Below are positions 1 through 64,000 of a stretch of DNA of 64,000 nucleotides, piece after piece. Position 1 is the stretch's first letter. Each line of letters starts with the position of its first letter. The notes beneath the pieces are model-generated. The model was given only the letters and a program-made list of their open reading frames with translations, was not told the origin of the DNA and did no database searches. Both the position numbers and the translations under genes were made by a program. This stretch comes from Elusimicrobiota bacterium (GTDB lineage: Bacteria; Elusimicrobiota; Elusimicrobia; UBA1565; JACRDR01), in assembly GCA_041694815.1 (NCBI GenBank), contig JBGFSC010000004.1, positions 32,001 to 96,000 of the forward strand, given 5' to 3'.

Positions 1-1905
1 CTGCTTTCCCTTGAGCGAGTTCTGCAGCGCCATCAAGGCGATGCGCAGGCCGCCGTTGTCGGCGACGTTCTCGCCGAGGGTGAGCTGGCCGTTGAGCTTT
101 AAGTCGTCGACCGCGGTGTACTGGGAGTATTGCTTCTCGATGCAGGCGGCGCGCTCCTCGAAGGCCTTCCCGTCTTCCGGAGTCCACCAGTCGCGGAGGT
201 TGCCCTTATCGTCGAACTGCCGGCCCTGGTCGTCGAAGCCGTGCGTCAGCTCGTGGCCGATGACGCCGCCGATCGCGCCGTAATTGACGGCGTCGTCGAT
301 CGCGGCGTCGAAAAAGGGTGGCTGCAGGATGCCGGCCGGGAAGTTGATGTTATTCATCAACGGGTGGTAATAGGCGTTGACCGTCGGCGGGCTCATGAAC
401 CACTCTTTTTTATCGACGGGCCGGCCGATCTTGGCCAGCTGGCGCCGTATCTCGAACTCGTCGGCGCGCATGCCGTTGCCTAGGAGGTCGTCGCGGCGGA
501 TCTCGAGCTTGCTGTAATCGCGCCAGCGTTCGGGATAGCCGATCTTGTTGGCCATGGCCGCCAATTTTGCCTGTGCCTCCCGCTTGGTCGCGGGCGTCAT
601 CCAGGGCAGGGCGTCGATGTCCTCCTTGAGCGCGCGCTCTAAGCCCTTGATGAGCCGGAGCATCCGCTTCTTGCTCTGCTTGGGGAAATACTGCTCGACA
701 TAGCGTTGGCCGAGAGCCTCGCCCAAGGCGCCGTCGGCCAGGGCCACGCAGCGCTTCCAGCGGGGCTTGATCTCCTTGGCGCCGGTCAGGGTCTGACCGT
801 AGAACTTGAAGTTCTCGTTGACGAAAGCGGAGGAGAGCAGCGGCGCGGCCGCCCTCACGGAGTGCCAGCGGAGATAGGTCTTCCAATCGGCCGGGGGCAC
901 GGATTCGAGCATTTGGCCGAAGCGCTTGATGAAATCGGGCGATTCGACGTTGACGGATTGGAGTTCAGGGGCCTGGACATCGGCCAAATAGCGCCGCCAG
1001 TCGAACTTCGGAGCCAAGGCCGAAAGCTGGTCCATGTCCATGCGGTGGTAGACATTCTTGGGGTTCCGACGGGCGACGTTGTCCTGGGAGGCGCGGGCGA
1101 GCTCAGTCTCGATGGACATCACGGTTTTGGCCGATTGAGCGGCCTTCTCGGCCGGTTCGCCCAGAAGGGTAAACATCTTTTCGATATGCGCCACGTATTG
1201 CTCGCGCAGCTCGACGGACTTCTTGTCCTCCTTGAAGTAATAATCCCGGTCCGGAAGGCCCAAGCCCGCCTGTCCGATCTGCGCGATCACCTCGGTGGCG
1301 TCCTTAAAGTCCTGGTCCGAGCTGATGCTAAAGACCGCGTTGATGTTGCCCAGTTTCGCGAAGGCGGCCGGCATATCGGCAGGGCCGCGGATGGCATCGA
1401 TGCGGTCCAATAGCGGTTTGAGCGGCTGGGCCCCCTTCTTCTCCGCCATCCTTTCGTCCATGCAGGAGGCGTAGAGATCGCCGATCTTCTGGTCGATGGC
1501 GCCGCGTGTGCGGCCCGGCTTGGCGGCCTTCTCCAAGATGCGGCGCAGGATGGCATGGTTGTTTTCGGCCAACTCGTTGAAGCGACCCCAGCGGGCCTGG
1601 TCGGAGGGGATCTCCGTCTTGGCGAGCCACCCGCCGCAGGAGTACTGGAAGAAATCGGAGCAGGGGTCGGCGGATTTGTCCATCGCGGCCGGGTCGAAGC
1701 TGATCAGCTTGCCCTTGGCCTCCGGCTTTTTCGCCTTGCCCACCGCGGCCTTTACCTCCGGCGCCTTCTCCTTCTTCTTGGCGCCGTCATAGAAGGAGCT
1801 CAGCTCGTCGGACTCGGAATCGGGATCCTCCGCGGCCGGAGCCCCGGCGGCGGGGATGGCGAGCGCACCCAAGAATAGGGACAGGATGAACAGGCTTTCT
1901 TTCAT
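1..1905 (-). CDS. M13 family (neprilysin/PepO-like) zinc metallopeptidase, secreted; 3' end runs off the window
   Basis: Manual minus-strand translation (absent from the ORF track because it has no stop in the window): signal-like N-terminus from ATG 1905, VNAYY, GVIGHELTHGFDDQG and GENVADNGG motifs. Confidence 0.93.
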   Translation of the reverse strand, partial: MKESLFILSLFLGALAIPAAGAPAAEDPDSESDELSSFYDGAKKKEKAPEVKAAVGKAKKPEAKGKLISFDPAAMDKSADPCSDFFQYSCGGWLAKTEIPSDQARWGRFNELAENNHAILRRILEKAAKPGRTRGAIDQKIGDLYASCMDERMAEKKGAQPLKPLLDRIDAIRGPADMPAAFAKLGNINAVFSISSDQDFKDATEVIAQIGQAGLGLPDRDYYFKEDKKSVELREQYVAHIEKMFTLLGEPAEKAAQSAKTVMSIETELARASQDNVARRNPKNVYHRMDMDQLSALAPKFDWRRYLADVQAPELQSVNVESPDFIKRFGQMLESVPPADWKTYLRWHSVRAAAPLLSSAFVNENFKFYGQTLTGAKEIKPRWKRCVALADGALGEALGQRYVEQYFPKQSKKRMLRLIKGLERALKEDIDALPWMTPATKREAQAKLAAMANKIGYPERWRDYSKLEIRRDDLLGNGMRADEFEIRRQLAKIGRPVDKKEWFMSPPTVNAYYHPLMNNINFPAGILQPPFFDAAIDDAVNYGAIGGVIGHELTHGFDDQGRQFDDKGNLRDWWTPEDGKAFEERAACIEKQYSQYTAVDDLKLNGQLTLGENVADNGGLRIALMALQNSLKGKQ

Positions 1906-1998
1906 GGTTGTTCTCTCCAGGTCGAAAATCGGAAGGATAGGATAGCACAATCGAGGGTTCTTGCGCTTCTCGGAAGGCCTGTTATACTATCGCGCCCC

Positions 1999-3633
1999 AT
2001 GAAATCCCGGTATTTTTCCTCGATTCCGGCCGCTCTTCTCTTGTTCTTTCTCGCTTCGGCCGTGATCCCGGCGGAGCCGTCGCTCGACTCTGGTTACCAG
2101 GAGTTGCGATCCCGGGCCGCCGCGGCCCGCCAAAAGCTTGCCGAGCCCGAGGAAGAGTCCGTCTCGATCGTCGTCTACCATACCAACGACATCCATGGCA
2201 GCATCGACGCCCAACCGCCGAACCCTGAGAAGCATTTCTCCGGCTCGGGCGGCGTCGCATCCCTGGCGACACTGCTCTCGCGCGAGTCACGCCCCCATTA
2301 TTGGGTCGACTCCGGGGATTGGTTCCAGGGCACGCCCGAGGGGAACCTGAGCCGCGGCGAGGCGGTGATCGATGTCTTCAACCGGCTCGGGCTGACCGCG
2401 GCGGTGTTGGGCAACCACGACTACGACTACGGCGAGGGGAACGTGCTTAAGCTCGCGCGCAAGGCCTCCTTCCCGATATTGGGGTCCAATATCCTCTCGG
2501 CCTCCAACGGCAAGCCGGCCGGCTACGTCACTCCCTACGTCATCCGCGAGCCCGCGCCCGGGGTCAAGATCGGCTTTTTCGGCCTCTTGTCGAGCGGTAT
2601 GCCCGGCCTGGCCTTCCCGAGGCACATCGAGGGCTTGAGCTTCGGACGCGAGGCGGACGCGGCGCGAAAGGCGGTGGCCGAGCTGCGCGATCAGGGCGCC
2701 GACATCGTCGTCGCCGTCACCCATGTCGGCATCGAGGAGAACCGGGCCCGGCACGCCGACATTAAGGAGGGGGACCTGTTTTTGGCCAAGAACGTGCCGG
2801 GCATCGACGCGATCATGGGAGGGCACACCCACCAGGAGCTCAGAAAGCCCATGATCGTCGACAACGGCGGCCGCAAGGTCTTGATCACCCAGAACGGGAG
2901 CCGCCTGAGAACCGTCTACCAGGTCGTCTTCGAGGTCGGCCGCAAGAGCGGGCGGCTGCTGCGGAGCTCCGGCAAGCTTATCCATCTCGACCCCGCCAAG
3001 ATCCCTCCCGACCCCGAGACGCACAAGATCGTCGAGAAATACAAGGCGTCGATCGAGCGCGAGATGGGCCGTGTGATCGGCGCCTCCAGCGTGGCGATGG
3101 AGCTGCGCGCCGATCGGGAATGCCTCATGGCGAATTGGATCGCCGACGTTATGCGCCGCCACGCCAAGGCGGATTTGGCCGCCATCAACACCTTCGGCAT
3201 CCGCGCGGAACTGCCTCGGGGCGAGCTGACTTACGGGCATCTCTACCGCGTCATGCCCTTCGACAACTCCCTGGCCAAGGTGCGCCTGCTCGGCTCGGAG
3301 CTGAGGAAGCTCGCGGAGAAGAACATGGGCCCGAACGCCCTGACCCTGCAGTTCTCGGGCGCGGAGATCGTCTACGACCCGGCGCAGCCGGAGGGTCGGC
3401 GCGTGCTCGCCTTCAACGTCGGCGGGGCGCCCCTGCAGGAGGAGCGGGTCTATACCCTCGCCGCGCTCGATTTCGTGGCGACCGTAGACCCCGTCTTCGA
3501 CGGGATACGGCGCGAGGTCGAGACGACGCCCGAGCTGCTGCGGGACATTCTCGTGGAGGAGGTCCGGCGCCGCGGAGTGATCTCCGCCTCCTTGGACGGG
3601 CGGCTCAGGCGTGCCGTGGCCGCTGTCAGGTAG
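1999..3633 (+). CDS. Bifunctional 5'-nucleotidase/UDP-sugar hydrolase, secreted
   Basis: Signal peptide; HTNDIHG, DSGDWFQG, LGNHDYD and GGHTH metallophosphoesterase motifs; C-terminal 5'-NT domain (PFDN). Confidence 0.92.
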   Translation: MKSRYFSSIPAALLLFFLASAVIPAEPSLDSGYQELRSRAAAARQKLAEPEEESVSIVVYHTNDIHGSIDAQPPNPEKHFSGSGGVASLATLLSRESRPHYWVDSGDWFQGTPEGNLSRGEAVIDVFNRLGLTAAVLGNHDYDYGEGNVLKLARKASFPILGSNILSASNGKPAGYVTPYVIREPAPGVKIGFFGLLSSGMPGLAFPRHIEGLSFGREADAARKAVAELRDQGADIVVAVTHVGIEENRARHADIKEGDLFLAKNVPGIDAIMGGHTHQELRKPMIVDNGGRKVLITQNGSRLRTVYQVVFEVGRKSGRLLRSSGKLIHLDPAKIPPDPETHKIVEKYKASIEREMGRVIGASSVAMELRADRECLMANWIADVMRRHAKADLAAINTFGIRAELPRGELTYGHLYRVMPFDNSLAKVRLLGSELRKLAEKNMGPNALTLQFSGAEIVYDPAQPEGRRVLAFNVGGAPLQEERVYTLAALDFVATVDPVFDGIRREVETTPELLRDILVEEVRRRGVISASLDGRLRRAVAAVR

Positions 3634-4759
3634 AGGGCGGGCGCTTTTCCCGCAGCAGCTTGGACAACTCGCGACTTACGGCCGGCTCCGACCAGCCATC
3701 GCTTGCGGCCGCGCCCGCGGCTAGGACGGTCTCAGGCGAGATCGGCCAGCGCCATTCCTGAAAGCGCCTCGTCAGATCGGTCTTGAGCTTCGCGCTCAAG
3801 AGAAAGGCGAACACATTGGCCTTTTGCGCGAGCAGCGCGGCGCTCTGCGCACCCTCGGGGACCGTCCAGTCGGACGGATAAGGAAAGGAAGCATGGTAGG
3901 TTCGGATGAAGCCGCGGAAACCCTGGAAGAATTCCTCGAGCCGGCCCTGCTGCCTGAACTCGCGGTAGAGCGCGACCAGCATTCCGGTGAGTATATGGCC
4001 ACGCCCATGGGGACTGCCCTGCGAATTGACCGGCAGCGGAACCATGTCCTCGAAGCGGCGGCCGGAGCGCCGGTATTCCCAAAGGGCCATGTCCGCATCC
4101 ATCCAGGCGTAATCCTCGACGCCCGACATGAAGGTGTCGCAGGGCGGCCTCTGGCCGGCCTTGCGCTCGCAGAAGCCGTCCCAATACCAGGCCTCCTTGA
4201 GGCCCTTGAGTTCGCTGTAGACGCCGTAGCCGAACAGGGCGAAATTGTCGGCCCAGGATTCGGTCATGGCCGCGTCCCAGCGGTAGCCGCTGTCGCGCGC
4301 GTCGAAGGGGGAGAACATGTGCCCGATTTCGTGCGCGAAGGAGGCGAACAGCGGGCGCCGCGGGTGGTTGGCGGTAAAGACGATGTCGCGTCCGACCACC
4401 GCGGCGTCGGCGTAAAGCGCGTTGCCGAGGCGATAGGCCGGGTAGGCGTGCTCTAGGTTGCCCTTGGGGCATTCCGGCCCCCGCGGCTTGTTCGGGGCGC
4501 AGCGCTCGTGGATGGGGATCGGCGTCTGCGGCGTGTATCCGGTCAAATCCTGCATGAAGTCGAAGAACTTCTCGTACTTCTCGAAGTAGGCCAAGGGGTC
4601 TTCGATCTGCCGGGCGTGCTCCGGGTGCAGGTCCCAGAGGAACCGTCCGCAGACGATGGTCCCCGTGTGCCGGAATTCCGCCAGGGAGCGGTCGCAGGAG
4701 ACCGCGGCGCAAGCGGGAGCCGGAACGGAAAGCAGCGTCGCGAAAAGCAGGCGTTTCAT
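3626..4759 (-). CDS. Secreted gluzincin metallopeptidase, M60-like
   Basis: Signal peptide MKRLLFATLL; AHEIGHMF followed by TESWA third ligand; C-terminal DLTRRFQEWRWP resembles the M60-like tail. Confidence 0.6.
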   Translation of the reverse strand: MKRLLFATLLSVPAPACAAVSCDRSLAEFRHTGTIVCGRFLWDLHPEHARQIEDPLAYFEKYEKFFDFMQDLTGYTPQTPIPIHERCAPNKPRGPECPKGNLEHAYPAYRLGNALYADAAVVGRDIVFTANHPRRPLFASFAHEIGHMFSPFDARDSGYRWDAAMTESWADNFALFGYGVYSELKGLKEAWYWDGFCERKAGQRPPCDTFMSGVEDYAWMDADMALWEYRRSGRRFEDMVPLPVNSQGSPHGRGHILTGMLVALYREFRQQGRLEEFFQGFRGFIRTYHASFPYPSDWTVPEGAQSAALLAQKANVFAFLLSAKLKTDLTRRFQEWRWPISPETVLAAGAAASDGWSEPAVSRELSKLLREKRPPST

Positions 4760-4794
4760 GGACCCAGCATAGCTATTAGGCCCGCTAAACATCC

Positions 4795-4810
4795 AGGAGC
4801 GAAAGGCCTA
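4795..4810. promoter_or_regulatory. Palindromic box AGGAGC-GAAA-GGCCTA (putative activator site)
   Basis: Shares AGCGAAAGGCCTA with the box at 16288; 23 nt from a minus-strand TATGCT -10 (4766-4771). Confidence 0.5.
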
Positions 4811-4839
4811 TCCGGAGGTATAATGAGGAAGGAGGCGCC

Positions 4840-5067
4840 ATGCTACATACGGTTCCGAAGCTTCGGCATCGCGGTTTGACGGGTCGTTGGCCCATCGCGG
4901 AACTCCAGGAGCCCGGCGTGCCCGGAGGCGAAAGGCATTCGCGCCGGCACGCGAGGCTCAAATCCTCCGTGCATCGGGCAAGGCCCGTCCCGAATACCCG
5001 CCGCGGGAAATCGGGCGGGCGACGGGATTCCACCCGCGGGCGCAAGGGCATCATCGACCGGCGTTAG
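4840..5067 (+). CDS. Small Arg-rich hypothetical protein (75 aa)
   Basis: TATAAT 4819-4824 and AGGAGG 4830-4835 before the ATG; fills the intergenic gap. Confidence 0.5.
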   Translation: MLHTVPKLRHRGLTGRWPIAELQEPGVPGGERHSRRHARLKSSVHRARPVPNTRRGKSGGRRDSTRGRKGIIDRR

Positions 5068-5073
5068 GCCCGG

Positions 5074-6723
5074 TTACTCGTGCAGGAAGCTGCCGAAGTA
5101 GATGCGGCGCTTTACCGTCGGCGACTCGGTGAGGTCATCGACGCTCTGGCCGCTCTCGATCTCCTCGAGGCCGAGACCGAAGCGTTCCTTGAAACTCGTG
5201 CGCAGCACGCGGCCGGCCGACTTGCGGCTTTCGAGCAGGTTCTCGCCCCCTTCGTAGAGCAGTACGTGCGAGACGGACTTGGGCGAGCCCGGCTTCGTCA
5301 GGAATACGAGATCGCCGGGCTCGAGGCCCTTGCGGCGTATCGGGGACGCCTTGAGGAACTGCTCGTGCGCGTCCCGGGGCAGCCGCAAGCCGGCGCTGCG
5401 GTAGGCCAGCCCGACGAGTCCTGAGCAGTCGACGCCACGCTCCGAGCGCCCGCCCCAGAGATACGGCTTGCCGAGGAAGGATTTCGCGGATTTAAGCACG
5501 GCCGGGGCGGTGGCCCCATCGGCGGGGGGCGCGGCCTCGGGCCTGTTGAAGGTCAGGGCGTCCGCGCGGGTCCACCCGGTGATGCCGTGCCAGCGGCGCG
5601 TCGGCAGGAAGGCAGGCTGCTCTAAGGCCTCGGCCTTGACCCAATGGCCGCGCGCCTCCAGCAGGCGCAACCTTTCCGCAGGTAGGAGCTGCGAGAGTAA
5701 TTCCGACCCGTCCTCGGGCTCGCGGCGCAGGTCGGCCGTCGTCCCGGCATAGGCCGTCTCCGGGAAGGCCGGCCCCAGAACATAGGCCACCCCGCGTTTG
5801 CGCTTAAGCCAGGCGAGGTAAAAATCCTCGCGGGGGTAGACCCGACGCACCGTCAACCGGCTTGGGGCGGCCGGGTCGTAGGCAACCACTTCCCCCTTGC
5901 GCGTGAATCCCGCGACGACCAATAGATGCCCGGGGGTCCTGCGGATAGGAGCTCCCTGGAGCTCTCCCGGCTCGAAGGCGATCGTGACGACAACCGGACG
6001 TCCCGCGGCAATCTCCTCCTGCAATTCTTCCATCGAATCCATCCGCGCGACGCGGCCCCGCAGCCCATGCATGGCGGCGTAGGCCACGTTGAGCGTCCAG
6101 TTGCCGAAGAGCCCCGAGCCGCGGTCGCGCACGCCGTCTGCTACCGAGATCGTCTTAAGCCGCCGTCCCCAGAAATCAAGCAGCATCGACAGCGAGGTCG
6201 GCGAGCATATATCGCGGCGGTAATTGGACTGCTCCTCCATTTGAGAGCGCGGGCGCAACTTGAGCTCACGTACCCAGGGGCCGGGCTTGAAAGGCTTTAA
6301 GGGCGCGGCCTCTCCTCTCGAATCCCAATGGGCGAAAGAGACCCGTCGCAGCCGCGCCTCGCCGGTCATGAGCACCCTGTAGCGGAAGGCTGTGGCAGGT
6401 TGCTTGAGCTCGAGCGTGTCGACGTTGACCTTGCCCCACTCGTCCTCTTGCTCTCCGAGGCTCGAGCCGACTCCTGCCTCGGACTTGCCCAAGCCGTACC
6501 AGCCCGAGGACTTCTTTCCGTCTTGGACCTGAACCTCCAGCCGCAGGCCGCTGCCGGAAGGCAATTCGGCGTTCCAGGAGCCTACGAGACGGTCGAATGG
6601 TGGCGCCCAGACGAGAGGGGATTCCACGCTTCCGGCACCTTCGAAGAGGCCATCCTCGAAGGCGAGGAGGGAGGGCCCTTCGACGCGCGCGCCCGACACG
6701 TCGAGGGCGGTCGCGTGCGTCAT
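5074..6723 (-). CDS. Peptidase C39-like + SH3-like + NlpC/P60 fusion protein
   Basis: SQM..ICSPTSLSM, GHLLVVAG and YDPA (C39-like); GKPYLWGG, GVDCSGLV and SHV (NlpC/P60); start uncertain. Confidence 0.85.
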   Translation of the reverse strand: MTHATALDVSGARVEGPSLLAFEDGLFEGAGSVESPLVWAPPFDRLVGSWNAELPSGSGLRLEVQVQDGKKSSGWYGLGKSEAGVGSSLGEQEDEWGKVNVDTLELKQPATAFRYRVLMTGEARLRRVSFAHWDSRGEAAPLKPFKPGPWVRELKLRPRSQMEEQSNYRRDICSPTSLSMLLDFWGRRLKTISVADGVRDRGSGLFGNWTLNVAYAAMHGLRGRVARMDSMEELQEEIAAGRPVVVTIAFEPGELQGAPIRRTPGHLLVVAGFTRKGEVVAYDPAAPSRLTVRRVYPREDFYLAWLKRKRGVAYVLGPAFPETAYAGTTADLRREPEDGSELLSQLLPAERLRLLEARGHWVKAEALEQPAFLPTRRWHGITGWTRADALTFNRPEAAPPADGATAPAVLKSAKSFLGKPYLWGGRSERGVDCSGLVGLAYRSAGLRLPRDAHEQFLKASPIRRKGLEPGDLVFLTKPGSPKSVSHVLLYEGGENLLESRKSAGRVLRTSFKERFGLGLEEIESGQSVDDLTESPTVKRRIYFGSFLHE

Positions 6724-6759
6724 GGCAGCGGCCGGCCCCGGCGCCAGCAGCAGGGCGGG

Positions 6760-6794
6760 AAATAAAAATCGGGCGCGCCCACGGCGCGCCCGAT
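6760..6794 (-). terminator. Rho-independent terminator after the ferredoxin gene
   Basis: 12-bp stem ATCGGGCGCGCC/GGCGCGCCCGAT followed by TTTTATTT on the minus strand. Confidence 0.75.
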
Positions 6795-6819
6795 GTTCAA
6801 GCGGAATTCCAATCGTGGC

Positions 6820-7134
6820 TTATTTCACCAGCTTGTTGCCCGGCTTGTGGGGCGGATCGTTCGGCGGTCGCGGGGTGACCTTGGGGTGGGTCTTAAACTC
6901 CGGGGCCAGTTCCTTGTTAATGGCGGCCCACTCCGGGTTCTCGTCCACCGAGCCGACGATCGCGCCGATGGGACACTCGGGCAGGCAGACGCCGCAGTCG
7001 ATGCAGACGTCGGGGTCGATGATCATGAACTTCTCGCCCTTGTAATCCCCGGGATGGATGCACTCGACCGGGCAGACGTCGACGCAGGCGGCGTAGACCT
7101 CTCCCAGGCACTTATCCAAGATGACGTGTGACAT
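6820..7134 (-). CDS. Dicluster ferredoxin (FdxA-like)
   Basis: CVDVCPVECI and CIDCGVCLPECP motifs. Confidence 0.93.
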   Translation of the reverse strand: MSHVILDKCLGEVYAACVDVCPVECIHPGDYKGEKFMIIDPDVCIDCGVCLPECPIGAIVGSVDENPEWAAINKELAPEFKTHPKVTPRPPNDPPHKPGNKLVK

Positions 7135-7202
7135 TCAGTTCCCCCTTATCCAATCGGCGAATGGTCGCAGGCCCATCAAATCTGCTAGACTCGCCGGCAG
7201 CC

Positions 7203-7547
7203 TCAATTGTTGAGCACCTCTTTGGGAGGCAGGCTCCAGGGCAATTTGCTTTCGTTCGGCGTTTCCAGAGGCGACGCGAAGATGACAGATCGGCGGCTCA
7301 CCCCAAGGTTGCGCCTTTCGAACTTGACCGAGTTGGTCCGCGAATCGAATACGACGGCCCGGGCCAGGTGGAGCACGCCGCTGTCGTCGCGGTCGGCCTG
7401 GCGAATGATGTCTCCGATGCGGCGGCAGCGCGAGGAAGCGGGCACGCGGACGACGCCCTCGATGCGCTCCGAGGCGGTGCGCAGTTCGACCCAAAGCTCT
7501 CGGAAGCGAAGGTCGGTTTTGTGTCCCGGGAAAGGCCGATTAGGCAT
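7203..7547 (-). CDS. Hypothetical protein (resembles small DUF6812-like beta proteins)
   Basis: ORF fills the gap upstream of the ferredoxin; RIEGVV...R(I)GDII...VLHLARAVV pattern. Confidence 0.5.
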   Translation of the reverse strand: MPNRPFPGHKTDLRFRELWVELRTASERIEGVVRVPASSRCRRIGDIIRQADRDDSGVLHLARAVVFDSRTNSVKFERRNLGVSRRSVIFASPLETPNESKLPWSLPPKEVLNN

Positions 7548-7562
7548 GGGTACTCGCTCTCA

Positions 7563-8975
7563 ATGAATTGTAACTATTTCGTCCAAAGGAGTCAATGTCG
7601 GGCTTGGGCGGGGCTCTGCGCCCTGTGGCTCTCCGGAGCCGCCTGGGGCGGCGAGAGCCTCTACCAGCAGTCAGGAAGCTTTTTGCGTAGCGCGCAAGGC
7701 ATTCCCTGGCGCCTGTCGGGCGCCACCTCGCTCAACTGGCGCAACGTAGGCCCCCGGGAGCCCGGCTTCGAGACCCAAATACAGAACGAGGTGTTCTTCG
7801 CCGACACCTATTTCGCCTTCCTAGGGCCGGCCTTAGACGGGGTCCCGTTTCGCATGGAGTTCCAAATGCCGGTGGGCTCCCAGGGGCAGCCTAATCTCTA
7901 CCAGTTTTTTTTCCAATATAAGCGCCTAGATAACTGGGATTTCTATTTCGGGAAATTCCTCGTGCCCTTCGGCCGCTATAACGAGCTCTACCGCCCCGAC
8001 ATGTTCTTGACGGTCACCAGGCCGCTGCTCTATTCCTCGCCCGACAGCCTCGACCTGGTGGTGCGCATCAACTCCCCACGCCCGCCCGTGAGCTCCGGCT
8101 ATGCGGACATCGGGGCGCGCATCTCCTACTACCCCAGCTGGAAGGCCTTGGCCGTCCCATCGGAGATGACCTTCTTCGTGGTTAACGGGCTCAGCGAGGC
8201 GACCAATCGCTTGCGCACCTTCCCCCGCCCCAATAACCTGGGGATCACGCCACCGCCCCCCAACGGGGTGTCCGTGGATTTCGGCCACGAGAACAACAAC
8301 TTGGCCGACAACAACAATAACAAGGCGATCGGCGGGCGCATCGTTTATTCCTTCGGCAATTTGGACCTCCCCTGGCCGATCCCGGAGGGCAAGCGGGACC
8401 TCGACGGCGTGGGCCTCGGGTTCTCGGCGATGGGAGGGCAGTTCGACCTCGAGGCGGTCAACAATTACCATATGGTCGGAGCGGATATCACCTGCGAATA
8501 CCTCGGCATCAACCTCTCCGCCGAGTACATGTACAGCTTCACGCATTTCCAGTCGCCCTTGGAGGCGAACGGTTCCAGCAATACCTTGGCGACCCCTAAC
8601 GTTTTAGTCCGGGATTTCGAGGACATCTATGGTTACTTCGTGCAGGCTTCGTATCCGATCTGGCGTAAGCCCCGGTGGGGTAAGAGGGTGACGGGGATCG
8701 TGGTCTATAACCAGATGTGGCGGCGCGGTCCCCAGCTCGACCTGTTCACGGACCAGACTGTCAACGGGACATTCTTCGCCTCGATCGCGGCCTACAACAA
8801 CCGGGCCCCTCGCATCGACACGCGCATCGACAAGATTACCTTCGCGGTCAACTGGCAAGTGACCGACCATGTCATCCTCAAGTACGATTATTCCTTCTGG
8901 GGGCTGCAGCGCGCCAGCACCCTGTTCACCACGGACATCTACCAAGGCGCGCTGTCGATCGTCGGCAGTTTCTGA
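7563..8975 (+). CDS. Outer-membrane beta-barrel/porin-like protein
   Basis: Signal-like segment; GKFLVPFG; DNNNNKAIGGRI; alternating beta strands; C-terminal Phe; start uncertain. Confidence 0.7.
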   Translation: MNCNYFVQRSQCRAWAGLCALWLSGAAWGGESLYQQSGSFLRSAQGIPWRLSGATSLNWRNVGPREPGFETQIQNEVFFADTYFAFLGPALDGVPFRMEFQMPVGSQGQPNLYQFFFQYKRLDNWDFYFGKFLVPFGRYNELYRPDMFLTVTRPLLYSSPDSLDLVVRINSPRPPVSSGYADIGARISYYPSWKALAVPSEMTFFVVNGLSEATNRLRTFPRPNNLGITPPPPNGVSVDFGHENNNLADNNNNKAIGGRIVYSFGNLDLPWPIPEGKRDLDGVGLGFSAMGGQFDLEAVNNYHMVGADITCEYLGINLSAEYMYSFTHFQSPLEANGSSNTLATPNVLVRDFEDIYGYFVQASYPIWRKPRWGKRVTGIVVYNQMWRRGPQLDLFTDQTVNGTFFASIAAYNNRAPRIDTRIDKITFAVNWQVTDHVILKYDYSFWGLQRASTLFTTDIYQGALSIVGSF

Positions 8976-9901
8976 TGGTTTTCTCGGCCGTCGCGGCGTC
9001 GGCGCTGTTTTTATCGGCGCTGGCCTGGTCCTCGGCTCCCTCCATCGCCGCGCGGCCTTCGGCCGAGTTCGCCAGCCAGCTGCGGCGCGTGGGCGGGGGG
9101 TACCATCACGACGTCTACGAGCTGCGCTTCCCATCGCCCGTCATCAGCCGGTTCACGCCGAACAACACCGTTTGGGGCCATCTTTACGTCCCGCGGCATA
9201 CCCGGGGCCGGCCCGCCTGCGTGCTGCTTTTGCCGGTGATGGCGGCCCCCAACCTATGGATCGAGCGGCGCTTCGTCTACGAGCTGCTCCTGCGCCGCTA
9301 CGCCGTGCTGTTATTGGAAATGCCGTTCCAATTCCATCGGGTCCCTCACCCTGGCGTGTTAAGCGGACAGGTCTTCTTGGCGCGCACGGCCAAGGCCCTC
9401 TCCTTTAATTTCGCGCAGTCGGTGCTCGACGCCCGGCGGGCGATCGGGTGGTTGAAATCTTGCGATCTCGTCGACGGCGCCCGCGTCGGGCTTTTCGGCA
9501 TCAGCTTGGGCGCTCTGGTGGGGGCGAGCGCGCTCTCCGTTGACGAGCGCCTGGAGGGAGGCGTGCTCTTGTTGGGGGGTGCCGATTTCCCGGACCTCGT
9601 CTTCAACAGCGAGATGACCCGGGACTTCGTACGCCGCTCGGGCGTCGGCTTGGGCGAGATCCGGCGCGCCTGGAACGGGCTCGACCCGCTGGACTACGCG
9701 TCCCGGAACAAAGGAAAGAAGGTGTTTTTGCTCAACACGCGCGAGGACCTCGTCATCCCGATCGCTAACGCGCTCAAGCTCAAGGAGGCCTTTCCCGATT
9801 CCTCCCAACATTGGCTGCCCTTGGGTCATTATACGGCCCTGCTTCACCTGGCCTGGATCCCGGGTTACGTGAGCTGGCTGATGGGCAAGATACTGCTGTA
9901 A
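8975..9901 (+). CDS. Secreted alpha/beta hydrolase
   Basis: TGATG overlap with the porin gene; GISLG nucleophile elbow, EDLVIP, GHY. Confidence 0.85.
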   Translation: MVFSAVAASALFLSALAWSSAPSIAARPSAEFASQLRRVGGGYHHDVYELRFPSPVISRFTPNNTVWGHLYVPRHTRGRPACVLLLPVMAAPNLWIERRFVYELLLRRYAVLLLEMPFQFHRVPHPGVLSGQVFLARTAKALSFNFAQSVLDARRAIGWLKSCDLVDGARVGLFGISLGALVGASALSVDERLEGGVLLLGGADFPDLVFNSEMTRDFVRRSGVGLGEIRRAWNGLDPLDYASRNKGKKVFLLNTREDLVIPIANALKLKEAFPDSSQHWLPLGHYTALLHLAWIPGYVSWLMGKILL

Positions 9902-9955
9902 ATTTTTAAATAAATTTGTAATACGCGCCGGGCCTCCGTCCTCTATACTTTTGCC

Positions 9956-11278
9956 GTGCGTTGGCTGCTCCTATGCGTAGCCGCGTGCGCGGCACATCCC
10001 GCGCGCGCGGCCATCTTCAACGACGTGCTCCCGGGCGCGCGGCCCATGGGCATGGGAATGGCCTACACGGCCGTCGGCGACGATCCCAGCGCGATGTATT
10101 TCAATCCGGGCGGCCTGGCCGGCTCGGATTTGACCGAGTTTGGCGGCAGCGTGGGGCGCATGTACTCGCCGGTGGGTCCTCTCTCCTTCGTGACGGCCAC
10201 CTATATTCGCCCCCTGCCACTTCGGCCAAATTCCGTCGTCGGCGCCTCGTTTATGACGCTGCGCGAGAACAACGGCGGGGACAAGGATCAGTTCCTGCTG
10301 CATTATTCGGAGCCGATGAAGTTGCCCCAGCTGCAGCTGACCCGGCCGGCGAAGCTCGGCGCCAACCTTAAGTTCATCAACCTCGACGGCGGGACTAAGG
10401 GCGAAAAATTCGGCCTGGGCCTGGATCTCGGGGCCGTGCTGGAATCCGATTTCGGCCTGCGCTTCGGCGCCTCATTGACCGACCTGACTATGAAGCTGGG
10501 CGTCCCCAACCCATCGCTCAACCTGGGCCTGGGGTACAGCTACGATTGGGTGACCGTCGCCACCGATCTCCGCGTGCGGCAAGGAGCGACCGAGTTCTAT
10601 CCCGGTGTCGAGGGGTCGTTCTTCCACGGCCTGCTCAAGGCCCGCCTCGGGAAAGGAATGCCGCTCCACGGGGTCAGCCAGGTCGCTTTTGGGGTGGGGT
10701 TCAATGTATCGCCGGTCATCATCGATTACGCCATGACCATCCCCTTCAAGGGTATCAACCATGCCGGCGGCGCGTACCAAATGACACTTAATTATAAGTT
10801 CGATGCTCCGGTGTTCTACGGCCGCTTCGTGGGCGCCGCCGCCAAGCAGGCCGAGGAGATCAAGATGGAGCTGCTGCGCTTAGAGGATCGGCGCAAGACC
10901 CTCGAGGCGCAGACCCAGACCACCGAGGCGGCCAAATTGTCGCTGGAGGGGGAGCTACGTTCGATGGAATCGCGCGCCAAGAGCCTGCAGGAGGAAGTGC
11001 GCGCCCTGGAGATCCAAGCCGAGCAGCTGCATTACAAGGCGGCGCAGCCACGCCTGCCGAAGGAGACCCCCCCGCCGCCGCCCCCCAAGCCCGCGGCTCC
11101 CCGCTTTCCGCGCCCTCACGCGGTGGTCCCGGGAGACACCTTGCGCTCCTTGGCGGCGATGTATTACGGCGACCCCAATCTTTGGGAGCTCATCTACGAC
11201 GCCAACCCCGACAAGATCGACCGCGGGTTGCCCCAGGAAGGAAGCGTGTTGACCATCCCGCCGCCGGTGAGGCATTAG
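9956..11278 (+). CDS. PorV/PorQ-like beta-barrel + coiled coil + LysM protein
   Basis: GARPMGMGMAYTAV..D.SAMYFNPGGLA (PorV/FadL-like N-terminus); heptad region; Pro linker; VVPGDTLRSLAAMYYGDPNLWELIYDAN LysM. Confidence 0.82.
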   Translation: MRWLLLCVAACAAHPARAAIFNDVLPGARPMGMGMAYTAVGDDPSAMYFNPGGLAGSDLTEFGGSVGRMYSPVGPLSFVTATYIRPLPLRPNSVVGASFMTLRENNGGDKDQFLLHYSEPMKLPQLQLTRPAKLGANLKFINLDGGTKGEKFGLGLDLGAVLESDFGLRFGASLTDLTMKLGVPNPSLNLGLGYSYDWVTVATDLRVRQGATEFYPGVEGSFFHGLLKARLGKGMPLHGVSQVAFGVGFNVSPVIIDYAMTIPFKGINHAGGAYQMTLNYKFDAPVFYGRFVGAAAKQAEEIKMELLRLEDRRKTLEAQTQTTEAAKLSLEGELRSMESRAKSLQEEVRALEIQAEQLHYKAAQPRLPKETPPPPPPKPAAPRFPRPHAVVPGDTLRSLAAMYYGDPNLWELIYDANPDKIDRGLPQEGSVLTIPPPVRH

Positions 11279-11287
11279 GAAGCTAGT

Positions 11288-12442
11288 ATGGCATTGGTGG
11301 CGCTGCTTGGCTCAGATCCCGAATCGCGGCGCTCCTTGACCCTGGCGATCGAGGAGATGGGCCACCGCGTCTGCGGCCTCCCGACGCTGGAGGCGATGGA
11401 GGAGGCTCTCTCCGGCCAGAGGCCGCAGCTGCTCGTGGTGGCCTGCGAGGAGGGCTCCCGCCAGGCTGAGCTCGCGCTGGCGGAGGCGGACCGGCTCAGC
11501 CCTCTGCTTCCCGTGATCGTCGCCTTGGAGCGCCGCGACGCCTCGCGCGCGGTGGAACTGATGCTGATGGGTGCCTGCGAGGTCGTCCCGCCTCCCTGGA
11601 CCCGGGAGAACCTTTCGGCCTGCGTGGCCAAGGCACTGCGCTCGCGCGGCACGGGCTTCGAGCCGGTGCTTCCTAAGGCCGAGATCCGCCGCAGCCGGCT
11701 GGCGGCGGCCCTGCTCGGGGCTCTGCTCATGGCTGCGGGATTTTTTTCATGGTCGGCGTACCAGCGCCGCCTGGAGGCCATGCGGCCCCAAGCCAATGCT
11801 TGGGATCTGCCGACCTCGCATCCCTCCGGCCTCGCCTACCGCGAAGGGGAGCTCTGGGTGTCGGATTGGTTCTCGCAGAGCGTTTACCGCTACGACGCGC
11901 GGCGGCACGCCTGGCGCCGCGCGGTTTTCTTCCCGAAAGAGACCCCGATGGCCATGACGCTGAGCGCCGACGCCTTGTGGCTGGTCTCGACCCCTGGGCT
12001 GTTCACCAAGCACATGCTCGACGAGCGGCTGACGGCGCTGTCGAAGCTGGCCGATTCCCACGGACCGACCGTCGCGTTGGCATTCGATGGGCTCTACCTC
12101 TGGAGCGTGGACCGCCGCGCCCGCCGTATGCATAAGCGGCTGCTCGACGGCCAATTGACCGTGCTGGCCTCCTACGCGTATCCGGGTGTGGAGCCCGCGG
12201 CGCTGGCCTTCGACGGCAAGGGGCTCTGGTCGCTGGATGCCGCCAATCGCGAATTGCTGCGCCATGAGCTCGAGGACCCCAGGATCGTGACGCGCAAGCT
12301 GCCGCTGCCCGAATACGCGTCGGGGCTCTGGCGCCCCCGGGGCCTGGCCTTCGACGGCGCGTCCTTCTGGAGCGTGGCCGAAGGCAAGGACGCGGCACCG
12401 CGCCCGGGGCGCCTTTTCCGCCACCGGCTGCCCTCCTCATGA
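11288..12442 (+). CDS. Degenerate receiver domain + TM helix + periplasmic beta-propeller
   Basis: REC-like N-terminus without the acidic pocket or phospho-Asp; TM helix; repeated (G/A)LA(F/Y)DG..LWS blades. Confidence 0.7.
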   Translation: MALVALLGSDPESRRSLTLAIEEMGHRVCGLPTLEAMEEALSGQRPQLLVVACEEGSRQAELALAEADRLSPLLPVIVALERRDASRAVELMLMGACEVVPPPWTRENLSACVAKALRSRGTGFEPVLPKAEIRRSRLAAALLGALLMAAGFFSWSAYQRRLEAMRPQANAWDLPTSHPSGLAYREGELWVSDWFSQSVYRYDARRHAWRRAVFFPKETPMAMTLSADALWLVSTPGLFTKHMLDERLTALSKLADSHGPTVALAFDGLYLWSVDRRARRMHKRLLDGQLTVLASYAYPGVEPAALAFDGKGLWSLDAANRELLRHELEDPRIVTRKLPLPEYASGLWRPRGLAFDGASFWSVAEGKDAAPRPGRLFRHRLPSS

Positions 12443-12762
12443 TCCGGCGATCCTCGAAGACGCTTCCGGTGCGCTTTGATTTTCCTCCCCAGGAGGACCG
12501 ACAGGAGGGTTGGGGTCGATTCCTCGAACTCGGAGCCGGCGGGGCCCGGCTCCTGTCGCGCTTTCGCCTCGGGGATGGGGACAGCCTGCGGCTCGACTTC
12601 GAGCTTTCCGGGGAGACGTTCAACGGCCTGGCAGCCCAGGTCCGGCGGGCGTGGAAGGACGAGGACGGCTATTTCGTGGCCGAGCTGCGCTTTAAGGACG
12701 AGGTCGGAAAGAAGCGGTTGGAGAGAGTCCTGCGCGAGTTCCTCGCGCGCAGCCTTTATTGA
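12439..12762 (+). CDS. PilZ-domain protein (degenerate motifs)
   Basis: RRSSK.LPV, LELGAGGARL, AQVRR, ELRF; ATGA overlap. Confidence 0.7.
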   Translation: MIRRSSKTLPVRFDFPPQEDRQEGWGRFLELGAGGARLLSRFRLGDGDSLRLDFELSGETFNGLAAQVRRAWKDEDGYFVAELRFKDEVGKKRLERVLREFLARSLY

Positions 12763-13661
12763 CCCTTCGGGGGATGATACCAGGCTCCGCCGCTATTGCT
12801 CGTAGTGGACATGGTCTGCGCGTCCACCTCGAGCATTTTCGCGACGTAGGTAATTTCTTGCGACAGGCTCTTGGCTTCTTCTAGCTTCGGACGGGCCTGC
12901 GGGGCATGATCGTATCGGTAGGTGTTGGGAAGCTCCACGGTGCTGGTCGTTCCGTCCGGGTTGCGCACGGTGGCCGTTCCTCCAAGGGAGACAAGGGTAG
13001 GGGTCGTGGCGATCGTCAATGCCTCATCGGCGGCATCGACTGCTTTTCCGCTCTGGCCGATGAGCCATTGCGCGTCCTTGACGAGAATCGTGGCGTCCTT
13101 GCTGCAATCCTTGGCCGTCTTGGCGGCGTTATCGGCCTTCGCCTTCGCCTCGGCGGCGTATTCCCTGGCTTCCAGTATCCTTACCGTGGCGGCATGGCTG
13201 GCGGGTCCGTCCTGCTGCGTCGCCTCGATTTCGTCGACGGCGCGCGAGGTTTGCTCCACGGCGGCAGCGGCCAGCGAGGCGGTGTTGACCGAACCGTAGA
13301 TGGCGCTGATGCTCAGGCCGCAAGGGTCCGGCTTCGGCGCGCAGGCGGCCAAGAGCAGCGAGAACGCCATCATGGCGGCGAAGGCCGCTCGGAACGCGCC
13401 GCCGCGCCGCGATTGGGCGGCCTTGGCGGCCGGAGACGGCACCCGCTTGATCGCTCGGGCGCTCGGGGAGCCTTCCGGCTTCGCAGTGCTTCTCGAGGAA
13501 GCGCCGGCCGCCACCGCGGAGGAATCCGCCGCGCCGATCTGCGCGCCCTCGAAGAGCGGGCGCGAGGCGACGGCCTGCTCCTCCAGGTCGCCAGCGCGAG
13601 CGGGCGCGAATCCGGCGAAAAAGATAAAAGCGAGTGCGATCAGAAATCCGGACGTTTTCAT
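12756..13661 (-). CDS. Secreted helical protein with internal lipobox, paralogue 3
   Basis: Signal peptide, LEEQAVASRPLFEG, internal LLLAA-C, DPC...DC. Confidence 0.8.
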   Translation of the reverse strand: MKTSGFLIALAFIFFAGFAPARAGDLEEQAVASRPLFEGAQIGAADSSAVAAGASSRSTAKPEGSPSARAIKRVPSPAAKAAQSRRGGAFRAAFAAMMAFSLLLAACAPKPDPCGLSISAIYGSVNTASLAAAAVEQTSRAVDEIEATQQDGPASHAATVRILEAREYAAEAKAKADNAAKTAKDCSKDATILVKDAQWLIGQSGKAVDAADEALTIATTPTLVSLGGTATVRNPDGTTSTVELPNTYRYDHAPQARPKLEEAKSLSQEITYVAKMLEVDAQTMSTTSNSGGAWYHPPKGQ

Positions 13662-14518
13662 CGGCTCTTTTGCGCGCTGGCCGGCAGGCGGGCGGCGGCT
13701 TGTTGGAGCGCGCCGACGCGGGCGAGAGACTCTTTCGATGAATTCTGCGCGGCGGAGAGTTCATCCTTCGCGCCCGAAACGTCGTTATTATAATGATCGA
13801 CGCGGCGATCGGTAATCCCGTCGTTGTCGTCGTCGTAGCGGTGGGTATGGGTCGCCTGCTCGTAGGAGTCCCGTAACGCGGAGACCGTATGATCGTTTTG
13901 GGCCACCAGATTTTGGGCGTCGGCGACGACGTGGGTCGCTTCTGGCGCGCAGTCCGGCGCGACCCCAAAGGCCTTGCCGACGCTGGCGCGCGCCTCGCGC
14001 GCGGCTTGTTCCGCGTTGGCTACAGCGGATTTCGCGGCCCTCGACTTTTCGTGCCGGTTCGCGCTGATTCCCTTGCTTAACTCTTGAACGGCCGCCTCGC
14101 TTTTTTCAACCGCCGTTACGGTCTGCCCAACGGCGTTTTGGGTCAGTTCGCATGGATCAACAGGTTTGCCGCCGCAGGCGCCGAGCACAAGGGAGACGGC
14201 CATGAGGGCCACCATGAATGCGCCGAAAAATCCGCGCCCCTGGGACCGCACTTTCGCCTCCGCGCCTGCCGGGGCGGCAACGATGCGCGTCCCGCGGCCA
14301 CGATCGGCCGTTGACGGCGAGGCAAGACTGGCCCTCCCCGCCGCGTTAGCCTCCCGTTGGACCGCGACGCTCGCGGGCGCTGCGGCCTGTTGTCCTTCAA
14401 ACAGCGGTCGTGACGCTACGGCTTGCTCCTCGATGCTTCCGCGAGAATCTTGAGCGGATCCGATGGACAGGCAGCCCATGGCCCCCGCGGCCAAGAGGAA
14501 AATTTTGCGCGCGTTCAC
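13658..14518 (-). CDS. Secreted helical protein with internal lipobox, paralogue 2
   Basis: Signal peptide, IEEQAVASRPLFEG, internal LVLGA-C, DPCELTQNA...PDC; 4-nt overlaps with both neighbours. Confidence 0.8.
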   Translation of the reverse strand: MNARKIFLLAAGAMGCLSIGSAQDSRGSIEEQAVASRPLFEGQQAAAPASVAVQREANAAGRASLASPSTADRGRGTRIVAAPAGAEAKVRSQGRGFFGAFMVALMAVSLVLGACGGKPVDPCELTQNAVGQTVTAVEKSEAAVQELSKGISANRHEKSRAAKSAVANAEQAAREARASVGKAFGVAPDCAPEATHVVADAQNLVAQNDHTVSALRDSYEQATHTHRYDDDNDGITDRRVDHYNNDVSGAKDELSAAQNSSKESLARVGALQQAAARLPASAQKSR

Positions 14519-15426
14519 TTGTTTCCCGTCGTGGAATTAGGGATGTTGGCAGCGGTCTGCTTGAGAGCGTCGAGCTCGGTTAGGGCGCGTTGCAGGGAAG
14601 CCTGGGCGGCCTTTAGGGATTCTTTCGCGGCCCCGAGCTTGGAGTCGGACACCCACACATCGTCTCCCGAGATGGTTGTCGTGGTGCCATCGGCATTCTG
14701 AATCGTCGTGTCGCCAGTATAATAAGTCGCTTGATCGTACGCTTTTCGGGCGATATCATTCGTACCGCGATTTTGCGCCAAGAGATTCTGCGCGTCGGCT
14801 AAGGCATGCGTGGCCTCCGGCGAGCAGTCGGGAGCGGTTTGGAACGCGGTTTTGACGGCACCTTGGGCCGCATGTTGAGCGTCGCGTGCGCGGCCGATCG
14901 CGTTCTTGGAATCATAGGGGCTTGCCCTGGAGCCGCGTTCAGTATGGACGCTCTTATCCAATGTTTGCACGGCGGATTCGCTTTTCCCGACGGCGTTGGC
15001 CGTCTGGGATATGGCGTTCTGGGTCAATTCGCAGGGGTCGGTGATCTTTGTCCCGCCCCCGCAGGCGCTTAGCAGGCCCAGCGCGAGTAATCCGACCATG
15101 AGCGCCGCCGCTACCCGGCGGCCCAGGCCGGGTCGTTTTTGAGATCGAACATTCGCGGGCGCCGGAGGCTGTGATTTTGATCGGAGTTGCGAGGCCTGCT
15201 GTGGGGCCCCGCCGACGGATGATCCCGACGCGTTGCCGAGGTTCACAGACGGATCTCGTGGCCCGATCTGCGTCCCCTCAAATGTTGGCCGCGACGCGAC
15301 GGCCTGCTCTTCAAGGGAGCCGCTCGGTTCGGCGGAAATGACCGTGGGGGTTAGGGCGAGCGTGATGATTAAAAAGCCAGAGAGTTTTATTGCAAAAACA
15401 GCCGTCGGGATATTTCCTTTGTTCAT
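14515..15426 (-). CDS. Secreted helical protein with internal lipobox, paralogue 1
   Basis: ATG 15426 with GGGAG RBS; signal peptide, LEEQAVASRPTFEG, internal LLSA-C, DPCELTQNA...PDC. Confidence 0.8.
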   Translation of the reverse strand: MNKGNIPTAVFAIKLSGFLIITLALTPTVISAEPSGSLEEQAVASRPTFEGTQIGPRDPSVNLGNASGSSVGGAPQQASQLRSKSQPPAPANVRSQKRPGLGRRVAAALMVGLLALGLLSACGGGTKITDPCELTQNAISQTANAVGKSESAVQTLDKSVHTERGSRASPYDSKNAIGRARDAQHAAQGAVKTAFQTAPDCSPEATHALADAQNLLAQNRGTNDIARKAYDQATYYTGDTTIQNADGTTTTISGDDVWVSDSKLGAAKESLKAAQASLQRALTELDALKQTAANIPNSTTGNK

Positions 15427-15436
15427 CGATCTCCCG

Positions 15437-16213
15437 CTATTTGCCGTCGAGCTTCTGCCCCAGCAGGCGGCCGATTTTCCCAATGAGCCGGGAACCCTTG
15501 ACGGCGCCTATCACAGTCCCGACGAGCGACGCCAAGGCCACGAGTTGCATGAGTCCCTCGGCCCCACCAACCAAACTGAGAAGCGATGCCGCCATGAACG
15601 ATACGGTCAGCACAGCTCCGCCACCCAGCACCAGACCCAAGAAGCCGCCCAGCTTTTCCAGAACTCCCGCCCAAGTGAGGAAGGGAGGCCCAGGCTCCTT
15701 GCCGATCTTCCTGGCGAGCCAGGCCCCGAGATGGCCGCCTATCATGAAGCCGCCAGTGCCGCCGATTCCCAAGCCCAGGAGAAATAGGACGGGCGCCACT
15801 ATGAAAAGCAGTCCTATGAGCGCAAAACCGGCCCCCTCATTGTAGGGCGCATTGGGGTTGGTGAGGTAGGAGACGTTGGCCGCGACGGTATGCACCGCCC
15901 AGCCCGCGCCGGCAATAGCTCCGGACAGCATGCCGACAGCTTTTCCTGTGTCTCGCCCGAACTTGCTCTTGGGACCCTCCTCAGAGGGAGGCTCTGGCGG
16001 CTCGGAGCAATCGAGCGCCCGCCGTCCCGCCGTAACCGGAGCCACGGGGCGCGCCAATTTAAGCGCTTCGCGGATCGATGGCGCCTCAGGCGCGGATCCA
16101 TTAACCTTGTTATGGTCGAAGAGTTGAGCGGCCGCTGCAGCATCCTTCTCTGGGACCTGCGCCCCGGCGAGGCTTGGGCCGAGCAGAAAAATGATAAATA
16201 ACGCGTCCTTCAT
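15437..16213 (-). CDS. Signal-peptide protein with several glycine-zipper hydrophobic helices
   Basis: GGAGG RBS; signal peptide, QLFDH, Pro linker; GxxxGxxxG segments (GMLSGAIAG, GGTGGFMIGGHLG, GGFLGLVLGG). Confidence 0.75.
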   Translation of the reverse strand: MKDALFIIFLLGPSLAGAQVPEKDAAAAAQLFDHNKVNGSAPEAPSIREALKLARPVAPVTAGRRALDCSEPPEPPSEEGPKSKFGRDTGKAVGMLSGAIAGAGWAVHTVAANVSYLTNPNAPYNEGAGFALIGLLFIVAPVLFLLGLGIGGTGGFMIGGHLGAWLARKIGKEPGPPFLTWAGVLEKLGGFLGLVLGGGAVLTVSFMAASLLSLVGGAEGLMQLVALASLVGTVIGAVKGSRLIGKIGRLLGQKLDGK

Positions 16214-16287
16214 GAAGGCCTCCAATTCCTGTCCAGCTATGGCTCCTTTGCGTCTAGGATTGTATCCGTCCCTCTATAATCTCGAAA

Positions 16288-16349
16288 AGAAGCGAAAGGC
16301 CTAAACCCCTAGAGTCTTTCGACCCACGAGAAAAAGGGCTAAAGGCCTA
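16288..16349. promoter_or_regulatory. Three 16-bp palindromic boxes at 23-bp period
   Basis: AGAAGC-GAAA-GGCCTA (16288), AGAGTC-TTTC-GACCCA (16311), AAGGGC-TAAA-GGCCTA (16334); minus-strand TACAAT -10 at 16259-16264. Confidence 0.65.
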
Positions 16350-16371
16350 TATTCTCCAACGCAACCTTATC

Positions 16372-16400
16372 TTGACTTCACTAAGAGATCGCGGTATACT
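16372..16400 (+). promoter_or_regulatory. Sigma70 promoter of the toxin-antitoxin operon
   Basis: TTGACT-17 nt-TATACT. Confidence 0.75.
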
Positions 16401-16434
16401 GGAGATACTTTAAACAGTACATTTGGAGGTACTA

Positions 16435-16713
16435 ATGGAGATTCATCCCCGTCAGGGCGTCCAGCCGATTTCCGACTTCCGCAAGGACAGCGCTCGAGTG
16501 CTAAAGCTGCTCCGCGAACGCCGGGAGCCGGTGATTTTGACCCAGAGAGGCCGTTCGGTGGCTGTCCTATTGGACGTTGAAACCTATGAGCGGTTGGAAT
16601 ATGCCTCGGGTTTGAGGGCCTCCTACATGAGAGGCGTCGAAGATCTCAAGCGGGGGCGGGCTCGCCCGCATGAGGAGGTCGCCAAAGAGGTGTTGGGCCG
16701 TCTTCGCGCATGA
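16435..16713 (+). CDS. Phd/YefM family antitoxin
   Basis: GGAGGT RBS; PISDFR...PVILTQRGRSVAVLLDVETYE. Confidence 0.9.
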   Translation: MEIHPRQGVQPISDFRKDSARVLKLLRERREPVILTQRGRSVAVLLDVETYERLEYASGLRASYMRGVEDLKRGRARPHEEVAKEVLGRLRA

Positions 16714-17015
16714 AACGATGTTCCGTCCGCTGGTCCGCCGAGGCTATCGGCAACCTGCGGGCGATCATCGAGCATATCGCCGTTGACTCGCCCTCCCGCG
16801 CGCATGCTTTCGCGGAAAAATTGCTTCAAAGCGCGGCGCGCCTGGGCGCCTTTCCTGGCTCCGGAAGGAGGGTGCCTGAACTTGCAGACCAGATTCCGCC
16901 ACCCCGCGAGATTTTGGTCGGGGAGTATAGGCTGCTTTACCGGGAGGGCGCCCGTGGCGTGGAAATCGTCACGATCGTCCATGGCCGCAGGCTGCTGCCG
17001 CGGTTCCGGGAATAG
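16710..17015 (+). CDS. RelE/ParE family toxin
   Basis: VRWS.EA..NL..I..HIA.DSP, FPGSGRRVPEL, YRLLYR, VHGRR; ATGA overlap. Confidence 0.9.
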   Translation: MKRCSVRWSAEAIGNLRAIIEHIAVDSPSRAHAFAEKLLQSAARLGAFPGSGRRVPELADQIPPPREILVGEYRLLYREGARGVEIVTIVHGRRLLPRFRE

Positions 17016-17054
17016 TCCTAGGCGCACTCCCTCCTTATTTGTTATTCTAGGCTC

Positions 17055-18161
17055 ATGATCTCCACGGAGCTCAGGCGCACGGCCCTTCAGGGGGTCCAGA
17101 GGCCATTGGGAGCCAAATGGGTGGACTTCCACGGCTGGGAGCTGCCGATTCAGTTCTCCTCCATCCTTCAGGAGCACAAGGCGGTGCGCGCCGCCTGCGG
17201 GCTCTTCGACGTCTCCCATATGGGGCAGATCTTCGTCGAAGGACCGAAAGCGCTGGATTTTCTTCAGAAAGTCAACGCCAACGATATCTCCAAGATCGCT
17301 CCCGGCAAGGCAATTTATTCGCATCTGCTCAACCCGAAGGGGGGGGTAGTCGACGACGTGATCATCTCCTGCCTCGCCCCGGCGAGGTACCTGGTCGTAG
17401 TCAACGCCGCGACCACGGACAAGGACGCGGCCTGGTTCAAGGAGAACCTGCCCGCGGCCGGGGTCTCCCTTGGAAACCGCAGCGACGAGCTCTCGATGAT
17501 GGCGCTGCAGGGCCCCGCCGCCGCGCGGGTGATGGAAGCCTTTGCCCCGGAGGCCGTGCGCCTGCCCCGCTTCGGCGCGATGGAGGCCCAGCTCTTCGGC
17601 CAGCCCTGCGTGATCACGCGCACGGGCTACACCGGCGAGGACGGCTTCGAGATCATCGCCCCCAACGAGATCGGCTCGAGGATATGGCAGGACCTGCTGG
17701 CCGTCGGCGGGTCCTTCGGAATACTGCCCTGCGGGCTGGGCGCGCGGGACACGCTACGCCTGGAGGCCGGCTACCTGCTCTACGGGCAGGACATCGATGA
17801 CGAGCATACGCCCCTGGAGGCCAATTACGGCTTGGTGGTCAAATTCGACAAGGGCGAATTCATCGGGCGGCAGGCGCTGCTCCAGCAGAAGCGCGAGGGG
17901 ATCAAGCGCAAATTGACCGGCGTCGAGCTGACCGAGGCGGGCGTCCCGCGCCCCGGCGCCGTCGTCTCGGCGGAGGGGAAGGCCTTGGGCAAGCTGCTCA
18001 GCGCCACCTATTCCCCGACGTTGCAAAAGGGGATCGGCGTGGGCTATCTCGACGACCCGGGGCTTCCCGCGGGCAGGGCGGTCTCGGTCTCCCTCCATGG
18101 GCGGCAGGCCGCCGGCGCGGTGGCCGCGGTCCCATTCTACAAGAGGACAGGAGCTTGCTGA
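17055..18161 (+). CDS. gcvT: Glycine cleavage aminomethyltransferase T
   Basis: LFDVSHMG, RTGYTGEDGFE, GLGARDTLRLEAG. Confidence 0.97.
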   Translation: MISTELRRTALQGVQRPLGAKWVDFHGWELPIQFSSILQEHKAVRAACGLFDVSHMGQIFVEGPKALDFLQKVNANDISKIAPGKAIYSHLLNPKGGVVDDVIISCLAPARYLVVVNAATTDKDAAWFKENLPAAGVSLGNRSDELSMMALQGPAAARVMEAFAPEAVRLPRFGAMEAQLFGQPCVITRTGYTGEDGFEIIAPNEIGSRIWQDLLAVGGSFGILPCGLGARDTLRLEAGYLLYGQDIDDEHTPLEANYGLVVKFDKGEFIGRQALLQQKREGIKRKLTGVELTEAGVPRPGAVVSAEGKALGKLLSATYSPTLQKGIGVGYLDDPGLPAGRAVSVSLHGRQAAGAVAAVPFYKRTGAC

Positions 18162-18550
18162 TGGCATCTCCCGATCGCTGCAGATTCGCGAAGTCGCATG
18201 AGTGGGTGGCCGTCGAAGGTGACACGGCGACGGTCGGGATATCCGACCACGCTCAGCGCGAGATCACGGACGTCGTTTTCGTCGAGCTGCCAAAGGTCGG
18301 GCGCAGCGTCAAGGCCGGAGAGGCATGCGCCGTCGTGGAATCGGTCAAGGCGGCCTTCGACATCTACGCCCCAATCTCGGGAACGGTAAGCTCCGTCAAT
18401 CCCGCCATCGTCAAGGATCCAGGCTTGGTCAACCAGTCGCCCCATGACAAGGGCTGGTTTTTCACGCTCAAGCCTTCGGCGCCGAAGGAGCTCGACGGCC
18501 TCATGGAGCTGCGACAGTACGAAGATTTCATCAAAACGGCCGCGCACTGA
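18161..18550 (+). CDS. gcvH: Glycine cleavage H protein
   Basis: [12 protein letters not shown] lipoyl-Lys motif. Confidence 0.97.
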
Positions 18551-18554
18551 ACCA

Positions 18555-21452
<2,898 letters not shown>

Positions 21453-21540
21453 AGACGTTTAAATTTCCCCTTTTACCAGCGGCTACTCCTTGATAAGAGG
21501 CGGTAGAGGCCTTATACTCCTTGCGTCCAAGGAGGAGGGA

Positions 21541-21771
21541 ATGAAAGCGTTTGTCCTTTGCCGTCTGGTGGCGGGCTTGGAGCAGAAGGCGCTGGCCCAG
21601 ATCCGCAGCATCAAGGGGGTCAACGACGTTTATTTGACCTTCGGTCATTGGGACGCCGTCCTGAGCGCCGAGGCCGACACCATCGACAAGCTCAGCGGGC
21701 TGATCGTGCGCGAGGTGCGGGGCATTCACGGGGTGCAGAGCACCGAGACCCTCGTCACCACTAATCTTTAG
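21541..21771 (+). CDS. Stand-alone Lrp/AsnC ligand-binding (RAM) domain protein
   Basis: GGAGGAGG RBS; MKAFVL..GV..VYLTFGHWD....IHGVQSTETL. Confidence 0.85.
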   Translation: MKAFVLCRLVAGLEQKALAQIRSIKGVNDVYLTFGHWDAVLSAEADTIDKLSGLIVREVRGIHGVQSTETLVTTNL

Positions 21772-21849
21772 CCGACCGTTTTTGACGCCTATTGACTGGG
21801 AGTCGAATGACGTCCCGCGGGGAAATGTTGTATAGTGGGCGCGTTCCGC

Positions 21850-22496
21850 ATGAGGTGGTTTTTCCCTTTCCTGACTTCATCGATCGGCAAGAAACTGCAG
21901 GTCGCCGCCGCGGGGCTGCTGTTGTGCGTATTCCTCGTATCCCATCTGGCCGGCAATCTTCTTCTCTATTTCGGCCCCGAAACGTTTAACCTGTACGCTG
22001 AAAAGCTGGCTAAAAATATATTCCTGCCCATCGCCGAAGTAGGATTGTTGGCCCTCTTCCTGCTCCATATCGCCTCCGCCCTTTGGGTACGTTATGAGGA
22101 TATCAAGGCCCGTCCCGTGCCGTATCAGAGCTACCGGTCGTTGGGGGGGCGCAGCCTCGGGTCGAGGACGATGGCCGCCTCGGGCATCCTGCTGTTGGCG
22201 TTTTTGATCGTCCACGTCAAGACCTTCCGCTTCACCCCCAACGAGAACCTCTACTACCACGTCATCGGCAGCTTCAGGAGCGTCCCCTACGCCCTGTTTT
22301 ACCTCGCCGCCATGGCGGCGTTGGGGCTGCACTTGAGCCACGGCGTGCAAAGCGCTTTCCGCACTTTCGGTGTCGAGCACCCGAAATATACCCCCGCCAT
22401 CGAGCGCGCCGGCTGGGCCTTCGCGGGCGTCATCGCGGCGGGATTCGCCTCGATCGTGGTCTGGGCCGGCTGGTTCGCCGCGAGAAGCTGCTGCCA

Positions 22497-22500
<4 letters not shown>
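21850..22500 (+). CDS. sdhC: Succinate dehydrogenase/fumarate reductase cytochrome b subunit
   Basis: SSIGKK, HLAGN, HLSHG; several TM helices; upstream of sdhA. Confidence 0.92.
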
Positions 22501-24434
<1,934 letters not shown>

Positions 24435-24435
24435 C

Positions 24436-25185
24436 ATGAACCTCACGCTGCGGGTCTGGCGGCAGAAGGATTCCTCCTCCCCCGGACGGATGGTCGCCTA
24501 CGAGGCCGGCGGGGTTTCCCCCGATATGTCTTTCTTGGAGATGCTCGATACCGTCAACGAGGCGCTTATCCGCAAGGGGGAGGACCCGATCGCCTTCGAC
24601 CACGACTGCCGCGAGGGCATCTGCGGCATGTGCAGCCTCGTCATCAACGGGCAGGCCCACGGCCCGGAGAGGAACTCGACCGTCTGCCAGCTGCACATGC
24701 GCCATTTCAAGGACGGCGATACCATCACCATCGAGCCGTGGCGCGCCCGCGCCTTCCCGGTGGTCAAGGACTTGGTCATCGACCGATCCTCCTTCGACCG
24801 GATCATGCAGAAGGGCGGCTACGTGTCCGTGCCCACCGGCTCGGCGCCCGACGGCAACTGCCTGCTCGTGCCGAAGGGGCGCTCCGAGGCGGCGATGGAC
24901 GCTGCGGCCTGCATTGGCTGCGGCGCCTGCGTGGCGGCCTGCCCGAACGCCTCGGCGACGCTGTTCGTCGCCGCCAAGATATCCCATTTGGCCCTGCTCC
25001 CCCAAGGGGGGCCCGAGCGCGAGCGCCGCGCGGCGTCCATGACGAGAGCCATGCAGGAGGAGGGCTTCGGGCATTGCACGCACGAGGCCGAATGCGAGGC
25101 GGCCTGCCCGAAGGGCATCAAGCTCTCCAACATCGCGCGCATGAACCGCGAGTTCCTCCGCGCCAGCCTCCTGTCGCGTGAATGA
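24436..25185 (+). CDS. sdhB: Succinate dehydrogenase/fumarate reductase Fe-S subunit
   Basis: [34 protein letters not shown]. Confidence 0.96.
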
Positions 25186-25255
25186 TTCGCGTCGGACGCC
25201 TAGACGAAGATATTCCCCTCATTTTGAGCGCTTCACGTCCCGCCAGGCGCCGAGA

Positions 25256-25618
25256 CTAGACCTTTTCATCCCATAGTCCGCGGCGCTTGGGCTTTTCGAT
25301 CCATCGCGCGGCTACCATATCTCCCAGATGTCGCCGGGCCCGGGGCAAAATCACAAGGTCGCAGAGCATCGCGTCAAGCAGTCGCCGCAAGGTCGAGACT
25401 TGGACGTCTATCCGGCCTTTTTCAAGGCGGGCTATATGGGCCTGCGGCACTTTTGCCCGCTGAGCTAGGATTCGTTGAGGCATTAAGAGCTTTACGCGCA
25501 GGGCCCCAACGAGTGGGCCAGGCTCAAGGGGCTCCGGTAGCTGTAGATGTTCCGCATAAATGAGCGCCTGATGCAAGCTGCGGCGCTGGCGGATCGAGAT
25601 AAAGGATTGTCGGCCCAT
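25256..25618 (-). CDS. XRE-family helix-turn-helix protein
   Basis: LR..LLMPQRILAQRAKVPQAHIARLEKG...VSTLRRLL. Confidence 0.8.
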   Translation of the reverse strand: MGRQSFISIRQRRSLHQALIYAEHLQLPEPLEPGPLVGALRVKLLMPQRILAQRAKVPQAHIARLEKGRIDVQVSTLRRLLDAMLCDLVILPRARRHLGDMVAARWIEKPKRRGLWDEKV

Positions 25619-25658
25619 GCCATTAATACGAATTGCCGCTGATTTAGTTCCATGGACT

Positions 25659-25822
25659 TAGAAGCCATCCCAAAACCCGGTTGCGCCTGCAAACGCGGCT
25701 TTCGGCCTGCGCCTGCGTCGCTCCTCGCTTGCGTACCTTTCAGGTACGCAGCGCTCGTCGCTCCTTGAATCGGCTCGAAATTCGCGTTTTCGCGTTTCAA
25801 CCGGGTTTTAGGGTGGCTTCTA
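25659..25822. mobile_element. MITE-like non-autonomous element (about 164 bp)
   Basis: 25-bp terminal inverted repeats (23/25 match) TAGAAGCCA(T/C)CC(C/T)AAAACCCGGTTG; central hairpin TGCGTACCT-TTC-AGGTACGCA. Confidence 0.7.
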
Positions 25823-25969
25823 GTCAACCACTCGCGAATCCTTCTAGCTTTAATATGTTTAAGCGCATAAATCCCAGAAGGATTTTGAGTGCCTTATCTA
25901 CATAGCGGACGATCGCTCGACTCGGTGGGGCGCATTTTGTACACTTCCGTGCGATATTTTCGCGCTCCT

Positions 25970-26401
25970 ATGGAGAAAAAAACGCAGCCTCGGCCCGGCG
26001 AAGGCAAGGTGGTGATGGTCGTCGACGATGACGAATCCATCCGCGAGCTGCTGGAGTACGTGGTCAAGAAGGAGGGCTTTGGCGTCGTCAAGGCCGTCGA
26101 CGGCGAGGACGCCCTCCGGAAGATCGACGAGGCCTCGCCGCATTTGATCCTCCTGGACCTGATGCTGCCTCGCTACGGGGGATTCGAGGTGCTGCGCAAG
26201 CTCCAGGCCGGCCCCACGGCCAGCATTCCGATCGTCGTCGTCACGGGCCGCTATACCGAGCGGACGACGATGGAAATGATCCGCCAGGAATCGAACGTCG
26301 TCGAGTTCCTGGAGAAGCCGCTCAAGACCCCGGTGCTGGCGGCGCTGCTCCACCGCATTTTGGGCGGCGAGCCGGCCGGCTCGAAGCCGGCCAAGGGCTG
26401 A
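25970..26401 (+). CDS. Single-domain response regulator
   Basis: VVDDDESI, LDLMLP, VVTG, EKP. Confidence 0.92.
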   Translation: MEKKTQPRPGEGKVVMVVDDDESIRELLEYVVKKEGFGVVKAVDGEDALRKIDEASPHLILLDLMLPRYGGFEVLRKLQAGPTASIPIVVVTGRYTERTTMEMIRQESNVVEFLEKPLKTPVLAALLHRILGGEPAGSKPAKG

Positions 26402-26402
26402 C

Positions 26403-26855
26403 ATGGAAGAACAGGGCGCGCTGGCCGATCCCAAGGAGAAGCTGATCCTCATCGTCGACGACGACGAAAGCATCCTGGACCTCATGGAGCACGTCGTCAA
26501 GAAGGAGGGCTTCCGCGTCGAGCGCGGCTCCGACGGGCAGGAGGCGGTCAGCAAGGCGCAGGCCTTGAACCCCGATTTGATCATACTGGACTTCATGCTC
26601 CCGGGGATGGGCGGCTACGAGGTCGTCAAGGAGCTCCAAGGCGAGCGCTCCGCGATCCCCATCCTCGTCATCACGGGCCGGCACCTCGACCGCCAGTCGA
26701 TCGACATGGTCAAGCGCGAGAGCAACGTCCGGGAATTCATGGAGAAGCCGATCAAGCCCGTGCTCTTGGGCGCCACCCTGCACCGTATCCTCAAGACCCG
26801 CCCGCCCGAGATAAACCGCGCCGCCGACCGCGGGCCCTTGGGCGGCCGGTGGTGA
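26403..26855 (+). CDS. Single-domain response regulator (tandem paralogue)
   Basis: IVDDDESI, LDFMLP, VITG, EKP. Confidence 0.92.
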   Translation: MEEQGALADPKEKLILIVDDDESILDLMEHVVKKEGFRVERGSDGQEAVSKAQALNPDLIILDFMLPGMGGYEVVKELQGERSAIPILVITGRHLDRQSIDMVKRESNVREFMEKPIKPVLLGATLHRILKTRPPEINRAADRGPLGGRW

Positions 26856-26904
26856 CGCTCGCCCCTCCCGCGGGGAAGCGAGTAGCCGAGGGGAATCGTC
26901 CTTC

Positions 26905-27330
26905 ATGAAGTGGTTGTTGTTGCCGTTAGTTCTCTACGGCCTCGCCGCCGCGGACCTCGCCCTTCGCGCTCGGCGCGCCTGCGCCGAGGGAGAGAAATAC
27001 ATGCTTTGGCATTCGGACCCGGCCTCCAAGCGCGGCTTTTACGAGGCCCTGCTCGCACGGCGCAAATCGGAGCTCTTAGCCGAGCGCGAGTCGGGCTTGG
27101 GTGAAGCGCAGTACCGTCGCAAGCTGGCGTTGGCCGAGGTGGAGAAGGAGCACGCCGTCTCCGAGAGCTCGCTTAAATTCGCCGTGCGGTGGTTTGAGAC
27201 CTGCGCCGACCTTTTCTCGCCGCCGGAGAACCCTTGGGTGCGACGCTGCCGCCGCCGCCTCGAGGAGGCGCGGGTACAATGGGACCGCGAGCTGCGCTCC
27301 GCCAAGGTCCCAGAGCCCCGGCCGCGTTGA
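26905..27330 (+). CDS. Hypothetical helical protein with N-terminal hydrophobic anchor
   Basis: ORF in operon context; no recognised motif. Confidence 0.65.
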   Translation: MKWLLLPLVLYGLAAADLALRARRACAEGEKYMLWHSDPASKRGFYEALLARRKSELLAERESGLGEAQYRRKLALAEVEKEHAVSESSLKFAVRWFETCADLFSPPENPWVRRCRRRLEEARVQWDRELRSAKVPEPRPR

Positions 27331-28046
27331 ACCGTTCCGCTTACCGGTGGGCCAAATGGGTCTTCGGGGCCGCCGGCCTTCCTCTGGCCGCTGGCGCCGT
27401 GGCGGCCGCGGCCCTGTCGCTGCTGCAGCTGGCCAGCCGACCTCGCGAGACGGTTTTTTTCCTCGGAGGTTTCCTGGCGTATCCGCTCTGGCGCCTGGCC
27501 TCCGCGGTGCGGCAGGGCCGGCTCTACGTTCTCGGCCACGAGCTCGCCCATGCCATGGCCGCCTGGGCGAGCGGCTATCGCGTCCATCGCATTTCCGTGG
27601 GGCGCCGCGGCGGGCATGTGGATTTATCCGGCAGCAACGCCGCCGTCGCCCTGGCTCCCTACGTGCTGCCGACCTACACCCTGATGGCGGTCGTCGCCTA
27701 CCGGCTTTGGCTGCTGCGCTTCGAGGCCGCCCCCTGGTCGGAGGCAACGTTTCTTTCCCTCGCCGGGCTTTCGCTGTCCTTCCACCTGGTCGCGACCGCC
27801 GAGATACTGCTGGGGCGCCGGCAGTCCGACCTGGCGGCGGCGGGGGGAGTTCTCTTCTCGCTGACGGCCATCGGCCTTTGCAACGGCGTTTTCGTGGTGC
27901 TGCTGCTTAAATGCCTGTTCCCCGGGGCCGTGTCGGTGGCCGCGGCGCATCGGACGGCGTTCGGCTTCGCCGAGGCTTGCCTTGGGGCGCTGGAGTGGTC
28001 AGTCGAGGGCGTCCGAGCCCTGTGGGTTTTTTTTAAAGTAAAATGA
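27327..28046 (+). CDS. Membrane zinc metalloprotease, M50B-like
   Basis: YVLGHELAHA, ALAPY, QSD; TM helices; TTGA overlap. Confidence 0.75.
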   Translation: MNRSAYRWAKWVFGAAGLPLAAGAVAAAALSLLQLASRPRETVFFLGGFLAYPLWRLASAVRQGRLYVLGHELAHAMAAWASGYRVHRISVGRRGGHVDLSGSNAAVALAPYVLPTYTLMAVVAYRLWLLRFEAAPWSEATFLSLAGLSLSFHLVATAEILLGRRQSDLAAAGGVLFSLTAIGLCNGVFVVLLLKCLFPGAVSVAAAHRTAFGFAEACLGALEWSVEGVRALWVFFKVK

Positions 28047-28050
28047 AGGC

Positions 28051-30306
28051 GTGGCGGCCTTCAAATACACGAAAAAAACCTTGTCTCGCGTCTTCAGGGC
28101 GCTGAAAATACTGCTTCGGGCGGCGGCATTTTTACTGCTTTTGGCCGTCTTTCTGGTCGGCTCGGCGGTCCTGGCTTTGCGCTTTTTGGTTACACCGGAG
28201 CACGTGCGCGCGTTCGTGTCGACCGAGTTGCAGGAGATACTCCATCGCCCCGTCCAGATCGGCAGCATTGACTTATTGGTTTTCCAAGGATTGCGCGTGC
28301 GCGGCCTGCGCGTATTGGAGTCGCCCGATTTTCCGGGCCAGGAGTTCATCACTAGCGAGGTGCTTCTCGCCAAATACCAATGGAGGGCGCTGCTCAACGG
28401 CCGCCTCGACTTCACCGAATTGCGCCTGGTAGCGCCGCGAATCCGCCTGCTACGCCGCGAGGACGGGCGATGGAATATCGAGGATATTTTTTCGGAGAAG
28501 GCCAGTGGCGGCGCTATGCCCCGGGTGCCCTTAAGCGCCCTCCCGGTTTCGCTGGTGGCCGACATGCTTTCCGTCGACCACGGCGACGTTGAGATCGACG
28601 ACCGCAAGGAGGGGCAGCGCCGCCTCATCCGGGATTTCAACCTGGAGGTCCGTCGTTTCAACACTAAAGGACCCTTCGCGGCGAAATTTTCCTTCCAAAC
28701 CTCCGGATCGCTCGGTGGGAAACCGATCCGTTTGGCGGCGGCGGCCACCGGCAGCCTTTCGCTGGCCGGCTTCAGGTGGGCGGAGGCCTTTTTCCAGGCT
28801 GAGAAAATACGCGCCGTCGTCGATGGCGAGAGGCTTTCGGGCTCGGGCAGCCTCAAGAACTTCACGGCCCCCCAAGTCGACTTGAGGGTGGAACTGCCCC
28901 GGATCGACTCGGCCACCCTCTCGCGTTACCGTTCAGTGCCTTCGGGAATCGCGATCCCGGCGTCGCAGCTGCGGCTGAAGGCGCGCATGCCGGCGCCGGG
29001 AGATTTCCGGGTCGACCTGCTTGAATGGTGGGCCGATCCGTTGAGGTTGAGAGCCAAGCTCGCTTATTATCCCGTCAAGAACGGTCGGGCCTTCGAGCTC
29101 TCGGCCGGCGCGCCCGCCTTGTCGCTGCAGAGGATCTCGCAGCTATGGACAGGGCTGGAGCGCTACCGTCTCGCCGGCAGCGCCGACGCGAACGTCATCC
29201 TTTATGGAGTACCGCAAGACCCCAATTCCCCCATCGGCATCAAGAAACTGATGATTCAAGCCCGAGGATTGAGCCTTTCCTTGCCGAAAGACAGGCGCTT
29301 CTCGGCGGCCAATATCCGCTTCACCGCGCAGAGGCGCTTCGCGGAGACCAGCCTGCAGGCCAGCGGCGCGGCCGTGAACGCTTACGGCAGCCGCTTTGCC
29401 GATATCAATGCCGGAGTGACATCCCGGCAGGAGAAAGTCGAGGTCGAACGCCTGGATTTCTCCTGGAATGGATCACACGTGAAGCTCAAAGGCAAGCTGG
29501 AGGGGCTGGCCTCTCCCAAGTCCGTCTACGTGGAAGGGTCGGTAGATAGGCTCGCCTTGAAGGAGGCCATCCGCGCGGTCTCGGGTATCGTCGAAGAGTT
29601 GCGTGGCGCGCCGGGAGCATCCCCCGCTCCAGCTCCCGCCGGGCCCAGGAAATGGTCGCAGGTTTTGAAGTACTCTATCCCCAAGACATTCCCGGCGATC
29701 TCGGGCCGCCTTCGGATCTCCGATCTCGTCTATCCCAATTTCAATACTTTCAATTTGGAACTCTCCTGGCAGCTCACGGGCATTTCGACGGGCTTGCGCA
29801 AGGCCAGCGGCAGCGTCCGGACGGCGTTCGGGCCGGGCCGAGTCAGCAATATCCCGGAGTTGCAGAACGAGGGGAAGGTGCTGCGCGTCCTCTTCCTCCC
29901 TTTCGTGTTCATGCACCGTTTGAACAACTCCGTCGTCTTCAGCCTGCAGACGGCCTACCCCAAGACCCTGGATTTCACGAGGCTTTATGGGGAATACGGC
30001 CTGCGGCAGGGGGTCGTCGACGTCCGGATGTTTTACGTCGACAGCCCGCAGCTGCTGGCGTTCGCCGACGGGAAGGTGGACTTCCCCCGTGAGAAGGTGG
30101 ATATGCACGTTCTGACCCGGCTGACCTCCTCAAGGGGCCCTCTGCCCGAGGCGCTTTCCGACGAAAAGGGCCGGCCCTCGATCGGCTTCTTCGTGCGGCA
30201 GGACTTAAATAAGCCGACGGTGGAGGTGCAGTTCCGGAAAATGGGCGCCAACGCCATCGAGGACGCCCTGCAGCAGGCGCTTCGACGGACGGGGAAGTCT
30301 TTTTGA
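28051..30306 (+). CDS. AsmA family protein
   Basis: N-terminal TM anchor, RPVQIGSI, LVAPRIRLLRREDGRWNI, beta-rich body. Confidence 0.82.
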   Translation: MAAFKYTKKTLSRVFRALKILLRAAAFLLLLAVFLVGSAVLALRFLVTPEHVRAFVSTELQEILHRPVQIGSIDLLVFQGLRVRGLRVLESPDFPGQEFITSEVLLAKYQWRALLNGRLDFTELRLVAPRIRLLRREDGRWNIEDIFSEKASGGAMPRVPLSALPVSLVADMLSVDHGDVEIDDRKEGQRRLIRDFNLEVRRFNTKGPFAAKFSFQTSGSLGGKPIRLAAAATGSLSLAGFRWAEAFFQAEKIRAVVDGERLSGSGSLKNFTAPQVDLRVELPRIDSATLSRYRSVPSGIAIPASQLRLKARMPAPGDFRVDLLEWWADPLRLRAKLAYYPVKNGRAFELSAGAPALSLQRISQLWTGLERYRLAGSADANVILYGVPQDPNSPIGIKKLMIQARGLSLSLPKDRRFSAANIRFTAQRRFAETSLQASGAAVNAYGSRFADINAGVTSRQEKVEVERLDFSWNGSHVKLKGKLEGLASPKSVYVEGSVDRLALKEAIRAVSGIVEELRGAPGASPAPAPAGPRKWSQVLKYSIPKTFPAISGRLRISDLVYPNFNTFNLELSWQLTGISTGLRKASGSVRTAFGPGRVSNIPELQNEGKVLRVLFLPFVFMHRLNNSVVFSLQTAYPKTLDFTRLYGEYGLRQGVVDVRMFYVDSPQLLAFADGKVDFPREKVDMHVLTRLTSSRGPLPEALSDEKGRPSIGFFVRQDLNKPTVEVQFRKMGANAIEDALQQALRRTGKSF

Positions 30307-30329
30307 GCCTCTAGGCGGGAGACGAGACA

Positions 30330-30917
30330 ATGAAACGGATGGAGAAATCCGACGTGATCAGCATGCTACAGGAGCACGGGGCCCTCATCAACGGTCACTT
30401 CGAGCTGAGGAGCGGCCTGCATAGCCCCACCTATATCGAAGTGGCGGTGGTGCTCCAATACCCCTACATGGCCCAGCGGTTGGCGCGCGGCCTGGCCGCG
30501 AAATTTCCCCAAGAGGTCGACGTGGTCGTGTCGCCGGCCATGGGGGGCGTCGTCATAGGCCAGGAGGTGGCGCGCGCCAAGAAATGCCGCGCGATTTTCG
30601 CGGAGCGCTCGGGGGCCTCCATGGGATTTAGGCGTGATTTTAAACTGTCTAGGGGCGAGCGGGTCCTGGTAGTCGAGGACGTATTGACCACGGGACACTC
30701 CACCGGCCAGGTCGTCAGCCTCGCCGCGGTCTATGGGGCGAAGGTTATCGGGGTCTGCGCCATTATCGATCGCTCGATGAACGCCCTCCCGCTGCGGGTT
30801 CCCGTCCGCGCCTTGGCCTCCTATCCTGTCGAGGTGTTCCCACCGGAATCCTGCCCCCAGTGCGCGGCGGCCGTCCCGTTGACCCGTCCTTCCAGAGGAG
30901 GCTCGGAATCGGACTGA
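30330..30917 (+). CDS. pyrE: Orotate phosphoribosyltransferase
   Basis: GHFELRSGLHS; VLVVEDVLTTG PRPP motif. Confidence 0.93.
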   Translation: MKRMEKSDVISMLQEHGALINGHFELRSGLHSPTYIEVAVVLQYPYMAQRLARGLAAKFPQEVDVVVSPAMGGVVIGQEVARAKKCRAIFAERSGASMGFRRDFKLSRGERVLVVEDVLTTGHSTGQVVSLAAVYGAKVIGVCAIIDRSMNALPLRVPVRALASYPVEVFPPESCPQCAAAVPLTRPSRGGSESD

Positions 30918-32146
30918 ATTCGCGCCGCGTTTGGGTCCTTTTCGCCTGCCAAGCCCTGATCGCTGGGGGCATGGCGCTGTCGTTCCCTTTTTTGGCGATC
31001 TACCTGCACCGGCAGCGCGGCATCCCGATGAGCTGGGTCGGCGGGGCTTTGGCGGCCAGCGTGGTGGTGACCTCCTTTAGCCACGGCCTCGGCGGGGAAT
31101 TGTCGGACTTGATCGGCCGCAAGCGGGTGCTTCTGCTCTCGATGGCCCTACGCTCCTTGAGCGTGCTGGCAATGGCGGCCGCGGTATGGGGCGAGGCATC
31201 GTTTCCCGCCTTGACGGCCATCCATGTGCTCTCGAACTTTGTCGGCAATTTCTTCGATCCCGCCGCCCGCGGATGGATTGCGGACCACTGCGGGCCGAAC
31301 GAGCGCTCGAGGGCCTATGGCCTGCTGCGCATCGCGGTTAATCTGGGCTGGGCCGCGGGGCCGGCGCTGGGCGGCGCGCTGGCCGCGAGCTCCTACCCCT
31401 TGATGTTCGCGCTCTCGGCCCTGGCGTGCGCGGCCTGCGCCGTGCTCGTTGCCCTCTATCTTGAGGATCGCCCGGGCGCGCGGCGCCAAGGCGATTTCAA
31501 TTTCGGCGCCCTCTGGCGCGTCGCCGAGGATCGGCGCTTCATGCGCCTATGCTTTTTCGACGTGCTAATCGCGCTCGTGATGGCGCAGCTGGTGGTGTCG
31601 ATGTCGGTGCACGCTACCACCTTCGCCGGCTTGAGCGAGGCGCAGGTGGGGATCCTGTTTTCGATCAACGGCCTTATCGTCGTGCTGCTGCAGTACCCGG
31701 TCGGGCGGCTTTGCGAGCGCTGGAAGATCAGCTCCGCCTTGGCGGCGGGCAGCCTGCTCTACGCCGGCGGCTACGGGGGCGTGGGCTTTTCCAAAAGCAT
31801 GGCGACGCTCTCCGGGGCAATCGTGGTCGTGACCCTAGGCGAGATCGTGATGTCCCCCGGGCTTCAGGCGCTGGCCGCCAACATGGCGCCTCACGGCCTC
31901 AAGGGGCGCTACCTTGGAGCTCTCGGTTTTTCCCATCAGTTCGGGACGGCGCTGGGCCCTTTGATCGGCGGACTGGGCTTGGAGCACTTAAGCCCCGCTT
32001 GGGCCCCCGGACCGTGGGTCGTCCTCGCGGCGGTGGCCGTCTTGGCCGCAGGCGGGTTCGCATCCGTCGCTCGAGAGCTGAGCCCGGCCGAGGAAGGACT
32101 TTCGAGCGTCCCGGCCGCGGGAGTGTTGTCGAAAGAGGCGGTTTAA
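30860..32146 (+). CDS. MFS transporter
   Basis: GELSDLIGRKR motif A; about 12 TM helices; true start may be CTG 30914. Confidence 0.9.
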   Translation: MRGGRPVDPSFQRRLGIGLNSRRVWVLFACQALIAGGMALSFPFLAIYLHRQRGIPMSWVGGALAASVVVTSFSHGLGGELSDLIGRKRVLLLSMALRSLSVLAMAAAVWGEASFPALTAIHVLSNFVGNFFDPAARGWIADHCGPNERSRAYGLLRIAVNLGWAAGPALGGALAASSYPLMFALSALACAACAVLVALYLEDRPGARRQGDFNFGALWRVAEDRRFMRLCFFDVLIALVMAQLVVSMSVHATTFAGLSEAQVGILFSINGLIVVLLQYPVGRLCERWKISSALAAGSLLYAGGYGGVGFSKSMATLSGAIVVVTLGEIVMSPGLQALAANMAPHGLKGRYLGALGFSHQFGTALGPLIGGLGLEHLSPAWAPGPWVVLAAVAVLAAGGFASVARELSPAEEGLSSVPAAGVLSKEAV

Positions 32147-32159
32147 TCATGGAGGGATC

Positions 32160-33470
32160 GTGATCGAGCGTTATGCGAGGCCGCAAATGGCCCGGATCTG
32201 GTCGGAGGAGAACCGCCTCAAGCGGATGCTGGAGGTGGAGATTGCCCTTCTGAGGGCCTTGGCGCCGAAGAAGAGCATTCCGCCCGCGGAGATTTCGACG
32301 GTCGAAAACCTGTTGAGGAAATCGATGGTGGACGCCGTCAAGCGCGGGGAGGCCAAGAGCGGCCATGAGGTGGTCAGCCTGATTCAGGCGGTTTCGGCGC
32401 AGGTATCGAAGCAGGCCCCCGCTGTGCACCGCTATTTCCATTACGGTTTGACGTCCTCGGACGTGCTCGACACCGCCTTCGCGCTGCAGCTAGTCGAGGC
32501 CGCCGCGCTCCTGCTGGAAGGGTGGAAATCGGTCGCTTCCAAGATTCGGGCGCTCGCGCGGCGACATGAGGGCGCCTGGATGGCGGGGCGCACCCATGGG
32601 GTCCACGCCGAGCCGATCACTTTCGGCGCCAAACTGGCCGGCTGGCACGCGGAGGCGCTGCGCAACGAGGAGCGCCTGCGGCGCGCCAAGGGCCTCATCG
32701 CTTTCGGGAAGGCCTCCGGCGCAGTGGGAGCATTCACCCAGCTGACCCCTGATCTGGAGCGGGAGCTCTGCCGCGCGCTCAAGCTGGAGCCCGAGCCCGT
32801 CAGCACCCAGGTCGTGCCGAGGGACCGGCATGCCGATTATTTCCACGCCCTGGTGCTTTCGGCCGCCGCGATAGAGCGCTTCGCCGTCGAGATCCGGCAC
32901 TTGCAGAAGACGGAGGTCCTGGAGCTCGAGGAGCCCTTTTCGGAGAATCAGAAGGGCTCCTCCGCCATGCCCCACAAGCGCAATCCCGTCTTGTGCGAGA
33001 ACCTATGCGGGCTTTCCAGGATGATCCGCTCCTACGAATCCGCGGTGGTGGAAAACGTGCCCTTATGGCACGAGCGGGATATCACGCACTCCTCGGTGGA
33101 GCGCGTGGTCTTTCCCGACGCCTGCCTGCTTTTGGACTTCATGCTCCATCGCTTCGCCTCCGTCCTCGACGGCCTGCAAGTCTATCCCAAGCGGATGCGC
33201 GCCAACCTCGAGAGCTCGCTCGGGTTGATCTTCTCACAGCGCGTGTTGCTGCGCTTGATCGACCGGGGCCTGGGGCGCTTGGAGGCCTACGACGCGGTTC
33301 AGCGCTGCGCCATGAAGGCGTTCAAGCGCCGCGAGCCCCTGCTCGGCGTGCTCCTCGCCGATAAGACGGTCGCGCGCTCCCTCTCCCCTAAGGAGCTGCG
33401 CGAATGCTTCGAGCTTTCCGGGTATAAGAAGGCAGTCCAGGATATCCTCAAGCGCGGGGGCGTGCTCTGA
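32160..33470 (+). CDS. purB: Adenylosuccinate lyase
   Basis: MIERY, GRTHGVHAEP, GSSAMPHKRNP. Confidence 0.96.
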   Translation: MIERYARPQMARIWSEENRLKRMLEVEIALLRALAPKKSIPPAEISTVENLLRKSMVDAVKRGEAKSGHEVVSLIQAVSAQVSKQAPAVHRYFHYGLTSSDVLDTAFALQLVEAAALLLEGWKSVASKIRALARRHEGAWMAGRTHGVHAEPITFGAKLAGWHAEALRNEERLRRAKGLIAFGKASGAVGAFTQLTPDLERELCRALKLEPEPVSTQVVPRDRHADYFHALVLSAAAIERFAVEIRHLQKTEVLELEEPFSENQKGSSAMPHKRNPVLCENLCGLSRMIRSYESAVVENVPLWHERDITHSSVERVVFPDACLLLDFMLHRFASVLDGLQVYPKRMRANLESSLGLIFSQRVLLRLIDRGLGRLEAYDAVQRCAMKAFKRREPLLGVLLADKTVARSLSPKELRECFELSGYKKAVQDILKRGGVL

Positions 33471-34222
33471 CCATCGCCCTGCTCACGGATTTCGGCTTGC
33501 GCGATCCCTTCGTGGGGATCGTCAAGGGCGTGATTCTATCGCGCTCGCCGTCGGCGCGCATCGTGGACTTGTCCCATGGAATCCCCCCGCAGGATCTGCG
33601 CGCGGCCGCCTTGGCGCTGCGCTCGGCCGTCGATTATTTCCCGGAGAATACCCTTTTCGTCTGCGTTGTTGATCCGGGGGTCGGCTCCCAGCGCAGGATC
33701 TTGTGGGCCCGCTCGGACCGCCACCAGTTCCTGGCCCCCGACAACGGCCTCTTGAGCTGGGCGGCGGCCCTTCGCCCGCTCAAGGAGCTGCGAGAGGTGC
33801 GCAACCGCCGCCTATTTTTGAGAGGCGTCGGCTCGACCTTTCACGGGAGGGACCGCTTCGCGCCCGTCGCGGCCCAGCTGCACGAGGGGCTGGAGCCTGC
33901 CCGGCTCGGGCCGAGGGTGCGCTCCTTCGCGCGCATCCCTTTTCCCCCCGTCCAGCGCTCCGGCCGTGCGCTCATCGGCGAGATACTGGTGGTCGATCAT
34001 TTCGGCAACGCGGTGACGAATTTGGAGTCCTCCCGGCTTAAGGGCCGAAGGATCCGTTTCGCCGGCCGCGACCTGGGTCCCCTGCGGCCTAGCTACTCTT
34101 CAGTGCCGAGAGGAAGTGCAGTGGTCGTCTCGGGCTCCCTGGGCCTGGCGGAGCTGTCGGTGCGCGAAGGCGATTTCGCGCGGGACTTTGCGGCAAGAGT
34201 GGGGGACCCTGTCCATGCCTGA
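33467..34222 (+). CDS. SAM hydroxide adenosyltransferase / chlorinase-fluorinase family (DUF62)
   Basis: IALLTDFG, VVDPGVGS, APDNG, STFHGRD, DHFGN; start inferred at CTG. Confidence 0.9.
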   Translation: MTIALLTDFGLRDPFVGIVKGVILSRSPSARIVDLSHGIPPQDLRAAALALRSAVDYFPENTLFVCVVDPGVGSQRRILWARSDRHQFLAPDNGLLSWAAALRPLKELREVRNRRLFLRGVGSTFHGRDRFAPVAAQLHEGLEPARLGPRVRSFARIPFPPVQRSGRALIGEILVVDHFGNAVTNLESSRLKGRRIRFAGRDLGPLRPSYSSVPRGSAVVVSGSLGLAELSVREGDFARDFAARVGDPVHA

Positions 34223-35405
34223 TGCCTTGCTTACCGTACGGCTTAAGCCCAACGAGGAGAAACGGATCTTGGCGGGTCACGCGTGGGTATTTTCCAACGA
34301 GATCGAGTCGGTGACGGGAGCTCCCGGCCCCGGAGACGCCGTCGTGGCCGAAACCTCCCGGGGGGCCCTTCTCGGCATCGGCTTTTACCACCCCCACAGC
34401 CTCATCGCCTGGCGGCTCCTATCGAGGCGTGCGGAACCGCTGGACCTGGAATTCTTCAAGCGCCGCCTGGGCCGCGCGGCGCAGTACCGCGAGTCCCTGT
34501 ACCCCGGGCTCAGGTCGTATCGCCTTTGCTTCGGCGAGTCCGACGCTTTGCCCGGACTGGTGATCGACCGCTATGAGGACGTCTTCGTGCTCGAGCTTCT
34601 TTCGGCGGGCATGGAACGGCGGTTGGAGCTCATCGCCCAGGCGCTGGAGGAATTGTTCTCCCCGCGCGGCGTCTATCTCAAAAACGACCATCCGGCGCGT
34701 TCGCTCGAGGGGCTGTCGCTCCAGTCGCGCGTCCTTTCGGGGGAAGTGCCTCCGCGCGTGCAGATCGAGGAGGGGGGGCTGCGCTTCTCCGTGGGGCTGA
34801 CGGAAGGGCAGAAAACTGGCTTTTACTTCGACCAGCGGGACAACCGCGCCTGCCTGCAGCCCTACTTTAAGGGCCGCAACGTGCTCGACCTCTACAGCTA
34901 TGTGGGAGCTTTCGCGCTGCGCGCGGCCAAAGCCGGGGCGCGGCAGGTCTTCGGGCTCGACAGCTCGGCCGCGGCGATTGGCCTGGCCCGGGAGAACGCG
35001 GCGCTTAACGGCCTCGAGCAGCTCTGCCACTTCGACGAGGGCGACGCCGAGGAGGTGCTGGAGGCTTTCGGGTCTTCCGCGCAGCCCTTCGCTCCCGATT
35101 TCATCCTTCTCGATCCGCCGAGCTTCGCCCCTTCCAAGAAGCACCTGCTCAAGGCCCTGCGCGCCTATACGCGCCTTAACACCGCCGCGGCCCGCTGCCT
35201 TCCGCCGGGGGGGCTATTGGCGTCGAGCACCTGTTCGCACCACGTCGGCAGGGAGGCGTTCGTCGGCATGCTGCGCGAGGCCACGGCGAAGGCCGGCCGC
35301 TCCTGCCGCCTCTTGGAGCTGCGCACGCAGGCCAAGGACCATCCGATCCTGCTCGCGATGCCGGAGACGCAGTACCTCCACTTCGCGCTGCTCGAAGTCA
35401 CGTGA
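34215..35405 (+). CDS. RlmI/RlmK-like class I SAM-dependent rRNA methyltransferase
   Basis: GHAWVFSNE PUA-like domain, GQKTGFYFDQR, LDPPSF. Confidence 0.9.
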   Translation: MPDALLTVRLKPNEEKRILAGHAWVFSNEIESVTGAPGPGDAVVAETSRGALLGIGFYHPHSLIAWRLLSRRAEPLDLEFFKRRLGRAAQYRESLYPGLRSYRLCFGESDALPGLVIDRYEDVFVLELLSAGMERRLELIAQALEELFSPRGVYLKNDHPARSLEGLSLQSRVLSGEVPPRVQIEEGGLRFSVGLTEGQKTGFYFDQRDNRACLQPYFKGRNVLDLYSYVGAFALRAAKAGARQVFGLDSSAAAIGLARENAALNGLEQLCHFDEGDAEEVLEAFGSSAQPFAPDFILLDPPSFAPSKKHLLKALRAYTRLNTAAARCLPPGGLLASSTCSHHVGREAFVGMLREATAKAGRSCRLLELRTQAKDHPILLAMPETQYLHFALLEVT

Positions 35406-37165
35406 GAGGCGACGGCGCGCTGCAGCGGCTGCTGCGCGTCATCCAACGCAAGCATGAGGCAGGCCTCGCCGAGAAGCGCCTCCGGTACGCGGCGGAGCTC
35501 TCCTTGCGCGTGGCCGCCGGTACGGCCTTAGACGGCCTGCGCTTTTTGGGCTCCGAAAGGCAGGGCGGCGCCGAGGAGCTGTTGTTCGCCTGCCCGCGAA
35601 ACGATTCGAGGCTAAGGCCGGGCAGCCGCCTGCTGCTGAGCCGCGGCGACCCGAGTCGTCCGGCCGCCAGGGTCGAACTCGTCGATGACCGCGTCGAGAA
35701 CGGGGGTTGCGTATTGCGCCTGGCCCTGTTGGCGCGAGAGGACGGCTCGGCTTGGTCGGGCGACGGGTGGGTCCTAGACGAGGACCACGTCGACCTTCGA
35801 GGGATCGAGCTGTCGATATTGGATTTGTCGGCCGAGGCGGGGCTCGAGTCCTGGCTGGAGGGAGGCGATAGGCCTTCGGCCCCGGAAGGCGCTATGGGGC
35901 AGGGCGGATTGGACGAGGCCTTTGACCGCGCTTCCTTGGACGGGCCGTGGGACGCCTTCCAGGGGCCGCCGGGTACAGGGAAGACTCATTTGTTGGCCCG
36001 GGTCGCCTTGGACGCGGCGTTGAACAAGGGGCGGCGAGTGCTGGTCACGGCCGTCTCGCACCAGGCGATCGGCAACGCGCTTTCCCAGTGCTACTGGCAT
36101 GCGGCCGAAAGGAGCGACGAGGCCGCAAGGGCCCTGAGGCGTGAGGGATTTTTCAAGATCGGCAGTTCCCGCGTGGCGATGGCGGCCCTTCCCGCCGATA
36201 TCCGCTCGGCTAGGCGCCTGCCGAAGGCGCCGGGCCCCTGGATCGCGGGAGCCACCCTGTACGCGCTTTTTGCCGGCGTGGAGGAGTCCTCGCAGCTTCC
36301 GCTCGCCGATCTCGCGCTGTTTGACGAGGCCGGTCAAGCGCCGCTTGTCTTGGGTTTGGGCGCGCGTCTGGCCGCTCGGCGCGCCGTTTTTATCGGCGAT
36401 GATCGGCAGCTCCCTCCCGTTCATGCCCTATCGTCGGAGGAGGAACGGGAGGAGGCGGCGTCCGAGTCCGTGCTGCAGATGGTCCGCGCGCGCTACGGTC
36501 CGCCCTTTTTTCTCAGCCAAACGCGGCGCATGAACGCGGAACTATGCCGCGCCGTCAGTGACTGCTTCTACGGGGGCGGGCTCTCCTCCGTCGAGTCGGC
36601 GGCCAGCAGGCGCCTGCCGCTCCGAGGGCCGCCGAGGCCCCCTTTCGACGGGATCTTGGCCGCCGAGCACAGCCTCGTCTTCCTGGACGTGAGGGAAAAG
36701 GCCTCGCGCTCCTTCTCGGATTCCCAGGCGCGCTGGGCCGCAGCGGCGGCCGCGGAGGCGGTGCGTTGCGGCATCGCGCCGCGAGAGATCGGGTTCATAT
36801 CGCCGTTCAGGGCGCAGTGCAACCGCATCCGCAGGCATCTGCAGGAAATCGGCGTGGCCCATGAAGAGATGCTGGTGAGCACCGTCGAACGGTTCCAGGG
36901 GCAGGAGCGCGAGATGATCGTACTCTCCTGGGCATCCTCGGACGCGTCGTACCTTGCCCGGACCAGGGGCTTTTTGTTCTCGGCCCAGCGCCTCAATGTC
37001 GCCGTTAGCCGCGCCAGGACCAAGGTGCTTTTTATCGGAGCCCTCGAGCCCTTGGAGGAATTCGCGCGCTCCGCGGATCCGGACGATCCGGCGGCCGAGG
37101 GTGCCAGGGCCTTCTTGCGCCTGCTCTCGCATGCCAGGGTGTTCCGGGGACTGGAGCCGGCATGA
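35402..37165 (+). CDS. Upf1/Dna2-like superfamily 1 helicase
   Basis: GPPGTGKT, DEAGQ, GDDRQLPP, TVERFQGQE, RLNVAVSRA. Confidence 0.88.
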   Translation: MRGDGALQRLLRVIQRKHEAGLAEKRLRYAAELSLRVAAGTALDGLRFLGSERQGGAEELLFACPRNDSRLRPGSRLLLSRGDPSRPAARVELVDDRVENGGCVLRLALLAREDGSAWSGDGWVLDEDHVDLRGIELSILDLSAEAGLESWLEGGDRPSAPEGAMGQGGLDEAFDRASLDGPWDAFQGPPGTGKTHLLARVALDAALNKGRRVLVTAVSHQAIGNALSQCYWHAAERSDEAARALRREGFFKIGSSRVAMAALPADIRSARRLPKAPGPWIAGATLYALFAGVEESSQLPLADLALFDEAGQAPLVLGLGARLAARRAVFIGDDRQLPPVHALSSEEEREEAASESVLQMVRARYGPPFFLSQTRRMNAELCRAVSDCFYGGGLSSVESAASRRLPLRGPPRPPFDGILAAEHSLVFLDVREKASRSFSDSQARWAAAAAAEAVRCGIAPREIGFISPFRAQCNRIRRHLQEIGVAHEEMLVSTVERFQGQEREMIVLSWASSDASYLARTRGFLFSAQRLNVAVSRARTKVLFIGALEPLEEFARSADPDDPAAEGARAFLRLLSHARVFRGLEPA

Positions 37166-37962
37166 GGCTGCGCTGGAAAATGGCCGTGGGCGCGGGCTCG
37201 ATCTTGGCTTCAGCGACCGCCGCCTATATCCTATGGCTTCCCGACGTGTCCTTCCTCGCGCTCGAGAACCCCAGGTCCACCGCCTATATCGAGCATTACG
37301 TCAAGCGCAGCGTCCGCCAGGGGAGGAAGCCCGCGGTATTCATGCGATGGGTCCCCTTGTCGCACATCTCTCCCCACTTGGCCCATGCCGTGGTGATCGC
37401 CGAAGACGACATGTTCTACCGGCATGGGGGCGTGGATTGGGAGTCCCTGCAGAAGGCCTTCGATTACAACCTCCGACGAGGCCGTTTCGCGCGCGGCGCG
37501 AGCACTATCACCCAGCAGACCGCCCGCAACCTCTTTCTGTCTCCTTCGAGGAACCCTTTGCGCAAGATAAAGGAGACGCTCATCGCATGGAAGCTGGAGC
37601 GGGCCCTGACCAAGGACCGCATCCTGGAGATCTATCTCAATATCGCGGAGTGGGGCGTCGGGATCTACGGGGTCCAGGCCGCCAGCCGCGCGTATTTCGG
37701 CAAGGATGCTTCCCAGATCAATCCCGAGGAGGCCGCCGCCCTCGCGGCCGCCCTGCCGAGCCCCTGGCGCTGGAACCCCTTGCGGGAGGCGGGGCCGAAG
37801 ATGCTCCGCCGGCGCGAGGTGCTTCTCGAGCGCATGCAGCGCGCCGGCTACCTTCCGGGCGGCGACTTAGCTGAGGTGGCGCGGGTGGACATGTCGACGA
37901 CTCCGGTGCGCCCCTCGCCTCGTCGGCCCGCAGCCGAACAATATAGGTCCTTAGACCCATAA
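37162..37962 (+). CDS. mtgA: Monofunctional peptidoglycan transglycosylase
   Basis: AEDDMFYRHGGVD, GASTITQQTARNLF, RKIKE, KDRILEIYLN. Confidence 0.92.
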   Translation: MRLRWKMAVGAGSILASATAAYILWLPDVSFLALENPRSTAYIEHYVKRSVRQGRKPAVFMRWVPLSHISPHLAHAVVIAEDDMFYRHGGVDWESLQKAFDYNLRRGRFARGASTITQQTARNLFLSPSRNPLRKIKETLIAWKLERALTKDRILEIYLNIAEWGVGIYGVQAASRAYFGKDASQINPEEAAALAAALPSPWRWNPLREAGPKMLRRREVLLERMQRAGYLPGGDLAEVARVDMSTTPVRPSPRRPAAEQYRSLDP

Positions 37963-37982
37963 CGTGAGGACCTTTGGACCCA
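37944..37982. promoter_or_regulatory. Two palindromic boxes at 23-bp period upstream of the S8 peptidase gene
   Basis: TAGGTC-CTTA-GACCCA (37944) and AGGACC-TTTG-GACCCA (37967); TATCCT -10 at 38005. Confidence 0.6.
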
Positions 37983-38046
37983 TGCGCGTCCTAGGCCTTT
38001 TCAGTATCCTGCCCGCATGAAGCGGTTCTCAGGGAGGGAGAAAATC

Positions 38047-39294
38047 ATGAGGGGTTGGATCACGCTCGTTTTCGTCTTGTGCCACGCGTCCATCGGCTCG
38101 GCGCAGCTGACCGTCAAGGGCCAGAAGAGCCCGCGCTCGGAGCGGCGCATCCTCGTCGGCTTCAAGCCGGGAGTCGACAGGGGAGAGCGCGTCAGCGTCT
38201 TGAAAACCCTGGGCCTGGAGCCTGCCGAGGAGATACGCTCGCTGGGGGTGGTGGTGGCGCAGCCCTCGCAAGAGGAGTTCCGCACCGCCGCCGTGGCGAG
38301 GATATCCCAGCACCCCTCCATCCTGACGGCCGAAGAGGACGTCTGGATACAATGGGATCTCGAGGACGCTCCCGCCGGCTCCTTCCATCAGACGCCGATG
38401 CCGTCTCTCGGCGAACTTTCGGGCCAATTGCCTTCCTTCAAGCGCGAAGAGCTCGGCGACAGGGAAATCCCCTGGGGCGTGCGGCGGGTTAACGCTCCCA
38501 CGGTCTGGGCCAAGAATCGCGGAGAGGGAGTGCGCGTCGCCGTGATCGATACCGGCGTCGACTTCCGCCATCCGGACCTCGCGCCGAACCTCTCGGGCGG
38601 CCTCAATACCTTCGATGAGCAGGCCCCTCCGCTCGATGATCAGGGCCACGGCACGGCGATGGCCGGCATCGTAGCGGCGGTCAAGGACGGCCGTGGCGTG
38701 GTGGGGGTGGCGCCCAAGGCGAAGCTTTACGCCGTGAAGGTGGCCGACGCCACCGGCGGCGGACGGCTCTCAAACATGATCGAGGGCATACTCTGGTGCG
38801 CCGATCAGCGCATGCATGTCGCCAACATCTCGATGGGCATGAAGATGGACAGCGCCTTCCTCAACCGCGCGATCAAGTACGCGGTGAGCCGAGGCGTCAC
38901 GATCGTGGCGGCCGCCGGGAATTCCGGCCGAACCGTCGACCCCTCCGTGTCTTATCCGGCGGCCTACCCCGAGGTTATCGCGGTCTCGGCGGGCGATCCC
39001 AACGATCAAATCGCCGGTTTCTCGAGCCGGGGACCTGAGATCGACTTCCTGGCGCCTGGGGTGCAGATCCTTTCCGCCGAGATGGGCGGAGGTACGGCGG
39101 CGCATTCGGGGACTTCCCCGGCCGCCCCGCACGTGGCGGGCCTGGCGGCGCTGGCCGTCGCGCAGGGAGCCAAGAGCCCTGCCGCCGTGCGCTCGGCCTT
39201 GGACGCGGCTGCGGTCAAGGTCAGCGGGCTCGGCCCGGCGGAGCAGGGTGCCGGCGTCATCGACGCCGCGCGGCTGATCCATAAAGCTCGTTAG
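38047..39294 (+). CDS. Subtilisin-like S8 serine peptidase, secreted
   Basis: Signal peptide and prodomain; VIDTG, GHGT, AAAGN, GTSPAAPHVAG; alternative start at 38017. Confidence 0.93.
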   Translation: MRGWITLVFVLCHASIGSAQLTVKGQKSPRSERRILVGFKPGVDRGERVSVLKTLGLEPAEEIRSLGVVVAQPSQEEFRTAAVARISQHPSILTAEEDVWIQWDLEDAPAGSFHQTPMPSLGELSGQLPSFKREELGDREIPWGVRRVNAPTVWAKNRGEGVRVAVIDTGVDFRHPDLAPNLSGGLNTFDEQAPPLDDQGHGTAMAGIVAAVKDGRGVVGVAPKAKLYAVKVADATGGGRLSNMIEGILWCADQRMHVANISMGMKMDSAFLNRAIKYAVSRGVTIVAAAGNSGRTVDPSVSYPAAYPEVIAVSAGDPNDQIAGFSSRGPEIDFLAPGVQILSAEMGGGTAAHSGTSPAAPHVAGLAALAVAQGAKSPAAVRSALDAAAVKVSGLGPAEQGAGVIDAARLIHKAR

Positions 39295-39331
39295 CCTGGG
39301 CCCCGGGCGCGGGTCTGTCGTCAATATTCTG

Positions 39332-40060
39332 GTGACGACCCGAGGCATTTTTGTAGTCGGGCTTTTGTTCCTCGCGTATGGGACGAGTGCGGCGGAGTCC
39401 ACAGGCACCGCCAAGAACTGGAAGGAATCGGCCGAACTCACACTGATCAATACCACCGGCAACAGCCGCGCTACGACTTACGGGGCCAAGCAGCTCTTCA
39501 CCTATAACCGAGGCCGTGCCGGCGTCGAAGTCAAGGCGGGCGCGTTGGGTTCGAAAAGCGGGCGTTCGGTCACCGCCGAGCAGTATAACGCCAGCGAGAA
39601 GGTGACCTGGAAAATCCGGGGGGCTTTCTATAACTTCGAGCGCTTCGCCTGGGACAAGAACCGCTTCGCCGGCATTCTCAACCGTTACGACGCTTCGGGA
39701 GGGTTCGGTTGGGGGTTTTTCGAGAATAGGTCGAACCAGCTGCTGGTGGAGTTCGGCGGCGCCTATATCAGCGAGGAGCGCAGCGCGTCGGGGAAGAACG
39801 AGTTCGCTTCCGGTAGGGCCTTCACGAAATTCACCAGGGCCCTGGGGCCGAATTCGCGTTTCGTCCAAGAAGGGACCTACAATCGCAATTTCAAGGACGG
39901 CCGCGATTACCGCGTCCACACCGACACGGCTTTGATCGCCTCGATCTCCACCCACCTGTCGCTGAAGGTCTCCTACGAGTGGAGGCGGGTCAACCGGCCG
40001 CCGGCGGGATTCGTCAAGGACGACACCATCACGGCCATGGCCATCATTTTAAATTACTAA
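39332..40060 (+). CDS. DUF481/YdiY-like outer-membrane beta-barrel
   Basis: NTTGNS, DKNRFAGI, alternating strands, C-terminal Tyr. Confidence 0.8.
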   Translation: MTTRGIFVVGLLFLAYGTSAAESTGTAKNWKESAELTLINTTGNSRATTYGAKQLFTYNRGRAGVEVKAGALGSKSGRSVTAEQYNASEKVTWKIRGAFYNFERFAWDKNRFAGILNRYDASGGFGWGFFENRSNQLLVEFGGAYISEERSASGKNEFASGRAFTKFTRALGPNSRFVQEGTYNRNFKDGRDYRVHTDTALIASISTHLSLKVSYEWRRVNRPPAGFVKDDTITAMAIILNY

Positions 40061-40159
40061 GGCGGTTGACGGTCCAGGTTCTCAAGGCAGCGTTTACGCG
40101 CTTCGGGCGCGTGGCTCGGCTATAGCGAGGGTCGGGCGAAAAATTCTAAAGTTATCCTG

Positions 40160-40639
40160 ATGCCGGCGATCTCGGAGCAATTCATGCAGCTGGCCATCGA
40201 GGCGGCCCGCAAGGGCTGTTCGGAGGGGGCGGGCGGCCCCTTCGGGGCCTGCATCGTCCACAAGGGGAAGGTGCTGTCGGTCGGCCACAACACGGTGCTC
40301 CGCGGGAAGAACCCGACCTTGCACGCGGAGATCTGCGCGATTAATTCGGCGACGCTTAAGCTCGGCACGCACGAGCTATCCGGCTGCGATATCTATTCGA
40401 CTACGGAGCCCTGCGTGATGTGCTTTGCGGCCATCAATTGGGCCAAGATCGGCCGCGTCTATTTCGGAACTAGGGTCAACGACGTCAAAAGGCTGGGCTT
40501 CAACGAGCTCACCATTTCCAACCGCACCCTCAAGCGGCTCGGCCGAAGCAACATCCGCCTCTATCCCGGGTTCCGCCGGAAGGAATGCCTCGAGCTGCTC
40601 GATTATTGGAAAGGCCTGCCGGGCCGCCGCACCTATTGA
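40160..40639 (+). CDS. guaD: Guanine deaminase (cytidine-deaminase fold)
   Basis: GGPFGACIV, HAE, EPCVMC; first gene of the purine catabolism operon. Confidence 0.8.
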   Translation: MPAISEQFMQLAIEAARKGCSEGAGGPFGACIVHKGKVLSVGHNTVLRGKNPTLHAEICAINSATLKLGTHELSGCDIYSTTEPCVMCFAAINWAKIGRVYFGTRVNDVKRLGFNELTISNRTLKRLGRSNIRLYPGFRRKECLELLDYWKGLPGRRTY

Positions 40640-41451
40640 TGGCCTCCTCCCAGACTCTCGCCGACTGGGTGCGCGATCTCCCCAAGCCCGCCGTCGCCTG
40701 CACCTTGGTGGAGGTAGTCGGGAGCGCGCCGCAGTCGGTCGGCGCCAGGATGTGGGTCGGAGCCGAGCGCTTCCTGGGCACGCTGGGCGGGGGGGAATTC
40801 GAACGGCGGGTCCTCGATCACGCTAGGCGAATGCTGCGCGAGGGGCGCCAAGCCCCGGCGCTCATGGAATTCGTGCTCTGCAAGGAGATGGGGCAATGCT
40901 GCGGCGGCCGCGCCCGCGTGTTCTTCGAGCCGGTGCTTCCTAAGAAATCGGCGGTCCTCTTCGGCGCGGGCCATGTGGGCCGCGCCGTGGCCGAAGTGCT
41001 CGCGGGAACTCCCGCCGATGTCCTGCTCGTCGACGGACGGCCGGAATGGGCGAAGGCCGAAGACCTGCCCTCGGGGGTCGAATCGAGGCTCGAGGACCCG
41101 CTCGCCTACGCGCGCTCGAGGCGTTGGGGGGAGCGCGACGCCTGCTGCGTCTTCACCCACAGCCACGAGCTCGATTTCCAGCTCGTTTCTTTTCTATTGC
41201 CCCAACCCCTCGGATTCCTGGGCTTGATTGGTTCCGAGCACAAGGCCGCGGTGTTCCGCGCCCGCTTGGGCTCCGGACCAGACGGGTCGGAGCTGCAGGC
41301 ACTCTGGGACGAGAAGATGCATTGCCCCCTGGGCATCCCCTTGGACAGCAAGAATCCGAAGGTGATCGCCGTCTCCATCGCCGCGGAATTGCTTCGGGAA
41401 TGGGGCCTTCGCGAACCGGAAGCTCCCGAGCTCCATGGCGCCGCTCGCTAG
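40639..41451 (+). CDS. xdhC: Xanthine dehydrogenase accessory protein
   Basis: GSAP, GTLGGG, GQCCGG, FGAGHVG, THSHELD, GLIGS. Confidence 0.92.
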   Translation: MASSQTLADWVRDLPKPAVACTLVEVVGSAPQSVGARMWVGAERFLGTLGGGEFERRVLDHARRMLREGRQAPALMEFVLCKEMGQCCGGRARVFFEPVLPKKSAVLFGAGHVGRAVAEVLAGTPADVLLVDGRPEWAKAEDLPSGVESRLEDPLAYARSRRWGERDACCVFTHSHELDFQLVSFLLPQPLGFLGLIGSEHKAAVFRARLGSGPDGSELQALWDEKMHCPLGIPLDSKNPKVIAVSIAAELLREWGLREPEAPELHGAAR

Positions 41452-42016
41452 CCAGGTCTATCTCCTGGCGGCTGGGGAAGGCCGGCGGGCCGGCGGGCCG
41501 AAGGCCTGGCGGCTATTCGAAGGGCGCTCCTTGCTCGAGCGCCAAGTGGAATTCCTTTCCCGGCTTTTTCGCCCCGAGGACATCGCCGTGACCGTGCAGG
41601 AGGGATGGCAGGAGCGCGTCCGAAAAATCGACCCGGATATCCTCTGGATTCCGGAGGATCCGAAACAGACAGCTTTGGGCGCGTTGCAGGCCCTGCTGCT
41701 CCGCTCGCCGATCCGGGATTGGGCCTTCCTCTATCACGTCGACATGCCCGTTTGGGAGAAGGGACTGTTCGAAGGGCTTTACAAGCATATCCCGGCGGCC
41801 CGGTCGCGGGGCGAGGAATCGATCGCGCCGAGCCATGGCGGGAGGAAAGGGCATCCGGTGCTGATAGCCGCCCCCCTGGCCCCGGGCATCGCCGCCCTGG
41901 ACCCGTCCACAGGCAGGCTCGACCATTGGTTGAGGGAGCGGCGGCAATCCGTCGTCGAGCTGCCGTATCCTTGCATCCATTCCAATTGGAACCATGCCAA
42001 CCTTCGCGCTGCGTAG
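41435..42016 (+). CDS. MocA/MobA-like NTP transferase (molybdenum cofactor cytidylyltransferase-like)
   Basis: LAAGEGRRAGGPKA, VDMP, GRKGHPV. Confidence 0.8.
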   Translation: MAPLASQVYLLAAGEGRRAGGPKAWRLFEGRSLLERQVEFLSRLFRPEDIAVTVQEGWQERVRKIDPDILWIPEDPKQTALGALQALLLRSPIRDWAFLYHVDMPVWEKGLFEGLYKHIPAARSRGEESIAPSHGGRKGHPVLIAAPLAPGIAALDPSTGRLDHWLRERRQSVVELPYPCIHSNWNHANLRAA

Positions 42017-43346
42017 CCGGCGCGTCGTGACGCCGCAGGGCCTGCGGCCGGCCACGGTGCTGGTCCGCGACGGCAAAATCGAGGCCGTCGAGCCGTTCGA
42101 GTCCTCCGCCGGAACTTTTGGACTTTTAGACGCCGCGGAGAAGCTGTTGATGCCGGCCCTGGTGGATACCCATGTGCACGTCAACGAGCCGGGCCGCGCC
42201 GAATGGGAGGGCTTCGAAACCGCTACCCAGGCGGCGGCGGCCGGCGGCGTGTCGACGCTCGTCGATATGCCGCTCAACAGCGTCCCGGTCACGACCAGCC
42301 TCCGGGCACTCGAGGCGAAACGCCGCTCGGCGCAGGGCAAGTGCTGGGTCGATTGCGGGTTTTGGGGCGGAGTGGTGCCAGGCAACCGGGGCGAGCTCGA
42401 GGCGATGATCGACGCGGGGGTTTTCGGCTTCAAGGCCTTCCTGATCGATTCGGGAATCCCGGAATTCCCGGCGGTCGAGGAGCGCGATCTCAGGGAGGCG
42501 ATGCCCGTGCTTGCGCGCCGCGGCGTGCCTCTGCTGGCGCACGCCGAGCTTTGCGGCCCGGCGCCCATTCCCCGGAATTCCCGCCGCTATAAGGATTACC
42601 TCGATTCCAGGCCCAAGGCATGGGAGAACGAGGCGGTGCGGATGCTCTCGAGGCTTTGCCGCGAGACCGGATGCCGCGTGCACGTCGTGCACCTTTCCTC
42701 GGCGCAGGCCCTCGAGTCGCTACGCGAGGCCAAGGCGGAGGGGCTGCCCATGAGCGCCGAGACCTGCCCGCATTACCTCTGCCTCTGCGCAGAGGATGTC
42801 GGCGACGGGCGCACGGAGTTCAAGTGCGCGCCGCCCATCCGGGAGGCGGCCAATCGCGAGCGGCTCTGGGAGGCGCTGGCGGACGGGACGATCGACTTTA
42901 TCGTCTCCGATCATTCCCCCTGCCTCCCCGAGCTCAAGGAGCTCGAGTCGGGCGACTTCCAGCGGGCCTGGGGCGGGATCTCCTCGCTCCAGTGGGGATT
43001 GCCGGCGGTCTGGACGGAGGCCCGCTCGCGCGGGTTCTCCGCGGAGCGCATGGCGGCGTGGATGTCCGCCGCTCCGGCGGCATTCGCCGGGCTGCGCTCG
43101 AAGGGCGCCGTGGAGGTTGGCAAGGACGCCGACCTGGTCGTCTGGGACCCCGACGCGTCCTTCACGGCCGATCCCCGGGGCCTCAAGCACCGGCATCGAG
43201 TCAGCCCTTACGCGGGACGAAAGTTCTTCGGGGTGGTGGAGACGACGTTCCTGAGAGGCGAGAAAATATATGAGCGAGGAAATCTTGCAGGGCCTTGCGG
43301 AGTCGCCCTCCGCCGCGAAAGCGCCGCCGTTCACCGATCTGCCTGA
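41994..43346 (+). CDS. allB: Allantoinase
   Basis: DTHVHVNEPGR, DMPLNS, ETCPHYL, KCAPPIR, SDHSP. Confidence 0.95.
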   Translation: MPTFALRSRRVVTPQGLRPATVLVRDGKIEAVEPFESSAGTFGLLDAAEKLLMPALVDTHVHVNEPGRAEWEGFETATQAAAAGGVSTLVDMPLNSVPVTTSLRALEAKRRSAQGKCWVDCGFWGGVVPGNRGELEAMIDAGVFGFKAFLIDSGIPEFPAVEERDLREAMPVLARRGVPLLAHAELCGPAPIPRNSRRYKDYLDSRPKAWENEAVRMLSRLCRETGCRVHVVHLSSAQALESLREAKAEGLPMSAETCPHYLCLCAEDVGDGRTEFKCAPPIREAANRERLWEALADGTIDFIVSDHSPCLPELKELESGDFQRAWGGISSLQWGLPAVWTEARSRGFSAERMAAWMSAAPAAFAGLRSKGAVEVGKDADLVVWDPDASFTADPRGLKHRHRVSPYAGRKFFGVVETTFLRGEKIYERGNLAGPCGVALRRESAAVHRSA

Positions 43347-44277
43347 CCTGGCGTCTTCCCGCCTGGGGGCGCGAGTGCTGGCGGCCAACGACGACTTCTT
43401 CGCCCCTAAGGAAAACCTGATCAAGCCGGAGCCGGCCGTCTTCATCAAGGACAAATACACCAGCCGTGGGAAATGGATGGACGGCTGGGAGACGCGTCGG
43501 CGTCGCGCGCCGGGGCATGATTGGTGCCTGTTGCGGCTCGGCTGCCGCGGCACCTTGCGTGGAGTCGACGTCGACACGAGCCACTTCCTCGGCAACTATC
43601 CCGAGCACTGCTCGATAGAGGCCTGCGACCTTCCGGTGGGAGCGTCCTTGAGGAAGCTGGAGGCCGCCTCGTGGACCGAGATTCTTCCCAAGTCGCCCCT
43701 CAAGGGGGGGACCCATAATCTCTTGGCGATAGGCAGCGCTACGCCCTGTTCCTTCCTGCGCCTGCGCATCTACCCCGACGGCGGGGTCGCGCGCCTGCGG
43801 GCCTATGGGGAGGTGGTTCCGGATTTTTCCAAGTCCCGAGGGCTCATCGACCTGGCCTCGGTGCTCAACGGTGGCTGGGTCACCGCCAACAGCGATCGTT
43901 TCTTCGGCTCCCCCGGCAACATGCTCATGCCCGGCCGGGCCCGCAACATGGGCGACGGGTGGGAGACCAAGCGGCGCCGCGGCCCGGGGCATGATTGGGC
44001 GATCGTGCGCCTAGGTGCCGCTGGCCGGATCCAGAAGGTCGAGCTCGATACCAACCACTTCAAGGGCAATTATCCCGACGCGTGTTCGCTGGAAGGCGGC
44101 GACGGTTCGAGCTGGACCGAGATCCTTCCAAGGACCAAGCTGAGGCCCCACACGCGGCATTTTTTCCAAAAGGAGATCACCCACTCCGGTCCCTTCAGCC
44201 AGGTGCGCATCAATATCTACCCCGACGGCGGGGTGAGCCGCCTGCGGATCTATGGACTCGTTGGGCCGGTTCAATAA
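43270..44277 (+). CDS. alc: Allantoicase
   Basis: Duplicated DGWET(R/K)RRR...YPDGGV(A/S)RLR domains. Confidence 0.95.
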   Translation: MSEEILQGLAESPSAAKAPPFTDLPDLASSRLGARVLAANDDFFAPKENLIKPEPAVFIKDKYTSRGKWMDGWETRRRRAPGHDWCLLRLGCRGTLRGVDVDTSHFLGNYPEHCSIEACDLPVGASLRKLEAASWTEILPKSPLKGGTHNLLAIGSATPCSFLRLRIYPDGGVARLRAYGEVVPDFSKSRGLIDLASVLNGGWVTANSDRFFGSPGNMLMPGRARNMGDGWETKRRRGPGHDWAIVRLGAAGRIQKVELDTNHFKGNYPDACSLEGGDGSSWTEILPRTKLRPHTRHFFQKEITHSGPFSQVRINIYPDGGVSRLRIYGLVGPVQ

Positions 44278-44764
44278 GCTCGGCGAGGCCGAGGCGCGCG
44301 AGGCGCTCTTGCGCTGCTGCGGGTCACGCCGCTGGGTGGAGGCCATGCTGGCCGAGCGCCCCTTCGCCGACAGGGAAGCGCTCATCGAGCGCGCCGGCAA
44401 GGCTTTCCTGGCGTTGGACCGAACGGACCTGCTGGAGGCTTTCTCGCAACACCCCAAGATAGGCGACTTGCGGAGCCTCAAGGCCAAGTTCGCGGGCACC
44501 AGGGCTTGGGCCAAGGACGAGCAGGCCGGTGCCGCGCAAGCCGATGAGAGGGTGCTCGCCAGCCTGGCCGAGGCCAACGAGGCCTATGAGAGGAAATTCG
44601 GCTACATCTTCATCATCTGCGCCACTGGCAGGAGCGCGGCCGAGATGCTGCGCGAGCTCCTGCGGCGGATGGGGCAGGATCCCGAGACCGAGCTGCAAAC
44701 GGCGGCGCTCGAGCAGGCCAAGATCACGAGGCTTCGGCTGGAGAAGCTGCTCAAAGATTACTAG
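44252..44764 (+). CDS. uraD: OHCU decarboxylase
   Basis: CCGS..W, HPKIG, YERKFGYIFIICATG, EQAKITRLRL. Confidence 0.94.
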   Translation: MDSLGRFNKLGEAEAREALLRCCGSRRWVEAMLAERPFADREALIERAGKAFLALDRTDLLEAFSQHPKIGDLRSLKAKFAGTRAWAKDEQAGAAQADERVLASLAEANEAYERKFGYIFIICATGRSAAEMLRELLRRMGQDPETELQTAALEQAKITRLRLEKLLKDY

Positions 44765-44775
44765 ACTAGCACCTC

Positions 44776-45111
44776 ATGAGCCTTAGCACGCACGTGCTCG
44801 ACACCGCGCGCGGCCGTCCCGCGAAGGGAGTGCCCGTCACGGTCGAGATTTTCACCGAGGCCGGGTTCCGCAAGCTCGCCGAGGGCCGTACGAATGCGGA
44901 CGGGCGCATCCCGGCCCTGCTCGGCTCGGGAACGATGCGCAAAGGCCTCTACCGGATCGTGTTCAATACCAGCGCCTATTTCCGCGCGGCGAAGGTTAAG
45001 AGTTTCTTCCCGATGGTGGCCGTCAACGTCTCGATCGCCGACCCGAAGAGCCACTATCATATCCCCTTGTTGCTGAGCCCTTTCGGCTATTCGACCTATC
45101 GTGGCAGCTAG
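44776..45111 (+). CDS. uraH: 5-hydroxyisourate hydrolase
   Basis: LSTHVLD; C-terminal YRGS. Confidence 0.96.
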   Translation: MSLSTHVLDTARGRPAKGVPVTVEIFTEAGFRKLAEGRTNADGRIPALLGSGTMRKGLYRIVFNTSAYFRAAKVKSFFPMVAVNVSIADPKSHYHIPLLLSPFGYSTYRGS

Positions 45112-45757
45112 GGCAATCGCGCCCGTCCTCCTGCTTGCATGTTCGGCCCTCGTCGTCCGCGCCGAAGAGCCGGCGGGCAGAGCGCTTATGCGTGCCCACG
45201 GCTGCATGAGCTGCCATCGAATCGGGGAACGGGGGGGCAACGCGGGCCCCGATTTGAGCGTCGTGGGCCTGCGACATTCCCGCGAGTGGCTCGAGCGCTG
45301 GCTCAAGGACCCCCGCGCCTGGAAGCACGATACGGCGATGCCGAATTTCCGGCTCTCCGACGGCAGCCGTTCGGCCATCGTCGATTATCTCGCTTCCCTG
45401 CGAGGCAGGGACTACATAAAGGAAAGCGCCCATGGGGATCCGCTCGAGCGGGGCCGGCGGATTTACCTTCGCGCCGGCTGCGTCGCCTGCCACGGCGCCG
45501 GGGGGCGCGGCGGGCATCCCAACAATAACGTTGCCGGAGGCCGCATCCCGGCCTTGGATCGGGTGGCCGAGGGCTTCTCTCCGGAGGAGCTGGAGCAGCG
45601 CATCCGCCGCGGCCGCAGGCCGGACAAGGAGGACCCGCGGGGACCAGACCCATTGGTCGCGATGCCCGCCTGGGGAGCCCTGCTGTCCGACGCCGAGATC
45701 AAGGACGTCTCGGCCTATGTATCGTCGCTCAATACTGGGGCGCGCCAAGACTGGTGA
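45101..45757 (+). CDS. Periplasmic dihaem cytochrome c
   Basis: Signal peptide; CMSCH...AMP and CVACH...AMP. Confidence 0.9.
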   Translation: MAARAIAPVLLLACSALVVRAEEPAGRALMRAHGCMSCHRIGERGGNAGPDLSVVGLRHSREWLERWLKDPRAWKHDTAMPNFRLSDGSRSAIVDYLASLRGRDYIKESAHGDPLERGRRIYLRAGCVACHGAGGRGGHPNNNVAGGRIPALDRVAEGFSPEELEQRIRRGRRPDKEDPRGPDPLVAMPAWGALLSDAEIKDVSAYVSSLNTGARQDW

Positions 45758-45763
45758 GGTTCG

Positions 45764-46576
45764 ATGGATATCCAATGGAATGAGTGGCTCAACCTGCTCG
45801 CGCGCTGGATCCACGTGATCGCCGGGATCATGTGGATCGGGCAGACCTATCTGTTCAACTGGATGGAGCGGGCGTTGACGCCTCCCTCCCCGGCCAAGAA
45901 GAACATCTCGGGCGAGCTATGGATGGTGCACGGCGGGGGCTTTTATCTGGTCGAGAAGCAGAAATGGCCCGAAATTATGCCTCGGAGGCTGCATTGGTTC
46001 AAATGGGAGGCGGCCTCTACCTGGCTCAGCGGCGTGTTCCTTCTAGGCGTCGTCTATTGGAGCAGGCCCATCCTGTTGGAGTACGGCTCTTCGCTCAGCC
46101 AGGCCCAGGGCGTGGCCATTTCCGTCAGCGTTCTTATCGGCGGATGGGTTCTTTATAACTTGGTCTGGCGTTCGCCGCTGGGCAAAAGCGAGCTTCTAGG
46201 CGCGGCGGTATCCTGGGCGCTGGTGCTGGCCCTGGCCTGGGGGCTCGGACAGGTGTTGAGCGATCGTGCGGCCTACCTGCATATCGGCGCGATGTTCGGC
46301 ACCATCATGGTGGCCAATGTCTGGATGGTGATCCTACCCAATCAGCGCAAGATGATTGAGATCAGCAAGGCCGGCGGCGTTGCCGACCCCAGCCTGTCCG
46401 CGCGCGCGGCGCGCTGCTCGAAGCACAACACCTACATGAGCGTTCCGTTGATATTCACGATGCTCAGTAATCATTTCCCAGAAGCCACATTCGGCCGGCC
46501 TTACGGCTGGCTGGTCCTGGGCGTGCTCGTGCTGCTGGGATGGTGCGCGGCGAAACTCATCCGAGACCATCTCTAA
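45764..46576 (+). CDS. puuD: Urate hydroxylase PuuD membrane domain (no fused cytochrome)
   Basis: RWIHVIAGIMWIG, WMVHGGGFY, LHWFKWEA, GTIMVANVW, SKHNTY, MLSNHF. Confidence 0.9.
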   Translation: MDIQWNEWLNLLARWIHVIAGIMWIGQTYLFNWMERALTPPSPAKKNISGELWMVHGGGFYLVEKQKWPEIMPRRLHWFKWEAASTWLSGVFLLGVVYWSRPILLEYGSSLSQAQGVAISVSVLIGGWVLYNLVWRSPLGKSELLGAAVSWALVLALAWGLGQVLSDRAAYLHIGAMFGTIMVANVWMVILPNQRKMIEISKAGGVADPSLSARAARCSKHNTYMSVPLIFTMLSNHFPEATFGRPYGWLVLGVLVLLGWCAAKLIRDHL

Positions 46577-46878
46577 AGCCCCATCGCGCGGCCGCCGGCC
46601 CTGTTATATTCTGCCACGATCGCCTCCCGGGCCGCCTGATAGGCCTCCGACGTGATGGGATGGACGATGTCGAAGTACTCCTTCTCCCGTTCCCCGGTCC
46701 CCTTGCGTTGGGGAAATGAGATGAACGGCGCCTCCTTTCCTTGCACGATGCGGATATCCTTGATGACGAAGGAGTCGGCGACCACGAGCTCCGCGAAGCC
46801 GAGCAGCGTGCTTTTGCCGCTAGCGGCTTGGTAGAGCCTTACTTTCGCTTGTACGGCGGGTGCGCTGTTTTTGGACAT
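46573..46878 (-). CDS. SpoVG family nucleic-acid-binding protein
   Basis: AGGAGG RBS; FVIKDIRIV.G..PFISFP.RK...YFDIVHPI. Confidence 0.9.
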   Translation of the reverse strand: MSKNSAPAVQAKVRLYQAASGKSTLLGFAELVVADSFVIKDIRIVQGKEAPFISFPQRKGTGEREKEYFDIVHPITSEAYQAAREAIVAEYNRAGGRAMGL

Positions 46879-47046
46879 GTTATCCCTCCTTTGACGGCAC
46901 CCTTATATACGAACGAGCAAGCAAAAAGTTCCAAAAATTTTGATGAGTCAAACCGCATGCCATGAGTTATTGCGACTCGATTTCGAGAAAAAAGCTTAAT
47001 TTTAAAGGGCTTAGTTCTTAGATTTTCCGGTGACCGGAAAACCGGA

Positions 47047-47943
47047 TTAGGGTACGCCTTTTCGGACCGAACAAAATCGAGCTTCCTTTATGTAACCGTG
47101 GGCGCGGTAAAACCGCTCCAGAGTCGCATAGCGGGTCGCCGGGTCCAAGCCGATATTGAGCCTTAATTTCTGAAGATCGACGGGACACAAATGCATCGGC
47201 TGCCGATCGCTCTCCTCAAGCGAGTTGGATCCGTTCATGACGCATTGATAGGCGAGGCAATGGTCGATCCCCAAGACGTGGCCCAACTCGTGGACGGCGG
47301 TCGTCAGAGTCCGTTGCTCCAAGGTCGCGCCCTTGGGCTGGCCGCGGTATCGCTCGCTCAGCCGCGCCAGTGAGAAGACGCCGGCGGCCAGGTCTTCCCG
47401 AGCCAGGCCGAATACGAAGTCGTCGTCGTCCGTATAGAGATCTTCAGTCAAGAAGCCCGCGACGGCGAAGGCGTCGGTCGGTGCATTTTTGTGAAGCTGC
47501 TTCAGCAAGGATTCTGCCTCGAATTGTCGGCGCTTGGGGCGCCAGGCTCGCCGGTCGGGCTCGATTCCCGGCAGGATTTTCGCCGGGGTCCCGAAGAAGG
47601 CTTCCAAGTATTCCCGAGCCGTTTCCATCAAGCGGGCGTGTTGCGCCTCGATCCCGCCGAGCGGCTGCACATAGATCGTTCGACGGGAAGGGCGCCACTT
47701 ATTTTCCAAGCCTTTGAGGTATTCCTCGACCGACTGGGGCTTCTCCTCGGGATGATCCCAGCGCCAATCGCCTTCCTGCGGAGGCCCGAGACGCTTGAAG
47801 CCGGTGTCGTCAAGCGGGGTCCTCGTCCGAAAGTTCGTGAGATCCTTCGAGACGCTCGCCACGTCTTCATTGAAAAACGCGCGGACCGCTAGCGGATGGA
47901 CGACGGTGAGGAGCACCGATGCGGCGAGGATCGAGAAGCTCAT
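47047..47943 (-). CDS. Archaemetzincin (M54) family metallopeptidase, secreted
   Basis: EDLY...FVFGLA; HELGHVLGIDHC...CVMNGSNS...LCPVD. Confidence 0.9.
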   Translation of the reverse strand: MSFSILAASVLLTVVHPLAVRAFFNEDVASVSKDLTNFRTRTPLDDTGFKRLGPPQEGDWRWDHPEEKPQSVEEYLKGLENKWRPSRRTIYVQPLGGIEAQHARLMETAREYLEAFFGTPAKILPGIEPDRRAWRPKRRQFEAESLLKQLHKNAPTDAFAVAGFLTEDLYTDDDDFVFGLAREDLAAGVFSLARLSERYRGQPKGATLEQRTLTTAVHELGHVLGIDHCLAYQCVMNGSNSLEESDRQPMHLCPVDLQKLRLNIGLDPATRYATLERFYRAHGYIKEARFCSVRKGVP

Positions 47944-47990
47944 CCCGCTTTTATACACCGCCTACCCCCGGGGCGCAAGGGACGGCGGCT

Positions 47991-48106
47991 CTCGAGAATC
48001 TTGAGGAAGGACCGAGACTGGAATTCCTCTTTCCTCAAGCCGGTGGCCCGCGCCTCCTCGAGCGTGATGGCCCCGCAGCTGAGCCCGCGTAGAAGAAATT
48101 GAGCAG
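47991..48106 (-). repeat. Displaced, frameshifted copy of the 3' end of the 48723-50075 gene
   Basis: Diverged direct repeat of 48738-48854 (RGL.CGAITLEEA.ATGL...EFQSRSFLKILE) with a 1-nt deletion. Confidence 0.9.
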
Positions 48107-48111
48107 GCAGG

Positions 48112-48726
48112 CTAAAGATCATTCGCCTCCGAGAGTTCCTTATAACGCTCCGGATATTTTTTCTTGAAGGCGTCGACCAGTTTTTTTCGATGCGCTTTCC
48201 AGGTGGCGGCGTTTTTGCCGAGTTTGCGCTGGTTGGAGTCATAGACCAAAAACTCCCATATCGCCTTGCCCTCGGGCTTGTCGATTTTGCATCCCGGCTT
48301 CGACATCATACGTTTGACGTAACGAGACCAGACATCTGCTTCCGGTTGCCAAACGGTCGGGTCTTTGAATATTTCGGGACTCGATTTCTTCCATTCCGCA
48401 AGCGCCGCGCGTTTTAACGACATTCGTTTCTCAGGGTCATCGATGCGTTCATCATTGACGTAAGGTTCTACGAAGCGGGAGTTAAGCGGCCGAGCGGGCT
48501 GATGGCACTGGGAGCAGCGAGCCTTCAATAGCATGTACCCCTCTTTAAACCGGGAAGGATAGGCCTTCACCCTCGCATCGATCTCCTGTGGGCCAAGATC
48601 ATTCGGATACGGATTCTGCGTGGCTTTTTCCTTTTCCAGCTCCGCGGCGCTCTTTTTCGTTTCCACTCGAGGGCCTGAAATACAGATAGAAGGTAGTAAG
48701 AAGCAGGCAAGGATCAGTTTTTTCAT
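48112..48726 (-). CDS. Secreted monohaem cytochrome c
   Basis: Signal peptide; CSQCH; YVKRMM possible Met ligand; AT-richer codons than neighbours. Confidence 0.78.
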   Translation of the reverse strand: MKKLILACFLLPSICISGPRVETKKSAAELEKEKATQNPYPNDLGPQEIDARVKAYPSRFKEGYMLLKARCSQCHQPARPLNSRFVEPYVNDERIDDPEKRMSLKRAALAEWKKSSPEIFKDPTVWQPEADVWSRYVKRMMSKPGCKIDKPEGKAIWEFLVYDSNQRKLGKNAATWKAHRKKLVDAFKKKYPERYKELSEANDL

Positions 48727-50075
48727 TTTTTGCGATTCTCCAATATTTTAAGGAATGACCGTGACTGGAATTCCGCCTGCGTCAACCCGGTAGCCTGGGC
48801 CTCCTCGAGCGTGATGGCCCCGCAGTTGAGCCCGCGCAGGAAGAAATTGAGCAGTCCTTGCCCCGTGGCCGCGTCGTCGAAAACGTCGCCGACCAAGGTC
48901 GCCTGGGCCGCCTTCTCGACGAAGTTCTTGAGCCGCGCCGAGGCGGCGTCCAAGCCCTTGAGGAAGAAATAGAAAACCGCCGCGTAGCGGGTCGGAAGCT
49001 GCGCGGGGTGCAGGTCCCAGCCCTCGTAAAAGCCGCCGACGAGCGAATGCTGGATATGGTCGAAGTGGAGCTTCCAGGCCCGGTGCACCGCCGCGCGATT
49101 CTCGTCGATCTGCCCGCGCGAGAGGGCCTCGCCCTGAGAGGCGCGGTGGATCGGCACCGGCATCACGTTGGTGGCGCCGTCGGAGAGCTGTATGCCCCGC
49201 TGGGCCAGCGAGACCTGCATGGCGTGCTTGGCGAAATCGCAGGCCGGGTGGTCCATGGCCTGGTGGTTCGCCGTGATGTTGCAAAGCGCCGTGTAATCGT
49301 AGGTGCCGAAATGGGCGGCGACGCAGCGGCCTTGCAACGCGTCGACGAGCGAAGGCAATACCAACTCCCCCTTCTCGCCGAATATGGACTGGGGCGTTTC
49401 GACCATGAGCTCGACCTTCAAGGCGCCGTTTTTTAAGCGCAGCCTCCGCTCGAGCGCGCCTAGGGCCTTGGCCAGGGCGGCGGGTTGGGCGGGCGAGGTG
49501 ATCTTGGGCAGGGTGACGACGAATCGCGGGGGCAGCGACTTCTTGCCGCAAGACAGGAGGGTGGTCAAGAAGATGTCGAGCGTGCGCAGCGAGCGAGCGC
49601 GCAGGGGCTCGGAGAGAGGCTTCATGCGCATGCCGATGAAGGGAGGCAGCGTCCCTTGGGCTAGACCCTCGGCGAGCTCCACGGCGGCTTGGACCGCGTG
49701 GGCGTCCTCCTCGGCGTCCGGGCGGTTGCCGTATCCGTCCTCGAAATCGATGCGGAAATCCTCCACGGGCTCGCTCTGGAGCTTGGCCAGGACCCGGGCG
49801 TATACCGTTTCGGCCAGCCGCCCCTCATCGATGCCGAGAGCCGATGCGAGTTCCCGGAAGGTGGGCGCGTATTCGGACAAGGACTTGAGCGCGAGCGCGC
49901 CCATCTTGCCGGCGCTGTCTCGCTTGAACAGATGCGCCCCGCCGTAGACGACGTGCACGGGCTGGCGCTCGCCCGAGTCCCCGGGATGCGAGCGCGCGAA
50001 GGCCGCGTTGCCGCGCTTAAGGGCCGAGAAAACGGGGTTTAGGTCCGCGGGTTTTAGAGAGCTTTTCGGCGTCAT
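48723..50075 (-). CDS. HpcH/CitE/malate-synthase superfamily TIM-barrel enzyme (DUF6986-like)
   Basis: RQPVHVVYGGA, EDFRIDFEDGYG, TLPK, MVETP, HFGTYDY, SDGATN, GWDLHP. Confidence 0.78.
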   Translation of the reverse strand: MTPKSSLKPADLNPVFSALKRGNAAFARSHPGDSGERQPVHVVYGGAHLFKRDSAGKMGALALKSLSEYAPTFRELASALGIDEGRLAETVYARVLAKLQSEPVEDFRIDFEDGYGNRPDAEEDAHAVQAAVELAEGLAQGTLPPFIGMRMKPLSEPLRARSLRTLDIFLTTLLSCGKKSLPPRFVVTLPKITSPAQPAALAKALGALERRLRLKNGALKVELMVETPQSIFGEKGELVLPSLVDALQGRCVAAHFGTYDYTALCNITANHQAMDHPACDFAKHAMQVSLAQRGIQLSDGATNVMPVPIHRASQGEALSRGQIDENRAAVHRAWKLHFDHIQHSLVGGFYEGWDLHPAQLPTRYAAVFYFFLKGLDAASARLKNFVEKAAQATLVGDVFDDAATGQGLLNFFLRGLNCGAITLEEAQATGLTQAEFQSRSFLKILENRKK

Positions 50076-50935
50076 CGTTGGTTCTCCAGGAATTCTCTGA
50101 GGAGATTGCGGGACACGGCCAGGCGGTATTCGGCCGTCGAGCGCACGTCGTCGATCGGAGAAACGTCGCGCTCGAGCAGCGTGCAGGCGTGATCGATCGC
50201 GGGGCCATCGAGCCTTTTCCCGCGGAGGAAGGACTCGGCGGACTTAAGCCTCCGCACGGTCGGGGCCATGCTGCCTAAGGCGAAACGCAGCTCCTCGACC
50301 GCGCCGCCGGAGGAAAGCCACAGGAGCCCCGCCGCCACGGTCTTAGAAAGGGCCTGAGCGGCCCGGGTGCCGACCTTGCGGAAATAGGAGCGTTTCGGGC
50401 GGGTCCGCGGGAAAGGAAGTTCGACGGCCGTGATGAGCTCGCCGGGGCGCAGCGTGGTCTTCTTGACCCCGGCGAATATGTCCGTAAACGGCACCGCGCG
50501 CCGGCCTTCCCGGGAGGCGACATGTACGATCGCCTCGTAGACGGCCAGCGGGGGGAAGGTGTCGCCGGCTGGCGAGGCGTTGGCGATGTTTCCGCCGAGC
50601 GTGCCCCGGTTTTGGATCGCCAAGGCGCCGATGAGGGCGCAGGCCTTGGGCAGCAGGGGAAAGTCCCGCCGGATCGCGGGGTGGCGCTGGAGCGTCGAAT
50701 GCGTCGCCAAGGCCCCCACGATCACCCCGGCTTTGGTCGCGTGGATCGATCCCCACTCCGCGACGCGCGAGAGATCGAGGATCGTCCTATGGTTTTGGAG
50801 GCCGGCGTTCCAGGCGACCATAAAATCGGTGCCTCCGGCCAATGGCAGGGCCTCCGGGCGTTCGGCCAGCCGCTCGAGCGCCTCCCGGGCCGAGCGGGGC
50901 CGGATCCAGGCCATGCTCTCCGCGATCCCCCTCAT
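50072..50935 (-). CDS. Xanthine dehydrogenase FAD-binding subunit
   Basis: PLAGGTD, IQNRGTLGGNIANASPAGD, SPIDDVRS.AEYR. Confidence 0.92.
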   Translation of the reverse strand: MRGIAESMAWIRPRSAREALERLAERPEALPLAGGTDFMVAWNAGLQNHRTILDLSRVAEWGSIHATKAGVIVGALATHSTLQRHPAIRRDFPLLPKACALIGALAIQNRGTLGGNIANASPAGDTFPPLAVYEAIVHVASREGRRAVPFTDIFAGVKKTTLRPGELITAVELPFPRTRPKRSYFRKVGTRAAQALSKTVAAGLLWLSSGGAVEELRFALGSMAPTVRRLKSAESFLRGKRLDGPAIDHACTLLERDVSPIDDVRSTAEYRLAVSRNLLREFLENQR

Positions 50936-51402
50936 GCCCGCGACTTCCTTTTGCGGGCGGCCGCGATCACGGAGTCGACGATCTGTTGGTATCCCGTGCA
51001 GCGGCAAAGATTGCCGGCCAAGGCGTTGCGCACGGCGGATGGGTCCTTGGATCCGCCGGAGCCGAGCCAATAGGAGGCGGTCATCAGCATGCCGGGAGTG
51101 CAGATGCCGCATTGCGCGCCCCCCGATTCCAGGAAGCACTGCTGCAAGGCGTTGAGGCGCTCGCCAGCGGCCAGGGATTCGACCGTTTTCACCGCTCGGC
51201 CATCGAGCTGGCCGACGGGGATGAGGCAGCTGTTCACCGGTTCGCCGTCGAGCAGCACGGTGCAGGCCCCGCACTCGCCCTCGCCGCAGCCTTCCTTCGT
51301 GCCGGTCAGTTGGAAATCCTCCCGAAGCACGTCGATGAGGCGTTTGAACGGAGGGCCGCCGAAAATCCGCCGCTTACCGTTGACCGTTATTCTTATGGGC
51401 AT
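50932..51402 (-). CDS. Xanthine dehydrogenase 2Fe-2S subunit
   Basis: GTKEGCGEGECGACT, QCGICTPG, NLCRCTGY. Confidence 0.95.
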   Translation of the reverse strand: MPIRITVNGKRRIFGGPPFKRLIDVLREDFQLTGTKEGCGEGECGACTVLLDGEPVNSCLIPVGQLDGRAVKTVESLAAGERLNALQQCFLESGGAQCGICTPGMLMTASYWLGSGGSKDPSAVRNALAGNLCRCTGYQQIVDSVIAAARKRKSRA

Positions 51403-53596
51403 GGAGCAGTTTTTCGGGCAGTAAGGGAAGCTCGGCTATCCAGGCGCCCGTCGCGTGGCATACGGCGGCGGCGATGGCGGGGCCGGGAACGTCCATCGGT
51501 AGCTCGCCGACGCCCTTGGCGCCGAAGGGTCCTCCCGAAAATGGTTTTTCCACCACCGAGACGTCCATCGGCGGGGTGTCGAGCGCGGTGGGGATGATGT
51601 AATTGGTGAGCTGTGGGTTGGCCATCGCCCCCGCGCGCATGACCACGTTCTCGTACAAGGCGTAACCCACCGCTTGGGCCGTGCCCCCGGCGATCTGGCC
51701 TTTCGCCAGCAGGGGATTGACGGCCTTGCCGATGTCTTGGGCGGTCGTGATCTTCCTTACGCGCACCTCGTAGGTCGTCTTGTCCACCTCGAGGTCGGCG
51801 ACGGCGGCTGCGTAGCTATAGACGCCGTAGGCGTCTCCCCGATAGTTTTGATCGTCCCAGCGGATATCCGGAGGATTCTGGTATTGGGCTTCGAAAATCT
51901 TCTCCTTGCCGGCGCCGCAGATTTTGCGGGCCGCCGCCCGCAGTGCCGCGGGGCTGCCCGGCGCCTTAGGGTGGGCTCCGCGCAGTTCCTTTCGCAGCTC
52001 GAGGGCGGCGCGGCGCAGCAGGCCCCCGACGACCATGCAGGTGCGGCTGGCCACCGTCGGTCCGCTGTTGGGGACCCGGCTCGTGTCCGGGGTTTCGACC
52101 CGGACCCGCTCGAGCGGCACGCCGACGCTGTCGGCGACGATCTGGGCGAACAGGGTGTTGGTGCCCTGGCCGATTTCGGTGGAGGCCGCCAAGACTCGTA
52201 TCTCGCCCTCGCGGGTCAGCGAGAGGGCCGCGCGGCTGGCTAGGTGCAGCTCCCCGCTGCCGGTGAATCCCGCGCCGTGATGCACCATCGCCAGGCCGAT
52301 CCCCTTCCAAACCGGCTTCCTCGCGTCGCGGTTGAAACGCTCGTATTCCTTGCGCTTGCGGGCGTAGCCGCTGCGCGCCACGCATCGCTCCAGGCTCTCG
52401 AGCGCCCCGACGCTTTCCTTGAGGCGCTGGCCGGTGGCGGTGGTCGAGCCCTCGCGGAAGGCGTTGAGCCGGCGCAGCCTCAAGGAGTCCAATCCCGTCT
52501 CGCGGGCGATCTTCTCCCAATGGAGCTCGGCGGCGAATAGGGTTTGCGGCGCGCCGAAGCCGCGGAAGGCGCCGTTGGGCGGGGTATGCGTGGCCAGGGC
52601 CTTCGAGCGCACGCGCACGTTCGGGCACTCGTAGGGGCCGGTCGCGTGCAGCGTGCCGCGGGAGAGCACGACGGGTGTCAGGGTGACGTAGGCTCCGCCG
52701 TCCATGAGCACTTCGATGTCCTGCGCGAGCAGCCTCCCCTCGCGGCTGAGCCCCGTCCGGTGGCGGACGATCGCGGGGTGGCGTTTGGTGGTGGCGGCCA
52801 TATCCTCGGCGCGGTCGTAGACGATCTTGACAGGCCGGCCGGCCTTGCGCGAGAGCACGGCCGCGTGTCCCCCGATCATGTTAGGGTATTCTTCCTTGCC
52901 GCCAAAGCCGCCGCCGGTCGCCGTCTGCACGACCCGGAGCTTCTCATCGGGCAATTCGAAGAGGTGCTTGAGGGCCTTGTGGACGTAGTAGGGGCATTGA
53001 AGCGAGCCCATCACATGCAGGGCGCCGTCCTCCCACCAGGCGGCCATTGCGTTGTTCTCGATGTAGGCGTGCTCTTGATGGGGCACGCGGTACTCGCCCT
53101 CGACGATAAAACGGGACTCGGCCAATCCCTTCTCGACGTCACCCTTCTCGATAAGGTATTTCTTGAATACGTTGTCGGTCGAATAGATGGCGTGCTTGAC
53201 CGCCAGCGAGTCCTCGAGGGTGAGCACGCAGTCAAGCTCCTCGTACTCGACGCGCACGTGGGAGAGCGCCTCGTAGGCCAGCTCCCGCCGCGGGTGGGCG
53301 ATCAAGGCGATGGGCTCGAAGGCGTGGCGGACGACGTCGTCTGCCAGGAGGGGCTGGTCGAGCTCGATCAAGGCGACTTGATTGCGCGGTACGTCCTTGG
53401 CCGTGGCGACGACGAACTCCGACCAGGGGAAGCGGGGATCGAAGACGATCTCGCGGATGCGGGCGTGCGGCACGCTCGAACGCAGGGTGGCGCCGTAGAG
53501 GCAGCCGGGGATTTCGTAGTCGTCGAGGTACTTGGCCTCGCCGCGCAGCTTCTCCTTCCCTTCGTAGCGCAGCTCGCTTTTTCCGACGGAAGGCAT
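51374..53596 (-). CDS. Xanthine dehydrogenase molybdopterin-binding subunit
   Basis: GGGFGGKE, AFRGFGAPQ, EIGQG, TVASR, GAKGVGE. Confidence 0.93.
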   Translation of the reverse strand: MPSVGKSELRYEGKEKLRGEAKYLDDYEIPGCLYGATLRSSVPHARIREIVFDPRFPWSEFVVATAKDVPRNQVALIELDQPLLADDVVRHAFEPIALIAHPRRELAYEALSHVRVEYEELDCVLTLEDSLAVKHAIYSTDNVFKKYLIEKGDVEKGLAESRFIVEGEYRVPHQEHAYIENNAMAAWWEDGALHVMGSLQCPYYVHKALKHLFELPDEKLRVVQTATGGGFGGKEEYPNMIGGHAAVLSRKAGRPVKIVYDRAEDMAATTKRHPAIVRHRTGLSREGRLLAQDIEVLMDGGAYVTLTPVVLSRGTLHATGPYECPNVRVRSKALATHTPPNGAFRGFGAPQTLFAAELHWEKIARETGLDSLRLRRLNAFREGSTTATGQRLKESVGALESLERCVARSGYARKRKEYERFNRDARKPVWKGIGLAMVHHGAGFTGSGELHLASRAALSLTREGEIRVLAASTEIGQGTNTLFAQIVADSVGVPLERVRVETPDTSRVPNSGPTVASRTCMVVGGLLRRAALELRKELRGAHPKAPGSPAALRAAARKICGAGKEKIFEAQYQNPPDIRWDDQNYRGDAYGVYSYAAAVADLEVDKTTYEVRVRKITTAQDIGKAVNPLLAKGQIAGGTAQAVGYALYENVVMRAGAMANPQLTNYIIPTALDTPPMDVSVVEKPFSGGPFGAKGVGELPMDVPGPAIAAAVCHATGAWIAELPLLPEKLLHAHKNNGQR

Positions 53597-53624
53597 GAGC
53601 GGATTTTAGGATATAATAGGCGCG

Positions 53625-54647
53625 TTGATAAATAACGACTGGCATAGGGTCGGGTCCTTCGCCGCCGCCTCCTCCGCTTTCGAGATCGGTGCCGGCAGCC
53701 TCCTGCATTCGTTGCGCGTTCCCCTGCGCGGCCATCTGTTGGCCAACCTGCAGGGGGCCGTGCTATCGGCCTATCTCGACCGGAGGCGGGCGCGCTGCCG
53801 GCGCGTCTTCTGGGTCTCCGCGCTGAGCGGGGCGCTCAAGAGCCTATCGCCCGCCGGCTCGCGCCTTAGGCCGATGCTCGCCATATTCATGCAAGGCGCC
53901 TTATTCCATGGCGCGGTTAATCTGCTGGGACCCGGGCTGGCCGGCGTTTCGGTCGGGCACGCGATGATCGGCGCCTGGTGCGGTTTCCAGACTTTTTTCT
54001 TCCAGTACCTGTTGTTCGGCTCCGACTTGCTGAGAGGATACGAATCCTTATTTCGCTGGGCGGCAAGCTTCGTCCCGCTGCCGTCTCCGGGGGCGGCTCT
54101 GGCCGGATGGGTGGCGGCGAGCTCGCTGTTTTCGGCGGCGTTGGGTACCACCTTCTTCCTTGGCTTTTTCCGCTTGGAGAACTTCCGCGTCCCAGCGCTC
54201 GAGCTCGCGCCGCCGCGAGGCGGAGGCTGGGCGCAAAGCGCGCGCTCGGCGATGGGCGAGCTGCGCAGGCCTTATTTCCTTGGGCCGCTCGCTTTCATGG
54301 TTTTTTTCACGATACTGACGGGTCGAGGATGGGAGCGCGCCGCGTGGATCTCGGCCCGGGCGCTGCTCTTCGCATTCGCGGCGGCCCTGCTCGTGCGCCG
54401 CATCGAATTGGCGCGCGTCGCCGCATGGTTGAGCCGGAAGGGCTTCAGCGGTCCGGCGACGGCCTTGGAAGTAGCGCTATCAGGAGCCGCGGGAGCGGTG
54501 CACCAGCGCGGGCCATACGTCGAAAAGGGAGATGAACATCGCCGTCAGTATGGGCCCGATGAACACGCCGAAAAGGCCGAAGAAGGATATGCCCCCCAGG
54601 ATCGAAAGCAGCGCGACGAAGGGGTGCATGCCCTCGCCTCCCCGTAG
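53625..54647 (+). CDS. Hypothetical polytopic membrane protein
   Basis: Several hydrophobic helices; 3' end overlaps the convergent AI-2E gene; ends uncertain. Confidence 0.6.
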   Translation: MINNDWHRVGSFAAASSAFEIGAGSLLHSLRVPLRGHLLANLQGAVLSAYLDRRRARCRRVFWVSALSGALKSLSPAGSRLRPMLAIFMQGALFHGAVNLLGPGLAGVSVGHAMIGAWCGFQTFFFQYLLFGSDLLRGYESLFRWAASFVPLPSPGAALAGWVAASSLFSAALGTTFFLGFFRLENFRVPALELAPPRGGGWAQSARSAMGELRRPYFLGPLAFMVFFTILTGRGWERAAWISARALLFAFAAALLVRRIELARVAAWLSRKGFSGPATALEVALSGAAGAVHQRGPYVEKGDEHRRQYGPDEHAEKAEEGYAPQDRKQRDEGVHALASP

Positions 54648-55520
54648 CACCAACGGCCGGACGATGTTGTCGATGAGCCCGGCGGCCGCCATCACCACGA
54701 TCATGCCCGCCATCCGTAGGCCCGCGCCTTGGGCGTAGAGCACGATCACTCCCGTCAACGTCACCGGCAAGGTGCCGACCATCGGGATCCAGGCCAGGAT
54801 GAAGGCCGCGCCCCCGGCGAGAAAGGCGGCCGGCAGGCCCAGGATCAGGTAACCCAGGAATACGATGAGCGCCTGCGAGCTCGAGGCGGCCAGGCTCGCC
54901 CAGACCGTGGCGATCGCCGTGCCGTGCAGGGATTTGACGAGCCGCTGGCGCACGTCCGGGTCCAGGCCGCTTCGATCCAGGGCCCATTCGACGAAGCGTC
55001 GGCCGTCGACGAGGAAGAAATAAAGGGCCACGACCGTAAGCAGCAATTGCAGTAGCAATCGAGGCACTTCCCTCGCCAACGCGACCACCGTCGCCGTGAT
55101 TTGTCCGGCCGATTTTCGCACGAGCTGAGCCGATTGCTGGCGCAGGGCCTCGGGATCGCCGAGCCATTCGCCCAGCACGGGCAGCTGCTGCAGCCGGTCC
55201 AGCAGGATTTCGAGGCTCAGAGCTTCGCGTTCTGAGAGATCCTGCCCCAGGCGGATAGCCTGCCCCACGGCCTGCGAGGTGAATAAGGCGGCCGGGGTGA
55301 TGACAAGAAGCAGGATGCCGAGGCTCACCAGCACGGCGGAGAGCCGCCGTCCGGCCCCGCGCGCGAGCAGGGCGCCGTAGGCCGGATACGCGAGCGCGGC
55401 GAGAGTGGCGCCCAAGAAAAGGGCCAGCGCGTACGGCGCGAATATGCGGACGACGAAATAGCCCAGGCCGGCCAGGATGATGAGGAACGCGACGAGCGGC
55501 GTCTTGCTCGGCGCGTTCAC
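54480..55520 (-). CDS. AI-2E (PerM) family transporter
   Basis: YFFLVDG, IPMVG, DNIVRP, LGG...FGLFGVFIGP. Confidence 0.92.
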   Translation of the reverse strand: MNAPSKTPLVAFLIILAGLGYFVVRIFAPYALALFLGATLAALAYPAYGALLARGAGRRLSAVLVSLGILLLVITPAALFTSQAVGQAIRLGQDLSEREALSLEILLDRLQQLPVLGEWLGDPEALRQQSAQLVRKSAGQITATVVALAREVPRLLLQLLLTVVALYFFLVDGRRFVEWALDRSGLDPDVRQRLVKSLHGTAIATVWASLAASSSQALIVFLGYLILGLPAAFLAGGAAFILAWIPMVGTLPVTLTGVIVLYAQGAGLRMAGMIVVMAAAGLIDNIVRPLVLRGGEGMHPFVALLSILGGISFFGLFGVFIGPILTAMFISLFDVWPALVHRSRGS

Positions 55521-56011
55521 TTGCCGCCCGCGTCGGCTAGCGCTTCTCTGCAGTCAACGCGATTGAGGGCGAATTCATCCCTGCTCTTCTTTCCGTTCCT
55601 GGTCTTTTCCAATATGATCTTTAGGATGCTTCCGGTGCCCTCATAGACGAGCTTTTCGGTGGGAACGCCGCGCGGGGTCTGGAAAACGACTCGCCGATCC
55701 GCGTGTTCGACGGCGTCGAATTCCACGCTTCTTTTCCCGTTTATCTCGACCCGCAGCCGCAGGCGGCCGTCTTTTTCTTGGATCCGCATCGTCTCGTAGA
55801 AGGCGGTTTCGCCCTTGTCGATCATCCGCCCCATTTGCAGCAGGGTATTCCCTTCGGGTCTCGTCCAATATTCCTCGATGGCTCCGCCGGGGAAATCCTG
55901 CTTCCAGCAGCCGGAGAGCCACGATAATCCCGCGAGCGTCCGAGCGGGCTTTCCGGCTTCGGCGGAGGCCCCGTGCGCGATTAAAAAAAGGGCTGTCAGC
56001 AGTACGGTCAT
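55517..56011 (-). CDS. DUF6265-like secreted protein
   Basis: LSWLSGCW...EEYW...FYETMRI; ATGA overlap with the VOC gene. Confidence 0.7.
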   Translation of the reverse strand: MTVLLTALFLIAHGASAEAGKPARTLAGLSWLSGCWKQDFPGGAIEEYWTRPEGNTLLQMGRMIDKGETAFYETMRIQEKDGRLRLRVEINGKRSVEFDAVEHADRRVVFQTPRGVPTEKLVYEGTGSILKIILEKTRNGKKSRDEFALNRVDCREALADAGGK

Positions 56012-56478
56012 GCTCGCTCGGCGGCCGCTTTCTTTCCGGATTGCTTCCATCGTTCAATCACGTCGATTCCCTTCGTCCTTCGCTTTTCGAGATGCTCAAA
56101 CCAGCGATCCGCAAGCTGGGTGAACTCGACCAAATTCCCGTCAGGGTCCTCGATGCTCATGCTGAGGCCGTAGCTCGGCTCCGTGATCGGCTCGATCGGG
56201 CGGACGCCGCGGGCCTTAAGCCGCTGGAGCAGGGCCCTGATGTCGAAAGTCGTGAAGGCGAGCTTGACGGCGCCCACCCCCGCCCGTTTGTCCGGGAAGT
56301 TCTCTACGGGATGGATCGCGAAATGGATGTCGCCCAGCTCGCAGCCCCAATGGGGCTCGCTGTCGCCGTGCTTCTCGTCTTCGAGCGGCACGCCGAGCAC
56401 GTCCCGATAAAAATCCGCCAGCCGCTTAGGGTTTTTAGAGACGAGCAGCACGGCCGACAAGAACTCGATCTTTTCCAT
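56008..56478 (-). CDS. VOC/glyoxalase family protein
   Basis: FYRDVLG, EDPDGNLVE; GGAGG RBS. Confidence 0.88.
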   Translation of the reverse strand: MEKIEFLSAVLLVSKNPKRLADFYRDVLGVPLEDEKHGDSEPHWGCELGDIHFAIHPVENFPDKRAGVGAVKLAFTTFDIRALLQRLKARGVRPIEPITEPSYGLSMSIEDPDGNLVEFTQLADRWFEHLEKRRTKGIDVIERWKQSGKKAAAERA

Positions 56479-56499
56479 CGCGCCTCCGGAAAAAGGATA

Positions 56500-56571
56500 T
56501 GCCGAGGGCTGGGATCGAACCAGCGACACCTGGTTTTTCAGACCAGTGCTCTACCACTGAGCTACCTCGGC
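56500..56571 (-). tRNA. tRNA-Phe(GAA), CCA not encoded
   Basis: GCCGAGG acceptor stem, TAGCTCAGTGGTAGAGC D arm, CTGGT-CTGAAAA-ACCAG anticodon arm, GGTTCGATCC T arm. Confidence 0.97.
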
Positions 56572-56670
56572 ACGACGAGGCCCCATTAAATCAATTTGCC
56601 GTTGAGGCCGCAAATAATTCGGTAAGCACCAGACAGCAAGCGGGGCGCATGGACCACTCAGGCGAACCGT

Positions 56671-56974
56671 TCAGGGACCGTATTCGTGTATTTCCCAGGG
56701 AACGATGTCACCGGTCTCGAGAAGATCAAAAAGCTTGCCGGCGGGATGAAGCGTGGAAAACTTTTGAAGAGCCTCGCTCCAAATATCGACCCTTTGCTTG
56801 ATTGGCATGCTTTGGGGAACCCTCGAAATAATAACGGCCCCATGGTAATCGAATGGACCATCCTCAAATTCTGTGTCCTGAGTTAAGAATACCAGGTCTT
56901 TTTCCGTCAGGCGCTGCGAATCGCTTGCCGAACCTGATTGCCGGGTCCATCGAAATCCCTGGAAAAATCTCCAT
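56671..56974 (-). pseudogene. Remnant of a DUF433 antitoxin / DUF5615-like PIN toxin pair with an internal deletion
   Basis: MEIFPGISMDPAIRFGK (DUF433-like start) joined out of frame to ...LVFLTQDTEF...EYGP* (PIN-like C-terminal half). Confidence 0.6.
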
Positions 56975-57053
56975 GATAGCTGCCTAAATTATAACACCTG
57001 CAAGCGCAAGGATTTTTGAGTGTAGCTTGGCGCTCTCGAAATCATACGTGCCA

Positions 57054-58253
57054 CTACAACTTGAAGCGTCTGTCGGCGCTTTCCCCGTCCGGCCGCGGCC
57101 CGATCGCGTCCACGGGTTTGGAGAGAAACTCGGAAAGGCGTTCGTTCCGGCGCTTCTCGAATTCCCGTTTTTCCTCGGGAGTCCGGTCGACGCGCCAAAT
57201 CTGTATCACTCCTTTCGATGCAACCGCAAGCCTTGATCCGTCGGCATTGAACGCGATCGTTTGGCCGATAAGGGTGGGCTGAACATTTAAAATGTCGAGA
57301 GCCTCTAGGGTATTGGCGTCGAGGATCAGAATCCTGTTTGACATTATGTCGGTGGCGGCGATCTTGTCGCCGTTAGGACTGAACGCGACGCCGAGAATAA
57401 GCGGGGCCTCTAGGCTGGCAGTTTTTATCCAGCGTCTTATATCCCATGCCTCATTCCAAATTCGATGGCTCTTTCGATCGGCGAACTGGACGTAGAGCCG
57501 GGAGTGATCCGGACTGACGACGGCATGGCTTACCGACGCGCCCAGGCTTAGCAATTTCTGGCCGCCAAAAGGCAGCTTCGAATCAAGGTCCCATGCGACC
57601 ACGCTGCCCTTGGCGTCGCCTTTAATCGTGATGAGCTTGCCGCCGTCCTTCGAGAAGAAGGCGGCGAGTGCGCCGGTCCCACCCACATGAAAATGGTTTA
57701 AGGTCTTGCCGGAGTTCGTGTCAACGACGCGGACCCATCGGTCGAAGCGATCGAAGGCCGCGAATTTAGAGCCATCGGAGCTAAAAGAGATTTTGGGAGC
57801 GCTTTTTCTGTCCACGAAAAGGATGGGATCCAGCCACTCTACGGTCTTGGCGTCGAAGCGTTGGGCAGCTCCCGGAGACGACATCACGATTTTCGTTCCG
57901 TCGGGGCTGACGGCGACTCCAAAAACGTCTTTTCCACGTATATCCCTCGTAAGAAAATGGAATAAGGTCTTTACACGCTGACCAGTGGCAACATCCCAAA
58001 TGATCGCCGTCCTATCCTCGCCGACGCTCACAAGGGTCGAGCCGGTCGGGTCGTACGCGACGGCATAAACATCACCCGCATGTCCCTGCAGGGAGCGATC
58101 CAGATGCGGGTTTATTCTCTCCTCCAGGAAAAATTTCCTGATCCCTTCGCTTTTCGACTCGGTCCCATCGAATAAATGATCGAGCATGGCCTCCTGCCCC
58201 ATCGCGGGCAAGGCGGCCAGAACCAAGAAAGAAATAAGCGTTATGAAACGCAT
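57054..58253 (-). CDS. Secreted WD40-repeat beta-propeller protein
   Basis: Signal peptide; GHAGDVYAVAYDP..SVGEDRTAIIWD; repeated (F/V)SPDG blades. Confidence 0.88.
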   Translation of the reverse strand: MRFITLISFLVLAALPAMGQEAMLDHLFDGTESKSEGIRKFFLEERINPHLDRSLQGHAGDVYAVAYDPTGSTLVSVGEDRTAIIWDVATGQRVKTLFHFLTRDIRGKDVFGVAVSPDGTKIVMSSPGAAQRFDAKTVEWLDPILFVDRKSAPKISFSSDGSKFAAFDRFDRWVRVVDTNSGKTLNHFHVGGTGALAAFFSKDGGKLITIKGDAKGSVVAWDLDSKLPFGGQKLLSLGASVSHAVVSPDHSRLYVQFADRKSHRIWNEAWDIRRWIKTASLEAPLILGVAFSPNGDKIAATDIMSNRILILDANTLEALDILNVQPTLIGQTIAFNADGSRLAVASKGVIQIWRVDRTPEEKREFEKRRNERLSEFLSKPVDAIGPRPDGESADRRFKL

Positions 58254-58290
58254 TTCCTTAAAAGGATGCATCGGAATCAACGGGGTAGGG

Positions 58291-58327
58291 AGGGCCTTTT
58301 GGTACTTCGTTTAGGCCGAAAGGCCTA
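58291..58327. promoter_or_regulatory. Palindromic boxes upstream of the WD40 gene
   Basis: Perfect TAGGCC-GAAA-GGCCTA (58312-58327) plus degenerate AGGGCC-TTTT-GGTACT (58291). Confidence 0.55.
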
Positions 58328-59521
58328 TGAGCGGGCGAGCGCCGAATACAGCCATGGGAGGAAATCCGGATCCTCCCACATGAAGGCGGTGTGGGCGCCG
58401 TGGAAGGTGTCGACGATCAGCGAGATGAGCGCGTCGTAGCGCAGGGAGAATTCCTCGAGGGTTTTGGACTGCTTGGCGGCCTGCCGCAGCGTCAGGGCGA
58501 AGCGGGGGTAATCCGCGTCGCGCTCGAGCGCCCGCATCAGGTTCTGCAGCCCTTGCTTGCGGATGAGTCCGCCCGCGGCCCAGCCGTCGAGTTTATTGAA
58601 GTCGTTCTCGCCATTTTTGAGGAATTTCCAGAGGGTGTTGAGCTCCCCATCCCCAAGCTCGGCGGAATACCAATTGGCCACCGGCTCCAAGTAGCGCCGC
58701 TGCGGCGGGGTCTCCAACGGCCCTAAAACGCTGACGTGATGCACGACGATGCGCTTGGGCAATTGTAATCTGGCGACGGTGTTCATCTCCGGGGTCCGGT
58801 TGGCCACGGATAGGGTCGCCGGAGTCACCCGTTTTTTGATGTCTTCGGAAAACGGCAGGCGCCGCGCCAGGCCCGCGGCCGCCTCCCGAATTCCCGGAGC
58901 CATCGCCAGCCAGGGGATGTCGACGCCGCGCCACGGAGCATCGATGGCGAAAAACAGCGTTCGCGCGATCGGGCTGCGAGGGCCGTCGTGGATGATCCCG
59001 TCGCGGGCCAGATCGAACAGCATCAGGTCCGCGATCAATCCTCCGGTGCTGTGCCCCAGCACGCGTAGTTCCGGCGCCGCCGGCTCCAGGGAGCGACGGC
59101 AAGAAAGCACTTCTTTTAAGGCCGCCGCCAGGGAGCGCGCGCTGGCCTCGATCGACTGGTACTGGTCGCTGACTCCGATGAGTAATTGATACGGGCCGTC
59201 GAGTTGCGCGAGCCCATGCGCGTCTTGGAAATTCATTCCCTTGCCCGGAATAAAGACTAACAGGGGCGCGAGCGGATCGAGCGGCCTTAAGGGAACGAAG
59301 CTGGCGCGGCCCGAGCGTGCCTTGAGCCGCCTCTGCCATTCCGCCTTGGAAAGGGGTTTGTTCGCCGCTCCGAGCTTTAAAAAATCCGGATCGAGCGGTT
59401 CGAGCAGCGAGGCGCACCCGGCCACGGCTATGGGAACCGGTTCGGGCGGGGGCGGCGGGTCCTCCTGCGCCGCCGAGGGCGCGGATAGGACGAGTAGGAG
59501 CGCCAGGGCGGTCGGGAGCAT
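58325..59521 (-). CDS. Secreted alpha/beta hydrolase
   Basis: Signal peptide; LVFIPG, GHSTGG elbow, IDAPWRG, C-terminal His. Confidence 0.75.
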   Translation of the reverse strand: MLPTALALLLVLSAPSAAQEDPPPPPEPVPIAVAGCASLLEPLDPDFLKLGAANKPLSKAEWQRRLKARSGRASFVPLRPLDPLAPLLVFIPGKGMNFQDAHGLAQLDGPYQLLIGVSDQYQSIEASARSLAAALKEVLSCRRSLEPAAPELRVLGHSTGGLIADLMLFDLARDGIIHDGPRSPIARTLFFAIDAPWRGVDIPWLAMAPGIREAAAGLARRLPFSEDIKKRVTPATLSVANRTPEMNTVARLQLPKRIVVHHVSVLGPLETPPQRRYLEPVANWYSAELGDGELNTLWKFLKNGENDFNKLDGWAAGGLIRKQGLQNLMRALERDADYPRFALTLRQAAKQSKTLEEFSLRYDALISLIVDTFHGAHTAFMWEDPDFLPWLYSALARS

Positions 59522-59589
59522 GATCGCCTTATTGTAGGAATTTCTCCATCGGATTGGAACGAAGCGGCCGGTTTTTGTAGAGTAGCCTC

Positions 59590-60159
59590 ATGCGGACACT
59601 CGCGCTGCTGTTGGCATTGCTCGCCTCGGCCGATGGCCGCGCCGTCGAACCTGGGGGCCTCGATGATCTGCGCGCCCGCATCCTCGCCCGGGACGACGAC
59701 CCCTCCGGCTTTCTGCTGCCTAATTTCCACCGCGTCTCCGAGGGTATTTACCGCTCCGGCCAGCCCAGCCGTTCCGGAATATCAGAGCTTAAGCGCTTGG
59801 GCGTGCGCTCCGTGCTCAATCTCCGCGCGCGCACCCGCGCGGCCGAACGGGATCAGTTGCGCAAGCTCGGGATGAACTCCGTCCATGTGCCGATCCACAG
59901 CGGGAAGTTGAGCTACCAGGCCATCGACGACGCGCTCGGCAAGCTCGCCGATCCCGCGCTGCGGCCGATCTCGGTGCATTGCCGTTTCGGGAAGGACCGC
60001 ACGGGCTACGTCATCGCCGCCTACCGCGTCGTCATCGAAGGATGGAGCGTAAATCGGGCCGCCGAAGAGGCCGAAAAACTGGGCTGCTGCGCCGGGAATT
60101 ACCCTAAGATCCGGCCTTATTTGGAAGGTTACCGAAAGCACCGAAGCGAAAAACCGTAG
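59590..60159 (+). CDS. Secreted tyrosine/dual-specificity phosphatase family protein
   Basis: NFHRV..GIYRSGQP; VHCRFGKDRTG (CX5R). Confidence 0.9.
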   Translation: MRTLALLLALLASADGRAVEPGGLDDLRARILARDDDPSGFLLPNFHRVSEGIYRSGQPSRSGISELKRLGVRSVLNLRARTRAAERDQLRKLGMNSVHVPIHSGKLSYQAIDDALGKLADPALRPISVHCRFGKDRTGYVIAAYRVVIEGWSVNRAAEEAEKLGCCAGNYPKIRPYLEGYRKHRSEKP

Positions 60160-61655
60160 TGGATATTTCTCGCCGTTCCTTCATCCGCTGGGTTATCGGC
60201 GCCGGCGCTGCGGCGGCCTGCCCTTTCCCGGTACCCGCGTCCGCCAAGAAAAATGAGGAGGTTGCTCCCGAGCTCCATAGCGAGGAATGGAAGTATTGCC
60301 ATCGCGTTCGGGACGGTAACGAACTGCGGGTGCCGACCCCGGATACGCGCTGCGATGTGGCGATCGTGGGCGGGGGGCCCAGCGGTCTGGCGGCCGCCGA
60401 CGAGCTTAAGAACGCCGATTTCGTCCTGCTCGAAAAGGAGGCGCATCCCGGAGGAAACGCCTATAGCGAATCCTGGCAGGGGCTGCAGTATTCGACGGGT
60501 TCTGCCTGGAATTCGGCCTCGGACCCGGCGTTCGTGGAGCTGGCGCGGCGCTGGAATTTCGATTGGAAGCCGATACAAGGAGGGGACTCGGCCTATTTCG
60601 ACGGCGTATGGATACGCGATTTCTGGAAGGCCGACGCCGGCCATCCCGCCTTCGAACGCCTCCCTTACGGGAGCGCGGTAAAGGACAGTTTCCGCCGATT
60701 CCTCAAGGAGATCGAGCCGATCGATCTCGAGCGGCAGAAATCAAAGCTCGACGCGCGCCCGTTTTCCGATTTCATGAAAGGCCATGCGGCCCCCCTGAAG
60801 GCGTTTTGGGACACGTTCGGCCCGTCGAATTGGGGCGCCGATACCGAGCGGACTTCCGCATATCTGGGATTGCAAGCCGCCAAAACATGGTTCCAGGAGC
60901 CCCGCTACAGTTGGGAGGGGGGCATAGGCATTGCCTCCCGCCGGATCTACGACAGCCTTCCCGCATGCTCGCGCGAGCGCATCAAGACCCGGGCGTCTGT
61001 TTTCCGCGTGCAGAGGAAAAAGCGCCGGGTTTGGGTCAGTTATTTCGACCAAGGAAAACCCCGCACCCTGGAAGCACGGGCGGCGGTGATGGCCACTCCG
61101 AAATTCATCACCAAGCATTTGGTGGAAGGCCTGCCATCCGACCAGCTTGCCGCGATGCGTCAGATGCGGTATATCCCCTATCCGGTCTATAATTTATGTT
61201 TTGATCGAGTCGTATACAATCAGGGCTATGACAATTGGGTGGTCGGAGCGAGGCATTTCACGGATTTCATCCCCGCCGATTGGGTTACCCACGCCGAGGG
61301 CGGCGATTTGGGACGCAAGCAGGTGATCACGGTCTACGCGCCCAGGCCGGAATCCGAACGCGCCGACTTTCAAGAGGATGCGAAAGCGATTGAAAAGGCC
61401 CAGGCGGCGGTGCGAGAACTTCTCGGGATTTTTCCGGGATGGCTGGATCATTTAAGCGAGGTGCGCATCTACCGCAGGGGACACCCGATGCCCGTTTCCA
61501 TGCCTGGAGTCTTCACACGGCTTCAGCCGTTGGCGGGCCGGAATCTCCCTCCCATTTTCTTCGCCCACTCCGATTCGATGGGCGAGGTCTCCGATTTTTC
61601 TTATGCGGCGTTAAACGGCATCTCCGCCGCCCGCAAGGCATCCGGAGTGCTATAA
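60159..61655 (+). CDS. Tat-exported FAD-dependent oxidoreductase (amine oxidase-like)
   Basis: SRRSFI twin-arginine signal; IVGGGPSGL; LEKE.HPGG. Confidence 0.82.
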   Translation: MDISRRSFIRWVIGAGAAAACPFPVPASAKKNEEVAPELHSEEWKYCHRVRDGNELRVPTPDTRCDVAIVGGGPSGLAAADELKNADFVLLEKEAHPGGNAYSESWQGLQYSTGSAWNSASDPAFVELARRWNFDWKPIQGGDSAYFDGVWIRDFWKADAGHPAFERLPYGSAVKDSFRRFLKEIEPIDLERQKSKLDARPFSDFMKGHAAPLKAFWDTFGPSNWGADTERTSAYLGLQAAKTWFQEPRYSWEGGIGIASRRIYDSLPACSRERIKTRASVFRVQRKKRRVWVSYFDQGKPRTLEARAAVMATPKFITKHLVEGLPSDQLAAMRQMRYIPYPVYNLCFDRVVYNQGYDNWVVGARHFTDFIPADWVTHAEGGDLGRKQVITVYAPRPESERADFQEDAKAIEKAQAAVRELLGIFPGWLDHLSEVRIYRRGHPMPVSMPGVFTRLQPLAGRNLPPIFFAHSDSMGEVSDFSYAALNGISAARKASGVL

Positions 61656-61664
61656 TCGGCTGCC

Positions 61665-62315
61665 ATGGACGCCGCCGCGCTGCAGAGAATCGCCGACGTC
61701 ATCGGGCACGAGCTGCGCAATCCTCTGGCCGTCATCAACAACTCCGCTTATTTCCTCAAGGTGAAGCTGGGCGAGGGCGCGGACGCGAAGCTGCTCAAGC
61801 ATATCAGCATCATCGAGTCCGAGCTGCGGCGGACCGACGCGCTGCTCGGCAGGATCCTATCCTACGCCAAGCCCTTCGAGGCGGCCCCCGAACCGCGGCC
61901 GCTGAGCGAGTTGTTGGAGGCGTATTTCGCCGAAAACGTCCTTCCGGACCGCATAAAAGCGGAGCGGGATTCGACGTGCAAAAGCGAGGTTCTGGCCGAC
62001 GCCGAGGGCTTCAAGAGGGCGCTCAAGGAGCTTGTCGACAACGCCGTGGAGGCGATGGAGCAAGGGGGGACGTTGGAGACCCGTTGCTCGGTTGCGCCCG
62101 GGCGCGCCGAGATCATCTTGTCCGATAGCGGGCCGGGAATCTCTGCGGAGGTCCGGCGGCATCTCTTCGAGCCGTTTTTCACGACCAAGACCAAGAAACT
62201 GGGATTGGGCCTGGCCCTCGCGCGTAAGATCATCGAGGCCCAAGGCGGCAGCCTGGAGCATCTCGAGTCGAAGCAAGGCGCCTCATTCCGCATCGGCTTG
62301 CCCCTGACGGGCTGA
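61665..62315 (+). CDS. Histidine kinase core without sensor domain
   Basis: [32 protein letters not shown]. Confidence 0.88.
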
Positions 62316-62394
62316 CGGAAAGTCAATAAAGTGGAGAAAGTGGATGCCTGGCACCATAAAATGTTTTAATAGGATCATGAGAAAAGGAGAATCC

Positions 62395-63015
62395 ATGGCC
62401 TTCATCATCCCTCAAGTCATCGAGCGCTCCAACCAAGGTTCGGTGGTCGGCTACGACATTTATTCGCGCCTGCTCAAGGACCGCATCATCTTCGTCGGCG
62501 GCTACGAAGGCGCCGTGACGACCGACTCGGCGAATGTGCTCATCGCACAGCTCTTGTACCTCGAGTCCGAGGACCCGGACAAGGACATCAACCTCTATAT
62601 CAACTCCCCGGGCGGCATGGTCACCGCCGGCCTGGCTGTCTACGACACGATGCAGTACATCAAGTGTCCGATCACGACCATCTGCATCGGCATGGCCATG
62701 TCCTTCGGGGCCGTGCTGCTGGCGGCGGGAAGCAAGGGCCGGCGTTTCGCGCTGCCGCAGTCGCGGATCATGATCCACCAGCCGCTCATCTCGGGCGAGG
62801 GCATCTCCGGCCAGGCTACCGACATCGAGGTCGAGGCCAAGGAAATGATGAAGACCAAGCAGATCCTCAACGAGATATTGGCGCGCCATACCGGCCAACC
62901 GATCGAGAAGATCGCCAAGGACGCCGAGCGCAATTTTTACCTGTCCGCCGAGGATGCCAAGAAGTACGGGATCATCGACGAGGTCATCGAGAACGCCAAA
63001 TCCGTAAAAGCGTGA
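62395..63015 (+). CDS. clpP: Clp protease proteolytic subunit
   Basis: [40 protein letters not shown]. Confidence 0.96.
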
Positions 63016-63037
63016 CCTAACCGTTGCCTAGCCGGCC

Positions 63038-63067
63038 TAGACAAGCCGGGGAGGCATCCGCTATAAT
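63038..63067 (+). promoter_or_regulatory. Sigma70 promoter of hrcA
   Basis: TAGACA-18 nt-TATAAT. Confidence 0.65.
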
Positions 63068-63068
63068 A

Positions 63069-63095
63069 CTAGCACTCACATATTTAGAGTGCTAA
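63069..63095. promoter_or_regulatory. CIRCE operator
   Basis: CTAGCACTC-N9-GAGTGCTAA, one mismatch from the TTAGCACTC-N9-GAGTGCTAA consensus, directly before hrcA. Confidence 0.95.
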
Positions 63096-63096
63096 T

Positions 63097-64000
63097 ATGC
63101 GCCAGCTAGACCCGCGCGTCGTTGAAAAGCGCAAACGCCGGCTCCTGCAATGGGTGATCCATTCCTACATCAAGTCATCCAAGCCCATTGCCTCGCAGGA
63201 TATTTCGGAGGAAGCCGGCTTGGGGCTCTCGAGCGCTAGCATCCGCAACCTGCTCAAGGAGCTCGAGGACGAGGGATTCCTGCAGCAGCCTCACACCTCC
63301 GCCGGTCGCATCCCTACCGATAAGGGCTACCGCTTTTACGTCGATTATGTCACCCGTCTGCAGCGCCTGGCCGCCGAGGAGAAGGCCCGCATCGAAAGCG
63401 AGTACGCGAGCCGCGTCGCGGAGATGGACAACATCCTTTCCCAGACATCGCGGCTCTTGTCGCATGTTTCGCATTCCGCCGGCCTGGTGCTCTCGCCGAA
63501 AATGGAAAAGCAGCACTTAAAACGCCTCGAGCTCATCCCCCTCGGCGGTAAGCAGGTCTTGGCGGTCCTGGTCACGCAGGCCGGTTTGGTGCGGCATTGG
63601 CCGATCAATCTCAGCTTCGCGCCGACGGCCTCGCGCGTCAACATGCTCAATCGTTTTTTAAACGACCATATCCAGGGCAAGTCGATCCAAGAGGTGCAGC
63701 AGTCGGTCGAGGCCAGGATCGAGCAGGCTTCCCGGGAGATCCAGGAGCTGGGGGATTTGGCCGGACGGCTGCTCAAGGAGATGGCGGATTTCGCCCAGCC
63801 GGCCGAGCTGTATCTCGACGGGACGACCAACATCCTGGCTCATCCCGAGGAAATCGGCGACCCTCGCGAGATGCAGTCGCTCATACGCGTCATCGAGGAA
63901 AAGCAGGCCTTGGCCGAGGTCCTGCAGCGCATCGTCGAGGAGTCGCCGGAGAAGGGGCCCAGGGCCATGGTGCGCATCGGTGGGGAAACGCGGCGCACCG
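63097..64000 (+). CDS. hrcA: Heat-inducible transcription repressor (3' end beyond the window)
   Basis: Manual translation: SSASIRNLL.ELE.EGFL.QPHTSAGRIPTDKGYRFYVD; preceded by CIRCE. Confidence 0.96.
   Translation, partial: MRQLDPRVVEKRKRRLLQWVIHSYIKSSKPIASQDISEEAGLGLSSASIRNLLKELEDEGFLQQPHTSAGRIPTDKGYRFYVDYVTRLQRLAAEEKARIESEYASRVAEMDNILSQTSRLLSHVSHSAGLVLSPKMEKQHLKRLELIPLGGKQVLAVLVTQAGLVRHWPINLSFAPTASRVNMLNRFLNDHIQGKSIQEVQQSVEARIEQASREIQELGDLAGRLLKEMADFAQPAELYLDGTTNILAHPEEIGDPREMQSLIRVIEEKQALAEVLQRIVEESPEKGPRAMVRIGGETRRT

Follow-up and report, generated by a model that had tools for sequence, protein, structure and literature searches.

Three tandem genes in the analysed window, a 64,000-nucleotide stretch of the 2.77 Mb genome of an uncultured groundwater bacterium, encode proteins in which a lipoprotein-type signal stands well inside the chain, behind an ordinary signal peptide. 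As judged from the sequence, both signals are real features of one translated chain. The explanation that we favor, with a probability of about 0.5, is that the proteins are pre-pro-lipoproteins composed of two fused modules, and that cleavage by LspA at an invariant cysteine would part a tagged pro-peptide from a lipid-anchored helical bundle.

Organization of the locus

The region 12756-15426 holds the genes A, B and C, all on the minus strand. The initial annotation had described them as three tandem paralogues with two export signals each, and this description agrees with the features found at these positions, except that the family comprises 14 members and not three. The operon begins with a fourth gene, P0004. 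The features are as follows:

15437..16213, minus strand: P0004, first gene of the operon; signal peptide, tag EKDAAAAAQLFDH, linker and Gly-rich multi-span membrane domain; tag model 44.8 bits
14515..15426, minus strand: gene A (P0001, 303 aa), candidate pre-pro-lipoprotein; ATG start with GGGAG 5 nt upstream
15331..15426, minus strand: first signal of gene A, residues 1-32 (predicted cut at ...TPTVISA/E)
15274..15315, minus strand: tag of gene A, LEEQAVASRPTFEG, residues 38-51
15061..15147, minus strand: second signal of gene A; basic patch RSQKRPGLGRR, h-region VAAALMVGLLALGLLSA, lipobox LSAC; Cys122 codon at 15061-15063
14518..15060, minus strand: predicted mature part of gene A product; Gly-rich tether and four-helix bundle with Cys132 and Cys201
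13658..14518, minus strand: gene B (P0002, 286 aa); GTG start in a GTGA overlap with the gene A stop
14453-14518, 14393-14434 and 14174-14254, minus strand: first signal, tag and second signal of gene B; Cys115 codon at 14174-14176
12756..13661, minus strand: gene C (P0003, 301 aa); ATG start in an ATGA overlap with the gene B stop
13593-13661, 13545-13586 and 13341-13409, minus strand: first signal, tag and second signal of gene C; Cys107 codon at 13341-13343

The ATG of P0004 is preceded by GGAGG at a distance of 6 nt, and its product matched no family in Pfam or NCBIfam. An Rfam search of positions 12000-17000 gave no match, and a scan for promoters and terminators found none on the coding strand. 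As regards expression, a look-up of the locus listed no sequencing run.

Shine-Dalgarno sequences and the GTGA and ATGA stop-start overlaps are located at the upstream starts. These coupled overlaps show that translation begins at the first signal, and the whole frame is thus read from the upstream start. The third codon position has the highest GC content of the three positions in the N-terminal part, as it does in the C-terminal domain.

The first signal, the tag and the linker

The first signals of the three window proteins end in putative cut sites with small residues at positions -3 and -1 (ISA/E, GSA/Q and ARA/G). By eye, small or aliphatic residues were found at these positions in all 15 proteins with the layout described below (14 paralogues and one outside homologue); a crude scripted scan also returned 15 of 15 but misplaced the site in three paralogues on contig C9. 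The first stretch carries N-terminal K/R, a Pro near -3/-1 and acidic residues just downstream, with an uncharged run of 10-21 residues (median 16).

The first signal is followed in the window genes by the tag (L/I)EEQAVASRP(L/T)FEG and then by a linker rich in Ala, Ser and Pro; the near-invariant motif and linker had been noted initially and were recovered here. The tag consensus is x-E-x2-K-x2-S-G-x2-F-x-E/G, with an invariant Glu and an invariant Phe ten residues apart, of which LEEQAVASRPxFEG is the form in the window. Pairs of the three window copies show 7-9 synonymous changes in the 14 codons of the tag against only 1-2 non-synonymous ones, a pattern of purifying selection. A DNA or RNA motif was ruled out, because the third codon positions vary. 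The linker is disordered and contains no Cys. Exosortase/PEP-type sorting, which was considered on account of a Pro-rich 'VPPEP'-like linker motif, was rejected, as no exosortase scored above the cut-off.

The second signal

In the window proteins a basic patch is followed by an uncharged stretch of 15-19 residues ending in LSAC (Cys122), LGAC (Cys115) and LAAC (Cys107), so that the second complete lipoprotein-type signal of the initial annotation is found in all three. Family-wide the hydrophobic stretch measures 12-19 residues, with 12-16 in the eight paralogues on contig C9, and in all 14 paralogues the net charge of the 15 residues preceding it is between +2 and +6. The lipobox Cys, at residue 59-122, is kept in every paralogue and in P0018, the sole homologue outside the genome, whose basic patch is NKGGARRGRRG; its conservation in homologues, on which the initial annotation had made its proposal depend, was thereby found. 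All 15 proteins have a relaxed lipobox (x-x-[GAS]-C with G, A or S as the next residue), and seven have the strict form [LVI][ASTVI][GAS]C; the other eight are less canonical, with G or A at -3 or G at -2.

The second signal begins 45-95 residues into the chain. The two hydrophobic stretches lie 26-77 residues apart, the first signal being joined to the basic patch without any further hydrophobic segment, and the loop between the stretches contains 5-11 K+R, compared with 0-2 in the N-tail. Crude Hessa sums over 19 residues of the second helix range from -1.1 to +5.5 kcal/mol (window genes, -1.1 to +1.4). C-terminal to the lipobox Cys follow 142-297 residues, in which 14 of 14 paralogues have two or four further Cys, an even number that suggests disulfides. 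The genome encodes one Lgt and one LspA.

The helical domain

The AlphaFold2 model of the gene A product has pLDDT values above 90 across most of residues 131-293, which form a four-helix bundle. The bundle contains Cys132 and Cys201, the invariant DPC...DC pair, in agreement with the helical domain and cysteine pair described initially. In the monomer model the tag makes no contact with the bundle, and docking of the tag on its own bundle was thus not seen. Structure comparison with sensor domains of the 4HB_MCP type (4k0d, 2yfa, 6s18) gave a best Z of 12.5 and an rmsd of 2.5-3.0 Å over 127-140 residues, a range common for helical bundles. Foldseek against the PDB returned only generic helical bundles, none at E <=0.001, and the ESM Atlas gave no usable match.

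From these features, module 2 has the form of a complete lipoprotein precursor, with a basic n-region, a short h-region, a lipobox, the Cys, a Gly/Pro-rich tether and the predicted four-helix bundle.

Family size and relatives

The 14 paralogues and the metagenomic P0018, a distant homologue, share one layout in 15 of 15 cases: signal, tag, linker, basic patch, lipobox and helical bundle. Identity among the paralogues is about 20-40%, and three Cys are the only invariant columns over the 14. A crude genome-wide pattern scan returned 18 frames, of which 12 belong to the family; the remaining six encode multi-pass membrane proteins or an ordinary lipoprotein.

When 5.8 billion proteins were searched through a word index, P0018 was the only match apart from genes of this genome. 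Scans of GTDB genome contigs and JGI metagenome contigs, for which the three-gene alignment and P0018 served as queries, gave no relative that tblastn confirmed, and a family profile gave 0 matches in 40 genomes of the same family or order. For the three window proteins, Pfam, NCBIfam, PHROGs and PDB sequences held nothing above threshold, and hence no known bitopic membrane family, a match to which would have spoken against the initial proposal. The genes are lineage-specific and tandemly expanded.

In a search of 1.84 billion proteins, P0020, P0021, P0022 and P0024 matched at E-values of 1.6e-4 to 3.2e-4; they are ordinary N-terminal lipoproteins, and the alignment begins at the second signal of the paralogues. 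Two probable distant relatives are encoded on contig C24 (E 5.7e-6 per genome, hhalign probability only 26%); they have a 20-residue helix without Cys, and their kinship to the family is weakly supported.

The leader on other proteins

The motif is not private to the three genes: a search for it in the genome and in relatives, as initially suggested, found it on dozens of proteins here and on exported enzymes there. At least 37 further small membrane proteins of this genome begin with the same leader. Of 400 other Elusimicrobiota genomes, 29 have the tag behind signal peptides, at the head of exported enzymes; among the cargoes are a GH13 amylase domain, a PF10091 glucoamylase-like enzyme and DUF2141, and in one relative the tag lies within the mature part of a canonical lipoprotein. 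The N-terminal part, module 1, is a portable export leader, consisting of a signal of the Sec/signal-peptidase-I type, the tag and the disordered linker.

In this genome the leader also precedes a ClpB-like AAA+ ATPase, which is expected to work in the cytoplasm, and a leader-like start with a diverged tag precedes a 2OG-Fe dioxygenase. A second copy of glycogen synthase in two related genomes is headed by a signal-like start, a long linker and the tag. Given such cargoes, the leader would not always be a plain export signal. Of 44 leader-bearing proteins, 35 have more K+R on the N-flank than on the C-flank of the hydrophobic segment that comes next after the tag, which by the positive-inside rule would place the tag region in the cytoplasm.

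Proposed processing and alternative explanations

In the favored pre-pro-lipoprotein reading the second signal would be functional, with lipidation of the invariant Cys by Lgt and a cut before this residue by LspA. The mature protein would be a helical bundle, stabilised by a disulfide and anchored by its lipid outside the cytoplasm. The tag-bearing pro-peptide, about 75-90 residues long in the window genes and with the second hydrophobic stretch at its end, would be freed separately. We are least sure of the step in which the second signal comes to Lgt and LspA after the first has initiated export. Two signals that both lead the same chain from inside to outside conflict, because no hydrophobic stretch lies between them and a hydrophilic linker cannot span the membrane. 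By the route that we prefer, the second stretch would fail to stop transfer, since it would be too short and too weakly hydrophobic for this and have its charges on the wrong side; it would pass through SecYEG behind the pro-region, and processing would take place on the outer side of the inner membrane. We know of no experiment in which Lgt or LspA acted on a signal arriving from the periplasmic side. By the other route the two hydrophobic stretches would enter as a hairpin with the basic loop in the cytoplasm. The weaker points of the lipoprotein reading are the contig C24 relatives without Cys and the less canonical lipobox in eight of the 15 proteins.

The alternative that survives best, which we nevertheless hold to be unlikely, is a type I bitopic membrane protein: the first signal would be cut, the tag and linker would be periplasmic, the second stretch would serve as stop-transfer anchor, and the bundle would be cytoplasmic with an unused lipobox. 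This is the default Sec outcome for a cleaved signal plus one hydrophobic stretch, and the second helices in the window are long and hydrophobic enough, by the crude insertion sums, for stop-transfer to be possible. The exported proteins that bear the tag in relatives agree with it, and the ClpB-like protein could fit as well, with its ATPase in the cytoplasm. The initial annotation had named such a stop-transfer helix as the simpler alternative, but the fit is poor. The helix has its basic residues on the N-side and not on the C-side, it measures 12-19 residues where an anchor has approximately 19 or more, with only 12-16 in the eight contig C9 paralogues, and the lipobox with its invariant Cys stands at the helix end in 15 of 15 proteins despite the low identity. 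Moreover, the even Cys count suggests disulfides in the supposedly cytoplasmic domain, and the profile matches to ordinary lipoproteins start at the second signal.

Quite improbable, in our estimate, is one long two-part lipoprotein signal, inserted as a hairpin that would leave the short N-tail and the bundle outside and keep the tag, linker and basic patch in the cytoplasm, LspA being the sole cutter. The charge difference between loop and N-tail satisfies the positive-inside rule, as does the basic N-flank in most leader-bearing proteins; the AAA+, dioxygenase and glycogen synthase cargoes would stay in the cytoplasm, and a weak match to the NCBIfam lipo-invert model spans the second signal. 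The first stretch, however, resembles a cleaved signal and not an anchor in its length, its N-terminal K/R, its small -3/-1 residues, the nearby Pro and the acidic residues that follow, and in relatives the tag is carried by exported enzymes and once by the mature part of a lipoprotein.

That the genes encode ordinary lipoproteins from an internal start, with the upstream part a separate or irrelevant frame, we regard as very improbable. Gene B would yield a textbook lipoprotein signal from a GTG preceded by GGAGG at codon 90, and the public gene caller shortened three of the 14 genes to such a start (194, 197 and 150 aa). Yet gene B is the sole paralogue in which an internal start codon with a Shine-Dalgarno sequence would give the n-region, five of the 14 genes have no usable start codon there at all, no stop codon separates the two parts in any of the 15 proteins, the upstream starts are translationally coupled and the tag in the upstream frame is under purifying selection. 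The assumption of an upstream start, on which the initial annotation rested, thus generally holds.

A scheme of two signals for two membranes, in which the first signal and tag would direct export from the producer and the second would be read by the Sec, Lgt and LspA of a recipient bacterium, could account for the start-transfer-type segments and cytoplasm-type enzymes behind an export leader and for the lineage-specific, tandemly expanded genes, but is far-fetched, being purely inferential, with no delivery machine, prey or host found and with hydrophobic segments that the producer's own membrane should trap. The earlier suggestion that maturation of the cargo has to wait until the pro-region is removed, or until the cargo has been delivered into another cell, is a conjecture.

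Implications

In the textbook view a lipoprotein signal is strictly N-terminal, and membrane topology is set by the order in which topogenic signals follow one another. The 15 natural proteins described here hold a complete lipoprotein signal behind a complete ordinary signal, an arrangement that standard export rules do not explain, and about 40 further proteins in the same genome have an export leader ahead of segments expected to start and not to stop transfer. If the second signal is used, either Lgt and LspA act on internal signals of chains under export, or the leader is not for export. Either answer bears on annotation by gene callers and SignalP-type predictors, as the truncated public calls illustrate, and on the reuse of signal peptides as functional pro-peptides.

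A wider proposal, which we consider improbable, is that the signal and the E-x2-K-x2-S-G-x2-F tag constitute an undescribed post-Sec sorting code of Elusimicrobiota. It would be fused to approximately 50-60 proteins in which a start-transfer segment comes next (a lipoprotein signal or a basic-flanked membrane hairpin) and would act via a non-canonical route, with LspA splitting the tagged pro-peptide from the cargo. If true, it would imply insertion or lipidation from the periplasmic side, perhaps aided by the leader-bearing AAA+ ATPase, or alternatively delivery into a second membrane.

Comparison with known systems

A literature search on internal lipobox or lipoprotein signals, lipo-invert, tandem signal peptides and sorting motifs of Elusimicrobia found nothing relevant. 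As described in PMC2805444, the long signals of autotransporters and two-partner-secretion proteins have the order N1-H1-N2-H2-C with an extended signal peptide region, and they resemble the present proteins in the succession of a charged start, a hydrophobic stretch, a basic stretch, a second hydrophobic stretch and a cleavage site. Those signals comprise approximately 40-60 residues, whereas the pre-pro region here comprises 59-122; the stretches are widely spaced, the first has a cleavage-type site of its own and the second ends in a lipobox. Pfam found no autotransporter domain in the window proteins.

In dual Sec-Tat proteins such as the actinobacterial Rieske protein Sco2149, as described in PMC5449189, an internal signal past Sec-inserted segments exports the C-terminal domain. 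The likeness extends to an RR pair in nine of the 15 second signals and to a TatC encoded in the genome. The internal signal of the Rieske protein is preceded by two transmembrane helices, which makes its topology consistent; here only one hydrophobic stretch precedes the second signal, and no cofactor domain follows.

The hairpin arrangement considered above is comparable to the H1-P1-H2 of E. coli leader peptidase, to the lipo-invert hairpin and to the N1-H1-N2-H2-C of long autotransporter signals. In leader peptidase and in M13 procoat two hydrophobic stretches insert together and the charge of the loop sets the orientation; the N-tail of leader peptidase is not known to carry a positive charge nor the protein to be cleaved, and in M13 procoat the basic residues follow the second helix and do not precede it.

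The model NF058595 'invert_tail', a putative C-terminal anchoring domain of the lipo-invert type, also describes an internal lipoprotein-type signal after a basic patch. Residues 102-131 of P0001 scored 15.3 bits against it (E 0.019), below the cut-off of 37 bits, and the other two proteins gave no match; the present proteins differ in that only an N-terminal signal precedes the basic patch and a long domain follows the Cys. P0002 scored 15 bits (E 0.027) against the Lpp/OprI alanine-zipper model NF040598, below its cut-off of 43 bits. A formal parallel to the second module is the classical lipoprotein precursor, with its n-region, h-region, lipobox-Cys, Gly/Pro-rich tether and folded domain. 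The difference is one of position: there the signal is N-terminal, whereas here it stands within the chain, behind a signal peptide and a tag.

Organization of the operon and layout of the encoded proteins

The three tandem paralogues A, B and C (proteins P0001, P0002 and P0003) are arranged head to tail on the minus strand and share 32-43% protein identity. Because of the close spacing, the overlaps and the location of the flanking genes on the opposite strand, they were assigned together with P0004, the gene directly before A, to a four-gene operon. No family was matched by P0004.

9956-11278, plus strand: gene with a signal peptide; DUF5723 and LysM matches weak and below cut-off
11288-12442, plus strand: gene upstream of the PilZ gene, no family match
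12439-12762, plus strand: PilZ-domain gene, convergent
12756-13661, minus strand: gene C, 301 aa, ATG start inside an ATGA overlap with the preceding stop
13658-14518, minus strand: gene B, 286 aa, GTG start inside a GTGA overlap with the preceding stop
14515-15426, minus strand: gene A, 303 aa, ATG start, GGGAG 5 nt upstream
15437-16213, minus strand: P0004, first operon gene, 10 nt before A; signal peptide, same tag, Gly-rich multi-span membrane domain
16423-17015, plus strand: two small overlapping genes, by eye an antitoxin/toxin-like pair

The initial annotation had described two export signals per protein, a nearly invariant motif, an Ala/Ser/Pro linker and a helical domain with a Cys pair, and all of these were recovered in A, B and C: a first signal with small residues at -3/-1, the motif (L/I)EEQAVASRP(L/T)FEG (the tag), an Ala/Ser/Pro-rich linker, a basic patch followed by 15-19 uncharged residues ending in LSAC, LGAC or LAAC, and a helical domain with the DPC...DC pair. 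In the following, the first signal, tag and linker are referred to as the leader, the second signal and helical bundle as module 2.

Size and distribution of the family

When the genome that contains the window (2.77 Mb, 54 contigs, 97.8% complete) was searched with a profile, 14 paralogues were obtained, three in the window, two on contig C15, one on C17 and eight on C9, with an identical layout in 14 of 14. In the C9 group the two hydrophobic stretches are separated by only 26-40 residues, most genes begin directly next to or overlapping the preceding stop codon, and five of the eight proteins contain a second helical domain that has another Cys pair.

L024:3-5230 (contig C9), minus strand: two further genes extending the array
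L024:5227-12701 (contig C9), minus strand: eight tandem paralogues with short linker and the diverged tag QDFGxDT...
L023:306-2969 (contig C24), minus strand: two probable distant relatives with the tag variant PETQHAQAAALTDG and a DAC...KC pair

The initial annotation had made its reading depend on conservation of the lipobox Cys, which proved invariant across the 14 paralogues; together with the Cys pair it forms the sole invariant columns of their alignment. A HMMER search of 1.84 billion representative proteins returned 14 matches at E 1e-30 or better, whose lengths fit the genes of the same genome, two of them bearing the identifiers of window proteins. One outside homologue, the metagenomic protein P0018 (308 aa, E 2.9e-10), has the same layout including an LVGC lipobox and the Cys pair, and no further relatives were found by word-indexed search, by contig scans or among 40 genomes of the same family or order. 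The double-signal feature is real and reproducible. The two C24 proteins, whose kinship is weakly supported, have a 20-residue helix without lipobox Cys; if this kinship is real, an exchange between lipobox and longer anchor would be typical of in-to-out signals. A third leader-bearing membrane protein adjoins them. As judged from these searches, the family is private to one lineage, but its leader is more widespread in the phylum.

A portable leader

P0004 begins in the same way, with a signal followed by EKDAAAAAQLFDH, as do proteins of contigs C3, C17, C33 and C54. The six-frame ORFs of the genome were all searched with an iterated HMM; this procedure, which was permissive, required a signal-like upstream stretch and was open to drift, collected 45 frames (43 at E below 1e-3), 38 of which align gap-free with an invariant Glu and an invariant Phe ten residues apart. 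A hydrophobic segment follows the tag in 44 of the 45 frames, nearly always at a distance of 39-90 residues, and its N-terminal flank holds more K+R than its C-terminal flank in 35 of the 44, equally many in three and fewer in six. A second, Pro-rich motif (VP[PS]P, IVPPEP, IIVKEP) precedes the basic patch at a distance of between a few and about twenty residues, and 14 of the 45 frames end in ...RF[KR][LF], also written ...AE(E/D/K)RF(K/R)(L/F). The leader is shared by dozens of small membrane proteins with two or three spans, for example on contigs C46, C4, C2, C38 and C54, in which the Pro-rich motif precedes the first span. With a median uncharged run of 16 residues (range 10-21), the first stretch is by this measure signal-like rather than anchor-like.

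A tag model built from 38 sequences was run on 400 other genomes of the phylum and matched in 29 of them at E 1e-3 or better per genome (about 0.4 expected by chance), with a concentration in two families (16 of 47 and 10 of 48 genomes). In these relatives the tag follows a signal peptide on a GH13 alpha-amylase domain protein (in many genomes), a PF10091 glucoamylase-like enzyme, a DUF2141 protein, HExxH and M48-like proteases and small Gly-zipper membrane proteins. In one weak match (L116, 21.7 bits) it is located within the mature part of a canonical lipoprotein, about 45 residues in. Such placements argue for a genuine export role of the first signal and for action of the tag outside the cytoplasm. 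However, a second glycogen synthase copy (PF08323) in two genomes (L032:19-1884, minus strand, and L037; genomes G024 and G309), each also having a normal copy, starts in a signal-like manner, continues with about 100 residues of Pro/Ala-rich linker and has the tag immediately ahead of the enzyme's first strand. Further counter-evidence comes from the C9 array itself: a ClpB-like double AAA+ protein (1225 aa) has a signal-like start, the tag-like HAERLFDGS, an SAPPPGVE motif, a weak hydrophobic pair and, near the C-terminus, EAVSPLFEG as a second tag-like sequence, and a 2OG-Fe dioxygenase (PF10014) at the end of the array has a diverged leader (signal, EDFGG, basic patch) without second helix.

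Translation of the upstream part

The 14 tag codons differ between copies by 7-9 synonymous versus 1-2 non-synonymous changes; therefore, it is the peptide that is conserved and not a DNA or RNA sequence. Among the codon positions, GC content is highest at the third (GC3), both in the N-terminal part (0.72) and in the C-terminal domain (0.69). Translation from the internal signal, named in the initial annotation as an observation that would overturn it, was assessed in all 14 family genes by looking for start codons (ATG, GTG or TTG) in frame and so placed as to provide the second signal with an n-region. Such a start with a good Shine-Dalgarno sequence is present in gene B alone (GTG at codon 90, GGAGG), and in five of the 14 no codon of this kind occurs. 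Three of the 14 are shortened to 194, 197 and 150 aa in public gene calls (P0005, P0015, P0017), which begin inside or just before the second signal, and automatic annotation therefore hides the double-signal layout.

The second signal and the helical bundle

The second helix comprises 12-19 residues and is preceded by 15 residues with a net charge of +2 to +6, and the linker start is acidic. The lipobox is present in relaxed form in 15 of 15 sequences and in strict form in seven, and the residue after its Cys is always G, A or S (15 of 15). All 14 paralogues have two or four Cys after the lipobox Cys and none in the linker; an even number of Cys with none in the linker is expected for disulfide-bonded extracytoplasmic domains. 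Four matches from the large search (P0020, P0021, P0022 and P0024; E 1.6e-4 to 3.2e-4) are ordinary N-terminal lipoproteins aligning from the second signal onward, and module 2 accordingly resembles a lipoprotein precursor that once stood alone. The genome encodes a single Lgt and a single LspA. AlphaFold2 with the 14-sequence alignment modeled residues 131-293 of P0001 as a four-helix bundle (pLDDT mostly above 90) behind a disordered N-terminal part, with the conserved Cys pair at the N-terminal ends of helices 1 and 3, i.e. at the same end of the up-down bundle. Fold searches returned generic bundles only, the best being periplasmic four-helix sensor domains (Z 12.5, within the helical-bundle background of the tool). 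By its sequence features, the second signal looks functional.

Topology of the two signals

Both hydrophobic stretches show the charge pattern of an in-to-out signal, and the chain between them has no hydrophobic segment, so they cannot both take their preferred orientation. Because of the lipobox with its invariant Cys, the even number of Cys and the resemblance to ordinary lipoproteins, we consider it about an even chance (roughly 0.5) that the second signal is used and that the bundle would be a lipid-anchored protein outside the cytoplasm. In the favoured but conjectural route, the second stretch would follow the pro-region through SecYEG, since it is short, has crude insertion sums of -1.1 to +5.5 kcal/mol and lacks basic residues on its C-terminal side; processing would then take place on the outer side of the inner membrane. 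That it serves instead as a stop-transfer segment, the Sec default, seems unlikely, as lipobox, Cys pattern and charge placement would be left unexplained. Still more doubtful is a hairpin route, which agrees with the charge statistics but clashes with the signal-like first stretch and with the exported cargoes in relatives.

Comparison with known systems

The initial annotation had not recognised the architecture, and no family model fits; the nearest curated concept, the NCBIfam lipo-invert tail, scored 15.3 bits against a cut-off of 37. No publication describing a lipoprotein signal inside a chain that already begins with a signal peptide was found in the literature search. Long autotransporter signals are not known to be cut more than once, and dual Sec-Tat proteins have a consistent topology, with two helices before the internal signal. 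The latter show that internal signals can work in nature (PMC5449189), and lipoprotein signals are put to other uses in DAG-RiPPs (PMC13056109). The A/B/C family is rated as a putative lipoprotein-precursor variant with a topogenic conflict between its two signals, which is cheap to test. Its closest counterpart in grammar is the N1-H1-N2-H2-C order of long autotransporter signals; these, however, are much shorter and have a signal-peptidase-I-type site at their end, whereas the second signal of A, B and C ends in a lipobox (PMC2805444).
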